Source: a virus (Duplodnaviria; Caudoviricetes). From it: a stretch of DNA of 64,000 nucleotides. Positions 1 through 64,000 of this stretch are shown piece after piece. The notes beneath the pieces were generated by a model that was not told the origin of the DNA, did no database searches, and was given only the letters and a program-made list of their open reading frames with translations. The stretch covers positions 32,001-96,000 of the IMG/VR virus record IMGVR_UViG_3300029288_000090, one strand, 5' to 3'. Made by a program: the position numbers and the translations under genes. Each line of letters opens with the position of its first letter. Position 1 is the first letter of the stretch.

Positions 1-1
1 T

Positions 2-208
2 CTTTCTTTTGACATCAAATTTGACGAAGCAAAACCTTCTGGATTTCCTAAACGTGTTATGGATATAACCAGAGCACAGCAGTGGTTTGGTTGGGAACCT
101 ACAACTTCTCTTAAAGATGGATTGAAAGAAACCTGGGATTGGTTTTTAGATCATGGAGAAGAATCACTTAAAAGAACGGATTATTTCAATGAGCAAGCCA
201 CTAGTTAG
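2..208 (+). CDS. NAD-dependent epimerase / GDP-L-fucose synthase-like, 3' fragment (truncated by window)
   Basis: Frame-2 translation LSFDIKFDEAKPSGFPKRVMDITRAQQWFGWEPTTSLKDGLKETWDWF matches the C-terminus of extended SDR sugar epimerases and parallels the end of 6295..7284. Confidence 0.8.
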   Translation, partial: LSFDIKFDEAKPSGFPKRVMDITRAQQWFGWEPTTSLKDGLKETWDWFLDHGEESLKRTDYFNEQATS

Positions 209-986
209 TATTTATGCTGCGGCTATTCGACCTTCATTATGGATGAGATTATACGAATCTCTTCTCCAAAATGAAGATATAAGATTTGAAGTTGTTTTTG
301 TCGGACATATTCCTCCTAACTATGCTCTTCCAAAAGATTTTAAATATATTTATAGTCCAGTGAAACCTGTTCAGTGTGCAGAAATAGCTTTTCGAAATAC
401 TCAAGGACATTTTTGTATACAAGCGTTTGACGATCTTGTTTTTGGACCACATGCTTTGGATTGTTTATTTAGACAATATAAAGAAGTTGGTCATAAATGG
501 TATCTTCCCTGTTGTATTCAGTATGCAAAGAATGTTCTTATAGAAAAAGAGAGATGCAGATTCTTTGGATGCATTTTAGACTCTCCTATTCTTCCTATCT
601 GTGGATTTTATAGGAGGGATGCTTTGGAGGAAGTAGGGAGTAGAGATAGTTGTTTTATTCGTACATATGCTGATTTAGATATTGCTATGAGATACTATGA
701 AAAAGGAGGATGGGCAGAGTTTTGTGATCATGCAATAGTCAATGAGCTTCCTCCTGAAAATACTACAGACTATTCAGGGTTGAATCATAAAGGATCACAA
801 ATAGATTGGCCAAAACTTCTTTCTCTTTGGAGTATTTCTAGAGAAGACTATAAAATACATTCTAGACCTTTTTATTGTGTAATGGGAGATACGTTCGTAG
901 TAAAAAATAGAATACGCCCTGTTGAACCTTTTGTTGAAGATGGCTTACTAGATCATTCACAAGGAGCTAATGATGACTGGATCTAA
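189..986 (+). CDS. GT-A fold (GT2-like) glycosyltransferase, paralog 1
   Basis: KPLVSIY..IRP N-terminus, xDD motif (AFDD), DLDIAMR; likely start MSKPLV at 189. Confidence 0.8.
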   Translation: MSKPLVSIYAAAIRPSLWMRLYESLLQNEDIRFEVVFVGHIPPNYALPKDFKYIYSPVKPVQCAEIAFRNTQGHFCIQAFDDLVFGPHALDCLFRQYKEVGHKWYLPCCIQYAKNVLIEKERCRFFGCILDSPILPICGFYRRDALEEVGSRDSCFIRTYADLDIAMRYYEKGGWAEFCDHAIVNELPPENTTDYSGLNHKGSQIDWPKLLSLWSISREDYKIHSRPFYCVMGDTFVVKNRIRPVEPFVEDGLLDHSQGANDDWI

Positions 987-1731
987 ACCTTTAGTCAGTA
1001 TTTATATGCCAGCAATTCGACCTCACTGGTGGAGAAGAATTTATGATTCTCTTCAAAGCAATAAGAAAGTAGATTTTGAACTGATCTTTGTAGGACATGT
1101 TCATCCTGATTTTCCTATGCCTAGCAATATGATTCATATTTACTCTCCTGTCAAACCTGCACAGTGTGCGGAAATAGGATTCCGAAATTGTCATGGACAG
1201 TTTTGCATGAATATAGCAGATGACATCGTTTTTGGAGAGAGATGTCTGGATATTCTCTACGATAAGTTTATATCATTAGGAACGGATTTGGTTGTTGTTT
1301 CTTGCATTCATCATGCTGGAGGAAAGCCACTTCCCAAGGAGATGAACACGTTTTTTCCTAATAATCCTTCTACTCCTATTAATCCTATAGCTGGATTGTA
1401 CAAGACAGAAGTTTATAGAAGTTTGGGGTCAAGGGATAGAAATTTTGTATGTACATATTCTGATTCTGACATGGCTTTCAGATTGTATGAACGTGGAGGA
1501 AAAAGTGTAATATGTGAGGAGGCCCATGTTCACGAAGTTAACCCTCCTGGAACACGTCATGATTCAGGATTGAATTGGATAGGAAAAGATATAGATTGGC
1601 CTCTTATGTTAGATTTATGGTTCAAAAACAGAAGTACGGTTTATTTAGGAAAACGATCTCGTTCCATCGACCCATTCGTAGAAGAAGGATTACTTACAGC
1701 ATCTCAAGGTCCGAAAGGAAAATGGCAGTGA
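970..1731 (+). CDS. GT2-like glycosyltransferase, paralog 2
   Basis: VSIYMPAIRP, VKPAQCAEIG, IADD, SQGPKGKWQ end shared with neighbours. Confidence 0.8.
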   Translation: MMTGSKPLVSIYMPAIRPHWWRRIYDSLQSNKKVDFELIFVGHVHPDFPMPSNMIHIYSPVKPAQCAEIGFRNCHGQFCMNIADDIVFGERCLDILYDKFISLGTDLVVVSCIHHAGGKPLPKEMNTFFPNNPSTPINPIAGLYKTEVYRSLGSRDRNFVCTYSDSDMAFRLYERGGKSVICEEAHVHEVNPPGTRHDSGLNWIGKDIDWPLMLDLWFKNRSTVYLGKRSRSIDPFVEEGLLTASQGPKGKWQ

Positions 1732-2531
1732 AACCAGTAATTAGTTTATATGTCCCTAGTATAAGACCAGAAAATTGGCCTAAACAACTTGCTTCTTTAA
1801 AGCAAAGTACTGTTCCTTTTGAAGTTATTTATGTAGGGCATGTTCCTCCTATTGAAGGAAAGAACTATCCTCCTGAACTTCAGTATATTCATAGTGCTGT
1901 CAAACCAGCTCAATGTGCCGAGATAGGGTTTAGAGCATGTGAGGGAGAATTTTGTATATTTGCTCAGGATGATGTCATATTTGGACCTAATACATTGGAT
2001 ATTCTCCATGCTGCTTTCTTAAAGCAAGGAACAGACTTGTCTGTTGTATCGTGTATGCCTTACTTAAATGGAAGTCCTCTGGAAACAGCTCGATACCGTT
2101 TTTGGGATGGAGACCGTGGGAGTCCTATGACTCCAATAGGAGGATTATACAAGAGGAGTGTACTGGTAGAATTAGGCGGGATAGATAAGAATTTTGTGTG
2201 CACTGCTTGGGATATTGATCTATGTATGAGATTATTTGAACGTGGAGGATTTGGAGTTTTTTGTGAGGGAACTATTGCGAATGAAGTAGTTCCTCCTAAC
2301 TCCACGAGACTGTGCTCCTATGGAGCAAGAATTGATCGTCCACTTCTTCACACTCTGTGGACTATGACGCACGGAGAATATGCTCATCAAAAGAACATCC
2401 CTATTCATTATTTGAATCCTGGTCGAAAACCCAATGGAGTTATTTGTAAGAATCGCCGACGTCCCTTTGAACCTTTTTCTCCTATTGATCTTTTAGTCAA
2501 GTCTCAAGGTCCTACAGGAAGATGGCAATGA
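1722..2531 (+). CDS. GT2-like glycosyltransferase, paralog 3
   Basis: ISLYVPSIRP, AQDD, GGIDKNF..WDIDL; start at 1722 or 1728 rather than 1575. Confidence 0.8.
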   Translation: MAVKPVISLYVPSIRPENWPKQLASLKQSTVPFEVIYVGHVPPIEGKNYPPELQYIHSAVKPAQCAEIGFRACEGEFCIFAQDDVIFGPNTLDILHAAFLKQGTDLSVVSCMPYLNGSPLETARYRFWDGDRGSPMTPIGGLYKRSVLVELGGIDKNFVCTAWDIDLCMRLFERGGFGVFCEGTIANEVVPPNSTRLCSYGARIDRPLLHTLWTMTHGEYAHQKNIPIHYLNPGRKPNGVICKNRRRPFEPFSPIDLLVKSQGPTGRWQ

Positions 2532-3397
2532 AAACACACTCTCGATTCAGGACAAGATGTCGATCTATGCCTACAACTTTTGAAAAGCCTATTATTAGCA
2601 TATATGTTCCTTCCATTCGCCCTTCTTTATGGAAGAGATTATACGATTCGTTACTTCTTAACAGAACACCATTTGAAGTTATTTTTGTAGGCCCTATAAC
2701 TGGAAGGTTTCAACTTCCTAAGAATGTCAGATATATCTGTACATCAGTAAAACCTTCTCAATGTGCAGAAATAGGATTAAGATCCTGTATAGGTCAATAT
2801 TGTATATTTGCTCAAGATGATATTGTTTTCAGTAAAAAAGCTTTAGATATTCTCTATGAAACAGCCAAAGAAAAAGGAGATCAGGTTGTTGTTTCTTGTT
2901 ATCCTTGTGTCAACTATAGAAGATTGCAAGATTCTTATTACAGATTCTTTCCTGTAGATGATAAAGATACAATTCATAAAAAAGATAGTCCTATAGTTCC
3001 TTTGTGTGGCATATATAAAAAATCAGTTTTGATGGAGTTAGGAGGAATAGATAGAAATTTTATTTGCAGTTGTTGGGACATTGATTTAGCTATGAGATTT
3101 TATGAAAAAGGAGGGCAGGCTATATTTCATCCAGATGCTTTGGCTAATGAGATAGTTGTTCCAAAAGAAAAAAGATTAGCTGCAGAAGGAAAGAAAGACA
3201 GAACTTTTCTGGAATCTTTATGGACGATGACACATGAAGAATTCAAACATCCTACTAATGTTGGAATGCCTGTGTTTCATATAGATAACAATATACCTAT
3301 TGGAGTCATAGTCAAGACTAGAAGAAAACCCTTTACTCCTTTTACAGAAGAGAATATTATGACTATTTCTCAAGATCCCAAAGGAAGATGGCAATGA
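2522..3397 (+). CDS. GT2-like glycosyltransferase, paralog 4
   Basis: ISIYVPSIRP, AQDD, GGIDRNF..WDIDL. Confidence 0.8.
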   Translation: MAMKTHSRFRTRCRSMPTTFEKPIISIYVPSIRPSLWKRLYDSLLLNRTPFEVIFVGPITGRFQLPKNVRYICTSVKPSQCAEIGLRSCIGQYCIFAQDDIVFSKKALDILYETAKEKGDQVVVSCYPCVNYRRLQDSYYRFFPVDDKDTIHKKDSPIVPLCGIYKKSVLMELGGIDRNFICSCWDIDLAMRFYEKGGQAIFHPDALANEIVVPKEKRLAAEGKKDRTFLESLWTMTHEEFKHPTNVGMPVFHIDNNIPIGVIVKTRRKPFTPFTEENIMTISQDPKGRWQ

Positions 3398-4200
3398 AGC
3401 CAGTGATTAGCATTTATGTTCCTGGAGTAAGGCCTCATTTTTGGTTACAGATGTATGACTCCTTATGTGCTAATGATATTTCTTTTGAACTTATCTTTGT
3501 AGGACATATAGATCCTCCTTATATTCTTCCTAATAATGTTCTTCATCTTCATACACCAGTCAAGCCAGTGCAATGTGCTGAGATAGGGTTTAGATTATGC
3601 CAGGGTGAATACTGTATGTATCTTGCAGATGACATTTTGTTGAATCCACATGCGTTAGATATTCTTTATGAGAAAACAAAGGAGAAAGACGGATCTGCAA
3701 TTTTTTCTTGTACTCCTTATATTAATGGGAGGAGGATTAAAACAGCTTCTTATAGATTCTTTCCTGCTGATGATATTAGTCAGTACAGAGAAGATAGTCC
3801 TATAACTCCTTTAGGAGCTTTATATAAAAAGAAATGGATCCGTGAGCTAGGAGGAATAGATAGAAATTTCGTTTGCACAGCTTGGGATATTGATTTGGCT
3901 ATGAGATTTTATGAACAAGGAGGAATCTGTGAATTTTTAGAAGAGGCGGAAGCTAATGAGATTGTTCCCTCACAATCTGGAAGATTAGCAACGGAGGGAG
4001 AAGGAGATAGACTTACGTTAGAACGATTTTGGACTGTGAGAAGGACCAATATCACTCCGGAAGAAGAAAAAACTACTGTTATGTATGTTGATGAATCTTT
4101 ACCCTTATGTATCCTGAAAAAGAGAACTTGTCCAGTAGAATCCTTTGTAGATGATAATATAGGAACACTTTCCCAGGGTCCCAAGGGAAAATGGGTATAA
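3388..4200 (+). CDS. GT2-like glycosyltransferase, paralog 5
   Basis: ISIYVPGVRP, LADD, GGIDRNF..WDIDL, SQGPKGKWV. Confidence 0.8.
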   Translation: MAMKPVISIYVPGVRPHFWLQMYDSLCANDISFELIFVGHIDPPYILPNNVLHLHTPVKPVQCAEIGFRLCQGEYCMYLADDILLNPHALDILYEKTKEKDGSAIFSCTPYINGRRIKTASYRFFPADDISQYREDSPITPLGALYKKKWIRELGGIDRNFVCTAWDIDLAMRFYEQGGICEFLEEAEANEIVPSQSGRLATEGEGDRLTLERFWTVRRTNITPEEEKTTVMYVDESLPLCILKKRTCPVESFVDDNIGTLSQGPKGKWV

Positions 4201-4283
4201 ATGACACACTGGGTGTGCTTGTATGTGTTTTGTTTTTAATACGTGTATAAATATTCCCTTAAAACACGTATACGTGAATCCAA

Positions 4284-4361
4284 TATAACTACTTATAATA
4301 CAATAGGTTATATAAAAGATTGAAAAAGGTATTATAACTGCTTATAATACAATAGGTTATA
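4284..4361. repeat. Pair of 29-bp imperfect palindromes TATAACTRCTTATAATACAATAGGTTATA (4284-4312, 4333-4361)
   Basis: 28/29 identical direct repeat; TATAAC...GTTATA dyad; same family as the pairs at 14.7 kb and 25.4 kb. Confidence 0.9.
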
Positions 4362-4364
4362 CAT

Positions 4365-5756
4365 ATGAAAATACTTTTTGTAATCAATCAGTTAGATTAT
4401 GCAGATCATATATCTATAGCGTATCTATCTGCAATTGCAAAAAAGAAGGGACATAAGACAGCTCTTTGCATCCTTTCACAACATCCTTTGCTAAATAAGT
4501 TTATAGAGTTTCATCCAGATGTAGTAGCCTATTCTACGGATATAACAGGATTTAATAATATCGTTCTCGCCCATAGGACATTAAAAAGTATTCGTAAGTC
4601 CTTCGTTTCTATTTTAGGAGGGCCACATGCTACTTTTTCTCCTGGAACTTTTCTTGATTCTGGAATGGATGCCTACTGTATAGGAGAAGGAGAAGGTGCC
4701 TTTTCCGATTTTTTGGATGCTGTAGAAAGAGGAGAAGCTATTTATGCAATTCCTAATCTAATAACTTATGGAGGATCCACTCCTGTCAGGTCTTTGATTC
4801 AGGATCTGGACTTATTACCTTTTCCTGATAGAGAGTTGACTATTGCTAATTCTCATTTGAAAGATGTACCCAAAAAGACATTTTATACTACTCGTGGCTG
4901 TCCATTCAGCTGTAGTTATTGTTGTAACAACTATTATAAAGAACTATATAGAGGAAAAGGAAAGATCGTTCGTCGCTTTTCTGTTTCTCGTGTGTTGGAA
5001 GAAATTAGATTTGTTAGAAGTAGATTTAGAACAGATTTCATAAAGTTTGGAGATGATCTTTTTGCATTGAAAGCAGATGATTGGTTGAAAGAATTTGCAG
5101 AAAGATACCCAAGGGAAATAGGAATTCCGTTTAATTGTTATCTTCGTTTTGATCAGGTGGATAAAGAAGTTTTACAACTTCTTCAACAATCAGGATGTTA
5201 TTCTGTTCATCTTTCAGTAGATAGTGCTTCGGAATATGTTAGAGAAAATATTCTTCATCGACAAATGAAGAAGATAGATATTATTTGGACGCTAAGATTG
5301 ATCCGATTTTATGGAATGCATACGTGGGTCAATTTTATGCTAGCCCTTCCTGAATCTACTTTAGAGGACGACCTTACTTCTTTAAGTATATGTCGAAAAG
5401 GAAAAGTTACTTATCCTTCTTTTTGCACTACAGATCCGATGAAGGGAACGGCTCTTCATACGTATTGTATAAATAAAGGATATTTGGATCCATCCTATGA
5501 AGGGGATATGACAAAGCTAAAGGATAAATCTCCTTTAAACTGTTTTAGTAAAAAGGAAAAAGCAATTAGATACAATATAGCTTTGTTAGGATCTGTTGCT
5601 GCAAGAAGCCCAAAATATCTTGATTGGTTGTTTATGTTTCTAATTAAATATATTCCCCCCAATCCAGTTTTTAGATGGATTCAAAAATGGTTCTACAAGT
5701 ACAGTATAACGCATACCATTTTTAAACTTCCGAAAGGCGAAATATGGAAACTGTAA
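4365..5756 (+). CDS. Cobalamin-binding radical SAM enzyme (class B methyltransferase-like)
   Basis: N-terminal B12-binding domain (ILGGPHAT, GEGE), TRGCPFSCSYC CxxxCxxC motif. Confidence 0.9.
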   Translation: MKILFVINQLDYADHISIAYLSAIAKKKGHKTALCILSQHPLLNKFIEFHPDVVAYSTDITGFNNIVLAHRTLKSIRKSFVSILGGPHATFSPGTFLDSGMDAYCIGEGEGAFSDFLDAVERGEAIYAIPNLITYGGSTPVRSLIQDLDLLPFPDRELTIANSHLKDVPKKTFYTTRGCPFSCSYCCNNYYKELYRGKGKIVRRFSVSRVLEEIRFVRSRFRTDFIKFGDDLFALKADDWLKEFAERYPREIGIPFNCYLRFDQVDKEVLQLLQQSGCYSVHLSVDSASEYVRENILHRQMKKIDIIWTLRLIRFYGMHTWVNFMLALPESTLEDDLTSLSICRKGKVTYPSFCTTDPMKGTALHTYCINKGYLDPSYEGDMTKLKDKSPLNCFSKKEKAIRYNIALLGSVAARSPKYLDWLFMFLIKYIPPNPVFRWIQKWFYKYSITHTIFKLPKGEIWKL

Positions 5757-6298
5757 AACGGTCCAGATTAGTTTCTGTTGAGAAAACTAAACTCCCTAAC
5801 GTTCTTTTATTCAAAAGAGAAGTGTTTGAAGATCATCGTGGTACCTATGAGGAACTATGGAATGAAGAAGTGTATCAAGCAGAAATAGAACGTTTGATCG
5901 GTTTTAAGATGCGATTTATGGAAGACGATATAGCTATTTCCAACAAACATGTCTTAAGGGGACTTCATGGAGATGATAGGACTTGGAAGTTAGTTACTTG
6001 TTTAAAGGGACGGTTTTATATTGTTGTAGCGTGTAACGATTCTAATTCTTCTTATTACACAGATTGGCAGTCTTTTGTTCTTTCGGATAGTAATAAGCAT
6101 CAATTGTTAGTACCTCCTATGCACGGGCATGGATATGTAGTTATGTCAGACGATGCGATATTTCATTACAAACAGTCACATTCTTATCGTGGGATGGTTC
6201 AGCAGTTTACAATTAAGTATGATGATGAACGTTTTGGATTTTGGTGGCCAGTCCAGAATCCTATTTTGTCCCTTAGGGACACGAGAGGCAAAGTATGA
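5744..6298 (+). CDS. rmlC: dTDP-4-dehydrorhamnose 3,5-epimerase (RmlC family cupin)
   Basis: FEDHRG, S...VLRGLH, KLV.CL.G, LLVPP..GHG, YK, P.LS.RD. Confidence 0.9.
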   Translation: METVKRSRLVSVEKTKLPNVLLFKREVFEDHRGTYEELWNEEVYQAEIERLIGFKMRFMEDDIAISNKHVLRGLHGDDRTWKLVTCLKGRFYIVVACNDSNSSYYTDWQSFVLSDSNKHQLLVPPMHGHGYVVMSDDAIFHYKQSHSYRGMVQQFTIKYDDERFGFWWPVQNPILSLRDTRGKV

Positions 6299-7284
6299 GT
6301 AATTTCTATCAGGGTAAGAAAGTATTGGTAACAGGAGCATCGGGGTTAACTGGAGCTTATGTTGTACAAACGCTTCTTGCAGAAGGATCTTTTGTTAGAG
6401 CTGTAGAGCATGTTACTCCACTTGTTAATAAAGATAACAGCTCAAGGCTTGAGATTTTTAAAGGTGGTCTATGTAATGTTGACAGTTGTCAACAGGCTGT
6501 TAAGGATATAGAATTTGTATTCCATTGTGCAGCTGTTACTTCTGGGGCTTATGATATTGTTAATACTCCAGCAAAACATATCACTCCTAATCTGATTATG
6601 TGCTCTCGATTGTTAGAATGTGCAGCAGCTGAAGGTATTAAACGATTCTTATTTATGAGCAGTAGTACTGTATATCCCAATAGTACTGCGGCTATGAAAG
6701 AAGACGATGCTTGGACTGGAGATGTTCATCCTTCTTATCAAGCAGTAGGATGGATGAAAAGATATGTTGAGAAGATGTGTGAATTCTATAATGATAGAAC
6801 TCCTATGAAAGTCTGTATCGTACGTCCTGCTAATATTTATGGGCCTGGAGATAAATTTGATCTTAAGACCGCTCATGTTCTACCTGCGTTGATTCATAAA
6901 ATAGTTCGTGGAGACAATCCATTGGAAGTCTGGGGAACAGGATATGATATGAGAGAATTTATTTTTGTTCAAGACTTAGTCAATGGACTTCTTTTGGCCA
7001 TGAAACGATACTGTTGTGGCAAGCCTATAAACCTTGGATCTGGAGAATGTGTATCTATATCAGATTCAGTTAGTGCGATTTGTGATATTTGTGGATATAA
7101 AGGGAAGATTGTTTATAATGCTTCCAAGCCTTCTACTATTCCTATTAGAAGACTGGATTCTTCTTTAGCCAGGGCAGTATTAGGTTTTGCTACCAGTACT
7201 GATTTTAGAGAAGGTCTTTACTATACAATTAGTTGGTTCAAAGAGAATTGTAAGGAGCTGTTAACTAATGAAGCTTCAAAGTAA
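6295..7284 (+). CDS. NAD-dependent epimerase/reductase, GDP-L-fucose synthase-like
   Basis: VTGASGLTG Rossmann motif, SSSTVYP, RPANIYGPGD, HVLPALIHK, WGTG...REF. Confidence 0.85.
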   Translation: MSNFYQGKKVLVTGASGLTGAYVVQTLLAEGSFVRAVEHVTPLVNKDNSSRLEIFKGGLCNVDSCQQAVKDIEFVFHCAAVTSGAYDIVNTPAKHITPNLIMCSRLLECAAAEGIKRFLFMSSSTVYPNSTAAMKEDDAWTGDVHPSYQAVGWMKRYVEKMCEFYNDRTPMKVCIVRPANIYGPGDKFDLKTAHVLPALIHKIVRGDNPLEVWGTGYDMREFIFVQDLVNGLLLAMKRYCCGKPINLGSGECVSISDSVSAICDICGYKGKIVYNASKPSTIPIRRLDSSLARAVLGFATSTDFREGLYYTISWFKENCKELLTNEASK

Positions 7285-7693
7285 ATTACGTCGTTGGCTT
7301 CCTCATTTTGCTGAGTTAGTAGATAGACTATCTATTCATCAACTCAAAGAGGTGTTTATTCCTGAGCATAAGAAAAAATATGCTTCGGAGATGAAAGATA
7401 TTATGTATGATTTGGACTTACTGATTCAGGATAAAAAGGTCCCTTTGACTGCAGATATTATCCGTTGCATTGTTGTGATCTCACAGATAAATACTCATAT
7501 CTGGTACAATGAAACTAAAGCTCGTAAAGGAGATACCCAGGATATTAAACTTCTTCAGTTGACTCATGGATTGAATGGGATCAGAAATAACGCCCAAAAC
7601 CGACTTTTGGAATTGGTAGGACAATTAGAAAGAAAGGATTATAAAACTGATTGCCTGGCAGCTGAGTTTAAAGACTGGGAGATCAGCCTATGA
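7268..7693 (+). CDS. Helical hypothetical protein of glycan clusters (DUF4254-like)
   Basis: ELVDRLSI..LK and N..IW..E..AR motifs. Confidence 0.45.
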   Translation: MKLQSKLRRWLPHFAELVDRLSIHQLKEVFIPEHKKKYASEMKDIMYDLDLLIQDKKVPLTADIIRCIVVISQINTHIWYNETKARKGDTQDIKLLQLTHGLNGIRNNAQNRLLELVGQLERKDYKTDCLAAEFKDWEISL

Positions 7694-8445
7694 AATTCTC
7701 TCTTCTTGTTTCATCCCGGGGACGTCCAGAGATGCTTCTCCAAATGTGGAGAACAGCGAATGAACATCGTTTTAAGCTTCCACTTCATGAAGGAGATTCC
7801 TTTCTTTCGCCTAAATGTAAACATCCTATTGAGCTTGTTTTATACGTAGATGAGGATGATAAAGATACATTAAATTGTTATTATAGTAAAATAGTAGCTT
7901 TAAATACTACTTTAATTATAGGAAAACGTCCAAGAATTTTAGGGGAAACAACAAACAGATGTGCCAAGGAATCTACTGGAGAAATCTGTATGTTGTGTAC
8001 AGACGATGTTATTTTTCATACGGAAGGATGGGATGAATTAGTTGTTGAACAATTCTTAAATTATAAAGATCGAATAGTTCTTGTTTATGGCGAAGATGGA
8101 ATTCAGCATGGACGAACAGCTACACTTCCTTTTCTTCATATCAATTGGATAAATACTATAGGACGTTTTCTTCCTACCTATTTCATCAGTGAGGTTGGAG
8201 ATAGATGGTTAACTGAAGTTGCTACAAAAATAGGAAGATTATGTTATCTTCCTAATTTATATATTCAACACTTACATCCAGTCCATGGAACTATGCCTTA
8301 TGATTCAACGTATACAGAAAGAAGGTCTATGAGAGCAAAGGAAGGGTCTTCAGCACAGTGGTCTACTCTTTATAATATGTATAATAATGTAAGGCAAGAA
8401 GAGGCAAACAAACTTCTTAATTATATCAATGAATATAAAGGATAA
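7690..8445 (+). CDS. GT2-like glycosyltransferase
   Basis: FSLLVSSRGRP, YVDEDD, CTDDVIF, QHLH. Confidence 0.8.
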   Translation: MKFSLLVSSRGRPEMLLQMWRTANEHRFKLPLHEGDSFLSPKCKHPIELVLYVDEDDKDTLNCYYSKIVALNTTLIIGKRPRILGETTNRCAKESTGEICMLCTDDVIFHTEGWDELVVEQFLNYKDRIVLVYGEDGIQHGRTATLPFLHINWINTIGRFLPTYFISEVGDRWLTEVATKIGRLCYLPNLYIQHLHPVHGTMPYDSTYTERRSMRAKEGSSAQWSTLYNMYNNVRQEEANKLLNYINEYKG

Positions 8446-8447
8446 TT

Positions 8448-9887
8448 ATGGGATACGTTGTTACGCATGCTCGACGAAACCGTGCAGTAGTTCATCGTAA
8501 AAATAGATTGATTACAACTCCTTCTCCTATGAATAATAAAAGTAGAGACATCAGTGAACTTTATAGTCCTAAGATATGGGAAGGAAAGAGATGTTTTCTA
8601 CTTGCAGGGGGAGATAGTTTAAAAAATTTTAATTACTCTTGTTTAGCAGGGGAACTCACTGTAGGTGTTAATAGAACTTTTGAAACGTTTGAACCTACAG
8701 TCAACTATTCTATGGATGTCAGTTTTTGGAATTGGCTTCATGGTTATAAAGCTAGTGAAGAGGAAGGACGAATTCGTCTCCAGAAGTGGCGGGAATATAG
8801 TGGCATAAAACTTTTTCTTGAAAATCCTGGAAAAGATTTTGGAGTTGGAACGTTTTTTATTAAACGTTTATCTGAAAGAGCTTTGAGTTTAAGTATTAAA
8901 AGAGGAATTTATGGAGGAACGAATTCTGGTTTTGGTGCTCTTTCTTTCATCATAGCTATGGGATGTAAGTTAATTTATCTTCTTGGACTGGATCTTAAAG
9001 TCAATGGAACATCTACACACTGGCATGATGGGTATCCTGGCCAGACCGTTGAGAGGACATCCAGAGTCTTGACTAACTTTCAGAAAGTATTTACTGAATT
9101 TGCTCCTTCTATACAAAGATTAGGAGTCACAGTTGTTAATTTGAATCCTGGATCTGCATTGGATTGTTTTTCCAAAGCGGATCCGTCTTCTATCCTATCT
9201 TGTGCTCATACAGTAGTTCCTTCTTCATCAGGATATGCAGAGATGAGTAAAGTTACAGGATTGTATCCTTCTTCTTTTCCTATTATTACTTCTTTCTATA
9301 CAAAGAATTCTGGTTATGAACTAGAGGCCAAGAAGTTAGCCAGATCATTGAAGGATATGAACCTGGATTACGAGATAGTAGGAATAGTAGATAGAAAAAA
9401 CTGGCAACTAAATATTCGGTACAAACCTGTACTGATTAAAAAGATGTTGGAAAGATACTATCCACGTCCAGTTTTATATGTAGATGCGGATGCTATCTTT
9501 CTTAAATTTCCAGAACTTTTGCGGACGTTAGATGCTGATGTTGCTATTCATACTGTAAAATGGAGTGTATACGGAAGAGATCGGGCGGACGAAATGTTAG
9601 GTGGAACTGTCTATTTTAAGAATACTCCCACAGCAAAAGGAATTTTAGATAAATGGGTTCAATTATGTGAGACAACTCCTTTATCAGTTTGGGATCAAAA
9701 AATACTTCAAGGTATTTTAGGAAATAACTATTATAATCTTCCTCCAGAATATTGTACTATTTTTGATAGTATGGGATCGGTGGTCAAGGAGCCAGTTATA
9801 TTGCATACCCAAGCCAGTAGAAGACTAAAGCAATCTGGAAGACATTTACATACAATTACAAGACCTTCCAGGAGGAGAAAAAATTAA
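8448..9887 (+). CDS. Two-domain glycosyltransferase: DUF115/Maf-like N-domain plus nucleotide-diphospho-sugar transferase C-domain
   Basis: CFLLAGGDSL, VGVN, NSGFGAL...MGCKLIYLLGLD; C-terminal KP....YVDADA, WDQ..LQ, H.QASR. Confidence 0.7.
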   Translation: MGYVVTHARRNRAVVHRKNRLITTPSPMNNKSRDISELYSPKIWEGKRCFLLAGGDSLKNFNYSCLAGELTVGVNRTFETFEPTVNYSMDVSFWNWLHGYKASEEEGRIRLQKWREYSGIKLFLENPGKDFGVGTFFIKRLSERALSLSIKRGIYGGTNSGFGALSFIIAMGCKLIYLLGLDLKVNGTSTHWHDGYPGQTVERTSRVLTNFQKVFTEFAPSIQRLGVTVVNLNPGSALDCFSKADPSSILSCAHTVVPSSSGYAEMSKVTGLYPSSFPIITSFYTKNSGYELEAKKLARSLKDMNLDYEIVGIVDRKNWQLNIRYKPVLIKKMLERYYPRPVLYVDADAIFLKFPELLRTLDADVAIHTVKWSVYGRDRADEMLGGTVYFKNTPTAKGILDKWVQLCETTPLSVWDQKILQGILGNNYYNLPPEYCTIFDSMGSVVKEPVILHTQASRRLKQSGRHLHTITRPSRRRKN

Positions 9888-9906
9888 AACATCTCCACCC
9901 TGATGG

Positions 9907-9953
9907 CCCGAGAGAGGTCGTTGCAACCATCCTGCACACCCTCTCGGGTTTTT
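9907..9953 (+). terminator. Intrinsic terminator of the glycan operon
   Basis: CCCGAGAG...CTCTCGGG stem followed by TTTTT. Confidence 0.65.
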
Positions 9954-9955
9954 AA

Positions 9956-9993
9956 CAAAAAACTGCCTGAAAGAAATGTACAATCAGGCAGTT
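9956..9993 (-). terminator. Intrinsic terminator of the minus-strand block
   Basis: AACTGCCTGA/TCAGGCAGTT stem preceded by an A-run on + strand. Confidence 0.7.
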
Positions 9994-10015
9994 ACGAAGA
10001 GGGAACGTAATGAAG

Positions 10016-10546
10016 TCAAATAGAAGACTTTAATAACGATCTTATTTTCATCTCAATACTTCTTCCATGGGAACTTTTAATGTTTAGTTCTTCTCGAATT
10101 CTTTTTCTTAACGTTGTAAGATTTATTTTAAATACTTCAGAGAAAAGTAATCTCGGATCCAAAAGAAACTTTAAATATTCTTTTTCTATTTGTGTAAGTT
10201 GATCGTCTAACATAAACAATGAAACATCATTTTCTTTTGCAGGAAGAGCTTTATGAAGAATAGTTGTGTCGTTACTATCTAAAGTTTCTTGATTTATCGA
10301 TCGATAAGATTTGTATACTATTCCTCCTAATCTCCTCTTTAAACAGAATTTGAAAAATCCTTCAAAGGAACCTATTTCTTTATTATAACGATCTTGGCAT
10401 GACAAAAATACAATAATCCCTTCATTGAAAAGGTCTTGGAAATCATATATGGTTGGTTTTTTAAGTTTTAAGTAGCAAACCGCAGCATGCGCCTTAATGG
10501 TCTCTATCAACTCTTTTGAAGGCATCCGTTCCTTATAAGATTCCAT
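10016..10546 (-). CDS. Phage sigma70-family RNA polymerase sigma factor
   Basis: Region-2-like DFQDLFNEGIIVFLSCQDRYNKEIGSFEGF; C-terminal HTH-like segment. Confidence 0.7.
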   Translation of the reverse strand: MESYKERMPSKELIETIKAHAAVCYLKLKKPTIYDFQDLFNEGIIVFLSCQDRYNKEIGSFEGFFKFCLKRRLGGIVYKSYRSINQETLDSNDTTILHKALPAKENDVSLFMLDDQLTQIEKEYLKFLLDPRLLFSEVFKINLTTLRKRIREELNIKSSHGRSIEMKIRSLLKSSI

Positions 10547-10554
10547 ATCTACTC

Positions 10555-10755
10555 CTAAAGTAAACTTTTTCTAACGAATATTCTTCCTTTGAAATTGACT
10601 GCATCTAATTCTTTCCGTTTAATTCGGTTATAGATTGTAGCAGTTGTTACGCCGTCTGCTTGTGCCTTTTCAAAAGCTGGCATCCATTCAGATTGAGATT
10701 GTGCCATTTCGTATACTGACATCTCTCTAAGTGTTTCTACTAATCTTTGTGTCAT
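10555..10755 (-). CDS. Small HTH DNA-binding protein (excisionase/MerR-like)
   Basis: AQADGVTTATIYNRIKRKELDA..F.G; start MTQRLV at 10755 downstream of a promoter. Confidence 0.6.
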   Translation of the reverse strand: MTQRLVETLREMSVYEMAQSQSEWMPAFEKAQADGVTTATIYNRIKRKELDAVNFKGRIFVRKSLL

Positions 10756-10784
10756 GCTATTTGATCTCCGTATCAAAGAATACA

Positions 10785-10813
10785 AGTATATATGCAAGGC
10801 AGAAGAGCATCAA
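10785..10813 (-). promoter_or_regulatory. sigma70-type promoter TTGATG-N17-TATACT for the HTH and sigma genes
   Basis: Read on the reverse complement; consensus spacing. Confidence 0.65.
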
Positions 10814-10944
10814 GTAAAATTTTATAAAAATTAAACTTTATCCTACATTCTTTTTACTCTTTATGTGATGGAGGAAAATACATCCCATGATGACTTTGAA
10901 GCCTTGTAAAAGTTAGGAATGGGTTTAATCACAAGCAAACAAAC

Positions 10945-11184
10945 CTATATCTTTGGGAGTTCATTCATACTAACCATATTGAATGTATTGTTGGAGAAGT
11001 CTAGGGCTATTGCCATAGGAATATAAACAAGGTTAGAAGAGTTGATCTTATTCTTCAACCCTGGTTTCCATCCTGGCTTTCTCTTTTTGACGTACTTGGG
11101 ACAGTGAGCTGTATGAGCAGCTACGGCAACGGGTGTTTTGAATCCGCCCTTACCACACCACTTACATTTGTACGTTTTTGTCAT
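10945..11184 (-). CDS. Small C2H2-type zinc-finger protein
   Basis: YKCKWCGKGGF......AAHTAHC. Confidence 0.55.
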   Translation of the reverse strand: MTKTYKCKWCGKGGFKTPVAVAAHTAHCPKYVKKRKPGWKPGLKNKINSSNLVYIPMAIALDFSNNTFNMVSMNELPKI

Positions 11185-12503
11185 TTTCGTTCTCCTTCCA
11201 AGATTCTAAAATACGACGTTCACAGGACGTCCATTTATCAAGTTTAAGAAGATTGTCAAGAAGTGGTGCAACAGTTTCTTCGATAGATTGATAGCATCCG
11301 TTTAATGGGATCCCAATTCTTCCTTGCCGCTTCTGTTGGAAGTATTTTTCCTATCGTTTGAAATGGAGGTTCATAAACGAAAGACCAGTATGGAGATTTA
11401 GCTTTACATCCTTTTCCAAAGCTACATCCTTCTCCGAAGCTACTATTTGCTGGAAATACTTTTCTTACGTATTTATCAAAAACTTCCCAATTATCAATTT
11501 GTTTTTGCGTAATCATTTTTTTCCTTAAAATTCTAATGGACCTGTTTCATATTTTCTTCGTATTTGAAAATGTTTACAACCAAAACATCTGGTTATATAT
11601 GTTGTTTTTCTTTTACGAACAGAATTAGGATTGATACAAAATCCTTCATCTATAGTATTATCAGAAAAGTAAGACCATGTACAGTCTTTACAATCTCCTT
11701 TTTTTCTCAATAAGATTTTTTTGATTTGAGTCTTTAACTTATAATACCACTTACATTTGCACGGTTTCATCTTTTATTCCTAACAACCAATTTCTATTGG
11801 CTTCTAGTAGTGACTTCGCTTTCTCTATTTCTATAACAACTCCTCCCATTGTTCTTGCCTCCTTTTTGGCTTTCTTTTCGTTGTCAAACTGTAGCCATCC
11901 TATCCCTTCTTTGCATAAAACTTTTGTTTTAGAGACGTTCATAATTACGAATCTTGTTCCTACTAGTTCTCTAATTATCGGACTTTGGACTATCTGCTGT
12001 TTAGCCAGTGCCATGCATCTCTCGCAGTATTGTTCGTTGAGATGTCCTTTAACTCCCCACGCATCAAAACTAAGATAAGTATGCATAACCTTAGCTCCGC
12101 ATAGAGCTACGATAGGATTTTCTTTCTTACTGATATGGTAATGCCAAACCCCTGCAATTCCTTCTGTGATAACAAATAACTTATCCATTCTTATCCTCCA
12201 TAAAGTACATTTTTACTTTTTTAGAATTTTTATTTGGTGAGCTAGAAGTTCAATCGCTCTGGAAAATACTGATATTAAAAAAGCACAATCACTTATAGAT
12301 AGATTCATTTCAGATAGATTAAGAGTTAAAGTTTCTACTTCCTTCGTATTTATCAACTTCGTGATTGTCATGTTCTTTCCATTGCAACCCTCTGTGTATA
12401 CAAAGGAATGTTTTTTTGTTTTCATCTTAAAAGCTCCTATTCAAATACGGCAGGATGAATAAACTGCTGCTTATCCACCCTGCCTGAGGGAGGAGAAAAG
12501 AGT

Positions 12504-12731
12504 TTACTTTTTACCCTTCTCCCTTTTGATAGCACCTAAAATCGCTTTGGCCCGAGCTATTGAGTACTCCTTGTCTTTGCCTTCATTCTCATAGGTCGCG
12601 GCAAGATCTTTCAGAATTGCTTCTGAATCTTTCTTCTGGGCCAACAGGTCTCTGCACAATTGTTTTCGGTTCATTCGTTTTTCATCCTTGACCGTTTTCT
12701 TGGCTCCGCCTTTTTTGGTTTTTGTTGCCAT
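12504..12731 (-). CDS. Small basic protein, paralog of the C-terminal domain of 37165..37644
   Basis: Start MATKTKKGG with GAGG RBS; KQLCRD...IL.D.A..Y...GK...Y...RA.AI...I..EK shared. Confidence 0.7.
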   Translation of the reverse strand: MATKTKKGGAKKTVKDEKRMNRKQLCRDLLAQKKDSEAILKDLAATYENEGKDKEYSIARAKAILGAIKREKGKK

Positions 12732-12801
12732 GTTTTCACGTTCCTCTATTTCATAGATACGTTTTAACCCTTCAACAATATCAGGGTTTTGTCTGTATTC
12801 C

Positions 12802-13257
12802 TCAAGAATTTTTCCTCTCATGATACGTTGCTGAAAATTCTGTAGAATGTTTGTTATTCTGACAATCTTGATGATGCTTGACTTCATGGGCTACTACACA
12901 TACGAAGACTTCTTGCCATGTAGTATATGTAAAGGGAGGGACTCTATGTCTATTTAATGTAATAGGAAGATACCTTTGTAATCTTTCTAAAGTATCTAAA
13001 CTTACTCGAAGTACTCGTTTTTTATCCTGAGTTGCTTTACATTGAACGTAACCCTTTTTTACAACAATTTTTTGTTTTTCAAAATCAAGATCTTCTGGAA
13101 AACTAAACCATCCAAAATAACACTTTCCACTAAATTGTCTTTTGGCTTTTGTAACTTTGATAACTATATCATTACTATGCATGCCTTTGCTGGCAAATTG
13201 GGCTAGAACTTCTAGCTCCAAGGTTGGATACTTTGTTTTGTTTATAACTAATCTCAT
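12802..13257 (-). CDS. SprT-like zincin metalloprotease
   Basis: VVAHEVKHHQD HExxH motif; FSG.CY upstream. Confidence 0.5.
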   Translation of the reverse strand: MRLVINKTKYPTLELEVLAQFASKGMHSNDIVIKVTKAKRQFSGKCYFGWFSFPEDLDFEKQKIVVKKGYVQCKATQDKKRVLRVSLDTLERLQRYLPITLNRHRVPPFTYTTWQEVFVCVVAHEVKHHQDCQNNKHSTEFSATYHERKNS

Positions 13258-13334
13258 CTTCTTCTCTTTTCTCTTCTTCAAAAATGCCCCGCCCGGCCGG
13301 TTGTAGTACCGAACGGGGCTTCTTCTTGGAGAAC

Positions 13335-14342
13335 TTATGCGGTCAACAATTCATATGCTTTCTCACGTAACTCTCTCCCACCTTTATACAGAATGGTATC
13401 AAATCGAATATCCGCTTCTTCTTTGCCTTCTTTGACTCGCGTAGGTCTGTTATGATCCACGAAGGTCGTAATAGCGTTGAAAGCCGCCCACTTTGTGTTT
13501 CGAACATCCTTTGTGGTAGGATCTTCAGTGAAGATCTTGACCAACGAATCTCGGGTCTTTTGACGGCGCTTGGACTCTTTCTCCTTGCCTTCCTTATCTA
13601 CAGAATTTGGAAGCAGATCCAAGGTGAATTTTTCGAAATCGGACTGAGAGAACTGTTGATCTAACATCTGGTTGAACTGTTCACCCATATATTTGTAGTA
13701 GTAATCAGCCAACTTCAACGCTTCTCGACATTCAGCAACACGATCTTTGAAGTTGCCAGTATGTTTGATCCGGAACGTATCTTGGATCTGCTTCTTTTTT
13801 CCGGCTTGGACTTGGACATTAAGTGCCATACTCAGCGTATTATTGCACACGACTCGGACCGGAGTAAACTTGACATGTACCGCCATTGTGCCGTCGTGCC
13901 CAGCTGCCAGAAACAGATATTTGTTTACTGCATCCTGGCCCACCATCATATCTTCATTAAGCTTGATAGTAATAAAAATTCGACGACCTTGGAATAAAGA
14001 ACCGGCCGTGTGGTACACTGCTTGCCCTTCTCCGATCACCTCGTCAAGGAAGTTGAAGCAATCCACATTCTGGATGATGTTGTAATTTGGACCAACTACC
14101 CCAAGAACGGATTCGTCTGTTTTCCGAATAACGGCTTGCTTTTCGGGAACCTGATTACCAATAACCGGAATCCCATCAACTACATTTTTCCCTTTCAGAA
14201 AAATGGGCTGAAGTTCACTTTCCCAATCTAGGCCTGCAAATACAATTGCATCTTTTGCAGTTTTTTCGGTACCAACCGCTTTTCCTAATCCATGCCAGGG
14301 CACCTCACCGGCATACATCATGGTCTCTACTTCGTGTGACAT
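13335..14342 (-). CDS. DUF932 / phage-plasmid TIGR03299-family protein
   Basis: PWHGLG, AGLDW, LGVVG..Y..IQN, TAGSL..GR, HDG, TPVRVVC.NTL, HT, W..FNA.T...DH. Confidence 0.9.
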   Translation of the reverse strand: MSHEVETMMYAGEVPWHGLGKAVGTEKTAKDAIVFAGLDWESELQPIFLKGKNVVDGIPVIGNQVPEKQAVIRKTDESVLGVVGPNYNIIQNVDCFNFLDEVIGEGQAVYHTAGSLFQGRRIFITIKLNEDMMVGQDAVNKYLFLAAGHDGTMAVHVKFTPVRVVCNNTLSMALNVQVQAGKKKQIQDTFRIKHTGNFKDRVAECREALKLADYYYKYMGEQFNQMLDQQFSQSDFEKFTLDLLPNSVDKEGKEKESKRRQKTRDSLVKIFTEDPTTKDVRNTKWAAFNAITTFVDHNRPTRVKEGKEEADIRFDTILYKGGRELREKAYELLTA

Positions 14343-14364
14343 CTTCTTTTTCTCCTTCAAAATA

Positions 14365-14544
14365 TTAACCAAGAAATGTAAGAAGAGACAACTCTGTTTC
14401 TCTAACACATTTCTTTACTGTAGCATTTGTTGGATCTAAACCTAACTCGACTAACATCTCATTTACTTCCGTATTAAAATCATCATTGCAGAACAGACGG
14501 TCACCTAATACTTCTTTAATAGCAGCTTTAACATCTTTTTCCAT
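14365..14544 (-). CDS. 59-aa hypothetical early protein (below ORF-track cutoff)
   Basis: MEKDVKAAIKEVLGDRLF...; GAGGAAAAGAAGATG start context directly downstream of a promoter. Confidence 0.6.
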   Translation of the reverse strand: MEKDVKAAIKEVLGDRLFCNDDFNTEVNEMLVELGLDPTNATVKKCVRETELSLLTFLG

Positions 14545-14617
14545 CTTCTTTTCCTCTGTTTAAAAACTATTAACTTTTTCATTGTCTAGAACATCTAAAC
14601 TCTTATCCTATAAATGC

Positions 14618-14646
14618 ATTATAAGTTATAGTTTTATAAAACTCAA
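14618..14646 (-). promoter_or_regulatory. Strong sigma70 early promoter TTGAGT-N17-TATAAT (copy 1)
   Basis: Exact 29-nt duplicate at 25334-25362. Confidence 0.85.
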
Positions 14647-14680
14647 TGGTAAAATGGATAAAGTTTACTTTTCTCATGTT

Positions 14681-14765
14681 TATAACTCCTTATTTTATAA
14701 AGGATTATAAAAATGTTCTTTTTTCTTACACTTTTTTATAACTTCTTATTTTACAAGGAGTTATA
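14681..14765. repeat. Pair of 29-bp palindromes, consensus TATAACTCCTTATTTTACAAGGAGTTATA (14681-14709, 14737-14765)
   Basis: Dyad symmetry; upstream of promoter copy 1. Confidence 0.9.
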
Positions 14766-15292
14766 AAAATCACTTAAACGTGATATAAGGGATTATTTGG
14801 ACCCGTCCAATGATTCGAACCACGCCAAGGGCCCACCAGTGCCACGATTATTTTTTAGTATTCTAATTTCCGATGAGTATGGAATAGTCTTTCCAAAGGT
14901 AAAGTTCCGAAAAGCCAATCTTTATCTTTTGTACCAAAGTGGCTTTCCATAGAAGCCATTCCTTAATTTCTTCTTCTTTAATTCCGTACAATTTGCAGGC
15001 CCGATCATAGAAGTATTTACTATCTCTATCTTTAAGAATCGTATGAAGTCCCTCCCATATCAATTCCAGATAATCAATGATAGGCGGACAGGTACAAAAT
15101 CCTCCTCCGGTTCTTTCTTCTTCTAGAGATAGATGAAGACCACATTGAGTACATCTACCCCGTCTGGTATTGTGTTTCCAAGGTTTCTTCTGTTGATGGA
15201 TCAACCAGGATGTAAAAGATCTTTCATCTTCTGGTGATTTTTTAATTTGTTCTACAGAATCAAACTGAAAAATCCAAAGCATATTCTACTCC

Positions 15293-15652
15293 TTATGCTA
15301 TTTCAAAACGTGGATGTTTCTGTCCGTCAGGTGTGAGGACTTCTAATTTATGGATCTGAAGAAGTCCGCCAAGTGTCCAATCACATCCTTTCCCTTTGAC
15401 AAATCTTCCAATACAGCTGAAGCCAAGATAGCCATCAAGATCTTCCTTTTTAACCCCAGCGGCAAGCAAGTCTTCTGCGGTTTGAATTGTTCCACAACGG
15501 GGACATTTAAACGCCCATTTTTTAGGATCAGCCCCGAACTTTTCTCTAAGGGTAGCAAGAAATTCATTCAAAGGAAGTACTGTTATCTCCTTTAAAAGTT
15601 CCTTTGTCTTCTCATTGGCTTGTTGACAATTAGGGTTTTGTTCAGAATACAT
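15293..15652 (-). CDS. VVA0879-family protein
   Basis: W.F.CP.CG..Q...D, GFSCIGRF, GCDWTLGGL. Confidence 0.75.
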   Translation of the reverse strand: MYSEQNPNCQQANEKTKELLKEITVLPLNEFLATLREKFGADPKKWAFKCPRCGTIQTAEDLLAAGVKKEDLDGYLGFSCIGRFVKGKGCDWTLGGLLQIHKLEVLTPDGQKHPRFEIA

Positions 15653-16663
15653 TTTATTCTCCTATGGTATAATATCTCCTTTTTTGTAATTTTTATCTGC
15701 AACAAAATGATCAAACCATTCATCCGGATGTATACCTTGCTGTTTTCGTCTCCAAGAACTATCTCTATAAATTTTGTAGTCTTTTCCTACTATCATCCTA
15801 TCTCCTTTTTGTATATTCATTCCAGCCACTTCTGCTCTTATAGATGTCATAAAGATTTATCCTCACTATTAAGTGTCTCTTTGATGGATTGAGGGAGTTA
15901 TTCTTCTCTTGTTCTCTGTTCTAAACATTGTTTGCATGGAATTAAAAATCCTTCCGGTCCACGACTTAAATCATCATTCCTGTCAAATGTTGTAAACAAT
16001 CTACATGAGAATTTCATTCCAAAATGAGAACTTAAAAGTTGTGGACAAAATTCTTTTCTCTCAAAACTACGAGCACAGGTTACTGGTTCTTTTCCATCAT
16101 CAAATATATCCGTTTTTATAAATGTCATAAAGATCCGTCCTCATAATAATGCTTATATCCACACACCGGACAACAGGTTGTTCCACAAAATCTATGATCT
16201 GTTCCATCTTGTGTAGCACATGTCCATGCTCTTTCCAATATAAAAGTTCTACCAGTTTCATCACTTGATAGATCCACAGGATCTCCTCTTTCACTTCCAC
16301 AATGAAAACATTCTCCTCCACTTATTGCAAATCCAGCAGTTGTTTTTCCTACTTTATGAATTATTTCAGATATTAACGGTTTGTAGGTTATCCAACCATT
16401 TTCACTTTTGCAAAACGGTCTCCAGGCTTCATAATGTAACCATTTACAAAATTTGAAAATGGTACGATACATCACATACCAGTGTAAGTTAGGAATTAGC
16501 CAGTAGCCACTCCATAATCTTTTTGGAAGCCATTTTATATAAGAAGAACATATTAGCTTTCGAAAGAACCATCTACGTGGACGAACAAAAATCCATCCGT
16601 AAATATACATCAGTTTTTGTGAGAACGTTCTTTTTGGGAATTCTGCTGATATTACAGAATCTT

Positions 16664-18406
16664 TCATACAACTTCTTTCTTTAGTTTACTTAAAATCATT
16701 CTATATGCTTTTTTATCATCTTTGGTTATTGGTCTTTTCCATTTGTTTTTGAATTTCCACCAATCGATCGCTTCTTGAATTTTATCTTCCGTATGTCCAG
16801 TTTGAGATTTTATAAGTGTTATAAAATGAGACTCCTTCCCTTTTTCTTCAAGAAGTTGATCTCGAATTTCCCAAAGTAACGGAATGGAATCCACATAGCT
16901 TTCTCTGTCTATTCGTGAGTTAATATAAAATTCAACATCATCTAATCCTATTTGGTCATAGTTTAAAATATCTCCATTACTTCTATGGAAGAAGAAAGAA
17001 ACTCTTTTCTTTCTTTCATGACATTCCCATTCTCCATATTTATTCCATCCATGAATTTCATCGCCAGGGTTATACTTAAAATAAAAATCTCCATAAGGAG
17101 CATAATTAGTTTTTTCGTGTGTTCCTTCTACAACATATAATCCTTTGCATGGACTACAAACATGTTTAAATTGATAGTGTACACTATATTTCATATCTTC
17201 AAAACTTCTATATCCCGTAAAAATAATACGTGAACCTACTCCTATTTTGGAATTGATTAACTTATGCCACTTATCATAACTAAGTCTTCCGTCGGTGAAT
17301 AGTAGTTCATCGTCTCGAATTAGTTTCAATTCTCCTTCCCAGGTATCTTCGTTCATTAGAGAGATTTTGTGCATCAAAGGTTGGAACAAATCTGTTCTAT
17401 CTATTATTCCTTGGAGAAAGATTATATTTTGTTTATATGTAAATAGATCATCTTTTATTTGCCTTCTTTCAGATTCCCAGATGTTAGGATCGTCTAACTT
17501 CTCAAACTCTTTTTTAGTGGGAAAGAATCTTGGATAAACGTTTAACTGACTCCAAATTCTATATAAATTATCTCCATTCCGAATTAATACATACGTTTTA
17601 TTATTAGCATTTTCCATCTGTACATTTTTCCACATATCTCCATAATCTTTTCGTTTCCTTCTAACTCGAAGAACAACTAATCCCTTTGGTTCAGGAAGAA
17701 TCCTTTTCAGATTTTCTCCTGTAAGTAACCAGGTATCAAACTGTTCAATCTTCTCAGCATCAATACCTCCATTTCGTGGATCTCCTACCTCTTCATCCAT
17801 ATACAAAAGTTGTTGTCGAACACTAATAGGAGTTCCTACAGGAGCCCTTTCTCCTTCTGAGAGCTGATAGATATCCTCTTCAATGCCTAGATATATTTCA
17901 ATAGTTCCAATTACTTTTCGAATATAAGATAATTTACTTTCAAATTTTTGTTTTATGTGATAGAGAGTATTTCGTTTTCTTTCTAAAATAGCTGTTATAA
18001 TTTGGATTTGGTCCATTTTCTTTTGTACTAAACTTTCCATATGGATAAGAGATTCTTTAGATCCCGATTTGACCAAATCTGTACATTCAGGAGATTCTTG
18101 TTGTTCTTCGTCAAGATCGTCAAGATTAGACAGTTGTGCTAATGCTTCTTTTTCTAACTCTTCATATGATTTATCTACTTTTATGTATCTTCCATGTTCC
18201 CAACTATGTTTATCAATAGTAGAGTAGTGAGTCCAATCTCCAGAATCATGTTGACAATAGAGTTCAAACCCTTCTTCTGTTATAGCTACTACTTTGTAGA
18301 AATCTCCGTCTTTATCTAAATAAACAGCTCCTACAATTATTCCCAATGAGGTAGCCAGTTGTTTATACTCATTTATTTGTATTTCTTTTTTCTTTTTACT
18401 ACTCAT
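16664..18406 (-). CDS. Large conserved phage hypothetical protein (coiled coil plus unknown domain)
   Basis: 580-aa ORF in a coupled minus-strand operon; no recognisable catalytic motif. Confidence 0.6.
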   Translation of the reverse strand: MSSKKKKEIQINEYKQLATSLGIIVGAVYLDKDGDFYKVVAITEEGFELYCQHDSGDWTHYSTIDKHSWEHGRYIKVDKSYEELEKEALAQLSNLDDLDEEQQESPECTDLVKSGSKESLIHMESLVQKKMDQIQIITAILERKRNTLYHIKQKFESKLSYIRKVIGTIEIYLGIEEDIYQLSEGERAPVGTPISVRQQLLYMDEEVGDPRNGGIDAEKIEQFDTWLLTGENLKRILPEPKGLVVLRVRRKRKDYGDMWKNVQMENANNKTYVLIRNGDNLYRIWSQLNVYPRFFPTKKEFEKLDDPNIWESERRQIKDDLFTYKQNIIFLQGIIDRTDLFQPLMHKISLMNEDTWEGELKLIRDDELLFTDGRLSYDKWHKLINSKIGVGSRIIFTGYRSFEDMKYSVHYQFKHVCSPCKGLYVVEGTHEKTNYAPYGDFYFKYNPGDEIHGWNKYGEWECHERKKRVSFFFHRSNGDILNYDQIGLDDVEFYINSRIDRESYVDSIPLLWEIRDQLLEEKGKESHFITLIKSQTGHTEDKIQEAIDWWKFKNKWKRPITKDDKKAYRMILSKLKKEVV

Positions 18407-19013
18407 GAATTTCTTCTACTTTGAATTTTTCTCCAAGTTGCTTTGCCTTCTTTTTGGCCTCTTTCTTTCCTATAAATTCTATTGCCCATAATCCATTAAC
18501 TGATAATTTCATCTGGCCTACCCAATAATGTTTTCTTTTTCCTTTTTCAGTTATGATCCGATACATTTTCTTCGGTACATTCTTCTAAATAAACTGCAGT
18601 AAAATTAAACCCGGCATCTGAGCAGAATAGGAGCATCTTAGCTTCTGCTTCTTTTTTGTTCTTCCTTTAAACGTATGTTTTGTTGGTCTTGATTCACCTA
18701 CTCCATGTTTGTTGTAGTATGTCCAATACATTCTATATAGTTTGTAATTACTTTTAGGAATCTTTTTCTCTCTAGTACTCCAATTTAAAGCTACACATTC
18801 TTTACAATATCCAATATGATTATTAGAAAATTCCTCTAAGGGTTTAGCTTTTTTACAACGTAAACACCGTCTGTGCGTAGCTGCTTTTCCTTGTGCTCTT
18901 TCACTATTTCTCATTTTATACCCATGTAACGAATAATTAGGATTGTTAGTACAGCAGTTCCTATGTAAATACCTACTACAAGTAGAAATAACAGCTTATA
19001 GTTTACTTTCATA

Positions 19014-19508
19014 TTAATTCTTTCCTACTATGGGAAGTTCCTTCTTTTGGGACTGATGGATTCTTTCAAAATATTCAGTATAATGATCTGGACCCAGGTT
19101 TATGTACGGATAGTAGTATAGGGATTCTATTTGTTCTTGCTTCTCTAATATCTTTAGTAAAGACATCGGTATATTCTCACTTATATCAAAGTACACTTCT
19201 CGTACAGTGAGTTGTTCAGGGTATCCATTATAAAATAATATACTAAGTTTATTCTTGGCTTGGACGGGATCCTTGGAAGAAATCTTGCTTTCTATAAGAT
19301 ATAAGATAACTTTTCTCATATCTGAAGCTTGCTGTTGGTTTAGTTCCTTGTAAGGTTTCCACGCATTGTTAAACTCTATTTTCTTGTACCAAATGATCTG
19401 GACGGGAACTTTAGATTGCATTTCCGGTTCTGCATGTAGAAAAGTGTAGTTAACTTTTTGTGAACATCCCACTAAAACTAGCAAGGATAGAATTAGTAAG
19501 TTTTTCAT
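19014..19508 (-). CDS. Lipoprotein
   Basis: MKNLLILSLLVLVG-C lipobox; AAGGAG RBS; immediately follows the 983-aa secreted protein. Confidence 0.75.
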   Translation of the reverse strand: MKNLLILSLLVLVGCSQKVNYTFLHAEPEMQSKVPVQIIWYKKIEFNNAWKPYKELNQQQASDMRKVILYLIESKISSKDPVQAKNKLSILFYNGYPEQLTVREVYFDISENIPMSLLKILEKQEQIESLYYYPYINLGPDHYTEYFERIHQSQKKELPIVGKN

Positions 19509-19518
19509 AATAGTCTCC

Positions 19519-22470
19519 TTATTGAAGTTTGATATCATTTAAATTAATTATACCCAATCCCCATACAAAAATGTTATCATCTCCATCAATATCTCCTATT
19601 TCTGCTTTTAAGTTATCTCCCCAAATAACTTTATTTACTGTACTACTACAATTAAGATAGCTATATTCCAAGGCTTTCCTGACCCCTTGTCCGGCTCCTA
19701 AAGCTTCAAAGAATTTAACTAGTCCATCTGTACTATTTTGTAGGAAGTTAAATATTCCTACTTCATGATTGGAATTACATCTCCAACTGATATATACTTG
19801 ATCTAAAGATCCCTGCCCTTCCAGTGAGAAAACTCCATAGGTTGTGGCCATATCGGAGTATGTTCCGTTTAAACTAACATCATGGATTACTAACTTCTTA
19901 TCCCACGATCCTGTCATTCCTATGGTCATCATATCAGCTGCTGTAGCATCTAACGAATCTGGAAGTGGAGGGGAAGAAGGGATAGATCTTGTTGTCCAAG
20001 AGTAGATCGGAACCTCCTCCCAACTATCCCAGAAAATTCCTTCTTTCTTACCCCATATCATAGAGTAAGTTCTTACAACGTTTCCTGTACGATTTCCTCC
20101 ATATCCACACCAGTATACGTATCTTACACAAGGATTATTATAAAGCATATATAAGTTTTCATACGTGATGTCATGGTAGAACAAAGAGGTATAAGGAATA
20201 TTTCTATCTTCACATACTTTTGCACATTGATAAATAGCCCGTTTCCGTTCTTTGAGAAAAGTTTTGTCTTGAACAATAATTATCATTCTTGACGCTTGAT
20301 CGTAAGTATAAGGATCAAACGATTTTGTTAATTCTTTATCGTACTTATTATAGTCAGAAGAAGAAAGTGGTTTAATCTCATCTGAACCTTCTGGAGTGAG
20401 TTCTATTTCTTCTAGAGATAAGGTACAGAATTTATTATCATAAAAGCCTTCGGGAGGAATAACTATATCCACAAATTTATCAGTATAGTAGGCATATCCT
20501 ATAGATTGATCGTGTGTATTAAAGAGTCGTGCTTGTACAGTTTTACTTCCGTCATAGAAGCCAGTGTATCTATAATCCTTGGAAGAAGTATATGTATCTT
20601 CTCCTTCTGCAAGATATAAGATATTGTGGAATTGGATTGATATAGGTTCCGAAACAACAACCATCCCTGTTTCCGTCAGTGATGTAACTGTTAACGAATG
20701 ATATCCATTTGTTTCTTTTGTTGTATCTATTAGGGCACTAAATCGTCCTTGTGTTATATCAGCAACTCCAAATATAGTATTGTCTATTGTCAGATATGAA
20801 CGAATCGTCCCTCCTGGAAGTTCTGAAAATTGGATTTCTACATATCCGTATACGTTAGAAGGAAGAAGTTCATTTCCTTCTGCATCAAATATGTTAATAG
20901 TAGTTTCTACTCCATAATACGTTTTGTTCCAATCATAACTAAACTGACAACTGTCTCCTAAATTAAGAATTTTATCTCCATTAAAATCACATTTGATCAT
21001 CATAGGATAGTCAGGATCATTCAGATAATCGTTTGGATCCGAAATATCTTTCAGCCAGAAAGGGGAAAATATTTGATAATCTTCTTCATTTGTGATTCCG
21101 TCTTCGTTCAAGTCTGTTTTTCGGAGTTCTGTTGAAGTACTGACATAACTGGTGTAATAGTGAACACCAAGATCACATCCATCTCTATCAGGTTCTCCGG
21201 AGAGATTAGTAGTTAATCCCGGAAACAATTCAGGGGCTAATCCAAGTCCTACATCGACAAATCTGCTAGTAGATTTCAGAAATAGATATCTATATCCGTC
21301 TCCCGGATTTTGATAGGGAAAAGTATCCTCTATAGTAATGTTATACATGGGAAAAGGAAAATTCTGATGTTCAGTATTACTGTAAAATCCATCATTATAA
21401 ACTCCTATCTTGAGATATCCGTTTGTACAAGTCAATGCAGCATAGTTTACGGAATAGGATAAAATATCGTTGACTGAAACAAAAGTAGGAGCATCTTCTT
21501 CTGAAGTTGTACAATTAGAATTTACGAATATAGCCCCATCTCCATCATTGATTGTGTTGTTTTGTGAATAGAAAATAGATTCAGGATGTTGTTGATCCTC
21601 ACTATCTACCATGGTCCTGGATATGCCAAATCCGTAAGATCCGTAGTATCCTTCTGCTATACATCCATGATATGTTATTTGGTTGTTAATAGCTATTAGA
21701 TTTGCTGGTCCATAGGAAACAATTCCTTTATAACATCCAAAGAAGAACGAATTGGTTACCACTAGTTCTACATTATCAGAATAAACTCCTATATAAGCTC
21801 CTTCGATGTAAACGTTATTTAACTCATGATGAACAGGAGTTTCTGATTCTTCATCTCCCAAATAAACTATTCCGTAACCATATCCGATAAAGAGCTCAAG
21901 ATTTTCAGCAACAAAGTAAGTAGGAAAAACCCGTGTATCCAATACATCTGGATTCTCTATATCAGGATCCAATCCTTCTCTATATCCTGTAATAAGTTTA
22001 GCATGAGGAGAAATGATCAGTCCTGATTCCCAATCCGTTCCAAGGGTAACGATTGTGTTGGACGGAATGTATAGTTTACATCCATCTAAAAGATATGTAT
22101 ATCCTCTTATGTGATATATTTTGTTGGATTCTAATTTTAATGTTGTATCTATGATTGAAGGGAGAATCCAACCACATGTATTTGGATCCTGAACTATTTC
22201 TGATTGAAGAAGAGGTTGATTGAGAACATCTATCAGGTAGTCGTTGTGTAGTTCTTTTTTAGATTGAATCAATTGTTGTGCCTGTCCTGTTTTTTGTTCT
22301 CTAAGAAAGATACTCGATGTAGAAACTTTTATGTCTTCTGGAGTAGGGCAACTCTTGAGTTCAGTTTTTTTGTCTAATTTAGGGAGTCCTAGTATAAATT
22401 TGTTATCAGATCTTCCAATTAGAGTAAGGAACAGAATCAATACCAACATGATCAACAATTGCCTTTTCAT
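19519..22470 (-). CDS. Secreted multidomain protein: signal peptide, beta-helix-like region, dockerin/EF-hand-like pair, Ig-like domain, C-terminal caspase/gingipain-like fold
   Basis: MKRQLLIMLVLILF signal; DLNEDGITNEEDY...WL and DFNGDKILNLGD...W repeats; DPN motifs; YVYWCGYGG...LVIHDVS. Confidence 0.6.
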   Translation of the reverse strand: MKRQLLIMLVLILFLTLIGRSDNKFILGLPKLDKKTELKSCPTPEDIKVSTSSIFLREQKTGQAQQLIQSKKELHNDYLIDVLNQPLLQSEIVQDPNTCGWILPSIIDTTLKLESNKIYHIRGYTYLLDGCKLYIPSNTIVTLGTDWESGLIISPHAKLITGYREGLDPDIENPDVLDTRVFPTYFVAENLELFIGYGYGIVYLGDEESETPVHHELNNVYIEGAYIGVYSDNVELVVTNSFFFGCYKGIVSYGPANLIAINNQITYHGCIAEGYYGSYGFGISRTMVDSEDQQHPESIFYSQNNTINDGDGAIFVNSNCTTSEEDAPTFVSVNDILSYSVNYAALTCTNGYLKIGVYNDGFYSNTEHQNFPFPMYNITIEDTFPYQNPGDGYRYLFLKSTSRFVDVGLGLAPELFPGLTTNLSGEPDRDGCDLGVHYYTSYVSTSTELRKTDLNEDGITNEEDYQIFSPFWLKDISDPNDYLNDPDYPMMIKCDFNGDKILNLGDSCQFSYDWNKTYYGVETTINIFDAEGNELLPSNVYGYVEIQFSELPGGTIRSYLTIDNTIFGVADITQGRFSALIDTTKETNGYHSLTVTSLTETGMVVVSEPISIQFHNILYLAEGEDTYTSSKDYRYTGFYDGSKTVQARLFNTHDQSIGYAYYTDKFVDIVIPPEGFYDNKFCTLSLEEIELTPEGSDEIKPLSSSDYNKYDKELTKSFDPYTYDQASRMIIIVQDKTFLKERKRAIYQCAKVCEDRNIPYTSLFYHDITYENLYMLYNNPCVRYVYWCGYGGNRTGNVVRTYSMIWGKKEGIFWDSWEEVPIYSWTTRSIPSSPPLPDSLDATAADMMTIGMTGSWDKKLVIHDVSLNGTYSDMATTYGVFSLEGQGSLDQVYISWRCNSNHEVGIFNFLQNSTDGLVKFFEALGAGQGVRKALEYSYLNCSSTVNKVIWGDNLKAEIGDIDGDDNIFVWGLGIINLNDIKLQ

Positions 22471-22504
22471 ATCAGTACTCCTTAAAGTTTAGTTTGTATC
22501 TCTT

Positions 22505-23050
22505 TCAGAACTTATCTTGTTCCTTTACAGAACTAGTAGAAGAATATCTTCCTGTAGTTGCTCCTTTTAAACTAAAATACGGTTCTGTTTTGCTTTTGAC
22601 TTCCCTATTCACATGCAAAGGAAGGGTAACAATTGTTTCGTATCTACCATCAGGCCAGACAACTATGACTTCTTTTCGAACTCGAACTGCATATCTAATA
22701 GTAGCCCACGTTCCACTTCTTTGCTCTTCGTCAAATCCTTTGGGAGTTGCAATCAGGAGATGGCAGCAGTCTACAATATCGTGATTCCGTTCTATGGGAG
22801 CTTTGGCTGTCCAAACTCCTTCGTAACACCAACAATTAGCCCGTTTGGAATCAATATCACAAGGATGCTTGACAATTCTGTATCCCAATGGAGCAGCAAT
22901 TTGGTGAGCTTCTGCATCAGCTCCTACACAATCTCCATGGTGCAGTATTGTTCCTTTTCCTTCCTTTTCAAACAGCATTTTTACTGTAAGTTTTTGTTGC
23001 TCTGTCATTTCCTTTTGTGTTCCGGTAAAGCCTAAGATTTTAGTTTGCAT
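22505..23050 (-). CDS. SLOG (DprA/YspA-like) nucleotide-binding protein
   Basis: GFTGT, LHHGDCVGAD, ERN..IVD, SGTWATIRYA. Confidence 0.8.
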   Translation of the reverse strand: MQTKILGFTGTQKEMTEQQKLTVKMLFEKEGKGTILHHGDCVGADAEAHQIAAPLGYRIVKHPCDIDSKRANCWCYEGVWTAKAPIERNHDIVDCCHLLIATPKGFDEEQRSGTWATIRYAVRVRKEVIVVWPDGRYETIVTLPLHVNREVKSKTEPYFSLKGATTGRYSSTSSVKEQDKF

Positions 23051-23431
23051 CTTCTAGCTCCTTAAACAATTTCAACATCAATATGTTGCATTTTTCCAAA
23101 CATCACTTCTCCAATTTCAAAACAAGATCCTGGTGGAATTTCATGCAATAAAAGTTCAATAGGAAGGCAGTGTCCGTCTTCCATACCTCCTACGTATGCC
23201 CAATGTCCGTGAACGTCGGTCTTGTAGGGTTTGTGCTCCCAAATTTGAACGTATTTCATATTTAATTCATTTCGAGTTATGTACATCTTCTTTTTCTTTT
23301 TTATTTTTCAAACCATAAATAGTATCTAATGCAAGTCGAAGTTGTATAATTTCATTACGTCCACTTCGTATTCCTTCTTGCAAATGTTCTACAGCTTTTA
23401 GAAAGTCTGACATATTTCACCTAAAAAAGGC

Positions 23432-23519
23432 AGTATAGGATAGTTGGCTTTTACGCCAAAGTACGTCTCGGGATTTTCAAGGATTTTCGTACTTCTCGGG
23501 GTCAAGACTATCCTATACT
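23432..23519 (-). other. Intergenic multibranch RNA structure or terminator
   Basis: 13-bp perfect closing stem AGTATAGGATAGT/ACTATCCTATACT enclosing TTGGC/GCCAA and AAGTACG/CGTACTT stems; U-run follows on the minus strand. Confidence 0.55.
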
Positions 23520-24353
23520 TAAGGGAGGGCATTATTCTTCAACCTTTACAATTCTAAATTCGAATAAAGTTTCTTGTTTAACACCAGTAAAACAAAAAAT
23601 TGTTTGTTTTGTATGTATGTTCCAATCGGAGCATGCTCCAGATCTTTATTTTCTTTACGGATTATTTCTGAAATGGCAAGAGGTAGATCGGTAATACTTT
23701 TTGGAAATTGAAATGCTCTTACTCCATAACATCCTTTTATTCCTAAATGGGTTCCCCCTTCAACGTATACTGTTTTATTATTAGAATTCTTACCCTCTTC
23801 TTGTAGATTGCAAGATTGTTCTATTTGTTTTGGACGTTCATAATTAGATACGTCCTCATAGAAACAGCAAAGTCCGCCAGAAAGTTTAGAAAATAAGGTG
23901 CATAGTTCTTTTGTTTCTTGTTCTGTTGTTTCTCCTTCTTTTCTATTATGAAACAAAATTGTTATTCTTCCTAACGAACAAGGAGTCCCAACTGAAGGAT
24001 CGCCATTCGATCTAACAAACAATTCCACTATTTCTGCCATTTTTCAATTCCTTGTACTTGTCCAAATTCTTCGTATTCTTCTTGATATAGACGTTTGTAT
24101 TTAACTCCTACTCTTGGAGCAAAGAGAAGTTTAAAAAACATCCATATTCCAATACATATCCATTTAATAATCCAAAAAATCGATTTAAAGAAGTAATAGA
24201 TAATAACTAATGCCAACCCTGAAAGAACTATATCATTCTGACGGATTCGATCCCGTTCTCTTTCTACAGCCATTCGAGCTCGGGCTCGGTCTTCTGCAGC
24301 ATATTGATCTTGTAGATATGCTCTTCTATTGTTAGCGTAGTCAGTATAATTTG

Positions 24354-24689
24354 TCATATAGTAGGTGTCCTTAAAGAAAGAACCTTAGCTTTACATTCTT
24401 CGCAACGTTCTGTTAGATCTAACAGATTTTTAAGTATATCAACAACACCTCTTTCAGGATCTTTAAATTCTGGCAGAGGAGAATTATGTTTGTATCCTCT
24501 TTTTGCTATCTCCTTTGCTAATTCTTCATGTCTGATTCTTATTTTAGCTGTATTAATCAATCCATTTTCGTAATATCCCTCAAGACTAGTTCCTCTATTT
24601 ATACATCCAACAATCATATGAAGTTCTACATGTTCTCCTAAAAGATGTTTTCGACACATAAACTGAGGATTTACTAGCCACATTCTCAT
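24354..24689 (-). CDS. denV: Pyrimidine-dimer DNA glycosylase / endonuclease V family
   Basis: MRMW.V.P..MCRKHLLGEH.ELH, RH..L..E...RGY.H.SP. Confidence 0.8.
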   Translation of the reverse strand: MRMWLVNPQFMCRKHLLGEHVELHMIVGCINRGTSLEGYYENGLINTAKIRIRHEELAKEIAKRGYKHNSPLPEFKDPERGVVDILKNLLDLTERCEECKAKVLSLRTPTI

Positions 24690-25333
24690 CTTATTCTATA
24701 TCCTCTTTTTGTTCTTTGTTATTCGAATCTATCTGTTTCATTTTGATATCCTGACGTTCTTGGACTGAAGCAAGGAGTTCCTGCTCCATTCAGGTCATGG
24801 GCGATAGTAATAGCAATTTGGGTTGTATTCAGATTCTTTTCCTTTGCAAACAGAATGAATCTTTTCATTGCCTCAACTGCTTCTTGCCCTTGCAGTTCTT
24901 GGAAACGGAGTAGGGCACATCCTATATCCATCATTTTCCAACCAAAAGGGTTAAGGTAATCTGCTAATACAAGTTCAAAATCCATTACATCATTCCTTAT
25001 CATTTTCTTTTCTCTTTAATACAACGTGTGTGACCACGAATAACCACATCTTTTACACGTAACTCCGATTCCACCTGAATCAGGACCACACCAACCACCA
25101 TCCTCTTCCAAATCGTGCCCTAAAAAACAGCAACGGGCTCCTCTCAAAAACTGCTTCAATGCAAACCAGTAAAAGTTCTCCTTGGTTCCATCCGTATAAC
25201 ATCCGTATTCAAAAAACTTCTTTTCTTCTTTTCCGAAGGATCTAATCCACAAATCCTTCAGGTCACTAAATGCTTGTCTAAATTTCATCTTCTTTTCTCC
25301 TGTACTAAAAACTAATCTTTTATCCTATACTTT

Positions 25334-25362
25334 ATTATAAGTTATAGTTTTATAAAACTCAA
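25334..25362 (-). promoter_or_regulatory. Strong sigma70 early promoter TTGAGT-N17-TATAAT (copy 2)
   Basis: Identical to 14618-14646. Confidence 0.85.
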
Positions 25363-25386
25363 TGGAAATCTTAAAAAAGTACAGGT

Positions 25387-25472
25387 TATAACTCCTTATT
25401 TTACAAAGGTTTATAAAAAAGTATCCTTTTTATTTATTTTTAATAAAACTCTTTATTTTATAAGGAGTTATA
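25387..25472. repeat. Pair of 29-bp palindromes (25387-25415, 25444-25472)
   Basis: Same consensus as the 14.7 kb pair; nearly the same spacing (57 vs 56). Confidence 0.9.
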
Positions 25473-25991
25473 ATCATATCCCTAGATGTGTTTTTAGGGC
25501 CCTTTTATACCCATATCTCTAAGCAATTCACGGATAGGGCCCGTCAGTGCTTCGTTTATGTCTTCTTTTAGGAATTGGATAGGTTTAAGTGGTTCTATTT
25601 GTGGATCAAATTTTGTTATCCCATCTTTTTCTAAAATAAAGACACTAAATTTTTTCATAAGAAGCTCAAACTTTTTACACAGAACTTGTTCTTTAGTATC
25701 AAAAACTTCTATTGGAATGCCAAGAAAAGTTTTAAGATATGTAGAAGGATACTTGTAATTTACTATTTCTTTTTGCTTTAAGAATAGTTTCTTCCAAAGG
25801 AACCAATTTTCTTTTGTGGAAATTATTACTCCACGTTCTTTGAATAGACTATCTAACATTAAAGATAGATGAGTTAGTTTCTTAAGATCAACTACAACTT
25901 CAGAAGAAGATGCTGAAGTAAAAGTAGCCTCTTCCCAAAACTCAAAAGGACAGGAATTCTTGTCTACATCTGGCATCTTCTCTAAAACCTC

Positions 25992-27164
25992 CTATCTATT
26001 TTTTAGTAACATAAAAAATTCATCTCTAACTATTTGTTTGTCTCTAAAAACACCTTCTACAGAACTTGTAATTGTTACTGCATCAGGTTTTTTAACCCCT
26101 CTCATTATCATACAAAAATGACGCCCTGAAATATGAACTGCAACTCCTTTTGGATTGATTTTTTGAAGTTGATTTGTAATATCTCGTGTTAGTTCCTCTT
26201 GTACAACTGGACGCTTAGCTAGTAATTCAACAAGTCTTGCTAGTTTAGATATACCTAATATTTGTCCGTTCGGAATGTATCCTAAACTAATTTTATATTC
26301 AACAGGAAGAAAATGATGTGGACACATTGAAAAACATTCAATATCTTTTAGTACGATCATTTCATCAGTATCAGAAGTAAAGGATGTTCCTAATATTTCA
26401 TTTACTTGTTCATTTGTATTCTTGACGCCTTCAAAAATTTCAGCATATGCTCTAGCAACTCGTTTTGGCGTTTCTTTAAAATGTTCACTAGAAAGATCCA
26501 ATCCATAATCTAGCTTTAATCCTTTTAGAATAAGATGCATTCCTCTTTCTACCTGACTTAAACCTACAAAACCTCCATGGACTCTTTGTAATTCATTATG
26601 AAGTTTGGAATGACATTTCTTGCAAAGTACAAGTAAATTTTCTAAAGAATGATTTCCTAATTCTGTTCTTGAACTATTCATATCTATATGATGAACAACT
26701 AACTTTTTAACGTCTGTTTCTCCACATCTTTGACATTTTTTTCCATAAAAGGAGAAAGCATTTTCTCGATAACTTTTTCCCCAAGGTTTTGATTTGGATT
26801 TTTTCATTTTTTCTATAGATTCTTTTGATTTTGGTTTTCCAATTTGTGCAAGTCTTCTTACCTTTATTTGTTCAGATTTTTTCATCTGATTACTTGCAGA
26901 ATCACTACGTCGTTTTTTCAATCTAATCCCTTCTTCATTTCCATGTATTTCTTCATATGTTTTATTTTTGAGTTTCTTTCCACGTAATTCTTTTAGATAT
27001 TTACAATCTATAGAAGAATTTGGGAAACTTAATTTATATTCTTTCATAGTTATGTTATGCATTGCAAGATGTGTACTAGATATTCTTCTCAACTTTTTTT
27101 TACATATCTGACAAACAACATAATCTCTTCTTAATATATGTTTACTCATTATTTTCTCCGTCAT
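25992..27164 (-). CDS. folE: GTP cyclohydrolase I fused to an N-terminal Zn-finger/NUMOD/HNH endonuclease region
   Basis: ETPKRVARAY, FSMCPHHFLP, GISKLARLV...KRP..QE.LT, HFCMIMRGV; N-terminal CQIC..H...H and CQRCG...VVHHID...N...NL..LC..CH. Confidence 0.9.
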   Translation of the reverse strand: MTEKIMSKHILRRDYVVCQICKKKLRRISSTHLAMHNITMKEYKLSFPNSSIDCKYLKELRGKKLKNKTYEEIHGNEEGIRLKKRRSDSASNQMKKSEQIKVRRLAQIGKPKSKESIEKMKKSKSKPWGKSYRENAFSFYGKKCQRCGETDVKKLVVHHIDMNSSRTELGNHSLENLLVLCKKCHSKLHNELQRVHGGFVGLSQVERGMHLILKGLKLDYGLDLSSEHFKETPKRVARAYAEIFEGVKNTNEQVNEILGTSFTSDTDEMIVLKDIECFSMCPHHFLPVEYKISLGYIPNGQILGISKLARLVELLAKRPVVQEELTRDITNQLQKINPKGVAVHISGRHFCMIMRGVKKPDAVTITSSVEGVFRDKQIVRDEFFMLLKNR

Positions 27165-27606
27165 TTCTTAACTGATCTGTTATCTCATTTATTCTAATTA
27201 CGTTTTCTAACCATTTCAAATCAACTGGTGTATATGTTTCAGGTTTTAATACTTTTCCTCCTGCATCTTTATGGACTGTTCCGTCCTCCCAAACCTTAGT
27301 CATATTTGATCTATGAATGTCGTCAAATATTCTATCTATATCCAATCCCATCTCCATAGCCATTCCAAATGTAACATACAGAAGATCTCCCAAAGCATCT
27401 GCTATTTCAACAATATCTTTTCTCCGGACAGCATCTCCCAATTCTCCTACTTCAGAAGTTATCAAGGACAATCTTCTAATAAAATCTTTTGGATCTAATA
27501 GTGTAGGTTTGTAGCGGATTGGAAGATCAAAAGTTGTATGAAATTCAGCCATTTCTCTTACATACATACTGGATTCAACAGGGTCTCTAACATATCTTCT
27601 GTTCAT
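27142..27606 (-). CDS. MazG-like (PRA-PH-like) nucleoside triphosphate pyrophosphohydrolase
   Basis: LI.SE..EL, EIADALGDLLYV..G, IH.SNMTK, GKVLKP. Confidence 0.85.
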   Translation of the reverse strand: MNRRYVRDPVESSMYVREMAEFHTTFDLPIRYKPTLLDPKDFIRRLSLITSEVGELGDAVRRKDIVEIADALGDLLYVTFGMAMEMGLDIDRIFDDIHRSNMTKVWEDGTVHKDAGGKVLKPETYTPVDLKWLENVIRINEITDQLRNDGENNE

Positions 27607-28580
27607 AATATCTCCGTTTCTTCAATGAGTTTACTTAATGCATCTAAACCTTCTTCTCTTCCATAACTATCAGGATCATGATGTTTTGGAAACTGCACAA
27701 TTTTTATATTTTTAATATGTGCTTGAAACCTTTTTGCTTCTCTTCTGGCCTTCCAATAGGCATCTCCGTCCCAAGCTAAAACCAACTCCTGGAGTTGCTT
27801 ATTTAAGATTAGAATAGATTGTTCCTTGGTAATATGGGTACCAAATGTACAAACAACATCTTCAGTCAGTTTTTGGATTCTCCAACAATCTAAAATCCCC
27901 TCAGTAACTATTATTCTTGTTCTTTTAATTCTATCTAAATCATAAAGAAAGTCGTTAACTGAAGTTTCTGACATTTTATACTTTAGCCAGCTTCTTCCCG
28001 TCATGTCTGCTCCTACAAAAGAAACCATCTCACTTTTATAAAATATGGGAATAAGAAGTCGATGGGTCCATTCTCCTCCTTTTCCGAAAGAGCATCGATG
28101 TCTGACGCAATCCACCAGACTAAATTTCCTTTTTTCTAACCATTCTTCTAATAACGGATAATAGGTTGCAGGAGTTATAGTTTGTGTATGTTTTGGAAGA
28201 TCTAGAAGGGTTCTACTTTGTGGAAGAAATTGTTCATTAGGAGGGTTTAATATATCATTAATCCTGGATAAAGCAGAGGTTTCTTCTACTGTTCCTATTC
28301 CTAATGCTTCTTGATATTGTTCCCAAGTAACATCTGCAACTTCCTGTAACAGTTCAAAGAAAGAACCATAGGCCTTACATTTCCAGCATGTATAAAATCC
28401 TTTAGTTCTATGAATGCCTAAATGGTCAGAATCATCGTCACAAAACGGACAAGTCATTCCATAATAGTCAGAGGAGACGTTCTTTCCTTGTTCAATGTAA
28501 GGAACGTCAAAGGCGTCTAACATTTCTTTGATTTTATCAGGAGTCAGTTCGTTCTTAAGGCGTTTAGGTATTGATTCCAT
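27603..28580 (-). CDS. dnaG: DNA primase (Zn finger + TOPRIM)
   Basis: CPFC....H......CWKC; IVTEGILD, TFG, AWDGDA, HDPD. Confidence 0.85.
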   Translation of the reverse strand: MESIPKRLKNELTPDKIKEMLDAFDVPYIEQGKNVSSDYYGMTCPFCDDDSDHLGIHRTKGFYTCWKCKAYGSFFELLQEVADVTWEQYQEALGIGTVEETSALSRINDILNPPNEQFLPQSRTLLDLPKHTQTITPATYYPLLEEWLEKRKFSLVDCVRHRCSFGKGGEWTHRLLIPIFYKSEMVSFVGADMTGRSWLKYKMSETSVNDFLYDLDRIKRTRIIVTEGILDCWRIQKLTEDVVCTFGTHITKEQSILILNKQLQELVLAWDGDAYWKARREAKRFQAHIKNIKIVQFPKHHDPDSYGREEGLDALSKLIEETEIL

Positions 28581-29112
28581 ATTTCTTCTTCAATATTTTG
28601 TAATGTTGAGAAGCCGTAACTTCTAAGACTCCTCTCTCTCGACATTCCAGACAAGGAAACGTGCATGTATGATCTAGATCATCTTTTTCACTATAAAACT
28701 CAGCTCCATAGCAGTAAGGGCATGGGATCTTTCTTTTCTTGAAATAGTATTTATATATAGCATATACTGCACATACTAATAAACTTGAAAATACCATTAT
28801 CAAAATGATCACTGGCAATCTTCCTAAATTTTCGTTCATCATTTTAATCGTCCTCTATTTCTAATATATTCAAACCAATTCCCTCTGGAACGGATTCTGG
28901 GGAGAAATTCTTCCCAGTTGCTAGAAGAATACGCAATATTCTCCATCTCATCTATATGAGTGTCACTCCATCCAAACTTTCTTAAACGCTCTTTGAACTG
29001 ACTGACTAAAATCATAACATCTATTTCTAACAAATGTCCTACATTGGCGTAATCTCGGAATCGCTGTATAATTTGATGTTTATCAAACGGACTGACATAG
29101 CAGCAGGGCTTC

Positions 29113-30801
29113 TTACGTCGGATGATCAACTATGCCTCCTTTCATCTTGATGTATTCTAATATAGCATTTGTCGCTTTTGTCTCATCATCTCTATGAACA
29201 AAACTGATCTCTTCTGCAGAGTTTTTAACAACAATATCAATAATAATACATTGTTTGGTTTGAAATTCACGGAGTACTCTTCCCTCACATTGCTCTCGTG
29301 TTAAGCTCTTTTCCGCTTGTGCAAAGAAAATAACAATTCTGGAAACGACAAGTTCTAACGATTCTGAGCAACAGGACATTTGTCCTAAAAGAATTTGAAT
29401 TTTCTTATTATTTACAAAATTCTTATAGTTGGTAGATCGTTCTTCTTTTGAATCCTTTCCACGAATTGTAGTAAAATGATAATGGTTTTTCTTACACCAA
29501 TCGATCAAAAGGTCTCCTTCTTCAACATACTCAAAGAATATAATTACCTTTTCATCGATCTCTTGGAGAAGATATTCTAACTCTTTGAATTTGTTAGTAG
29601 GAACAGGAAAGGATCCTTTACTCCCATCAGGAGTTACTCCATAAATAAAACCACTACAAATCTGTTTTAATTTTTGTGGTTTGACTAAAGGTCCCTCAGT
29701 ATTGATTGTCAGATCTTTTAGATAAAGACAATCAGATTGTATAATCGATTCTTCTAACTTTAACTGTTCTGGTGTAGGGTCTACATTAATTCTCTTTCTG
29801 ACAGGTTCTTGAAGATCAATACATTCTTCTTTTGTATATCTGATACATGCAGAAGCTATCTTTTTTAAGATCTTTTCTTCACATCCTGATTTTAATTTCC
29901 ATTCAAATCCATATTGTTTAAAGTAAGCATTTCGGTATTTAAAGAAGTTGTTACCTAATGTTGCACCTAGGTCTATAACTCGCATAATATGCCACATTTT
30001 GAGAAGATTGGCGTCTTTGGTCCTTTTATTCAAAGGGGATCCTGTAAGGGCCACTAACTTTTTGGCTCTCCATGATAGTTGATAGATTATCTCAGATTGT
30101 TTACTAGCCTCTCCGGATGCTCTATGAACTTCGTCAAGATGAAGACAATTGAACTGATTCCCTATTCTATCATAGTTAATAACCCAGCCCTTCCAAAGTG
30201 GTTTTTTATCTTCCTCTTTTTTAGGTGTATAGGAGCATTTCTTATAGTGCTCCATGGCTTTTTGTTTGGCACTTCCTTCTTTGTCAGAATCATCCTGAGA
30301 GGTCCATTGAAGGGTACAGTAAGGACATTTATATACAAAATCTCCAAATATTGTTTTCAATCCCTCATATTGAATAATATAGTAATCAAATTCTTTTTCG
30401 AGACATAGCCTTCTTTCTGTAGTTGTTCCCTTAAGAAAAATGTACGAAAAGTCAGTATATTTAGATAAGTCTCTTTCCCATGCATCAAAGGAAGAACTTG
30501 GACCTACAACTAAATTTTTCTTACATCCCCACATCCAGGATGTCCAAATTGAGCATAAAGTTTTTCCAGTTCCAATTCCGTGAATAAACCCTACTCTATC
30601 TTTTTCAGAAGCAAAGCCAAGAGAAGCATATTGATGTTTTTTAGGGGTAGTCTTTGCAAACATAATAGGAGCTACATCTTGGAACAAATACTCAAGATCT
30701 TCTAAAGACAATAGTTTATAATCAAATTGACGGGTCTCAATAGAACGTCGCCTTTGAGAACCCACTTTAACTATCTTTCCATTTCTTTTAATAATACCCA
30801 T
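29113..30801 (-). CDS. SNF2-family helicase
   Basis: GIGTGKT, DEVH, LTGSP, KVIIF, Q..GR..R; inserted CPYC...H...C finger. Confidence 0.85.
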   Translation of the reverse strand: MGIIKRNGKIVKVGSQRRRSIETRQFDYKLLSLEDLEYLFQDVAPIMFAKTTPKKHQYASLGFASEKDRVGFIHGIGTGKTLCSIWTSWMWGCKKNLVVGPSSSFDAWERDLSKYTDFSYIFLKGTTTERRLCLEKEFDYYIIQYEGLKTIFGDFVYKCPYCTLQWTSQDDSDKEGSAKQKAMEHYKKCSYTPKKEEDKKPLWKGWVINYDRIGNQFNCLHLDEVHRASGEASKQSEIIYQLSWRAKKLVALTGSPLNKRTKDANLLKMWHIMRVIDLGATLGNNFFKYRNAYFKQYGFEWKLKSGCEEKILKKIASACIRYTKEECIDLQEPVRKRINVDPTPEQLKLEESIIQSDCLYLKDLTINTEGPLVKPQKLKQICSGFIYGVTPDGSKGSFPVPTNKFKELEYLLQEIDEKVIIFFEYVEEGDLLIDWCKKNHYHFTTIRGKDSKEERSTNYKNFVNNKKIQILLGQMSCCSESLELVVSRIVIFFAQAEKSLTREQCEGRVLREFQTKQCIIIDIVVKNSAEEISFVHRDDETKATNAILEYIKMKGGIVDHPT

Positions 30802-31902
30802 AAAATTTTCTCTTATACCTTATATTCTATAAACCATTCATGAACGGCATTATTATTATAATCAATACTACGGTTGTAGTTAATGTTCGGACGGAGTTGA
30901 ATTAACTCTACTTTATCCCAAGAGCTAGAATGAAAGTGTTCTCCATCACGATATTTTTTCTCACATTGAGGAATAACACATAAACTTCTTCCATCAGGCA
31001 ATGTACAAAGAAATATTCTTGGTTCCGCTTCTTTTATTATTATATCTCCTTTCTTATAGTAAACATTGACGGGAGTACCTAATGTAGGAGGGTGTGCAGG
31101 ATATTTGACCTCTAGAATTACTTGTGCCCAAGATTTGATTAGTTCCTGATGTTCTGTGGAGAAGGAGAAACTGCTTGGTGTTGTAATAGTCAGTAACACT
31201 TCTTTTTTAAGCATACTTAAGTTCCTTTTCTAAATAATTTTGCATAATACTTTATATACTCTTGTCCACTATAGTTTTTGATTTCCGCTGCTTGATAAAT
31301 AATAGAGATATACTCAACCATCTTCTTTACGGTCCACGCGTGGATATATTTTCCAGGTTCTTGAGTTACCTCTTCATTATGAATCCAAAAATCTTTCTCA
31401 ACAAATCCTTCATACTCTAACTCCCAAACTCTTTTTCTTCGTTTTATCCAGATCCAAACGTTGGGTTCATAAATTCGAGTAGGAAGACGAGCTATAGAAA
31501 TATGAAACCAATAAGGACATCGACAAATTCTCCCGTCTCCATCTTTATTTGGGCAGTATTCATTATTGTAGTAATTTACATCTCCTATTTGTAACCCAAC
31601 CAAAGCCAGACCTTCTGAAAAAGCATTGTATTGAACAAACGTTTCCAGAAGTCGTAAATCTTTTTTATCTAATAATTGTGTTGGTTTATCGTAACTCACA
31701 AATATCTCCTTACTACTTCTCCATAAGTTCTTTCATATCCTTCTTAATCTGTCCGTTCTCTCTACATAATCTACAAACGTACCACGTCCCATTTTTAGGA
31801 GTGTCAAAGCAGAATAGATCTTTAAACTTAACTTCATCATTACAAAAATCACAACTGGTAAGATGATCATCTGTATGATCTCCAAGAGTCAAAGATCTGA
31901 AT

Positions 31903-33300
31903 TTAATCATCCTCTTCCTCCTCTTCATCTCTCTTATCAGAAGGATCTGGAGGAAACCAACTGTCTGTACAAACTTGGCCTATGTCCAAATTCTGTTTTA
32001 TGAAACATCCTCTTCCATCTTGGACGGATCTTCCTCCTATAATCCATGCTCTCATCTCACTTCTGCTTCTTTGAGTCTCATCTGAAGAGATAGCCAGAGC
32101 CAGATCTACGTTAGCTAACTTTCGAATGTCTTCCGCAAAATCAGCTTGATGGAGTTTTGCTTTGAGAAGAGCCGCTCTGTTGGTTTGACTGACCGTCATG
32201 ACGGTAATATTTCTTTCGTCTGCTATTCTTTTATGATCAATATAAATTTGATTGATGGACTCTCTTCTACTACTGGGAGGAATTGACATAATATCAGCGT
32301 AGTCATTGATTAACAAATCTGGAACAAAACTGTAGTATGTTTCCAAATAATTTAAATATCTATCTATCTCGTTCATAGTACACGTACCCATAGCGTACTT
32401 CTTAATGATTAATCTTCCTCCCATCTTTCTCCAGATCCTTCTAACCTTTTTAACAGCTTTTAGAGAGTAAGCAGAAGGAGATATAATTTTTTTCTCCTTG
32501 ATAAGTTCTCCTTTACTTCCCATTTCTTGCACGGTAATTTCTGAAGATTCTCCATCTCTATTTCCCGTCAATCCTCCCAGATTTCTGTCATATCGTTCTT
32601 CTATTTCTTCTATCTCCATTTCATGGCTGATATGAAGAACATTCATTCCTTTAAGAAGTCCTTGCTTTCCCATATGATTTAAGAACCAACTTTTCCGTCC
32701 TTTTAGACCCCCAAGGATACATACAAACCATCCTCTTCTAATGCCTCCTTTAAGAAGAATGTCTAGTTGATCTATTCCTGTAGGGAGATACACTTCGTCC
32801 AAGGTTTTGTTATAGTATGTAGGAACATCAGAGAGGAAGTATTCTAATCCTACGTTCTCCTTTTCTACCCCTGCTCGAAGAGCTTGGTGCATTAAGGAAC
32901 GAGCCTCTTCAAATCTCCCTTTTTCAACCATTTTAACAAAATCAACAGCTGCCTCCTCAAAAGTCCTGGCCCTGACGAAATCAGAAATAGTTTTTATAAC
33001 ATAATCAACATTAGGGGGATCCATTTCAGAAATTCGAGTGACATATGATGTATACAACTTTCTGTCTTCTGGATCCTTCTTCTGAATTCTTCTGACCAAT
33101 TCATCATGGAGATGATTTTCAGGGGCTGCTCCAAATTGATCATAATATTCATAGCATACCCTGACAAGGGTTGCTGTTACGTCAGAAGTGAAATATTCAT
33201 AAGGAACAGAAGTCCTGACTAACTTTAAAAAGTCCGAACTAGTAACTGCCAAATGAACAAAGCAATCCTGAATATGTTGATTGATTACTGATTGTGACAT
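31903..33300 (-). CDS. dnaB: DnaB-like replicative helicase
   Basis: LPTGI..LD....GG, atypical Walker A GGLKGRKS, HISHEM, INDYADIM, TVSQTNR. Confidence 0.8.
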   Translation of the reverse strand: MSQSVINQHIQDCFVHLAVTSSDFLKLVRTSVPYEYFTSDVTATLVRVCYEYYDQFGAAPENHLHDELVRRIQKKDPEDRKLYTSYVTRISEMDPPNVDYVIKTISDFVRARTFEEAAVDFVKMVEKGRFEEARSLMHQALRAGVEKENVGLEYFLSDVPTYYNKTLDEVYLPTGIDQLDILLKGGIRRGWFVCILGGLKGRKSWFLNHMGKQGLLKGMNVLHISHEMEIEEIEERYDRNLGGLTGNRDGESSEITVQEMGSKGELIKEKKIISPSAYSLKAVKKVRRIWRKMGGRLIIKKYAMGTCTMNEIDRYLNYLETYYSFVPDLLINDYADIMSIPPSSRRESINQIYIDHKRIADERNITVMTVSQTNRAALLKAKLHQADFAEDIRKLANVDLALAISSDETQRSRSEMRAWIIGGRSVQDGRGCFIKQNLDIGQVCTDSWFPPDPSDKRDEEEEEDD

Positions 33301-33563
33301 AATCTATTTGCCATCTACATTATTTTGGAACTTCTTCCAATCTCTACGACATACTCCATATCCAAATAAGTATCCGACTGTAAAACAAACACCAGCAAAT
33401 GTAAGTAGCCATCCTAACATATTATCTCCTTCTACAAGTTGTAGGAACCTTAAAAATTATACCCAAAAATCTAAGTACGTCGCTCTGCAGGGTCCCTATC
33501 TCTGGAAACGGGTATATTGACAGGGACCAGAGAACAAAACACGTACAGGGCCCGTCAGTCATT

Positions 33564-34502
33564 TTATCCGATAACTCTTTCATTTAAGTATTGTGGAAAA
33601 ACAGTTGTCCAAGTCGCTTCTGAACATATACTGGAAGTATACACCAAACGATTTTGTTGCTTATAAGTAGAATCTAAGGCATCTATCAGAAGTTCTTCAT
33701 AATCCTTGGGAATGACGTCTCTTTTCTTACAAAAGGAACGGAGCTTCTTTGCAGCTTTAATAAACTTATTTTGCTCTTTGGAGGAGTTTGCCGTGAACTT
33801 TTTCTTGGATCCTACAAATCTATCTCGGAATAATCGATACAATCTCTCAGCTATATCCAGAATTTCAGGTTCATCACTTTCCAGATCTGTGGAGTCCATC
33901 TCCATTTCTAATCGATCAAATTGAGCCCGCAACTTATTTGTACTTAAAATATTTCTCCTCCAGAAAAGATCTTGTTGGCACCATTCTATGACTTTAGCTA
34001 TTGTTTCGGGATCCCGTTTGTCTCTTCGGATCATTCGATCAATGACCAGAGTCCATTCCTGAAGATTAGGAGTTCTATAATCTGGCTTGTGTTTTTTGAT
34101 TAGATTGAGAAGTCCTTCGGCCAGAATATACTCTGTAGAATCGGGTGCAAACTTTTGAAAAGTCCGCACCCTGGTTTTCCGGCTCACAACTTTTGTAAAA
34201 GTTTGGAGGGCAGAAAAGTCCGCCTCATAACTCCCTAAAAGTTCAGACAATATATTATATTCTTTTATTAATTTAAATTTATTAATAATATTAATTATAT
34301 CACAACTTTTAACTGAAAAGTCCGCACCCTTCATTTCCTGATTAGTAGTGAGTTGTAAGGTCACAGCCTCCACTAAAATTTGAATAGCTATTTTCAGGGT
34401 GCAAACTTCTTGAGTCAGGATGCAAACTTTCTGTTGTAAATCTTCCAGGGTGCAAACTTTTTCTGGAGTCTCAGGACTGTCTATTTCTGATTCGTTAGGC
34501 AT
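33564..34502 (-). CDS. Phage replication initiator (lambda O / replisome-organiser-like)
   Basis: W......M...D.R....I..VI.W...D.FW..NILS..KLR.QFD.L domain; internal iteron-like repeats; upstream of DnaB. Confidence 0.7.
   Translation of the reverse strand: MPNESEIDSPETPEKVCTLEDLQQKVCILTQEVCTLKIAIQILVEAVTLQLTTNQEMKGADFSVKSCDIINIINKFKLIKEYNILSELLGSYEADFSALQTFTKVVSRKTRVRTFQKFAPDSTEYILAEGLLNLIKKHKPDYRTPNLQEWTLVIDRMIRRDKRDPETIAKVIEWCQQDLFWRRNILSTNKLRAQFDRLEMEMDSTDLESDEPEILDIAERLYRLFRDRFVGSKKKFTANSSKEQNKFIKAAKKLRSFCKKRDVIPKDYEELLIDALDSTYKQQNRLVYTSSICSEATWTTVFPQYLNERVIG
34143..34461. repeat. Putative replication origin: >=7 iterons (A)GGGTGCRRACTTT in both orientations around an AT-rich tract (~34247-34300)
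   Basis: Copies at 34143(+), 34158(-), 34213(-), 34316(-), 34396(+), 34417(+), 34447(+). Confidence 0.7.
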
Positions 34503-34669
34503 TTTTTCTTAATTTTATAAGATATTTTTTCTTTTTTGACGTGAATTTGGTTATAGGTACTGTCTATCATGGTATTTATAAAATATTCGTGCCTTCCCGT
34601 TAAATTTATAGAAAAATAAGTATTTTTTTGCTGTTTTCATAAAAATATTCATTTTTTTGTTTCGTGAGT

Positions 34670-34688
34670 AGTATATATTATTATTGTA
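34670..34688 (+). promoter_or_regulatory. Conserved promoter-like motif AGTATATATTATTATTGTA (copy 1)
   Basis: Exact repeat at 35588-35606; 16/18 match at 46842-46859; each precedes a + strand transcription unit. Confidence 0.65.
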
Positions 34689-34751
34689 CGTTTTAAGTTA
34701 TTCTTAGATGAGGTTTTCAAGATGGTTCCTTTGAAAAGTAAATAGAGATAA

Positions 34752-35573
34752 ATAACATTCCGTATATGAAGTAAATTATTTCTTTATGTACGTCAGAATG
34801 TTATGAAGCACAACAAGAAGCCTGTAACTCCTAGGTAATTTAGGCCGCAGGCACATTTTACGGAGACTGGTTATCTCCTCGGATGGTTGAGATGGACATT
34901 AAACTATATACCTGTCTGTTCTTAAGTTGTCCACTAGTGACAACCTTGTTGTGTTCCCGGGTGGCTCTTACTGAGTCCCCGGGTTGTTTACAATAAGGTA
35001 TTAAATCAAATGCCTTTTGTTTTAGGCCCACGGATTACATCAATTCGTAGCAGGTTTAATGCTTTTTAAAATAAGTTCTCGGCGGTGCCAGACTGCGATT
35101 ACCTCTATGCATCGCCGAGACATTACTGCGGAGTAGAGCAGTTGGTAGCTCGTTTGGCTCATAACCAAAAGGTCGCTGGTTCAAGTCCAGCCTCCGCTAG
35201 TAGCTACGTATCGGACCGGTCAACAGCCGATTGTTGACGGAGCCTCAGAAGCTCACGTAGCTATTTGTTCTACTCACGAATTTTGTGGTGTGAGAGTGAG
35301 TAGCTTTGATAAGAATGTCAGCAACGGAAGTTGTGGACGGGCTCCGTGTCCAGCTGAGTAATTACGGAGTAGGTTGTTGATGAATACTAAAATGTTTATC
35401 AATGTAAAACGTCAGTCGCACAGCCGCTGTAATCCTTTGAAGCCTGGTATTCTTTCATTATAGTTCTCTATCGTGCAACTATGCACAACGTCGCTAGTTT
35501 GATAGGATTGCCGGTTGATATTAAGCTGCTAGCACGAAACCGGATGTCAGGAATTAACCTGTTAGAGAACTAT
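34752..35573 (+). ncRNA. Tiled array of ten predicted structured RNA elements surrounding tRNA-Met
   Basis: No ORF >=60 aa; consecutive closed stems with 0-18 nt linkers; G-U pairs favour the + strand. Confidence 0.65.
35127..35199 (+). tRNA. tRNA-Met(CAT), initiator-like; CCA not encoded
   Basis: TGCGGAG/CTCCGCT acceptor, GAGC/GCTC D-stem, TTTGG-CTCATAA-CCAAA anticodon arm, GCTGG-TTCAAGT-CCAGC T-arm. Confidence 0.92.
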
Positions 35574-35587
35574 TTTTATTTGCAGTC

Positions 35588-35606
35588 AGTATATATTATT
35601 ATTGTA
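35588..35606 (+). promoter_or_regulatory. Promoter-like motif AGTATATATTATTATTGTA (copy 2)
   Basis: Exact repeat of 34670-34688, upstream of the QueE/DpdA operon. Confidence 0.65.
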
Positions 35607-36392
35607 AGTCTTTAGTGGAACGTCGGCGTGCTGGGTGCCCAGTACGTCCTCTTGCTTTTAAAATATTATATGATACGAACAGTACAAAGTAAAGAATTGT
35701 GGAAGGTCCAGTTTTGGGCTTATCCTTCTGGAGGAGGCAGAACTTTTTTAGATACTGCAGTTGTTCGAGCAGATTCTAAAGAGTCAGCCATAGAAATTTT
35801 TAATAGTTACAGAAATCTTAGGACTAGTTCTCCACCAGTAGCTAGTAATGTAAATCTCTTAGAAGTCATAGAAGACAGTTAATATGATTACTGACTATTC
35901 AGAAAAAGAATTATTGATGTTACGATCTTTGGGAATTTCTAATATGCTATTTGAAAAGTTATCTATTTTGGATACTTACAAAGCAGCTATTGAGCATGTG
36001 TTTTTGTATAAAAAGACAGGTGCTGCAGTTGACTCTTTGAGGAGATGTTGGCAGGCTATATGTATTTGTAGTTTTCCTAGAAACACAGAAGAATTTGACA
36101 AGTTAATACAATTAGATTTTGTAGAAGAAGAGAAGGGAGTTACAAAAGTTAGTGATAAGCTGTTAGATGAATTCATGGTTTGGATTCATGAAATCATACA
36201 ATATTCTTATGCTCTTAAGATAGCTTTTCATTGTGATGGATTTCCTTTAAAAGTAGTTATAGAGAATCATCCGGAAGTTCTTTGCGGTTGTCCAATAGAA
36301 GATGAAACAATAGATGCATTCGAAAATCAACCTATTCGTTATATAGGAGATCGATTAGTATCTAAACTTTTGTGTGGATGTCCGATATTTAT

Positions 36393-37148
36393 ATGGTAGA
36401 CGTATTTAGTATTTACAATTCAATAGATGGAGAGGTAAATGGATTCCATGGAATAGGGGAACCTACTACGTTTATTCGACTTAAGGGTTGTAATCTTCGG
36501 TGTAAGTTTTGTGACACCCAGTATGCTAATCAAGAAGGTGGTTTAGGTGAGTTGACCATCGAAGATATTTTGAAGTATCCTTTGCTTAATAAGATTACGA
36601 TTACGGGAGGAGAACCACTTCTTCAGAAGGATAGTCTTATATCATTATTAGAAAAATTACTGATAGATACAAAAGAGCGTGCAGGGAAAAATATTAGTAT
36701 AGAAACAAATGGCACTATCAGTATAAGAGATTTTGATGAGGATGGTCTTATAATATGTTTCAGACGCAGTGATGAAGAATGTATTCCTAGATTACGATTT
36801 GTTGTGGATTATAAGTTGAATGCTTGTTTTGAGGAAGAGAACTTTAAGTTAATGAATGAATTTGATGTTCTTAAATTTGTAGTTGGATCAGAAGAAGAGT
36901 ATAAGTTTGCAAAGGAAGTGATTAGGAAACATAGACCAAGATGTTTGGTAGCTTTCAGTCCAGTTATGAATAAAGAATGGAGATCTATTAGTTTAGAACA
37001 AGGACGTAATTTCTATTCTATATTATTTGCCAAACAATTAGCAGAATGGGTAGTCAGGGATTCTAGCAGTTTACCATGTAGAACAATATTCAGTCTGCAG
37101 CTACATAAGGTGTTGTGGCCAGATTGTGATGGAACTAATGAACGCTGA
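36393..37148 (+). CDS. queE: 7-carboxy-7-deazaguanine synthase (radical SAM)
   Basis: SIDGE....G.P..FIRL.GCNLRCKFCDT.YA, ITGGEPLLQ, IETNGT, DYK, LQLHK..W. Confidence 0.92.
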   Translation: MVDVFSIYNSIDGEVNGFHGIGEPTTFIRLKGCNLRCKFCDTQYANQEGGLGELTIEDILKYPLLNKITITGGEPLLQKDSLISLLEKLLIDTKERAGKNISIETNGTISIRDFDEDGLIICFRRSDEECIPRLRFVVDYKLNACFEEENFKLMNEFDVLKFVVGSEEEYKFAKEVIRKHRPRCLVAFSPVMNKEWRSISLEQGRNFYSILFAKQLAEWVVRDSSSLPCRTIFSLQLHKVLWPDCDGTNER

Positions 37149-37164
37149 TAAAGGAGATACAGCA

Positions 37165-37644
37165 ATGTCAGAACACGATGATAAATGTGAAGCTTTTGGA
37201 CTTGATTTTAGTGAAACTGCCAAAGAATGTGAGAAGTGCAAAAATGCATATCCGGAGGAACATGCGGAATGCAGGATCTTGACGGAACAAAATAGGAAGA
37301 AGCAGGAGGAACCTAAATCTTCTCCTCCAAAGGAAGTTGAACCTGAGAAGAAAGACAACTCTTCTGAAGAGAAAACTACAAAGGTTTCAGGAAGGAAAAA
37401 AGCCTTAAGTGTCAACGTCAAGCAAGTCTGTCGAGATATGATCGCGGGAGGAAAAGGAAAGGAGGAGATCCTAACAGATATTGCCAATCTTTATAAAGAT
37501 GCTGGAAAAGAAGAAAAGTATGCACAATCCCGTGCCCGTGCAATTTATAATGACATCAGTAAGGAGAAGCAAGGAGATGCCGGAGCAGAAGAAAAAACAG
37601 AATCAGATACAAATAATTCAACAGACAATAGTAGTCAGAAGTAG
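37165..37644 (+). CDS. Cys-motif plus basic helical domain protein; paralog of 12504..12731
   Basis: C..FG.......C..C.......C N-terminus; shared C-terminal domain. Confidence 0.65.
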   Translation: MSEHDDKCEAFGLDFSETAKECEKCKNAYPEEHAECRILTEQNRKKQEEPKSSPPKEVEPEKKDNSSEEKTTKVSGRKKALSVNVKQVCRDMIAGGKGKEEILTDIANLYKDAGKEEKYAQSRARAIYNDISKEKQGDAGAEEKTESDTNNSTDNSSQK

Positions 37645-37954
37645 ATTCCAGGCAGTCCATTCTTGGCCTGGATGTCCTTTTGAAGAAGTTTCGTTTTTAA
37701 GGAATCCTCATAGACATGAGTTTCATGTTGAAGCAGAATTTCTTATTGCAGAAGATCGGCAGAAGGAATTCTTTATGATCAAGAAGGAACTGAACAATGT
37801 TTTGATAGAATTTTATGAAGGAAAAGATCTTGGATCTAAATCCTGTGAAACAATAGCTTTAGAACTTGCATTTGAGATGTCCGAACGTATAGGAGATGTT
37901 GCCAGGATTTCTGTATTTGAAGACGGAGAGAATGGTGCTCATGTCTACTGTTAA
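37577..37954 (+). CDS. QueD-like T-fold protein, DpdL-like (candidate CDG decarboxylase)
   Basis: F.A.H.W...P..V.FLRNPHRHEFHV, SCE.IA, V.EDGENGA; LxxxHRHxF replaces the QueD CxxxHGH. Confidence 0.7.
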   Translation: MPEQKKKQNQIQIIQQTIVVRSRFQAVHSWPGCPFEEVSFLRNPHRHEFHVEAEFLIAEDRQKEFFMIKKELNNVLIEFYEGKDLGSKSCETIALELAFEMSERIGDVARISVFEDGENGAHVYC

Positions 37955-37970
37955 CTTTTAAAGTAAGGAG

Positions 37971-38873
37971 TTGTATAGAGTGATTCAGCATCAAACGTTG
38001 CCTGGACCTTTTCGAGTAGAGTATCCAGAAGTTTATCAACTTGAAGTTTGCTCAGCTTGTCAACTTCATTGTAAGATGTGCCCACGTGAAAAGTATACGA
38101 GAAAAGATCCAAGGAACTTCATAGAGATGTCAGTTGTCAAGAAGTTGATTGCTGAAGATTCCTTTCGTGGAAGTTATTTTCTAGAGCTCCAAATGGCTGG
38201 TGAACCTTTACTTCATCCACATCTTCTAGATGTTGTTAGTGAGATAAAGAAAGCATACCCTAAATTGAAGTTAGGGTTAAGTACTAATGGGATGTTGATT
38301 AAGAGACAATTACAAGCTCTTATCCTTTTAGATTACATCACAGTAAGTATTGATTCCGTAGACGAGTATGAAGACATCCGTACAGGTGGAGATGTACGTG
38401 TGCTTAGGGAAGGCATAGGGCTCCTCTTGGACAATCTGGAATTTGAACGAACGGCTTTGGATTTACAAATTGTAGAATTAGGCGATTGGCAGTATCAGTT
38501 AGAAAAAGTTAAATCTATCTACACCAACACACCAATCAACGTTAGGACCGTTCCAGATTGTTTTAGGACGGTGTTTGAGAAATCTGATCACTATCCTGTC
38601 AAGAGTGAGCCCTGTGTCAACCCATGGTGGTCAGTAAGTATTCAAGCAAATGGGAACGTAGTCCCTTGTTGCTTTAGTTTCGGGGATGATCTTATTTACG
38701 GTAATGTCAAAGACACTTCTTTGGAGAAAATTTGGAGAACATCCTCTACGCTTGGTATTCTTAGAGCATTCCATTCTACTGGAGTAGTACCTGAATTATG
38801 TAAGAAGTGTTATATGCGTTCTCCTGCTTTTTTGCATTGGAATATCTTCAGTACGTCACTGAAGAATAAATAA
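37971..38873 (+). CDS. Radical SAM protein with SPASM/twitch domain
   Basis: CQLHCKMC, GEPLLHP, STNG, C..PW....I..NG.V.PCC, C..C. Confidence 0.85.
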   Translation: MYRVIQHQTLPGPFRVEYPEVYQLEVCSACQLHCKMCPREKYTRKDPRNFIEMSVVKKLIAEDSFRGSYFLELQMAGEPLLHPHLLDVVSEIKKAYPKLKLGLSTNGMLIKRQLQALILLDYITVSIDSVDEYEDIRTGGDVRVLREGIGLLLDNLEFERTALDLQIVELGDWQYQLEKVKSIYTNTPINVRTVPDCFRTVFEKSDHYPVKSEPCVNPWWSVSIQANGNVVPCCFSFGDDLIYGNVKDTSLEKIWRTSSTLGILRAFHSTGVVPELCKKCYMRSPAFLHWNIFSTSLKNK

Positions 38874-38893
38874 TTTTATGTAAGGAGTCTATT

Positions 38894-39370
38894 ATGAAAA
38901 GGTCAAGTCTATGGTGTATTCTGTTTATCTTCAGTATCTGCACCATGTGTGTGCTGGCAGTTCTTCCGGAATCTGATATTAATCGGGACGGGATCGTCAA
39001 TCTGGAAGATCATGCGATTATGGCCAACGAATGGTTAGAGACAGGTTCACAGAGTTCTGCAGAATTTCGTCCCATTTGTAAAGCAGGAAAATATACAGGA
39101 GATGGATATGTATTCCATCCTATAGAGCTTGGGATATATCCTGTCCATGTTGTTATTCGATCCAGTGAGCAAGCGGAAGGAAGAACTGGTGTTGAAATGA
39201 TTAACATCGCTCCCTCTGCAGGGGTGGATAATATTAAATGGAACCAATCTAGTTCCACTATTAGAGATGATTGTGGATTTTATGCCACTGGATTTTTTGT
39301 TGAAGGAGACGCAGCTCCTGTTAATAAAGCAGGAGTAGAATACTTTTATGTGGTATATGGATACAAATGA
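38894..39370 (+). CDS. Signal peptide + dockerin-like motif + phage tail-fibre-like beta domain
   Basis: Hydrophobic N-terminus; DINRDGIVNLEDHAIMANEWL; YTGDG...I.LG..P..V.I...N..G..Y.Y. Confidence 0.55.
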   Translation: MKRSSLWCILFIFSICTMCVLAVLPESDINRDGIVNLEDHAIMANEWLETGSQSSAEFRPICKAGKYTGDGYVFHPIELGIYPVHVVIRSSEQAEGRTGVEMINIAPSAGVDNIKWNQSSSTIRDDCGFYATGFFVEGDAAPVNKAGVEYFYVVYGYK

Positions 39371-39637
39371 CAAAGAAAAAACAATCTAATCCAGATCCTC
39401 CAAAGGGAAAGAGACCCAAACCTCCTCCAGGTCCTCCACGTATAGTATCTCCTAGTAGATGGTATATTGCTATGAATATGAAAAAACGGATGGACGTAGA
39501 TTTTTTTGGTTCTCGAATGCCTATTTCTTTTCCGGAAGGATGGGTAGGTGTTCTTCCAGTATACTCTTCCTTAGATGTTTTACAAGAACAAGAAGGAGAT
39601 AACTGTCCGTTCACTTTGATTACGGAAGGTAAAAAAG

Positions 39638-40654
39638 ATGATTTACGTCGTTCCGATTGAACCATTAGAAGAAAGATACTCCAGTCAGTGGAGAGAATGG
39701 TTCTATAGATTTTTTACTACTAAGAATGTTTCTCATACGTTTATAGACGGAATTCCTTTGACATCTACAATTGAAAGAGGAGCTTTTTTAGATGTTTGTG
39801 GAACTAATTACTATAAAGCATCACAATTGATGCAAATTTGTAAGTTAGTTCATGAAGGATCTATTAAGGAAGATGACATATTTCTATTTATGGACCTTTG
39901 GTTTCCTGGATTAGAAATGTTAGCTTATATGAAGTACGCTTTGGATCTTAAGTTTAGGATTACAGGGATGCTTCATGCAGGAACATATGACGAAAATGAT
40001 TTTCTGACAAAGCATAATATGGGTATTTGGGGAAAACCATTGGAGGAGTCTTGGTTCACTTTTGTGAATGCAATATTTGTAGCAACGAAGTACCATAAAA
40101 GATTGTTGGAGGACGCCCGACAATGTTTTTCAAATTCTATTTACGTTACAGGATTTCCTATTTATCCTGATTTTGTTTCTAGAAATTTTAAGAAAGAAAA
40201 TATCATTATTTTTCCACATCGTTTAGACAGAGAAAAGAGACCTGATAAGTTTGATAAGCTTAAATATGCTTTACAATGTAAATATCCAAATTGGCAATTT
40301 ATTAAGAGTAAGGAAGTTTGTAAGACTAAGCATGAGTACTATAATCTTTTGGAAAGGGCTAAGGTAGCAATCTCTTTTGCAGAGCAGGAGACATGGGGTA
40401 TAGCTATGCAGGAGGCATTATTCTGTGGATGTATTCCTATTGTTCCTGATCGATTGAGTTATGAAGAAATGTATCCAAAATGTTTTAGGTATTATAATTT
40501 TAGTACATCCACAAATAGTGCTGTTTCTCTTGTAGAATGGGCAATGAAAGAGTACGATATCATTAAACGTACATCGTGGGAAACAACTAAAGACGAGTTG
40601 GAAATGAAGGGAAGAAATGCTCTAGATTCTATTTTCTATCATCTCTTGAGATAA
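39638..40654 (+). CDS. GT-B glycosyltransferase, GTDC1/QTMAN-like, adjacent to dpdA
   Basis: FPHRLDREKRPDKF; TKHEYYNLL....VAISFAEQETWGIAMQEALFCGCIPIVPDRLSYEEMYP (E-x7-E). Confidence 0.8.
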   Translation: MIYVVPIEPLEERYSSQWREWFYRFFTTKNVSHTFIDGIPLTSTIERGAFLDVCGTNYYKASQLMQICKLVHEGSIKEDDIFLFMDLWFPGLEMLAYMKYALDLKFRITGMLHAGTYDENDFLTKHNMGIWGKPLEESWFTFVNAIFVATKYHKRLLEDARQCFSNSIYVTGFPIYPDFVSRNFKKENIIIFPHRLDREKRPDKFDKLKYALQCKYPNWQFIKSKEVCKTKHEYYNLLERAKVAISFAEQETWGIAMQEALFCGCIPIVPDRLSYEEMYPKCFRYYNFSTSTNSAVSLVEWAMKEYDIIKRTSWETTKDELEMKGRNALDSIFYHLLR

Positions 40655-40666
40655 GGAGAGAGTTAC

Positions 40667-41821
40667 GTGATTTCTGGTGTTCAACGAATATACATGGCTA
40701 ATATGTTGACGTCTGGTTCAGTCAAGGATCGGGAACATTTTCTTTCTGTTTTAATGAAGGGGGAGATGCATACTTTAGAGACATATTGGAAGACAAATGC
40801 TGTTAAGAAGCTTTTGGATGAGAACCCAAAGTTAGTCATATTCTTGGATTCTGGAGCTCACAGTTTATTGAATGTTCATGCCAGGAACCAAGCAGAAGAG
40901 GAAGGTCAGGAGAAGTCAGATCATATTGAAGTTGATTTAGATGACTTTTATGAATTAGATACCAATACTAGAGTATTTCATTCTGCAAAGAAGTTTTGGA
41001 TGCAACATACTAAAGTGACCAAATTTGCCGGTATGAAGAGTGGGGCCTCCAAACTTATGAAGTCCTTTGACTTTGCTGATAAGAAAGAGGTAAAGGATTA
41101 TTTAAATACTTATATAGAGTTTTGTCATAAGTATAAAACACAATGTGATCCTTATGTCAATTTGGATATTATTTTTAATCCAGAGAAGACATGGGAGAAT
41201 CAAAAGTATATGGAGTCCCATGGACTTCAACCTCTTCCTGTTTTTCATTTTGGAGAAGATTTTAAATGGTTAGATAAGTATGTTGATAATTATCCTTATA
41301 TAGGTATATCAGGATTAGGTTCGGATATTCAGAAGAAATCGTATTTTCAATCCTTTGGGGATAAAGTATTTAAACGATTAAGTCAATCTAAACAGATGAT
41401 TAAGGTGCATGGATTTGCAGCCACATCTTTTGACTTAATAAAGCGATATCCTTGGTATAGTATAGATTCAACTACATGGATTAAGCATGCAGCATACGGA
41501 TCCGTTATGGTTCCTCCATATGAAAATGCAACAGGAAATTTTCTATATGCTGCTATACCTACAATTGTTCGTGTGAGTAGTCGAATCAACGTCAAGCAGA
41601 CTAGAACTAAGAAGGGAGGATCATTCAGAGATACATTTACAGGGAAGGAACTGGAGACCATTCTTCATTACTTCGAGGTTGCAGGAGTAGAAGAAGGTAA
41701 GCTTTCTGAAAGTCTTTTTGAAAGATGTAAGGCTAATCTTCATTATTATAAACAACTTCAAAGGATAGGTGTTCAGGTTGATGAAGACGTTTATCTAAAT
41801 AGTTCTAAGAGTTTCTTTTGA
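40667..41821 (+). CDS. dpdA: DpdA-like DNA 7-deazaguanine transglycosylase (TGT-like TIM barrel)
   Basis: FLDSGAHS, NLD.I, N...ME..GL.P.PVFH.GE, YIGISGL, KVHGFA, YPWYSIDSTTW. Confidence 0.8.
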   Translation: MISGVQRIYMANMLTSGSVKDREHFLSVLMKGEMHTLETYWKTNAVKKLLDENPKLVIFLDSGAHSLLNVHARNQAEEEGQEKSDHIEVDLDDFYELDTNTRVFHSAKKFWMQHTKVTKFAGMKSGASKLMKSFDFADKKEVKDYLNTYIEFCHKYKTQCDPYVNLDIIFNPEKTWENQKYMESHGLQPLPVFHFGEDFKWLDKYVDNYPYIGISGLGSDIQKKSYFQSFGDKVFKRLSQSKQMIKVHGFAATSFDLIKRYPWYSIDSTTWIKHAAYGSVMVPPYENATGNFLYAAIPTIVRVSSRINVKQTRTKKGGSFRDTFTGKELETILHYFEVAGVEEGKLSESLFERCKANLHYYKQLQRIGVQVDEDVYLNSSKSFF

Positions 41822-42174
41822 GGTGTAATGTATGGACTTTACTAAATTGACTAATTTAGGTCAGACTATTCAAGTTAAAGGGATTAGAACGCCTATATCT
41901 CATTATGATTTTGATCCTGCTGAAGTTGTTGTAACAATAGTAGTGGAGCTTCAAGAGAACTATGAAAAGGAGAAAGTTCCCTGCCTCCATATTGTTGAAG
42001 GTGGAGTTACAGGATATGAGTCTTTTTATATTAAAAAAGATAGTATTAAACGTCTTGAAGGCCAAGAATGGACTGCTTGTATGGGAACAAGAGGACGGCG
42101 GGATGTGTTAGCTATTCCATGGACTAGCATGAAACAGGTGTACAATTTTTACAATTTATGGAGTTTATTAGATA

Positions 42175-43215
42175 ATGTCAATCAAGCGTAAGAAACTTAT
42201 TGAGGACCTTCAAGTTGTAGCTAATTCTTTGGGAACAAGTGGATTTATTCTTGCCTTCCAATGTTTTCATATTAAGCACAATGTTTTGTTTGCTACTGAT
42301 GGTGCAACTTCTATCAAAAAAACACTGGAGTATGATACGGGAGTCGATTGTTCTATTTTTGGGATGGCTTTTCTGACAACCTTGCAGAATATAAAGAATG
42401 AGGATATAACCCTGGAACAAGAAAACAATAAACTTATTCTTGTGGCTGAAAAGATAGAAGGCGAATTTACAATTGTTTCTGAAGCTAAAGGAGTTAAAAT
42501 TCCTTCCTATACTCCACAGGAATCAGTAGATATGTTATTTGAAGAAGGGTTTATGAAGGCTTTGGGAGAATGTAAGTTTGCAGCTTCTCGAGATGAAACG
42601 CAAGGTTCATTGTGTGGTGTATATGTTGATGAAAAATATGTTTACGCAACAGATCGTTTTCAGATTATGCGTCATACTATTGGCTATGATTGTGAGACAA
42701 AGGGAATGATTTTCCCGATCAAACTCATTGAAATTCTTGAGAAGGTTTGGACTAAGGATAGTACTATTCGGGTTGTGAAGGGGGATACTATTCTTGTTTT
42801 TGTAGATTCTAGTACAGTTTTGGAGGGATGTACACTTTCTGGCAAATTTCCTTTAGTTGCTGAACAATTTGTTGATTTTGGTGATCTTTGTGCAGTAGGA
42901 TTTGATAGAACAAGTCTTAAGGAAGTTATCGAAAGACATATTGTTTTTCAAAAGGGAGTTTTGGATATAGACCGTTCCACAACTATAGAGTTGGAGGGAG
43001 TCAAAGCTTACTTACAAACAGTAGATCCAAATGTAGGGAGTTTAGTTGAGGAGGTTGATATTATACAATCCTTTAATGACTTAGTCAGTTTTAAGATCAA
43101 CCCTGTTTTCTTAAAAATGGCTATCAAAGAAGGAAGTGAATTGTTCTTCAGTCCTTCCAATGAGTTAATTTTAATCCGTTCTAAAAACTTTGAATATCTA
43201 GCAAAGATTCGATAA
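42175..43215 (+). CDS. dnaN: DNA sliding clamp (beta-clamp family)
   Basis: LFATDG, FAASRDE....LCGVY, ATDRF, GKFP, INP.FL; 346 aa. Confidence 0.8.
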   Translation: MSIKRKKLIEDLQVVANSLGTSGFILAFQCFHIKHNVLFATDGATSIKKTLEYDTGVDCSIFGMAFLTTLQNIKNEDITLEQENNKLILVAEKIEGEFTIVSEAKGVKIPSYTPQESVDMLFEEGFMKALGECKFAASRDETQGSLCGVYVDEKYVYATDRFQIMRHTIGYDCETKGMIFPIKLIEILEKVWTKDSTIRVVKGDTILVFVDSSTVLEGCTLSGKFPLVAEQFVDFGDLCAVGFDRTSLKEVIERHIVFQKGVLDIDRSTTIELEGVKAYLQTVDPNVGSLVEEVDIIQSFNDLVSFKINPVFLKMAIKEGSELFFSPSNELILIRSKNFEYLAKIR

Positions 43216-43216
43216 G

Positions 43217-46200
43217 ATGGCACAAAAAGCTTTTTTTGTAGACGAAAGAGAACTCCTAGCTATTGAGCAGGAGAAACAAAAACAAGAGAAGAAGAAATTA
43301 TCTAAATCTTCTAGGACCTCCAAAAAGAAGATATATAACTGCTCTACTTGCGGATTAGATAAAACCTGTCGCAGTCCTGATATGCAAAGATATGGAAAAT
43401 GTAGAGCAGGAATTATGTTTGTTGGTATAGCTCCTGGAGCTGAAGAAGATAAAAACGATATTCCTTTTGTAGGACCTTCTGGAGAATTCTTACGTCAGAC
43501 ATTAGTAGATTTAAATATAGATTTAGATGAGGATTGTTCAAGAACTAATATTGTTCGCTGTAAACTTCCAAAGAATAGAAATCCTAAAAGGGACGAAATC
43601 CTGAGCTGTCAATCCAAACTGATTCAAGATATAGAAGAAGTCCGTCCAAGATTGATTATAACGTTGGGAAAAGAACCTACAAACGTTTTGTTTAGATATT
43701 TGGGAAAAGGAACTCCAGGACTTGGTTTGACACATGGATTAGTTTTTCCTATTCAAAAATGGAAGTGTTGGTTATCTAGTACGTTTCATCCAGCAGCTAT
43801 CTTGAGAGAAAGAGATGGTCGTCATCAGAAGGTAGTAGGAAGAGATAAAATATTTGCCTTTGATATAGATGATGCTATATTTTATTCTGAAAGAGAGTTT
43901 CCAAAGATTTTAAGTAGGGAAGGATGTATCCTTGTTCCAGATTCAGAAAGATGTATAGAAGTTTTGGAAAGGATGTCTCAGTCGAAAGATCCTGTTTCGT
44001 TCGATTATGAATGTACCTGTATTTCGGCTTTTGATAAAGATGCTAGGCTACTAACGGTAGGTGTCAGTAATGATCCGGAAATAGGGTATTGTATTCCTAT
44101 TGGAATGAATAGATGGAATGAAGTAGAAGTAGCTCACGTTTACCTGGCTTTGCGTAAATTTTTAGCCAGTGATGCTCCAAAAGTTGTTCAGAACTACAAT
44201 ATGGAGGAGCTTTGGAGTAGGATTCATGTAGGGCAGGGTATGAATAATTTATGCTGTGATACTATGGTAGCTCATCATGTTGTTTACTGTAGAAAGAAAA
44301 CAGCAGATTTGGATTTTCAAGTTGGGCTTTTAACGGGAGATGACTACAAGGGAATGGTAAATACTAAAAGAATGTCAGAGGAACCTATTGAGAAAATAGG
44401 AATATATAATCCTTTAGATTCCAGATACACACTTCTTTCCTACAGAACTAATATAAAGAAGATGGATAGTGGACTTCGTGAATTCAATGATCTTCTGACC
44501 AGGGGTGTTGTTACTATGGCTAATCTAAAAGAACGAGGAGTCAGAATAGATCAACGCTTGCTAAATACGTTAAAGGATAATGCACAGGACGAAGTAAAAG
44601 AACTATCAGATTCTCTTATGCTTTGTAAAGCATGCAGGAAGTATGAAAAAGAAACTGGAAGTGCTTTAAACGTTCGTTCGGGGGATCAATTAGCAAAGCT
44701 CTTATTTACGATCTATGGAGATAAATCTATAAAGACAACAAGCGGAGGAAAACCTTGTACGGATGCAGAAGTTATTGAGAAGCTTTATGCTAAAACGAAA
44801 AAGGAGGAGATTCGAACTTTTCTGAAGATTCTTATAGATCTTAAAAAGGTGCAAAGTTTTTCTGATAAGATAGATAATTTTAGGAAACATATTTGTTCTG
44901 ATGGGAAGATCCATCCTTCATTTCATTTGGATGTCGCAGAGACATACAGGAGTTGTATTGCTGAAGGAACTAATATAGAAGTAGTTAGAGATGTTAATAG
45001 ATATCCTAAAGGTATTCCTATAGAACATGTTAAAGAAGGAGATTATGTTTATTGCTATAATAGTAATTTAGATGTCTGTATTAAAAAAGTTTTATGGGCA
45101 GGAAAAACAGGTCATAAAGAAATTATTCGTCTTCATTGGGAATCTTCTAGAGGAACAAAAGGTTATTTAGACGTAACACCAGAACACAAAGTTAGATTAG
45201 TAGACGGAACTTATCTAGAAGCTAAGTATTTGAACAATAGAAATGTAAGAAGTGGTAAACAAAATAAGCACGTTCCAGGAGTCCAGGTTCTATCACTTGG
45301 GCGAATGGGAGATAATGTTGTACAAACTGGTAAGCATTTTGGTTTGTTGGATCATCGTCTTGTGTATGAAAATGTAAACAATACTATTTTACCCAAACAT
45401 ATGGTTATCCATCATATTGACGGTAATCATTATAATAACGTACCTTCTAATCTTATAGCAAAGGCTAGAAGTGATCATTCACTATTACATTGTACTTTTA
45501 ATGAAGAGAGTAGAAAGAAAGCGTTATCTAATAGAAGAAAAAATGTCGAATTAGGTTTAACTAAATTAGGAAGAACTGGCGAAGAAAACGGGAATTGGAT
45601 TTCGTTTTCTAAATTTTCTTTCTTGCGATTACTTGCTGAACATTCTGGAAAAGTAACGTCTATTGATTTAGAACATGGAACTATACAATCTAAAGCGAAA
45701 CTTTTTTCTATAAATCTTAAAAATGTTAAGGATAGATACACAAAGGAGGGTTACTATATCTCTTTGGGTAAATTAAAGGGATTATATACTAAAGGACATG
45801 ACTATGCTTGTCATGTTCTTCGTGTCAATCCTTATAAATTGCGTAGATTGTATGAACAAAGAGATTTAGAATGGAATACTCCTAGGAAGTGGGCAAATCA
45901 ATATGGAACGTTTAGTGTTAATAATCACAAAATTGTTGACGTTGAGATCTTGAATACTTCTGTCAATGTTTACGATATAGAAGTTGAGGGGGAACATAAT
46001 TTTATAGCAAATGAAATATGTGTACATAACTCATCTTCAGATCCTAATTTTCAAAACGTTCCTAAACACGATGATCTTCTTAAACTAATCAGGGAGTGCA
46101 TTATTCCGAGTCCGGGTAATGTATTCTTGGAGGTTGATTATGACGGATTAGAGGTTCGTGGAATAGCAATGAACTCCAATGACAGAACTCTAATCAATGA

Positions 46201-46819
46201 GATTAAAGGAGGAGACTCTTCTGATACACATCGTTTATGGGCATCTAAGATTTTTGAGGTTCCATTTGCAAAGGTAGATAAGGAGCAACGATTTTTAGGA
46301 AAGAACAAGTTTGTATTTCCTTCTTTTTACGGAGCACAGCCGTTTTCCATTGCTAATTCTCTGAAGATGGAGGAGGCATATATTAAAGGGAAATGGGATG
46401 AATTTTGGAGACTTTACAAAGACGTCAAGAAATGGCAAGATAACGTCAGAGCGTTTTACGAAGAGTATGGGTATATAAGAGGTTTATCAGGATATAGGAG
46501 ATTTGGACCGCTTTCTGTAGAACAGCTATATAATACGCCAGTTCAAGGAATTTCATTCCATCTTGCATTAGATGCTTTAATTAGAATAGATGGGATGTTA
46601 ATAGGAAAGTTAAGACGGCAAGGACTTAGGGCTGTTCCTATTGTTCAAGTTCATGATAGTATTCTCTTTGATTGTCCTATCAATGAGATCCAAGAGGTTG
46701 TAGGAGTTGTCTCTGAAATTATGAAATCCAAACGGTTTGAATGGCAATTAGACGTTCCTCTTAGTGTCAGTTGGGAAAAAGGAGAGGATTGGCTGAATAT
46801 GAAAAAACTTGTAGTATAA
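43217..46819 (+). CDS. polA: Family A DNA polymerase with N-terminal family-4 UDG-like domain, 3'-5' exonuclease and intein
   Basis: C..C.L, GIAPG.EED....PFVG.SG, HPAA.LR; SFDYE; DPNFQN, DYDGLEVR, R...K....FYG, VHDS. Confidence 0.92.
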   Translation: MAQKAFFVDERELLAIEQEKQKQEKKKLSKSSRTSKKKIYNCSTCGLDKTCRSPDMQRYGKCRAGIMFVGIAPGAEEDKNDIPFVGPSGEFLRQTLVDLNIDLDEDCSRTNIVRCKLPKNRNPKRDEILSCQSKLIQDIEEVRPRLIITLGKEPTNVLFRYLGKGTPGLGLTHGLVFPIQKWKCWLSSTFHPAAILRERDGRHQKVVGRDKIFAFDIDDAIFYSEREFPKILSREGCILVPDSERCIEVLERMSQSKDPVSFDYECTCISAFDKDARLLTVGVSNDPEIGYCIPIGMNRWNEVEVAHVYLALRKFLASDAPKVVQNYNMEELWSRIHVGQGMNNLCCDTMVAHHVVYCRKKTADLDFQVGLLTGDDYKGMVNTKRMSEEPIEKIGIYNPLDSRYTLLSYRTNIKKMDSGLREFNDLLTRGVVTMANLKERGVRIDQRLLNTLKDNAQDEVKELSDSLMLCKACRKYEKETGSALNVRSGDQLAKLLFTIYGDKSIKTTSGGKPCTDAEVIEKLYAKTKKEEIRTFLKILIDLKKVQSFSDKIDNFRKHICSDGKIHPSFHLDVAETYRSCIAEGTNIEVVRDVNRYPKGIPIEHVKEGDYVYCYNSNLDVCIKKVLWAGKTGHKEIIRLHWESSRGTKGYLDVTPEHKVRLVDGTYLEAKYLNNRNVRSGKQNKHVPGVQVLSLGRMGDNVVQTGKHFGLLDHRLVYENVNNTILPKHMVIHHIDGNHYNNVPSNLIAKARSDHSLLHCTFNEESRKKALSNRRKNVELGLTKLGRTGEENGNWISFSKFSFLRLLAEHSGKVTSIDLEHGTIQSKAKLFSINLKNVKDRYTKEGYYISLGKLKGLYTKGHDYACHVLRVNPYKLRRLYEQRDLEWNTPRKWANQYGTFSVNNHKIVDVEILNTSVNVYDIEVEGEHNFIANEICVHNSSSDPNFQNVPKHDDLLKLIRECIIPSPGNVFLEVDYDGLEVRGIAMNSNDRTLINEIKGGDSSDTHRLWASKIFEVPFAKVDKEQRFLGKNKFVFPSFYGAQPFSIANSLKMEEAYIKGKWDEFWRLYKDVKKWQDNVRAFYEEYGYIRGLSGYRRFGPLSVEQLYNTPVQGISFHLALDALIRIDGMLIGKLRRQGLRAVPIVQVHDSILFDCPINEIQEVVGVVSEIMKSKRFEWQLDVPLSVSWEKGEDWLNMKKLVV
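44954..46030 (+). mobile_element. Intein (359 aa) containing an HNH endonuclease
   Basis: Starts CIAEGT, block B TPEH, ends VYDIEVEGEHNFIANEICVHN followed by Ser; internal HRLVY...IHHIDGN..NN...NL; splicing restores TYRSSSSDPNFQN. Confidence 0.92.
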
Positions 46820-46841
46820 ATTAAAATTTTAAGAAGGTTTT

Positions 46842-46859
46842 GTATATATTATTTATGTA
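46842..46859 (+). promoter_or_regulatory. Promoter-like motif GTATATATTATTTATGTA (copy 3)
   Basis: 16/18 match to copies 1-2; intergenic, before the clamp loader. Confidence 0.55.
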
Positions 46860-46924
46860 CAATTAGGAGTATATTGGTGAATAGAAAAGAATTGTTAAAA
46901 TTTATGGAGGAGTGATTAAATCTA

Positions 46925-47866
46925 ATGTTGTATCAGAAGATTCGACCAACAGAACTAAAAGATATATGTGGTAATGATGCTACAGTAGCTTCTATCACAG
47001 ATATGTTGGAGCAATCTCCTTCCAACCGTCCACATTCTTTTCTTTTGTGTGGTCCAAGTGGATGTGGAAAAACAACACTAGCCAGGATCATGGCTGTTAA
47101 AATGGGATGTGAGGAATTAGGGATTGAAGAGTTAAATGCAGCTAATACACGTGGTATTGATTCAATCCGTCTTATTGCTCAGAATGCAGCAATCAAACCC
47201 CTTACAGGGAAAGCCAAGTGTTATATACTGGATGAGAGTCATCAGTTAACCAGTGCAGCTCAGCAAGCATTACTCAAAGTTATTGAAGATGTTCCTGAAC
47301 ATTGCTACTTTTTCTTCTGCACAACAGAACCGCAGAATCTAATTAAGACAATTAAGAATCGGTGTACAACCTATCAGGTAGAATTTTTGGGGAGAAAAGG
47401 AATTGTTAAAATTCTTCAATCTGCTTTGGAGAAAATAGAAGCAACTAAACCTTTGGATCATTTGGAGGCTATTGCAGCTGTTTGTGAGGGATCTCCAAGA
47501 GCAGCTTTGGTTTTACTAGAACAAATTCTTTTTATAGAAGATGAAGAAACAATTATTGAAATTCTATCTCGAGGGACAAAGGAAGATAGTAATGTTTGGG
47601 AGTTGGTTAATCTTCTTTGCTCTGCTCCCAAAAATAGAAAAAAGAAGTTTAAGAGAGCTTTAGAAATTCATAAAACGTTGGACGCAGATTCTGAACAAGT
47701 AAGACGAACTATTTTATCATGTTTGTTGCAGAAATTAGAGAGTTGTGATGTAGAGGAAGATACAAGAGATTACGTTGAGTTAATTAAAATTTTTAGTCAA
47801 TCTACGTACTATGGAGGTAAAGCACAATTAGGGGGAGAAATTGTGCAAGCCTGTTTTGTGGAATAA
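46925..47866 (+). CDS. Clamp loader AAA+ ATPase (DnaX/RFC-like)
   Basis: LYQKIRP, GPSGCGKTTLAR, ELNAA..RGID, LDESHQLT..AQ.ALLK..E, NRC, GS.R.A. Confidence 0.9.
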   Translation: MLYQKIRPTELKDICGNDATVASITDMLEQSPSNRPHSFLLCGPSGCGKTTLARIMAVKMGCEELGIEELNAANTRGIDSIRLIAQNAAIKPLTGKAKCYILDESHQLTSAAQQALLKVIEDVPEHCYFFFCTTEPQNLIKTIKNRCTTYQVEFLGRKGIVKILQSALEKIEATKPLDHLEAIAAVCEGSPRAALVLLEQILFIEDEETIIEILSRGTKEDSNVWELVNLLCSAPKNRKKKFKRALEIHKTLDADSEQVRRTILSCLLQKLESCDVEEDTRDYVELIKIFSQSTYYGGKAQLGGEIVQACFVE

Positions 47867-48028
47867 ATTATATGAATCTTTCTACGGATACTATTTTTAT
47901 TTACTTATGTATAGGTGTTGTAGGTATACTCACGTGTACCGTTTTATCATATTATATCGTTAAAGCTGTTATATTGGCTTACTATGAAGTCAAACTATTT
48001 TACACACAGAAGTTGAAGGAGATTTCAA

Positions 48029-49165
48029 ATGGTAGACAGAAGAAAAGCGATTGATGACGAACATCGTGAATCACAACAAAGAGGGCGAGCAGCATATACT
48101 TACGTCAAGGTCAATGAATTGGATAGAATGGGAATAGAACAGTATAAAGCCATTCCAGGAGAAAATTTTATTGCTGTTGTTTGTAATCCTGATCAAAAAG
48201 GATTTTTTGGAAAAAAAGTTGTTGTACATAACAATATAGGTGTTGACAACAAGGTATTTATTTGTCCAAAAGGAACGTATGGAAAAGAATGTCCTATTTG
48301 TGAAGAAATTATGCATATGAAGAAAGACGGAGAAGATCAGGAGTTGATTGACGATCTTCGTCCTAGCACACGATATTTATTCTTTGTTATCGATTTTAAG
48401 AGTCAGTCTACTGAAGAGAAAGGAGTTCAGTGGTTTGATGCCTCTTCTGGTATTAAGGATGAGATTGTATCCTTGTGTCATAATAAGAGAACAGGGGATA
48501 GTTTCGATATCTCTGATCCTAAAGAAGGGAAGACAGTTTGTTTTGAGCGAACAGGAACACGATTGAAGACCAGATATAAAGGATTTGAGTTGGAGGGAAG
48601 GGATCCTATAGATGAAGAAATGTTGCTAGATCTTCCGTTGTTTGAAGAGATTCTTCAAGATGTTACTTATGAACAGATTGAGAAAGAGTTCTTTGGAACT
48701 ACTACACGTTCTCGGGACGAAGACCGTGGTTCACGCAGAGTAAGAGGGGAAGAAGATAAGGGAGATAGAGGTTCACGCAGAGTAAGAGGAAATGATGATG
48801 AAGGAGATAGAGGTTCCCGAAGGGGAAGAGAAGACGAAAATGAGGATACTGGTTCACGTCGTGGGAGAAGTGGAGATGATGAAGGGGGCCGTAGTTCCCG
48901 AAGAGATAGAGAAAATAATGAAGATGCTAGCTCCCGGCGTCGGGGAAGAGAAGATAATGGAGAAGATAATTCTCGCCGTCGAGGGAGAGAGGATGATAGA
49001 AGTTCATCAGAAAACGACGAAAAAAAAGACGAACCATCTGATAAAAAGGATGAACCTCAAGGAGAAAAGAAATCGGATGGAGATTCTAAAGATGAAGCTC
49101 CTTTAAGTGAAAGAGTAAAGCGAAGACAACGTATGAGAGAACAGGAAGGACAAAATGATAAGTAA
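48029..49165 (+). CDS. Single-stranded DNA-binding protein (gp32-like) with long repetitive Arg/acidic tail
   Basis: H.........CP......CPIC Zn site, DISDP..G...R.G....T.Y; tail of DRGSRRxR repeats. Confidence 0.75.
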   Translation: MVDRRKAIDDEHRESQQRGRAAYTYVKVNELDRMGIEQYKAIPGENFIAVVCNPDQKGFFGKKVVVHNNIGVDNKVFICPKGTYGKECPICEEIMHMKKDGEDQELIDDLRPSTRYLFFVIDFKSQSTEEKGVQWFDASSGIKDEIVSLCHNKRTGDSFDISDPKEGKTVCFERTGTRLKTRYKGFELEGRDPIDEEMLLDLPLFEEILQDVTYEQIEKEFFGTTTRSRDEDRGSRRVRGEEDKGDRGSRRVRGNDDEGDRGSRRGREDENEDTGSRRGRSGDDEGGRSSRRDRENNEDASSRRRGREDNGEDNSRRRGREDDRSSSENDEKKDEPSDKKDEPQGEKKSDGDSKDEAPLSERVKRRQRMREQEGQNDK

Positions 49166-49703
49166 GGAACAGGCTCACGAACTTATAGCTAGTATAAAGT
49201 CACGACTTCGGATCAATGAGAATGATCTCACTCGAGAATGTGTTCTCCAACCTCTTCTCTTTGAAGAGATTAGTTCAGCAGCTGCTTCTGCACGATCTGA
49301 TGTCAATCGAACAAAAGAAGAATTAGAAAATCTTCACTCCAAGTTAGATTTAACCATTAGAGACTCCCCTGAAAATTTTGGTATTTCAGGGAGAGTTACG
49401 GAAAATGCTATTTCCAATGTTATTGTCAATAGTAAGACATACCGTGAAGCTAAAGATTTATACCTAGACGCTATGGAGGTATCAGGAGCTCTGGAGAGTA
49501 TGTTGAGAACAGTTGAGCAGAGAAAGTCTATGCTGAGAGATTTGGTTCAATTGTTTATATTCCAATACTACAGTTCTGAAAATACAAAGCCTGTTTCTTC
49601 CAGGGAAGTCAAGAATGCTGACGAAGAAAAAATAGGAGAAGTTAGGGATAGGAATAGAAGGAGACGAACCAGTTTAAATGAAGGAGATTCCGATGACAAA
49701 TAG
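49155..49703 (+). CDS. UvsY-like recombination mediator (putative)
   Basis: Helical, TE.AI...I motif, located between SSB and RecA. Confidence 0.55.
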   Translation: MISKEQAHELIASIKSRLRINENDLTRECVLQPLLFEEISSAAASARSDVNRTKEELENLHSKLDLTIRDSPENFGISGRVTENAISNVIVNSKTYREAKDLYLDAMEVSGALESMLRTVEQRKSMLRDLVQLFIFQYYSSENTKPVSSREVKNADEEKIGEVRDRNRRRRTSLNEGDSDDK

Positions 49704-49998
49704 AGTACGACATCTTTCAGATGACAGACCGAAGGAACAAAGGGAACAATCTCTGGCAGATAAGTTGTTTGGGGAACAAGAAGTTGAATATTCCTCTCTT
49801 TTGTCTGCTATTCAAACTCTTACTCGCAGATTAAGCGTTGTTAGTACTCAATAGGTAGCTGTTAATGCAACACCTGAAGTTAGAGAAGAAAGACCTTGTG
49901 AGTTTTCTGTATTTCTACAAAAAGTAGCAAATCATACTGATGCTATTCATAACCTTACAGAAGAAGTAAGGGATATAATAAAACGTTTGGAAATTTAA
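49693..49998 (+). pseudogene. 101-codon frame interrupted by a single in-frame TAG (49852-49854)
   Basis: AAGGAG RBS + ATG 49693; frame stays open after TAG to TAA 49996-49998, 3 nt before the recA start. Confidence 0.6.
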
Positions 49999-50001
49999 GC
50001 T

Positions 50002-51096
50002 ATGGAAGAAAGAACACAACGAAGACGTCGAGGAGAACTTCTTGACGAAGCGAAAGAAGCTGCAGAAGAATTAGCCGTAGAAGATCTTCCTCCAGTCCAA
50101 GGATGGATCAGTACAGGGTGTACATTGTTAGATATAGCCATTGCTGATTCTTTTCCAGGGGGTCTTCCTCTGGGAAGAACCATACAAACTTTTGGAGCAG
50201 GATCTACTTGTAAGACAGTTCTTGGTATGCTTATATTAGGACAGATTCAACGGATGGGAGGAGTTGCTTTTCTAGCAGATACTGAATATACTTTTGATCC
50301 TAAATGGGCACAGTTATTCGGATTAGATTGTAATAATATAGATACCTGGCGATATGGATATTGGTGGAAGAAATGTGATCCTGTTGAACAGCCTACTACA
50401 ATAGAAGAGTTATTTGATGTATATTTCTATAAGATAGTAGAATTAGATGATCCTCGACCTAAACTTATTGTTGTGGATAGTCTGACATCTTTACCTACTG
50501 AGATAGAAGCTAAAGATGATATGGCAGATGGAACTTATGGAACCTCTCGAGCTAAGCAGATAGGAAAAGGATTTAGAAAGTACCTATCCAAATTTGCAAA
50601 GTCCAATACTTCTGTATTTTTTATCGATCAGACCAGAGATAATGTAGGAGTTACTTTTGGTCCAAAAGAAACTGTATCAGGAGGTAGAGCTCTTGAATTT
50701 TATTCTACTGTTAGAATTTATTTAAAGCATGCTGAGAGTGTTAAGAACAAGAGGAAGCAAGAGATAGGGATATGGGTTGATTTTCGAATTGTCAAGAATA
50801 AGATTGCTTCTCCATTTAAGAAAAGTAGCTTCAGGATTATTTGGGATTATGGATTGGATGATATAGCCAGTAACGTTGAATTCCTTAAGTTATATCAAGA
50901 TGAAGGAGGAGATGAAGATGATTCCAAAAATAGAAAATCTCCAAGGGTTGAGTTTGACGATAAGAAATTTTATGTAGGAGATTTAATTAAACATATAGAA
51001 GAAAATGGTTTAGAAGAGAAGCTCCGAAAAGAAGTATGGAGATGTTGGAAAGAGTACCATAAAACAGAAGATAGAAAACCAAGGATATGGCAATAA
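50002..51096 (+). CDS. recA: RecA/UvsX recombinase
   Basis: ISTG...LD.A, GGLP.GR, G..STCKT, DTE, VVDSL, SGGRAL.FYS.VR, VKNK.A.PF. Confidence 0.92.
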   Translation: MEERTQRRRRGELLDEAKEAAEELAVEDLPPVQGWISTGCTLLDIAIADSFPGGLPLGRTIQTFGAGSTCKTVLGMLILGQIQRMGGVAFLADTEYTFDPKWAQLFGLDCNNIDTWRYGYWWKKCDPVEQPTTIEELFDVYFYKIVELDDPRPKLIVVDSLTSLPTEIEAKDDMADGTYGTSRAKQIGKGFRKYLSKFAKSNTSVFFIDQTRDNVGVTFGPKETVSGGRALEFYSTVRIYLKHAESVKNKRKQEIGIWVDFRIVKNKIASPFKKSSFRIIWDYGLDDIASNVEFLKLYQDEGGDEDDSKNRKSPRVEFDDKKFYVGDLIKHIEENGLEEKLRKEVWRCWKEYHKTEDRKPRIWQ

Positions 51097-51383
51097 ATTA
51101 TAAAGTAGAGAAGGTGCCCAGATGCTATACGTGTTATTATTATGAACGTATAACTCCAAGAGGTTGGTGTAGTATAAAAAAGAGAAAAGTTAAAAGAAGA
51201 TGCAAACTATACAAGAATGCCAGGAAAAATGCAACTAAGTAATGAAGCTAGATTAGTTTTTTGCACTATAGTTCTTTTTATGCTTTTTGTTATTTTTTTA
51301 TTTTTTATGATGCATTTTATGTTTAGGAAGTTGGAGAAACAATGGAGAAGTAATCTTGAAAGGTTTGAGAAGGAATGTGATAT

Positions 51384-52133
51384 ATGAAAGATTTTATAGG
51401 AATAGATTTATCTCTTAACCATTTTGGAATAGCTTTCAGAAATGGTGCTAGTAGTACACATATATCACTTGGCTATAGTTCTAGCAAAAGAAAGTTTATA
51501 AAAAATATTCCAGGAGTCTATGTTTTTACTAGTGTTAGTAAAAAGAAGGGAGAAGATGACGATAGTTTTCAGGCAAGAAGGAGAGAACAAGTATTTAGTA
51601 CAATAACTTACTTTCTTGAACATAGGGAATCTTCTTCATCAGAATGGTTTGTAGGATTGGAAGATTATGCATACACAACAAGAACTAATTCTAGTCATCA
51701 GTTGGCAGAATTGGTGGGAACTGTCAAACATTATCTTTGGAGTAAAGGGTATCAATTACTTCTTATAGACCCTGCTTCTTTAAAATTATGGGCAACAGGA
51801 AAAGGAAACGCCTATAAAAAGAACATGATAGAATCGGCTAAAAAGTTAATGACGGGAATACTGCCAAAAGTAACTATATTAGATGATCTAACTCTTTCAG
51901 AGGAAAGAAAAGTAAATCGTTCTTATACTGGAACTGTTGTAGATCTTGACGGTCCTATAACAGATATGGCAGATGCAATCAATTTATCTTATTTGGTAAG
52001 TCAAAAGGTATATTTAGATAGAAAGATATTATCCTTTGCAGACCTTCCTGAACATCAGAAGAAGGTATATACAAAAGTAACTAAGAGTAATCCAGTACGA
52101 TTATTGGATCTTCCGTTTATTTACGAAGGATGA
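51384..52133 (+). CDS. ruvC: RuvC-like Holliday junction resolvase
   Basis: IGIDLSL...G, LEDY, LAEL.G, P..LK..ATGKGNA.K, D.ADA. Confidence 0.8.
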   Translation: MKDFIGIDLSLNHFGIAFRNGASSTHISLGYSSSKRKFIKNIPGVYVFTSVSKKKGEDDDSFQARRREQVFSTITYFLEHRESSSSEWFVGLEDYAYTTRTNSSHQLAELVGTVKHYLWSKGYQLLLIDPASLKLWATGKGNAYKKNMIESAKKLMTGILPKVTILDDLTLSEERKVNRSYTGTVVDLDGPITDMADAINLSYLVSQKVYLDRKILSFADLPEHQKKVYTKVTKSNPVRLLDLPFIYEG

Positions 52134-52156
52134 GAACATTATTAGAGGATTTGCTT

Positions 52157-53287
52157 ATGTTATTATCACTTCTGATAAGAAACTTCCAATCACATGAGGA
52201 AAGTTTTGTTGAATTCTCTCCTGGTGTTACTTTAATTACTGGAACATCTAATCACGGGAAAACAGCTATTCTAAGAGCTTTGAATTGGATTATCAATAAT
52301 AGACCTCTTGGAGATAGTTTTATTCGTCATGATCAAGAATGTTGTGATATTATTCTGGCTACAGATAAAGGATCTGTCAGAAGACTTCGATCTAAACGGG
52401 AGAACTTATATATTGTAGGCCCCAGTGAAAGTATTAGTTTTGATCCTAAAGTTTTAAATGAGTCATGTATTCAATTTACAGCTATGGGATCGGACGTTCC
52501 CAAAGAGGTTAATGATCGATTAAGGATTTCTCCTATAAATGTACAACAACAGTTAGATCCTTATTTTCTTGTACTAGATAGTCCAGGAAGAGTGGGATCT
52601 TATTTCAATAGTATAATTCATTTAGATGAAGTTGAGGATGTTATTGATGAACTAACCAAACGGTCTCGATCAGAAGCGAATAAGATTAAAGATCTTAAAG
52701 AGGAAGAAAAGAAGGTAGATGAGTATATAGTTTTTTATGAGAAATTGGACCTTGATAAGTTTGAAAAGTTATTAGATAGATATGATCGTGCAAGAGATCT
52801 TACAGCTACCAAAAAGAAGGAGATTTTAGAATTTAACAAATTAATCAGAGAATTAAAGGAGATAGAAAGTACTTTGGTGGAACTTCCTGATATAACATCA
52901 GTTTTAGAAAAGTCCAAAGTTATACCGTTGGAGATAGAAGTTATAAAGAAGTCTTTAGTTCATCTACAAGGATTGGTAGAAGATTATAACAGATTAAATC
53001 ATTCAGTTCTTTCATTATCTTCAGATAGCTTTTCTTCTATAGAGAAGGCTGAACCCTTGGGTAAAGAGATAAGCACTTTAGATAAGTCTTTGGATGATCT
53101 CTTCGGTCTCATTGAAAAATTTAAGAAAATTGAAGAAACTTCTAAAGAGCTTGCCTGTGAAATTGGCAAAGCTTCAAAACTTAAACAGTCTTTTTTAGAA
53201 CAGTTAACCGTATGTCCTTATTGTGAAACAAATTTAAGTGAGGAACATAAGAGGATTTTGTTGGATAAGGAGAAGGTGAATGTCTGA
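52157..53287 (+). CDS. Rad50/SbcC N-terminal half (Walker A, coiled coil, Zn hook)
   Basis: IRNFQSH, ITGTSNHGKTAILRAL.W, Q-loop QQQ, terminal CPYC. Confidence 0.85.
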   Translation: MLLSLLIRNFQSHEESFVEFSPGVTLITGTSNHGKTAILRALNWIINNRPLGDSFIRHDQECCDIILATDKGSVRRLRSKRENLYIVGPSESISFDPKVLNESCIQFTAMGSDVPKEVNDRLRISPINVQQQLDPYFLVLDSPGRVGSYFNSIIHLDEVEDVIDELTKRSRSEANKIKDLKEEEKKVDEYIVFYEKLDLDKFEKLLDRYDRARDLTATKKKEILEFNKLIRELKEIESTLVELPDITSVLEKSKVIPLEIEVIKKSLVHLQGLVEDYNRLNHSVLSLSSDSFSSIEKAEPLGKEISTLDKSLDDLFGLIEKFKKIEETSKELACEIGKASKLKQSFLEQLTVCPYCETNLSEEHKRILLDKEKVNV

Positions 53288-53467
53288 GTTTCTTTCAGAA
53301 GAGGATAGTCAGAATCTACGGAATATGGTAGACGAATTATTATCTGCAGATGAGGGACTTTTGGATAAAGAGATAACATTTTTAGACTCTATTAAAACAG
53401 AATGGGAAGGAAACCTGACAGAAAGACAAGGAAGTTGGATAGAGAAAATTTATAAGAGGATTTTTAA

Positions 53468-54400
53468 ATGAGGCTTTTACTTTTAGGCGACACACATTTT
53501 GAAGAACGAGGTCCAGATCGTAGAAAGGACGATTACTTTTTAACACAGTTATGTAAATTGAAGCAGATATTTAGTATTTACGGAGAAGAGAAGTGTGATG
53601 CTATTCTTCAAGTAGGGGATTTCTTTAACAGTCCATACGTTTCTAATTATGTTAAATCTAACTTAATTACAGATTTGAAACATTGGGGAAATATAATGTA
53701 CTGTATTTTTGGTCAGCATGATATATTCGGGCATGCCTGGCAAACTTTTGAAAGGAGTCCACTTGCAGTTTTGGAAGCCGCAGCAGTTCTTAAAGTAGTT
53801 AGAGATCCTTGTACTAGAATTGAAGGGAAAAGTGGTGATTGTGTTTATGTTTATGGAGCTTGCTTTGGATGTGAGGTTCCAAAAGTAGAATCTGAACATA
53901 CTTTTAATATACTTTTAGTTCATGATATGATAGGAGATAGAGAATTATATCCAGGACAGGAGTTAAAAGGTCCGCGAGATTACCTTAGAAAGTATCCTAA
54001 TTATGACTTGATTGTTTGTGGGGACTACCATTATACATTCAAAGATTCACATCAGGGAAGAATTATTTGTAATCCTGGATGTTTAATGAGGAAAACCATA
54101 GGAGAGTTTGACCTTCAACATAAACCGGGAGTCTTTATTTTTGATACGGATAGTAAGGATTTGAAGTGGATTTTATTAGATGTTGAACCAGTGGAAGATG
54201 TTTTTGATTTTACAAAAACAGAATCAATAAAAGAAGATTCTTCTAAAGTTGTTGAGTTTATAGAAAAGTTGCGGGCAAATAATGAGGATAGAGCTGCATG
54301 GAGAGAAGCGTTAAGAGTTGTTTTGGAGGAGAAAAAAGTTTGTTCCAGAGTTAGAACGTTGTTAGACAGCGTTATTGCGTATACATTGGAGAACAAGTGA
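53468..54400 (+). CDS. sbcD: Mre11/SbcD metallophosphoesterase nuclease
   Basis: GDTH, GDFF, GQHD, LVH, GDYH, NPG.L.R. Confidence 0.88.
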   Translation: MRLLLLGDTHFEERGPDRRKDDYFLTQLCKLKQIFSIYGEEKCDAILQVGDFFNSPYVSNYVKSNLITDLKHWGNIMYCIFGQHDIFGHAWQTFERSPLAVLEAAAVLKVVRDPCTRIEGKSGDCVYVYGACFGCEVPKVESEHTFNILLVHDMIGDRELYPGQELKGPRDYLRKYPNYDLIVCGDYHYTFKDSHQGRIICNPGCLMRKTIGEFDLQHKPGVFIFDTDSKDLKWILLDVEPVEDVFDFTKTESIKEDSSKVVEFIEKLRANNEDRAAWREALRVVLEEKKVCSRVRTLLDSVIAYTLENK

Positions 54401-54401
54401 T

Positions 54402-54656
54402 ATGTCAGATACAAGCAAAATCGTAGATAGTTTAAAGCGAACGGCTAATAAGCTTCAAGATCTCAAGGAGAGACAAAGTACGTTGAAAGGAAGAAAAGAT
54501 TCCATTCTGGAACAGTTAAAGGAGCGTTTTTCTGTTAGTTCTGTGGAAGAAGCGGAAAAACTTCTTAAGGAAAAAGAGAGTGAACTAGTCCGAAAAGAAG
54601 AAGAGGCTCAACAACTTGCGGATGATATGCAGGAAATTATGGATAAGGTAGTATAA
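54402..54656 (+). CDS. Short coiled-coil protein (possible third Rad50 piece)
   Basis: Heptad-rich; lies between Mre11 and the Rad50 C-half. Confidence 0.55.
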   Translation: MSDTSKIVDSLKRTANKLQDLKERQSTLKGRKDSILEQLKERFSVSSVEEAEKLLKEKESELVRKEEEAQQLADDMQEIMDKVV

Positions 54657-54659
54657 CTT

Positions 54660-55262
54660 ATGAGTAAGTTTTCAGATTTTCTAGCTGTATCAAAGGATAG
54701 ATTGTCAAATTATAGGAAAAGGAAGAAGGATCTTCAGGAAAGCCTTGTTGAGGGGGAGCAGATGTTCAACGATATTCTTGAGTGTCGGGATATTATGAAC
54801 ATAGTGGGGTCTGTTTGTCAGGAACAGACTAAGAATGTAGTAGAAGATCTTGTTTCCGAAGCACTTAAAGTTGTATTTGGAGAAACTCATTCTTTTGAGA
54901 TGGAGTCTAAAATAGTTCGGAATCAGCCAGAAATCTACATGTATGTAGTTAGAAATGGTGTTCGTTACAATCTTCGTGAGGAGTTAGGTGGAGGCGTAGC
55001 TGATCTTGTTTCTTTTGTACTAAGGATTGTTCTTTGGTCCATTACTACTCCACGTTCAGCTAATATTATGATTTTGGATGAACCAGGAAAGTTTATTTCC
55101 AAAGATCTTCAATCTGCCTTTGGTGATATTATAAAAGAGTTGAGTACTATGTTGGGGATTCAGTTTATCATAGTCAGTCACGAACAGGAGTTAATAGCCA
55201 CTGCTGATGTTACCTATGAAGTAGCATTAGAAGGAGATATTAGCCATGTTACAAGGATCTAA
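54660..55262 (+). CDS. Rad50/SbcC C-terminal half (signature, Walker B, H-loop)
   Basis: LGGG...LVSF.LR, ILDEP, IQFIIVSH, AD..Y.V. Confidence 0.85.
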   Translation: MSKFSDFLAVSKDRLSNYRKRKKDLQESLVEGEQMFNDILECRDIMNIVGSVCQEQTKNVVEDLVSEALKVVFGETHSFEMESKIVRNQPEIYMYVVRNGVRYNLREELGGGVADLVSFVLRIVLWSITTPRSANIMILDEPGKFISKDLQSAFGDIIKELSTMLGIQFIIVSHEQELIATADVTYEVALEGDISHVTRI

Positions 55263-55818
55263 AACTTGGATTATTCAACCTCTCATAGATGGATCTACAT
55301 TAGATTGTGGATTAAAGTTACTTGCAGATAGCATTAAAGAAAAACTAACGGAAAAGAACATTTTTCTTCCTATACTCAAGGGAGGAGCTTTTGTAGCTCA
55401 CGAACTTTTCCATAGATTTCCTCTAAAAGAATCTGATAAAATTGGATATATAGGAGTTCGTAGCTACCTAGAAGGGGAGATTAGTTCTGGGGCTGACATA
55501 TTTGTATACAATGAACTATTTTTGAAAGAAGAAGATTTTGAAGATGCTACTGTTTTTGTTATAGACGATGTCTGTGAAACAGGAAGGACTTTACTAACTA
55601 TACGAAGAATGTTGTTAGAAAAATTTAAGTGTAAGAATATAATTACTATAGCCCTTGTTAATAAGAATGATACAATTAGGAAAGTTGAAGTTGGGGAAGG
55701 TCCTGATATGTTTGGATTTGGTTATAATGGAGGACGTTTTCTAGTAGGGTGTGGAATGGATTTTAAGGAGATGTATAGAGGACTTCCTTTTATAGGTCAT
55801 TTGGTTTTAGGAGAATGA
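55246..55818 (+). CDS. Purine phosphoribosyltransferase (HPRT-like)
   Basis: ILKGG, RSY, VIDDVCETGRTL PRPP loop, FLVG.GMD....YR.LP.I. Confidence 0.85.
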   Translation: MLQGSKTWIIQPLIDGSTLDCGLKLLADSIKEKLTEKNIFLPILKGGAFVAHELFHRFPLKESDKIGYIGVRSYLEGEISSGADIFVYNELFLKEEDFEDATVFVIDDVCETGRTLLTIRRMLLEKFKCKNIITIALVNKNDTIRKVEVGEGPDMFGFGYNGGRFLVGCGMDFKEMYRGLPFIGHLVLGE

Positions 55819-55819
55819 T

Positions 55820-56257
55820 ATGATTGTTACAAAAACTTATTCAGTAGATTATGCTCATCGATTAAAGGATCATCCAGGAAAATGTAAAAATCTTCATGGA
55901 CATACTGGAGTTTTTACGATTACTTTTAGTGGTTCAGTTAAAGAAGATGGGATGATCATTGATTTTGGCACCTTTGGTTGGCTTGAGAAGTTAGTAGGTT
56001 TGTTTGACCATACTATTCTTCTTCAAGAAGGCGATCCTATACTGGACTTGTTATTTCCTGAAGATAAGGGAGAATTTTTTGATCTTAACTTTGTTAGTTT
56101 CAAAAATCCTCCGACAGCAGAAGTAATAGTGGAAGATCTTGTTACTCTTATTGAGAATGATGGTATTTATTCCTCTATGGATAGAAATGCTTTAAGGCTC
56201 GTTCGTATTGATTTTGCAGAAACTCCTGGAAATGTTGTTAGTTGGATTAAGGAGTAA
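55820..56257 (+). CDS. queD: 6-carboxy-5,6,7,8-tetrahydropterin synthase
   Basis: AHRL..H.GKC.NLHGH, GMIIDFG, FDH, PTAE, ETP. Confidence 0.92.
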   Translation: MIVTKTYSVDYAHRLKDHPGKCKNLHGHTGVFTITFSGSVKEDGMIIDFGTFGWLEKLVGLFDHTILLQEGDPILDLLFPEDKGEFFDLNFVSFKNPPTAEVIVEDLVTLIENDGIYSSMDRNALRLVRIDFAETPGNVVSWIKE

Positions 56258-56690
56258 AATTATGGAACCTATAGTAAGTCCCTGGATTGTATATTTGGTT
56301 GGGAATTGTGATAGTATATCTATTATAACTTACATTCCTTTTATATGCTGTTGTTTAATTTTATTTGTCTTGCTCGTAAATTACGTTATCTCTTCTGATA
56401 GTGGCTCTCGTGAAAGTGAAGAGAAGGCTCACTTATTGCTTAAAAAGAAGTATAAACTTTTATGTATTTTAGGGTCCGTGTTTTTTGTATTAGCTCTACT
56501 TGTTCCTGGAAAAAAGACTGTTATAGGAATGTTAGTTGCACAAGAGGTTACTATAGATAGAGTAGCTGCAGGAAAAGAACTTGTAGAGGAAGTTAGACAA
56601 CAGATAAAGAAGGACACTTTGGATATTATTCAGTCTATTAAAGAAGAACGTTTTGTAGTAGTAGATAAAACAGAAAAGTCAAAGGAGTAA

Positions 56691-57152
56691 TTGTCGATGA
56701 TATGTTCCATGTGCGGTGCTGAAGTTATTATTAAAAGTTCAGGCTCATGCACTAATTGGTATGAACCAGTGAATTCTTTATTAGATGCAGAGTATCATAA
56801 TATTCCGTTTTACTGTGATACTTGTGGAGCTATAAGATCTCCTTTTAAGGCTATTAGGGATATAGCCTTTATTTTTCCTTTCTCTGAACAAACTACTTAT
56901 GGAGAAGGAATAGTACAGATTCCAGATAGCTACCAGAAGTTTTATAAGAAAGGAAAGGGAGTGTTACTTTCGATAGGACCTGGCTATTATACTTCTAAAG
57001 GGTTTAGATCAGTTAATCAGGATCTTAACGTGGGATGTGTGGTTAAGTTTGATTCTTCAGTTCCTTGGGTTCTTCCAGTGATAGGTACGGATGGAAAAGA
57101 ATATCCAATTGTTGTATGTGGTGAAAAGGATATTTGGTGGATTGAAGGATAG
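56691..57152 (+). CDS. GroES-like co-chaperonin with N-terminal Cys motifs
   Basis: A.RD..FI, GI..IPD, G.LL..GPG, L.VG..V.F, EKDI. Confidence 0.6.
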   Translation: MSMICSMCGAEVIIKSSGSCTNWYEPVNSLLDAEYHNIPFYCDTCGAIRSPFKAIRDIAFIFPFSEQTTYGEGIVQIPDSYQKFYKKGKGVLLSIGPGYYTSKGFRSVNQDLNVGCVVKFDSSVPWVLPVIGTDGKEYPIVVCGEKDIWWIEG

Positions 57153-57360
57153 GAGTAGATATGCATATTAAGACTATAGATGAGCAAGCTGGAATTTATG
57201 AAGTTCACTTGAATCCAGTAGAGGAGCAATATCTTCGAGGATGTTTCCCTGGAGATAATATCCCTGTGCGTATTGGAAATGCTTTGAGATCCAAACCTAG
57301 TGCTAGTAGTGATGGAGAAATAATTTTAGATCCTAATATGATACTAACATATGAATAACT

Positions 57361-58017
57361 ATGCCAACTGGAATTGAACAATTTAAAGCTATGGAGAGGT
57401 TCCGTCTGTGCTATTTGAAGCACAGGGGAAATGTTTTATCTACTTGTGAAGAACTGGGATGGCCTATAGAAGTAGGAAGATCCTATGCCAATAAAGTTAA
57501 AGGTCGAGTAGAGAGAGACGTTGCATTCGGTGTTTCACAATCTATTATGATGCAACTTCTCATAGGGTATGAGAGTAGGGTAGGGCATCTTCAAGAACTT
57601 TTAAACAGGTTAGATGGGACTAACAAATTGATAGTTTCAAAATGTTGTTACTATCCTATTTTTCTTAAGAAGGAGAGAAGAGAGCCTCTTCCTCATTGTA
57701 CTAATTGTAATAAAAAATGTGAAACCAAAATAGTAGGTTTGCCTGTTGTTTACGATCTTATATTTCGAACAGTTGGACAACTTCAGGATGAAGACAGAGC
57801 TATTGTAGAGTTTGCCAAGAAGATGGGTTACGTCAATCCAGATGCTCCTCCTACATCTATAGTTAGAAATAATGTTTTAGTTGTAGATGGGAATAGAAAG
57901 CAGCTTCCTCTCGATCAAGGATTTGTTCAAGATGTAGAACGATTGCCTCCTATGGAACGAGAGAAACTCCGAAAACGTCTGGAGGAGCATATAAAAGGAG
58001 GGGAAGGAAATGGCTAA
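57361..58017 (+). CDS. Putative terminase small subunit
   Basis: N-terminal HTH-like segment (GNV...CEELG); overlaps the large-subunit start. Confidence 0.45.
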   Translation: MPTGIEQFKAMERFRLCYLKHRGNVLSTCEELGWPIEVGRSYANKVKGRVERDVAFGVSQSIMMQLLIGYESRVGHLQELLNRLDGTNKLIVSKCCYYPIFLKKERREPLPHCTNCNKKCETKIVGLPVVYDLIFRTVGQLQDEDRAIVEFAKKMGYVNPDAPPTSIVRNNVLVVDGNRKQLPLDQGFVQDVERLPPMEREKLRKRLEEHIKGGEGNG

Positions 58018-59965
58018 AAATGTAATTTCCTATTTAGACTACTTATATGAGAAAGATTACAAAGAACGTCCAGTAGATATAGAAACATTTATATGTGATA
58101 ATAAATTTTTGGGTCAGTCAACAAATGGAGGAAAAGCTATTTATGATATTTGGAAAACGGAATTAGGTACAATCTTAAATGAAGACAGTCGAACATTGAT
58201 AGTTCTTACTGGGGCGATTGGAACAGGAAAAACTACAGCAGCATATATAGGGATGGCTTACACACTTCATAAACTATTATGCTTAAAGAACGCTTGGAGA
58301 TTTTTTGACCTTTCTGATGCCAATAAGATGGCAGTTACTTTTTTTAATCTGACTAAGGATTTAGGGAAGTCTCGTGGATTTGGTTTACTTCAATCATTTA
58401 TGTTCAAGTCTCCTTGGTTCATAGATAAGTCTAGTAGTGTAACAGGAAAAGTTTTTCCAATTGTTAACTTCCCTTTGTTTGAATATGTTTTAGCTTCTCC
58501 TTATAGCAAAGGTTTTGGTACAGTTGGACTCAACGTCATTACAGCAGTGATGGACGAAGTTGATGATCCAAATGAATCTGTAAAGCAAAAGCAGAGAGTG
58601 CTCAAAGCCTATGATGCTACTGCCCGACGTTTTGAATCACGATTTGTTATCAACGGTGAGAGTCTGGGACGATTTTGGCTTGTTGCCTCCAAACAAGAAG
58701 AATTGTCTTTCTTGAACGTTTTCATTAAGCAGATGAAAGGATCCAATAGGGTTTACGTTGTAGATATAGCAATCTGGGATGCTAAACCTTCTACAAATTA
58801 TTGTGGTAAGAAATTTGCTGTCAAAATAGGAGATGCTTATACACCACCTAAAATTCTAACGGATAAGGAAGCAGTTCAAGCTTCTTCTGAAGGTGCAACT
58901 ATAAAATGGATTCCCATTGAATATAGGGATGATTTTGAGAGAGACATAGTAGGAGCTCTTCGGGATATTGCAGGAGTTAGCGTTGATGCATCCAGAAAAG
59001 GAAAGTTATTTAATTCTGAAAAACTTCTTCTACAATGTTATGATGAGACAAAGGTCTCTCCTATTTCTACAAATGTTATAAACACTGGGCTTAAAGACCA
59101 AAAAGATTATATTACGTATTTTGATCTGACTAAATTACGATCTCCTTTGAATGTTCCACGGTACATTCACGAAGATATAGCCTTTTCAGGGGATGGAGAT
59201 TGTGTTGGATTAGGATGTTCTCATGTTAAAGAATGGAGAAAGGTTCCGATCCAAAAAGCTGACGGATCTTTCACTGAAAAAAGAGTGAAGGTTGTAGAGA
59301 CAGATTTTACAATTCGCTTTAAAGCTCCTCCTGGAGATCAGGTTCCTGCATTCAAAGTTCGTAAGTTGATTTTGGATTTACGAAGTAGAGGACTTAATAT
59401 TAAGAAGTTCACAGCAGATTTAGTTTTGGCTTCTACTGATACTGCACAGATTTTAGGAGATGCTGGAATTACGTGTGAATACCTTTCTTTAGATCGTACT
59501 CCACAGGCGTATCTTGAGTTTAGAAATGTAGTTCTTGAGAATCGATGGATTAGTGGTTTGAATGCATATCTTCATATTGAACTCAAGAATTTGGAGTATG
59601 ACGAAAAAGAAGGGAAAGTTGATCATCCTGATAAGTTTGTTGAAATAGAAGTTGCCAAGGATGGAGATGTTCAAGAGTTAGTTATGGATGGGAGTAAGGA
59701 TATGGCTGACGGTACAGTGGGGTCCGTTGTCTCTGCATTGTGGGAAGGGGTTACGCCTCCAAATGTCAAGGAGATGGAGAAAATTCTTGGTAAGGTAGCC
59801 CCTTCTCCTGGAAAAATGGATACTATGCAAAAGTTAATGAATGATCTTACAGGAATTGCATTAGCTAAAGAAATTCCAACAGTTAATAAGGAGAGAGTTA
59901 TTAGTGATGATAAGAAACGATTTCAAGGAATGCTTAAAAAATTAGGGAGGCCCAGTAGATTCTAA
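58010..59965 (+). CDS. Terminase large subunit
   Basis: LTGAIGTGKTT Walker A, VMDEVD Walker B, RNase H-like HEDIA...D, KVDHP...SKD.AD. Confidence 0.85.
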   Translation: MAKNVISYLDYLYEKDYKERPVDIETFICDNKFLGQSTNGGKAIYDIWKTELGTILNEDSRTLIVLTGAIGTGKTTAAYIGMAYTLHKLLCLKNAWRFFDLSDANKMAVTFFNLTKDLGKSRGFGLLQSFMFKSPWFIDKSSSVTGKVFPIVNFPLFEYVLASPYSKGFGTVGLNVITAVMDEVDDPNESVKQKQRVLKAYDATARRFESRFVINGESLGRFWLVASKQEELSFLNVFIKQMKGSNRVYVVDIAIWDAKPSTNYCGKKFAVKIGDAYTPPKILTDKEAVQASSEGATIKWIPIEYRDDFERDIVGALRDIAGVSVDASRKGKLFNSEKLLLQCYDETKVSPISTNVINTGLKDQKDYITYFDLTKLRSPLNVPRYIHEDIAFSGDGDCVGLGCSHVKEWRKVPIQKADGSFTEKRVKVVETDFTIRFKAPPGDQVPAFKVRKLILDLRSRGLNIKKFTADLVLASTDTAQILGDAGITCEYLSLDRTPQAYLEFRNVVLENRWISGLNAYLHIELKNLEYDEKEGKVDHPDKFVEIEVAKDGDVQELVMDGSKDMADGTVGSVVSALWEGVTPPNVKEMEKILGKVAPSPGKMDTMQKLMNDLTGIALAKEIPTVNKERVISDDKKRFQGMLKKLGRPSRF

Positions 59966-59966
59966 T

Positions 59967-60341
59967 ATGAAATCACTTCAAGACTTTTTTATAGATGCTT
60001 GGAGGTGGACTTGTAAGCTTCCTCCAATAGAAGTAGGAAATCATCCTTCTTTTGAATCATTGCAAGTGACTGAGTGGGATTCTTTATTTGAGCAGTTGAT
60101 GAGGAATCGCCTAATTATGGGTTCCTTTCGTTATGAGTTATTTTCTGATCCTACCCCTTTTAATTATGATATTGTTGGGGATAATATCAGACGTCTTCGT
60201 TTGTATGAAGAGGACGGAAATTTGGAACATTTAGTAGACGTAGCTAATTTGTGTATGAAAGAATTTCATAAAGGACGACACCCTAAACGTCATTTTAAGA
60301 GCTCTGATGACGGGATTCATGTACCAAGATCACATATATGA
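59967..60341 (+). CDS. Small helical protein, possibly all-alpha dNTP pyrophosphatase-like
   Basis: MRNRL.MG..RY, GN.EHLVD.AN..M.EF. Confidence 0.35.
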   Translation: MKSLQDFFIDAWRWTCKLPPIEVGNHPSFESLQVTEWDSLFEQLMRNRLIMGSFRYELFSDPTPFNYDIVGDNIRRLRLYEEDGNLEHLVDVANLCMKEFHKGRHPKRHFKSSDDGIHVPRSHI

Positions 60342-60597
60342 TTTGTAGCACGTACAGTGTCACGTGGAGTGTTTTTCGAGTATTGCAATGACTAATCCAG
60401 ATGTAAACCAATATTGGAAATATCATATTGAAGAGGATCCTAATTCTCCTCTAATGTACAAAGTAGTCCGTGGAGAAACTATTTTTGCAAAATGTAGAGA
60501 TAGAAAAGTTGCAAATATTATTTTGAGCTATTATATCAATAATGAATCTAAAGAAGTAGACGGAAATACAAAATTACCATATGAATAGGAGAATGAA

Positions 60598-61263
60598 ATG
60601 ATTCTTATAAAACCGTCTGTTTGTTATTTAGCAGGAACAAATCTTCCTCTTGAGTTAATAGAACAGGCTGGAAGAACTTGCTACAAATCTGAAGATAAGA
60701 TAACTCCAGAATCCAATCAGAATTTCGTTAAAAAGTTGTTAGAGAGAGGGCATGAAGCAGTTATTGAACACGCATCTATGACCTATAGAGTAGTTTGTGA
60801 TAGAGGAGTTACGCATGAGATAGTTCGTCATAGACTATTTTCCTATTGTCAAGAGAGTACAAGGTATTGCAACTATTCAGGAGGAGTTACGTTTATTATA
60901 CCTCCTTGGTGTGGATGTATAGAGGAAGGAGAGTATTCTAAAGACAATTATGGATCTTATCATTGCTCTGATAAACTTCAAGAAGAGGATGTATGGTTTG
61001 TTCTTATGAACAAGGCGGAGAGTTCATATAAGGTATTGATAAATGCTGGTTGGTCTCCACAGCAAGCTCGATCAGTTCTTCCTAATTCTTTAAAGACAGA
61101 AATAGTCATGACAGCTAACTTACGGGAATGGAGACACTTCTTTAAGATGAGAACATCCAAATCTGCTCATCCTCAGATGCGTGAAGTTGCTTTTATGATC
61201 CTTAAAGATGCAGTACAAAGAGTTCCTATTTTATTTGACGAGTATCTTGCAAATGAATGCTAA
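60598..61263 (+). CDS. thyX: FAD-dependent thymidylate synthase
   Basis: GRTCY, GH..V.EH, RGVTHEIVRHR..SY.QESTRY, AR.VLP, N.REW.HF...R. Confidence 0.95.
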   Translation: MILIKPSVCYLAGTNLPLELIEQAGRTCYKSEDKITPESNQNFVKKLLERGHEAVIEHASMTYRVVCDRGVTHEIVRHRLFSYCQESTRYCNYSGGVTFIIPPWCGCIEEGEYSKDNYGSYHCSDKLQEEDVWFVLMNKAESSYKVLINAGWSPQQARSVLPNSLKTEIVMTANLREWRHFFKMRTSKSAHPQMREVAFMILKDAVQRVPILFDEYLANEC

Positions 61264-62089
61264 TGATATCCTACAACTATTAAGGGTTAGGCATAACGGG
61301 GATGTATTCATTCCTGAATGCAATGCTAACTATGCTAGGATAGATGCATGGGCTATGAAAAAGTCTTGGTCTCATCCTTTACTAACTGGGTATGAGATTA
61401 AGGTTAATCGATCAGACTTTTTAAATGATAAGAAGTGGACTGCATATCTTCCTTATTGTAATGAACTTTACTTTGCTTGTCCTACTCACTTAATAGAAGT
61501 AAATGAAGTGCCCGAAAATTGTGGGCTTCTTTGGACTTCAAAAACAGGGACTAGATTATATACAAAGAAGAAAGCTCCTTATAGAAAAGTAACTATTCCT
61601 GAAACGTTTTGGAGAAGTATTCTTTTTTCAAGGGTAAAGATCATTTCTGAAATATCAAATAAACATGGAGAGAAAGAATTTTGGAAAGAGTGGTTAGAAG
61701 AAAGGGAATTAGATCATAGGTTTGGTTATCATGTTTCTTTATCCATTAGAAAAAGAGTAGAAGAAGAGATAGAAAAAGTTCAAAGAGAAAATAGGATTCT
61801 TCAAAATCAAATAGAAACCTTTGAAGAGATTAAGAAGATTTTAGTTGAATTAGGTTTGGAGGGTTGTAGTAGTTGGAAACTGCATCGTCAGGTATCAGAT
61901 AAAGTCAAGGAGTTTAGGAGAGGATATACAGACGATTTGATAAGAAGAGGAGAATCTCTACAAATATATTTAAAATCCTTTCTGGAAGAAGTGAAAAGAT
62001 TAGAACAACTTGGAAAAGATGTAGACGATGGATCAACAACACAAGAAGAAGATGGACAGGGTCAACAATTGCCAACAACTTCAGAATGA
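61253..62089 (+). CDS. PD-(D/E)xK nuclease (MmcB-like) with coiled-coil tail
   Basis: RIDAW, GYEIKV.RSDFL.D.KW..YL.YC..YF..P. Confidence 0.7.
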   Translation: MNANDILQLLRVRHNGDVFIPECNANYARIDAWAMKKSWSHPLLTGYEIKVNRSDFLNDKKWTAYLPYCNELYFACPTHLIEVNEVPENCGLLWTSKTGTRLYTKKKAPYRKVTIPETFWRSILFSRVKIISEISNKHGEKEFWKEWLEERELDHRFGYHVSLSIRKRVEEEIEKVQRENRILQNQIETFEEIKKILVELGLEGCSSWKLHRQVSDKVKEFRRGYTDDLIRRGESLQIYLKSFLEEVKRLEQLGKDVDDGSTTQEEDGQGQQLPTTSE

Positions 62090-62667
62090 TTTAGACGAAG
62101 CAATTAGAGCAGTTATTGAAAAGCATAAACCAACTTATTCTGAATTGTTTTTTGCTCTTCTTTCTGTTCATAGGAGTTGGGCAGATATGATGTTGGAGGA
62201 TGAAAACGATGGCATTATGGTTTGTCCAGTACAAGAAATTTCTGGAGATCTCGAAAGAGATAAGAAATTTTACGATAATTTGAAGAAGGAATTTGATTTG
62301 AGCAATACTATAACTCCACTAAGAAGAAGGAGATTTTTCAATGAGTAATACGTTTAAAATATATGCCCTTATTTTTATTTTTGCATTTTTAGGAAGTTGG
62401 TTATGTATATTTATAGTAAATCTTTTAGAGGTAAAGGATAAATGTAATCCAGATTGTATAGTAAAAGACTACATATATAGTACTCCTTGTGAAGCCAAAC
62501 AGGAAGTTCCTCTGGATCAATTTACTATAAGAAGTAAGCAAGATTTAGACTGTCTAACTTCTATTCTATTAGTTAGACATGAACCAACTCAAGTATCATA
62601 TGTCGTACTAACTCACCCACGTGGTGTTGCTATTACAAAAGCAGAATAGTCATATAAGGAGATACCC

Positions 62668-62844
62668 ATGATTAAATATCTAATTTTGTTGCTGTTTTGT
62701 ATCTTATGTATAGGATGTGGATCAGCTGTTGTTGTCAATGACGGTCCCAAATCTGATGAGACCATGCAAGAGAAGGAAGAAGGGCCTACGACAACGTGGA
62801 CTATTACTGTGGAACCTAATACAACTCAAGGTTGTAGAAAGTGA
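62668..62844 (+). CDS. Small lipoprotein (58 aa, below ORF-track cutoff)
   Basis: AAGGAG RBS; MIKYLILLLFCILCIG-C lipobox; stop overlaps the next start (GTGA). Confidence 0.6.
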   Translation: MIKYLILLLFCILCIGCGSAVVVNDGPKSDETMQEKEEGPTTTWTITVEPNTTQGCRK

Positions 62845-63662
62845 GACATTTTATGAATAAATATTTTACACATGGTTTTCTACTTCTTTTGGGAATAGCT
62901 ATTGGAATTTTAGGAGCAAACTATCTGGAGATTCATAAACCTGTTCCAGAAGAAGTCAAGGTTGCTAATGAGATCTCACAGGTCGTCAATGGAGTCAGTG
63001 AATTGGTTCAAGATTCTGGAACAAAAGTAACTATTACACGGACAGTCACAGAAGGGAAGAAGGAAACAAACAATTCAGTAACATCATCTACAGGAAAATC
63101 TGATAATCACTTCTTCCGTCTCTTTGGTCCAGATCGAGGAGCTAACGATGCAGGATCAGGAGTTCAGCCACTGACTACAAATGGAACCTCAGTAGGTGGG
63201 AGTAGAAATTGGGGTGTTTTGGAGAGAATATGGAGTTGGGTTGTCAATTGGATTTGGACAATCAGTGTAGTTTCTGTTTTGTTTTTCTTAGCATTGGGTG
63301 TTATGTTCTTTATTCCTGCGACCAGTACCATAGCTGCAACTATCTTTCAATGGATAATGTCTGTTATTCCTGTTTTGGGGACAATAATATCCAGTATATT
63401 CTCGAAGATAACTTTGGGGAAACATACAACAGCTAGTTCGGAGATAGTCACTGGAATAGACGAATTTAAGGATGCTGTTGCAGATGAAGATTTTATAACA
63501 GCAACAGACATAACATTTACTTCAACAGACAATTTAACGGATAAGGCCACTGCACTGACTGTCAAGATCAGAAAAAGAGTCAGGGAGTTGTTGAAGTTAG
63601 CTTGTAATAATAGTCAGGATAAAACCACAAGAGAGTACGTCAGTTCCGTTCAAGGAAGTTAG
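62841..63662 (+). CDS. Multi-pass membrane protein
   Basis: N-terminal TM plus two hydrophobic segments near residues 130-190. Confidence 0.6.
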   Translation: MRHFMNKYFTHGFLLLLGIAIGILGANYLEIHKPVPEEVKVANEISQVVNGVSELVQDSGTKVTITRTVTEGKKETNNSVTSSTGKSDNHFFRLFGPDRGANDAGSGVQPLTTNGTSVGGSRNWGVLERIWSWVVNWIWTISVVSVLFFLALGVMFFIPATSTIAATIFQWIMSVIPVLGTIISSIFSKITLGKHTTASSEIVTGIDEFKDAVADEDFITATDITFTSTDNLTDKATALTVKIRKRVRELLKLACNNSQDKTTREYVSSVQGS

Positions 63663-63664
63663 AA

Positions 63665-63940
63665 ATGACTGTATATGTAGATCCGTTGCGTACTTGCTTA
63701 AAGAACAAAAATTGGAGATCTACCAGTTCTTGCCATCTTTTTGCTGATACTACTGAAGAACTACATACGTTTGCCAAACGATTAGGCTTGAAGGCAGAAT
63801 GGTTTCAGCCTATTAGTAGTTATTCTCATTATGATTTAACAGAAAACAAGAGGAGAAAGGCAGTTCAGTTAGGGGCTGTTGAAGATGATGGACGTATATT
63901 GATGGAGAAAATTCGTGGGAAAAGAAAGAAAACTACTTGA
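63665..63940 (+). CDS. DUF4031-family protein
   Basis: VYVD, CHLFADT.EELH.FA.RLGL...WFQ, HYDLT..KR..A...GA. Confidence 0.85.
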   Translation: MTVYVDPLRTCLKNKNWRSTSSCHLFADTTEELHTFAKRLGLKAEWFQPISSYSHYDLTENKRRKAVQLGAVEDDGRILMEKIRGKRKKTT

Positions 63941-64000
63941 AGGTATTACAATAGCAGTTGATTTTGATGGAACCGTCGTTTGTATGGATTATCCATACTT
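63915..64000 (+). CDS. HAD-superfamily hydrolase, 5' fragment
   Basis: GTG start after GGAG; IAVDFDGTVV motif I. Confidence 0.7.
   Translation, partial: MGKERKLLEGITIAVDFDGTVVCMDYPY

Follow-up and report, generated by a model that had tools for sequence, protein, structure and literature searches.

Structured RNAs of puzzling role recur in the tRNA regions of phages, as in the case of T4 RNAC and RNAD, GOLLD, and ROOL. In the myovirus T4, RNAD (species 2) and RNAC (species 1) are structured RNAs of ~120-140 nt that follow a tRNA on the same strand with linkers of only 1-6 nt, downstream of an array of eight tRNAs; the annotated order is tRNA-Arg, 1 nt, RNAD (119 nt), 6 nt, and RNAC (139 nt). 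Both are expected to be released by tRNA-processing enzymes, and their roles are still unknown (PMC3014915). GOLLD (RF02032) is a phage and prophage RNA of ~800 nt, often found near tRNAs, that consists of a variable 5' region and a conserved 3' region, sometimes with tRNAs in the linker between them; one studied example sits downstream of a Met-tRNA (PMC12286853). ROOL (RF03087) is a large phage-associated RNA near tRNA islands (PMC5737381, PMC12286853). Along different lines, the PeSLs of T4-like phages are short repeated promoter/stem-loop motifs located around variable cassettes, whose acquisition and loss they mediate (PMC4122927, PMC2839356).

The tract described here fits this known theme of structured RNAs tied to phage tRNAs, as a new case unrelated to the others. 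It lies in a 126.5-kb phage with myovirus-type genes (T4-like tail sheath, baseplate wedge, and portal), whose DNA was sampled in landfill and groundwater metagenomes. The window, i.e., the whole stretch of 64,000 nucleotides that was analyzed, corresponds to bases 32001-96000 of an IMG/VR virus record that is 126,556 bp long and carries direct terminal repeats. The DNA is identical (100%) in the JGI, ENA, and Logan assemblies, and contigs from four runs contained zero variants in the flanks of the tRNA; no RNA-seq run containing the tract sequence was found among the listed public runs. The tract sits in 34503-35627, the biggest non-coding gap of the whole genome, at a point of strand divergence where genes to the left are on the - strand and genes to the right on the + strand. 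The features that define this setting are the following:

33564-34502, - strand: DnaD/O-like replication initiator gene, left of the tract
Left of the tract, - strand: genes for a DnaB-like helicase and an SNF2 helicase
34670-34698, + strand: copy 1 of a promoter-like repeat (P1), upstream of the RNA tract
35127-35199, + strand: tRNA-Met (CAU) of initiator type with unencoded CCA (ARAGORN; Rfam 68 bits)
35588-35616, + strand: copy 2 of the promoter-like repeat (P2), ahead of the ORFans and the queE operon
35617-35658, + strand: terminator-like GC-rich hairpin (35617-35649) with a U-run, directly 3' of P2
Right of the tract, + strand: two ORFans of 70/84 aa and 171 aa, then queE with a 7-deazaguanine module

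A sequence-only reading of 34752-35573 had described a non-coding tract, richer in GC than its flanks, tiled end to end by ten structured RNA modules around a tRNA. Its view of coding potential and composition stands. No credible ORF emerges with any of four genetic codes (table 11, table 4, TAG=Q, and TAA=Q) once frames crossing the tRNA are set aside, and the gene callers of two assemblies placed no gene in it. Its GC content is 0.42-0.50, compared to 0.22 on the left (34503-34750), 0.30-0.37 on the right, and 0.365 genome-wide. That reading had recognized no tmRNA, RNase P, SRP, or 6S, and a cmscan search of 34450-35700 against Rfam 15 found nothing except the tRNA at 35127-35199, even at E<=10. 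Neither the Rfam tRNA model nor ARAGORN at 80% stringency detected degenerate tRNAs, and relaxed or mitochondrial settings of ARAGORN yielded nothing but noise. At the right-hand edge of the gap, an 84-aa ORF (GTG 35628) overlaps the hairpin/U-run area at 35617-35671; JGI and ENA both call a 70-aa product there, which implies a start later than the GTG at 35628.

The whole tract (34752-35573) folds better than its dinucleotide shuffles, with z-scores of -5.4 on the + strand and -4.4 on the - strand. In sliding 150-nt windows, the mean z is -2.4 in the tract vs -0.36 in a background of 20 kb of coding sequence (Mann-Whitney p = 4e-5). The two strands differ in the way expected by the sequence-only reading, which had noticed many G-U mismatches on the + strand: summed over all modules, there are 26 G-U pairs on the + strand vs 11 on the -, and the module energies add up to -228 vs -186 kcal/mol, making the + strand more stable by 42 kcal/mol. 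The two halves of the tract, however, behave differently. The ~435 nt upstream of the tRNA, hereafter the leader, comprises six modules and accounts for the strongest signal: 34690-35126 has a z of -5.9 on the + strand vs -4.0 on the -, with minimum free energies of -141 and -112 kcal/mol, respectively. Single-module z-scores were calculated from 200 dinucleotide shuffles, and ensemble probabilities by folding the whole 971-nt transcript. The leader modules are as follows:

34752-34804, + strand: module 1, a long A/U-rich hairpin; z -6.5 (+) vs -3.0 (-), pair probability 0.99
34807-34955, + strand: module 2, a five-way junction with a 10-bp closing stem around four hairpins and 8 G-U pairs; z -3.8 to -3.9 (+) vs -2.1 (-), pair probability 0.94
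34956-34983, + strand: module 3, a GC-rich hairpin (71% GC); z -4.3, pair probability 0.98
34990-35020, + strand: module 4, a hairpin; z -4.1 (+) vs -1.3 (-), pair probability 0.80
35023-35058, + strand: module 5, a weak hairpin; z -1.6
35077-35120, + strand: module 6, a GC-rich stem of 12 bp that carries a large loop and lies 6 nt ahead of the tRNA; z -4.2 (+) and -4.4 (-), pair probability 0.94

Five of the six modules thus beat their shuffles singly (z -3.8 to -6.5), namely 34752-34804, 34807-34955, 34956-34983, 34990-35020, and 35077-35120, and only the hairpin proposed at 35023-35058 falls short. In the full-length ensemble, leader modules keep pair probabilities of 0.80-0.99, and no long-range pairing is predicted between the 5' modules and the 3' half, which points to autonomous folding. 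Given these z-scores, ensemble probabilities, and strand bias, the leader can be read convincingly, at the level of modeled folds, as a + strand RNA structure. No module repeats another, and the one borderline likeness is that of module 5 to the first part of the tRNA (local identity 19/27 with its acceptor/D-arm portion, z 3.2 among 36 comparisons), which makes module 5 a possible relic of a tRNA 5' part.

The ~385 nt downstream of the tRNA, or trailer, presents a different picture. Region 35200-35585 has a z of only -1.8 on the + strand and -2.2 on the -, and the four modules proposed there have unstable borders:

35201-35263, + strand: module 8, a three-way junction that starts 1 nt after the tRNA; z -2.7 to -2.8 in isolation, closing stem at 0.01 in the full-length ensemble
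35270-35303, + strand: module 9, an 8-bp stem with an 18-nt loop; z -2.4 (+) and -5.3 (-), fold lost in the full-length ensemble
35311-35454, + strand: a 144-nt 'domain' with 9 G-U pairs; z -1.4 (+) and +0.3 (-), closing stem probability 0.03, fold not significant
35460-35583, + strand: a 114-nt domain with an 11-bp closing stem and a U-run; z -2.8 to -3.1 (+) and -3.7 (-), closing stem lost in the full-length ensemble

Since closing stems 3' of the tRNA reach probabilities of just 0.00-0.03 in the full-length ensemble, the end-to-end tiling is limited to the 5' half. Likewise, the excess over shuffles holds for the tract windows and for the leader (z -5.9), not for the 3' half as a whole (z -1.8 on the + strand); the 144-nt domain, in particular, does not fold significantly better than shuffled sequence. 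The trailer is therefore not established as an RNA structure. The U-run reported at the end of the 114-nt domain is present at 35574-35583, right after 35573, and the domain together with this U-run is a possible end of the unit. Two details of module 8 were noted. By reading the sequence (35210-35231), a junction AUCGG is complementary to a hairpin loop CCGAU, a pairing that would form a possible pseudoknot, and a single base separates the loop of the second hairpin, CUCAGAA, from the tRNA anticodon loop CUCAUAA. Overall, a non-coding, structured, + strand RNA around a tRNA and outside Rfam is a description that fits the 5' half well. What had been observed was partly confirmed and its interpretation partly supported; the finding is real, yet weaker and more ordinary than initially proposed.

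The tRNA at 35127-35199 is the one identifiable product, called by ARAGORN and scoring 68 bits in Rfam (RF00005 gathering score 29). A mismatch at positions 1:72 and an A11:U24 pair are hallmarks of bacterial initiator tRNA. The phage gene has both, with a U1xU72 mismatch that is non-canonical in the Rfam alignment. Its anticodon stem (UUUGG/CCAAA) includes two G-C pairs rather than the three consecutive G-C pairs typical of initiators, and exactly this stem occurs in the initiator genes of Saccharibacteria. The tRNA core is ~93% identical to the initiator tRNA of Candidatus Saccharibacteria/Nanosyncoccus, and a 28-nt segment, from the end of the D-arm to the start of the T-arm, is found unchanged in 69 species genomes, nearly all of them Candidatus Saccharibacteria/Nanosyncoccus. 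These sequence matches hint that the host of the 126-kb myovirus may be a member of the Saccharibacteria (CPR) or close kin. The cellular counterparts in Saccharibacteria are clear initiators with C1xA72 and an encoded CCA; by comparison, the acceptor stem of the phage gene is different, and its A73 is followed by GUA, without CCA. Two related viral contigs with 19-tRNA arrays, L201 and L202 (IMG/VR 3300020047_009414 and 3300042892_002737), also include a Saccharibacteria-type initiator tRNA, in their case with encoded CCA, and leave gaps of 270-530 nt between some of the tRNAs; they may represent further phages that infect this host group.

PF01743, the family to which bacterial CCA-adding enzymes belong, is matched neither in the phage genome nor in any of four Saccharibacteria genomes; among genomes of the putative host class, which are incomplete MAGs, 23/151 have a match. 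With CCA unencoded and such matches confined to 23/151 genomes and missing in the phage, maturation to a chargeable tRNA is therefore not assured, raising the question of whether the phage 'tRNA' is a tRNA at all. RNase P RNA was found in 3/4 of the Saccharibacteria genomes carrying the matching tRNA segment. A 603-aa phage protein encoded outside the window (L015:1059-2870) shows weak similarity to a Pol-beta nucleotidyltransferase motif over residues 357-397. It was considered as a CCA-adding enzyme and rejected: in other contigs, its homologues are joined to domains of the lytic transglycosylase, LysM, or cell-wall hydrolase type, and it therefore provides no evidence for a phage CCA-adding enzyme.

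The tract is bracketed by a 29-nt direct repeat, P1 and P2, that is 90% identical and has an exact 19-nt core. A third copy is located at 46842 (46842-46859), before a gene at 46925, so that all three copies in the genome (3/3) are intergenic, on the + strand, and ahead of + strand units. The promoter-like motif GTATATTAT-NNN-TGTA precedes the gene at 46925 and, in a relative called G006, the queE gene (L064:5160-5185), and may define a small phage promoter class of the replication/nucleotide-metabolism region. The hairpin directly 3' of P2, located ahead of the first ORFan, comprises 10 pairs, 6 of them G-C, in a terminator scan, with a pair probability of 0.96, and the 150-nt window at 35626 has a z of -3.2 on the + strand vs +0.2 on the -. 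The putative roles of these elements as promoters and terminators are proposed at the level of sequence consensus.

G006, the closest long relative (124 kb, 75% sheath identity), is the only relative covering this site. It has a related motif ~50 nt upstream of queE, and its initiator gene is separated from queE by 155 nt, an interval that contains neither the RNA tract nor the two ORFans. From this spacing, the tract is therefore taken as a lineage-specific insertion. In the simplest reading of the two sequences, P2 would be the ancestral promoter of the queE operon, and the RNA unit together with P1 a cassette gained at the motif. The arrangement resembles PeSLs in that a repeat with predicted promoter function brackets a cassette absent from G006, with a U-run before copy 2 and a stem-loop after it. 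Unlike PeSLs, the repeat has only three copies in the genome, and its motif is unrelated to published PeSLs as far as compared. At a site other than that of the tract, upstream of a clamp gene, G006 has a 107-nt tRNA-like gene (L064:8185-8291; 34 bits with the Rfam tRNA model, not called by ARAGORN) that has an insert within or close to its anticodon/variable region; the ~190 nt that follow this gene are not significantly structured (z +1.25).

Homologues of the flanks were sought widely. A blastn search (word size 11, E up to 10) with the tract and each flank against 50,697 GenBank phages returned only tRNA matches. Using the initiator, queE, and SNF2 helicase proteins as bait recovered no IMG/VR relatives, and the DnaB route led only to unrelated phages of 40-60 kb without tRNAs. 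In 39 loci of tail-sheath relatives, searched with the tract DNA and a tRNA model, there was no homologue of the flanks. Among 5.8 billion proteins, the initiator and the 171-aa ORFan gave self or distant matches only, with no homologue for the latter. Exact tRNA-word scans of viral, metagenome, and genome contigs were also carried out. Neither blastn nor nhmmer detected the flanks in 44 metagenome contigs and 69 genomes bearing a near-identical tRNA segment, nor were they found in L201 and L202, two further phages with that tRNA. Matches to the flanks in 401 Patescibacteria genomes were at chance level and mostly in the AT-rich promoter part. Similarly, a covariance model of the five-way junction (R1), with the phage's own genome as the positive control, found only itself among 20 viral records and 151 Patescibacteria genomes. 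Across all databases and genomes searched, there was no homologue of any flank module, with or without compensatory base changes. The tract is thus a singleton, and its weight moderate.

The explanation that we consider best, with a probability of roughly 0.5, is that the tract encodes a polycistronic precursor of the tRNA, with structured flanks that outlast processing as by-product RNAs in the manner of T4 RNAC and RNAD. A + strand non-coding transcription unit, extending from ~34690 to ~35585 or ~35660, would have entered the interval that separates the replication-initiator gene from the queE operon, through recombination or duplication at the promoter motif. Its single identifiable product would be the initiator-type tRNA(fMet) contained in the precursor. 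Host RNase P would cut at the 5' end of the tRNA (35127), and an endonuclease would cut 3' of A73 (35199/35200), with CCA added later. The compact G+C-rich leader modules, and perhaps pieces of the trailer, would then survive as stable small RNAs, the model for their release being the T4 transcript of tRNA-Arg, from which RNAD and RNAC are made. That the unit is transcribed, where it would be cut, how stable its products would be, and what the flanks might do are all inferred. The tract resembles T4 in the co-linear placement of modules after the tRNA, with junctions at 35199/35201 and 35263/35270. The likeness does not extend to the folds, as T4 RNAC has a tRNA-like T-arm and no module of the tract does, or to the sequence, as blastn with the tract against GenBank phages gives tRNA matches only. 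Moreover, the well-supported structure lies mostly upstream of a single tRNA in this phage and downstream of an eight-tRNA array in T4. Should the flank RNAs be stable products, the tract would be a new and unrelated instance of the phage tRNA-region theme, to which it adds a well-folded ~435-nt leader around a single initiator tRNA.

The sequence-only reading had offered a choice between one large RNA and an array of small ones. On modeled folds and by analogy, we lean toward the array or precursor, because the 5' modules appear autonomous and T4 provides a precedent. A single ornate RNA of ~0.9 kb that works as a unit, built like GOLLD with 5' and 3' domains joined by a tRNA-shaped linker, and that might form multimers, is decidedly unlikely. 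Its size, phage origin, and embedded Met-type tRNA do recall GOLLD (PMC12286853), and these shared features (phage-borne, ~800 nt, containing a tRNA) offer context without establishing membership. The tract as a whole has a single promoter-like site on one side and a single terminator-like end on the other, and the absence of CCA would be irrelevant if the tRNA were never released. Yet, neither the GOLLD nor the ROOL model (RF02032 and RF03087) is matched in the tract. The former finds nothing in 34450-35700 at E<=10 by cmscan and, genome-wide, returns a single 10.7-bit match outside the tract, against a cut-off of 150; the latter is silent in control genomes too, making it a weak single test. 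In GOLLD, the conserved part is the 3' domain, and in the tract, the 3' half is the least structured and does not differ significantly from shuffles; the 5' modules fold without predicted pairing to it, and no conserved core can be defined. A bolder version, in which the whole ~0.9-kb transcript forms an ornate phage RNA of a new kind, with a tRNA-shaped center that is never charged, acting as an RNA particle or as a mimic of initiator tRNA that absorbs host factors or toxins, seems very unlikely. It draws on the lack of CCA and on most of the searched putative Saccharibacteria hosts seeming to be without a CCA-adding enzyme. If true, it would amount to an independently evolved GOLLD-like solution in a phage of ultra-small CPR bacteria.

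The tract could also be read as bait. The sequence-only reading proposed a panel of decoys or mimics, and in its extended form the RNAs, including an unchargeable initiator mimic, would divert nucleases or RNA-sensing defenses, e.g., toxins that cut initiator tRNA. An initiator-type tRNA with an altered acceptor stem and no CCA, a putative host class in which most searched genomes have no match to the CCA-adding family, and the resemblance of the module 8 loop to an initiator anticodon loop are all compatible with this idea. We find it highly improbable, as no defense or anti-defense gene adjoins the tract, no family of CRISPR-repeat or antitoxin RNAs is matched, the modules do not repeat one another, and the host assignment on which it builds is itself inferred; for decoys against RNA-guided defenses, there is no support, with CRISPR-repeat and other Rfam matches as well as module repeats absent. 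That module 8 loop, one base from the anticodon loop, can also be taken, along with the borderline similarity of module 5 to the tRNA, as a trace of decay: the flanks would be functionless or the remnant of a decaying tRNA/small-RNA array, with selection acting on the tRNA only and the helices leftover or incidental. A trailer no better than shuffles, the absence of homologues, and a closest long relative without the tract agree with such a history. We regard it as unlikely, in that a leader with a z of -5.9, a + strand bias, and many G-U pairs would be hard to keep without selection, the G+C enrichment runs across the tract despite a 36% GC genome, and the Rfam tRNA model and ARAGORN (80% stringency) reveal no degenerate tRNAs. 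Finally, the tract adjoins an AT-rich stretch (34503-34750, GC 0.22) and the DnaD-like initiator gene, as would be expected of a DNA-level replication element at an adjacent origin, where the P1 transcript or single-stranded hairpins would take part in activation or priming. Strand-specific, G-U-rich folding points to RNA rather than to duplex or symmetric DNA, G006 keeps the initiator-queE junction without the tract, and the putative transcript is directed away from the origin, all of which renders this role very improbable. The polycistronic precursor thus remains our preferred reading.

Two further observations concern other parts of the window. The strongest fold in the scan of the 20-kb background, at 9826-10050 (z -6 to -7 on the + strand), coincides with a convergent junction, in which + strand genes end at 9887 and a - strand gene starts at 10016; it is probably a bidirectional terminator. 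In addition, the 1200-aa DNA polymerase encoded at 43217-46819 contains an HNH endonuclease-like segment at approximately residues 666-770, between parts of the polymerase, which suggests, from its sequence, a homing element or an intein-like insertion.
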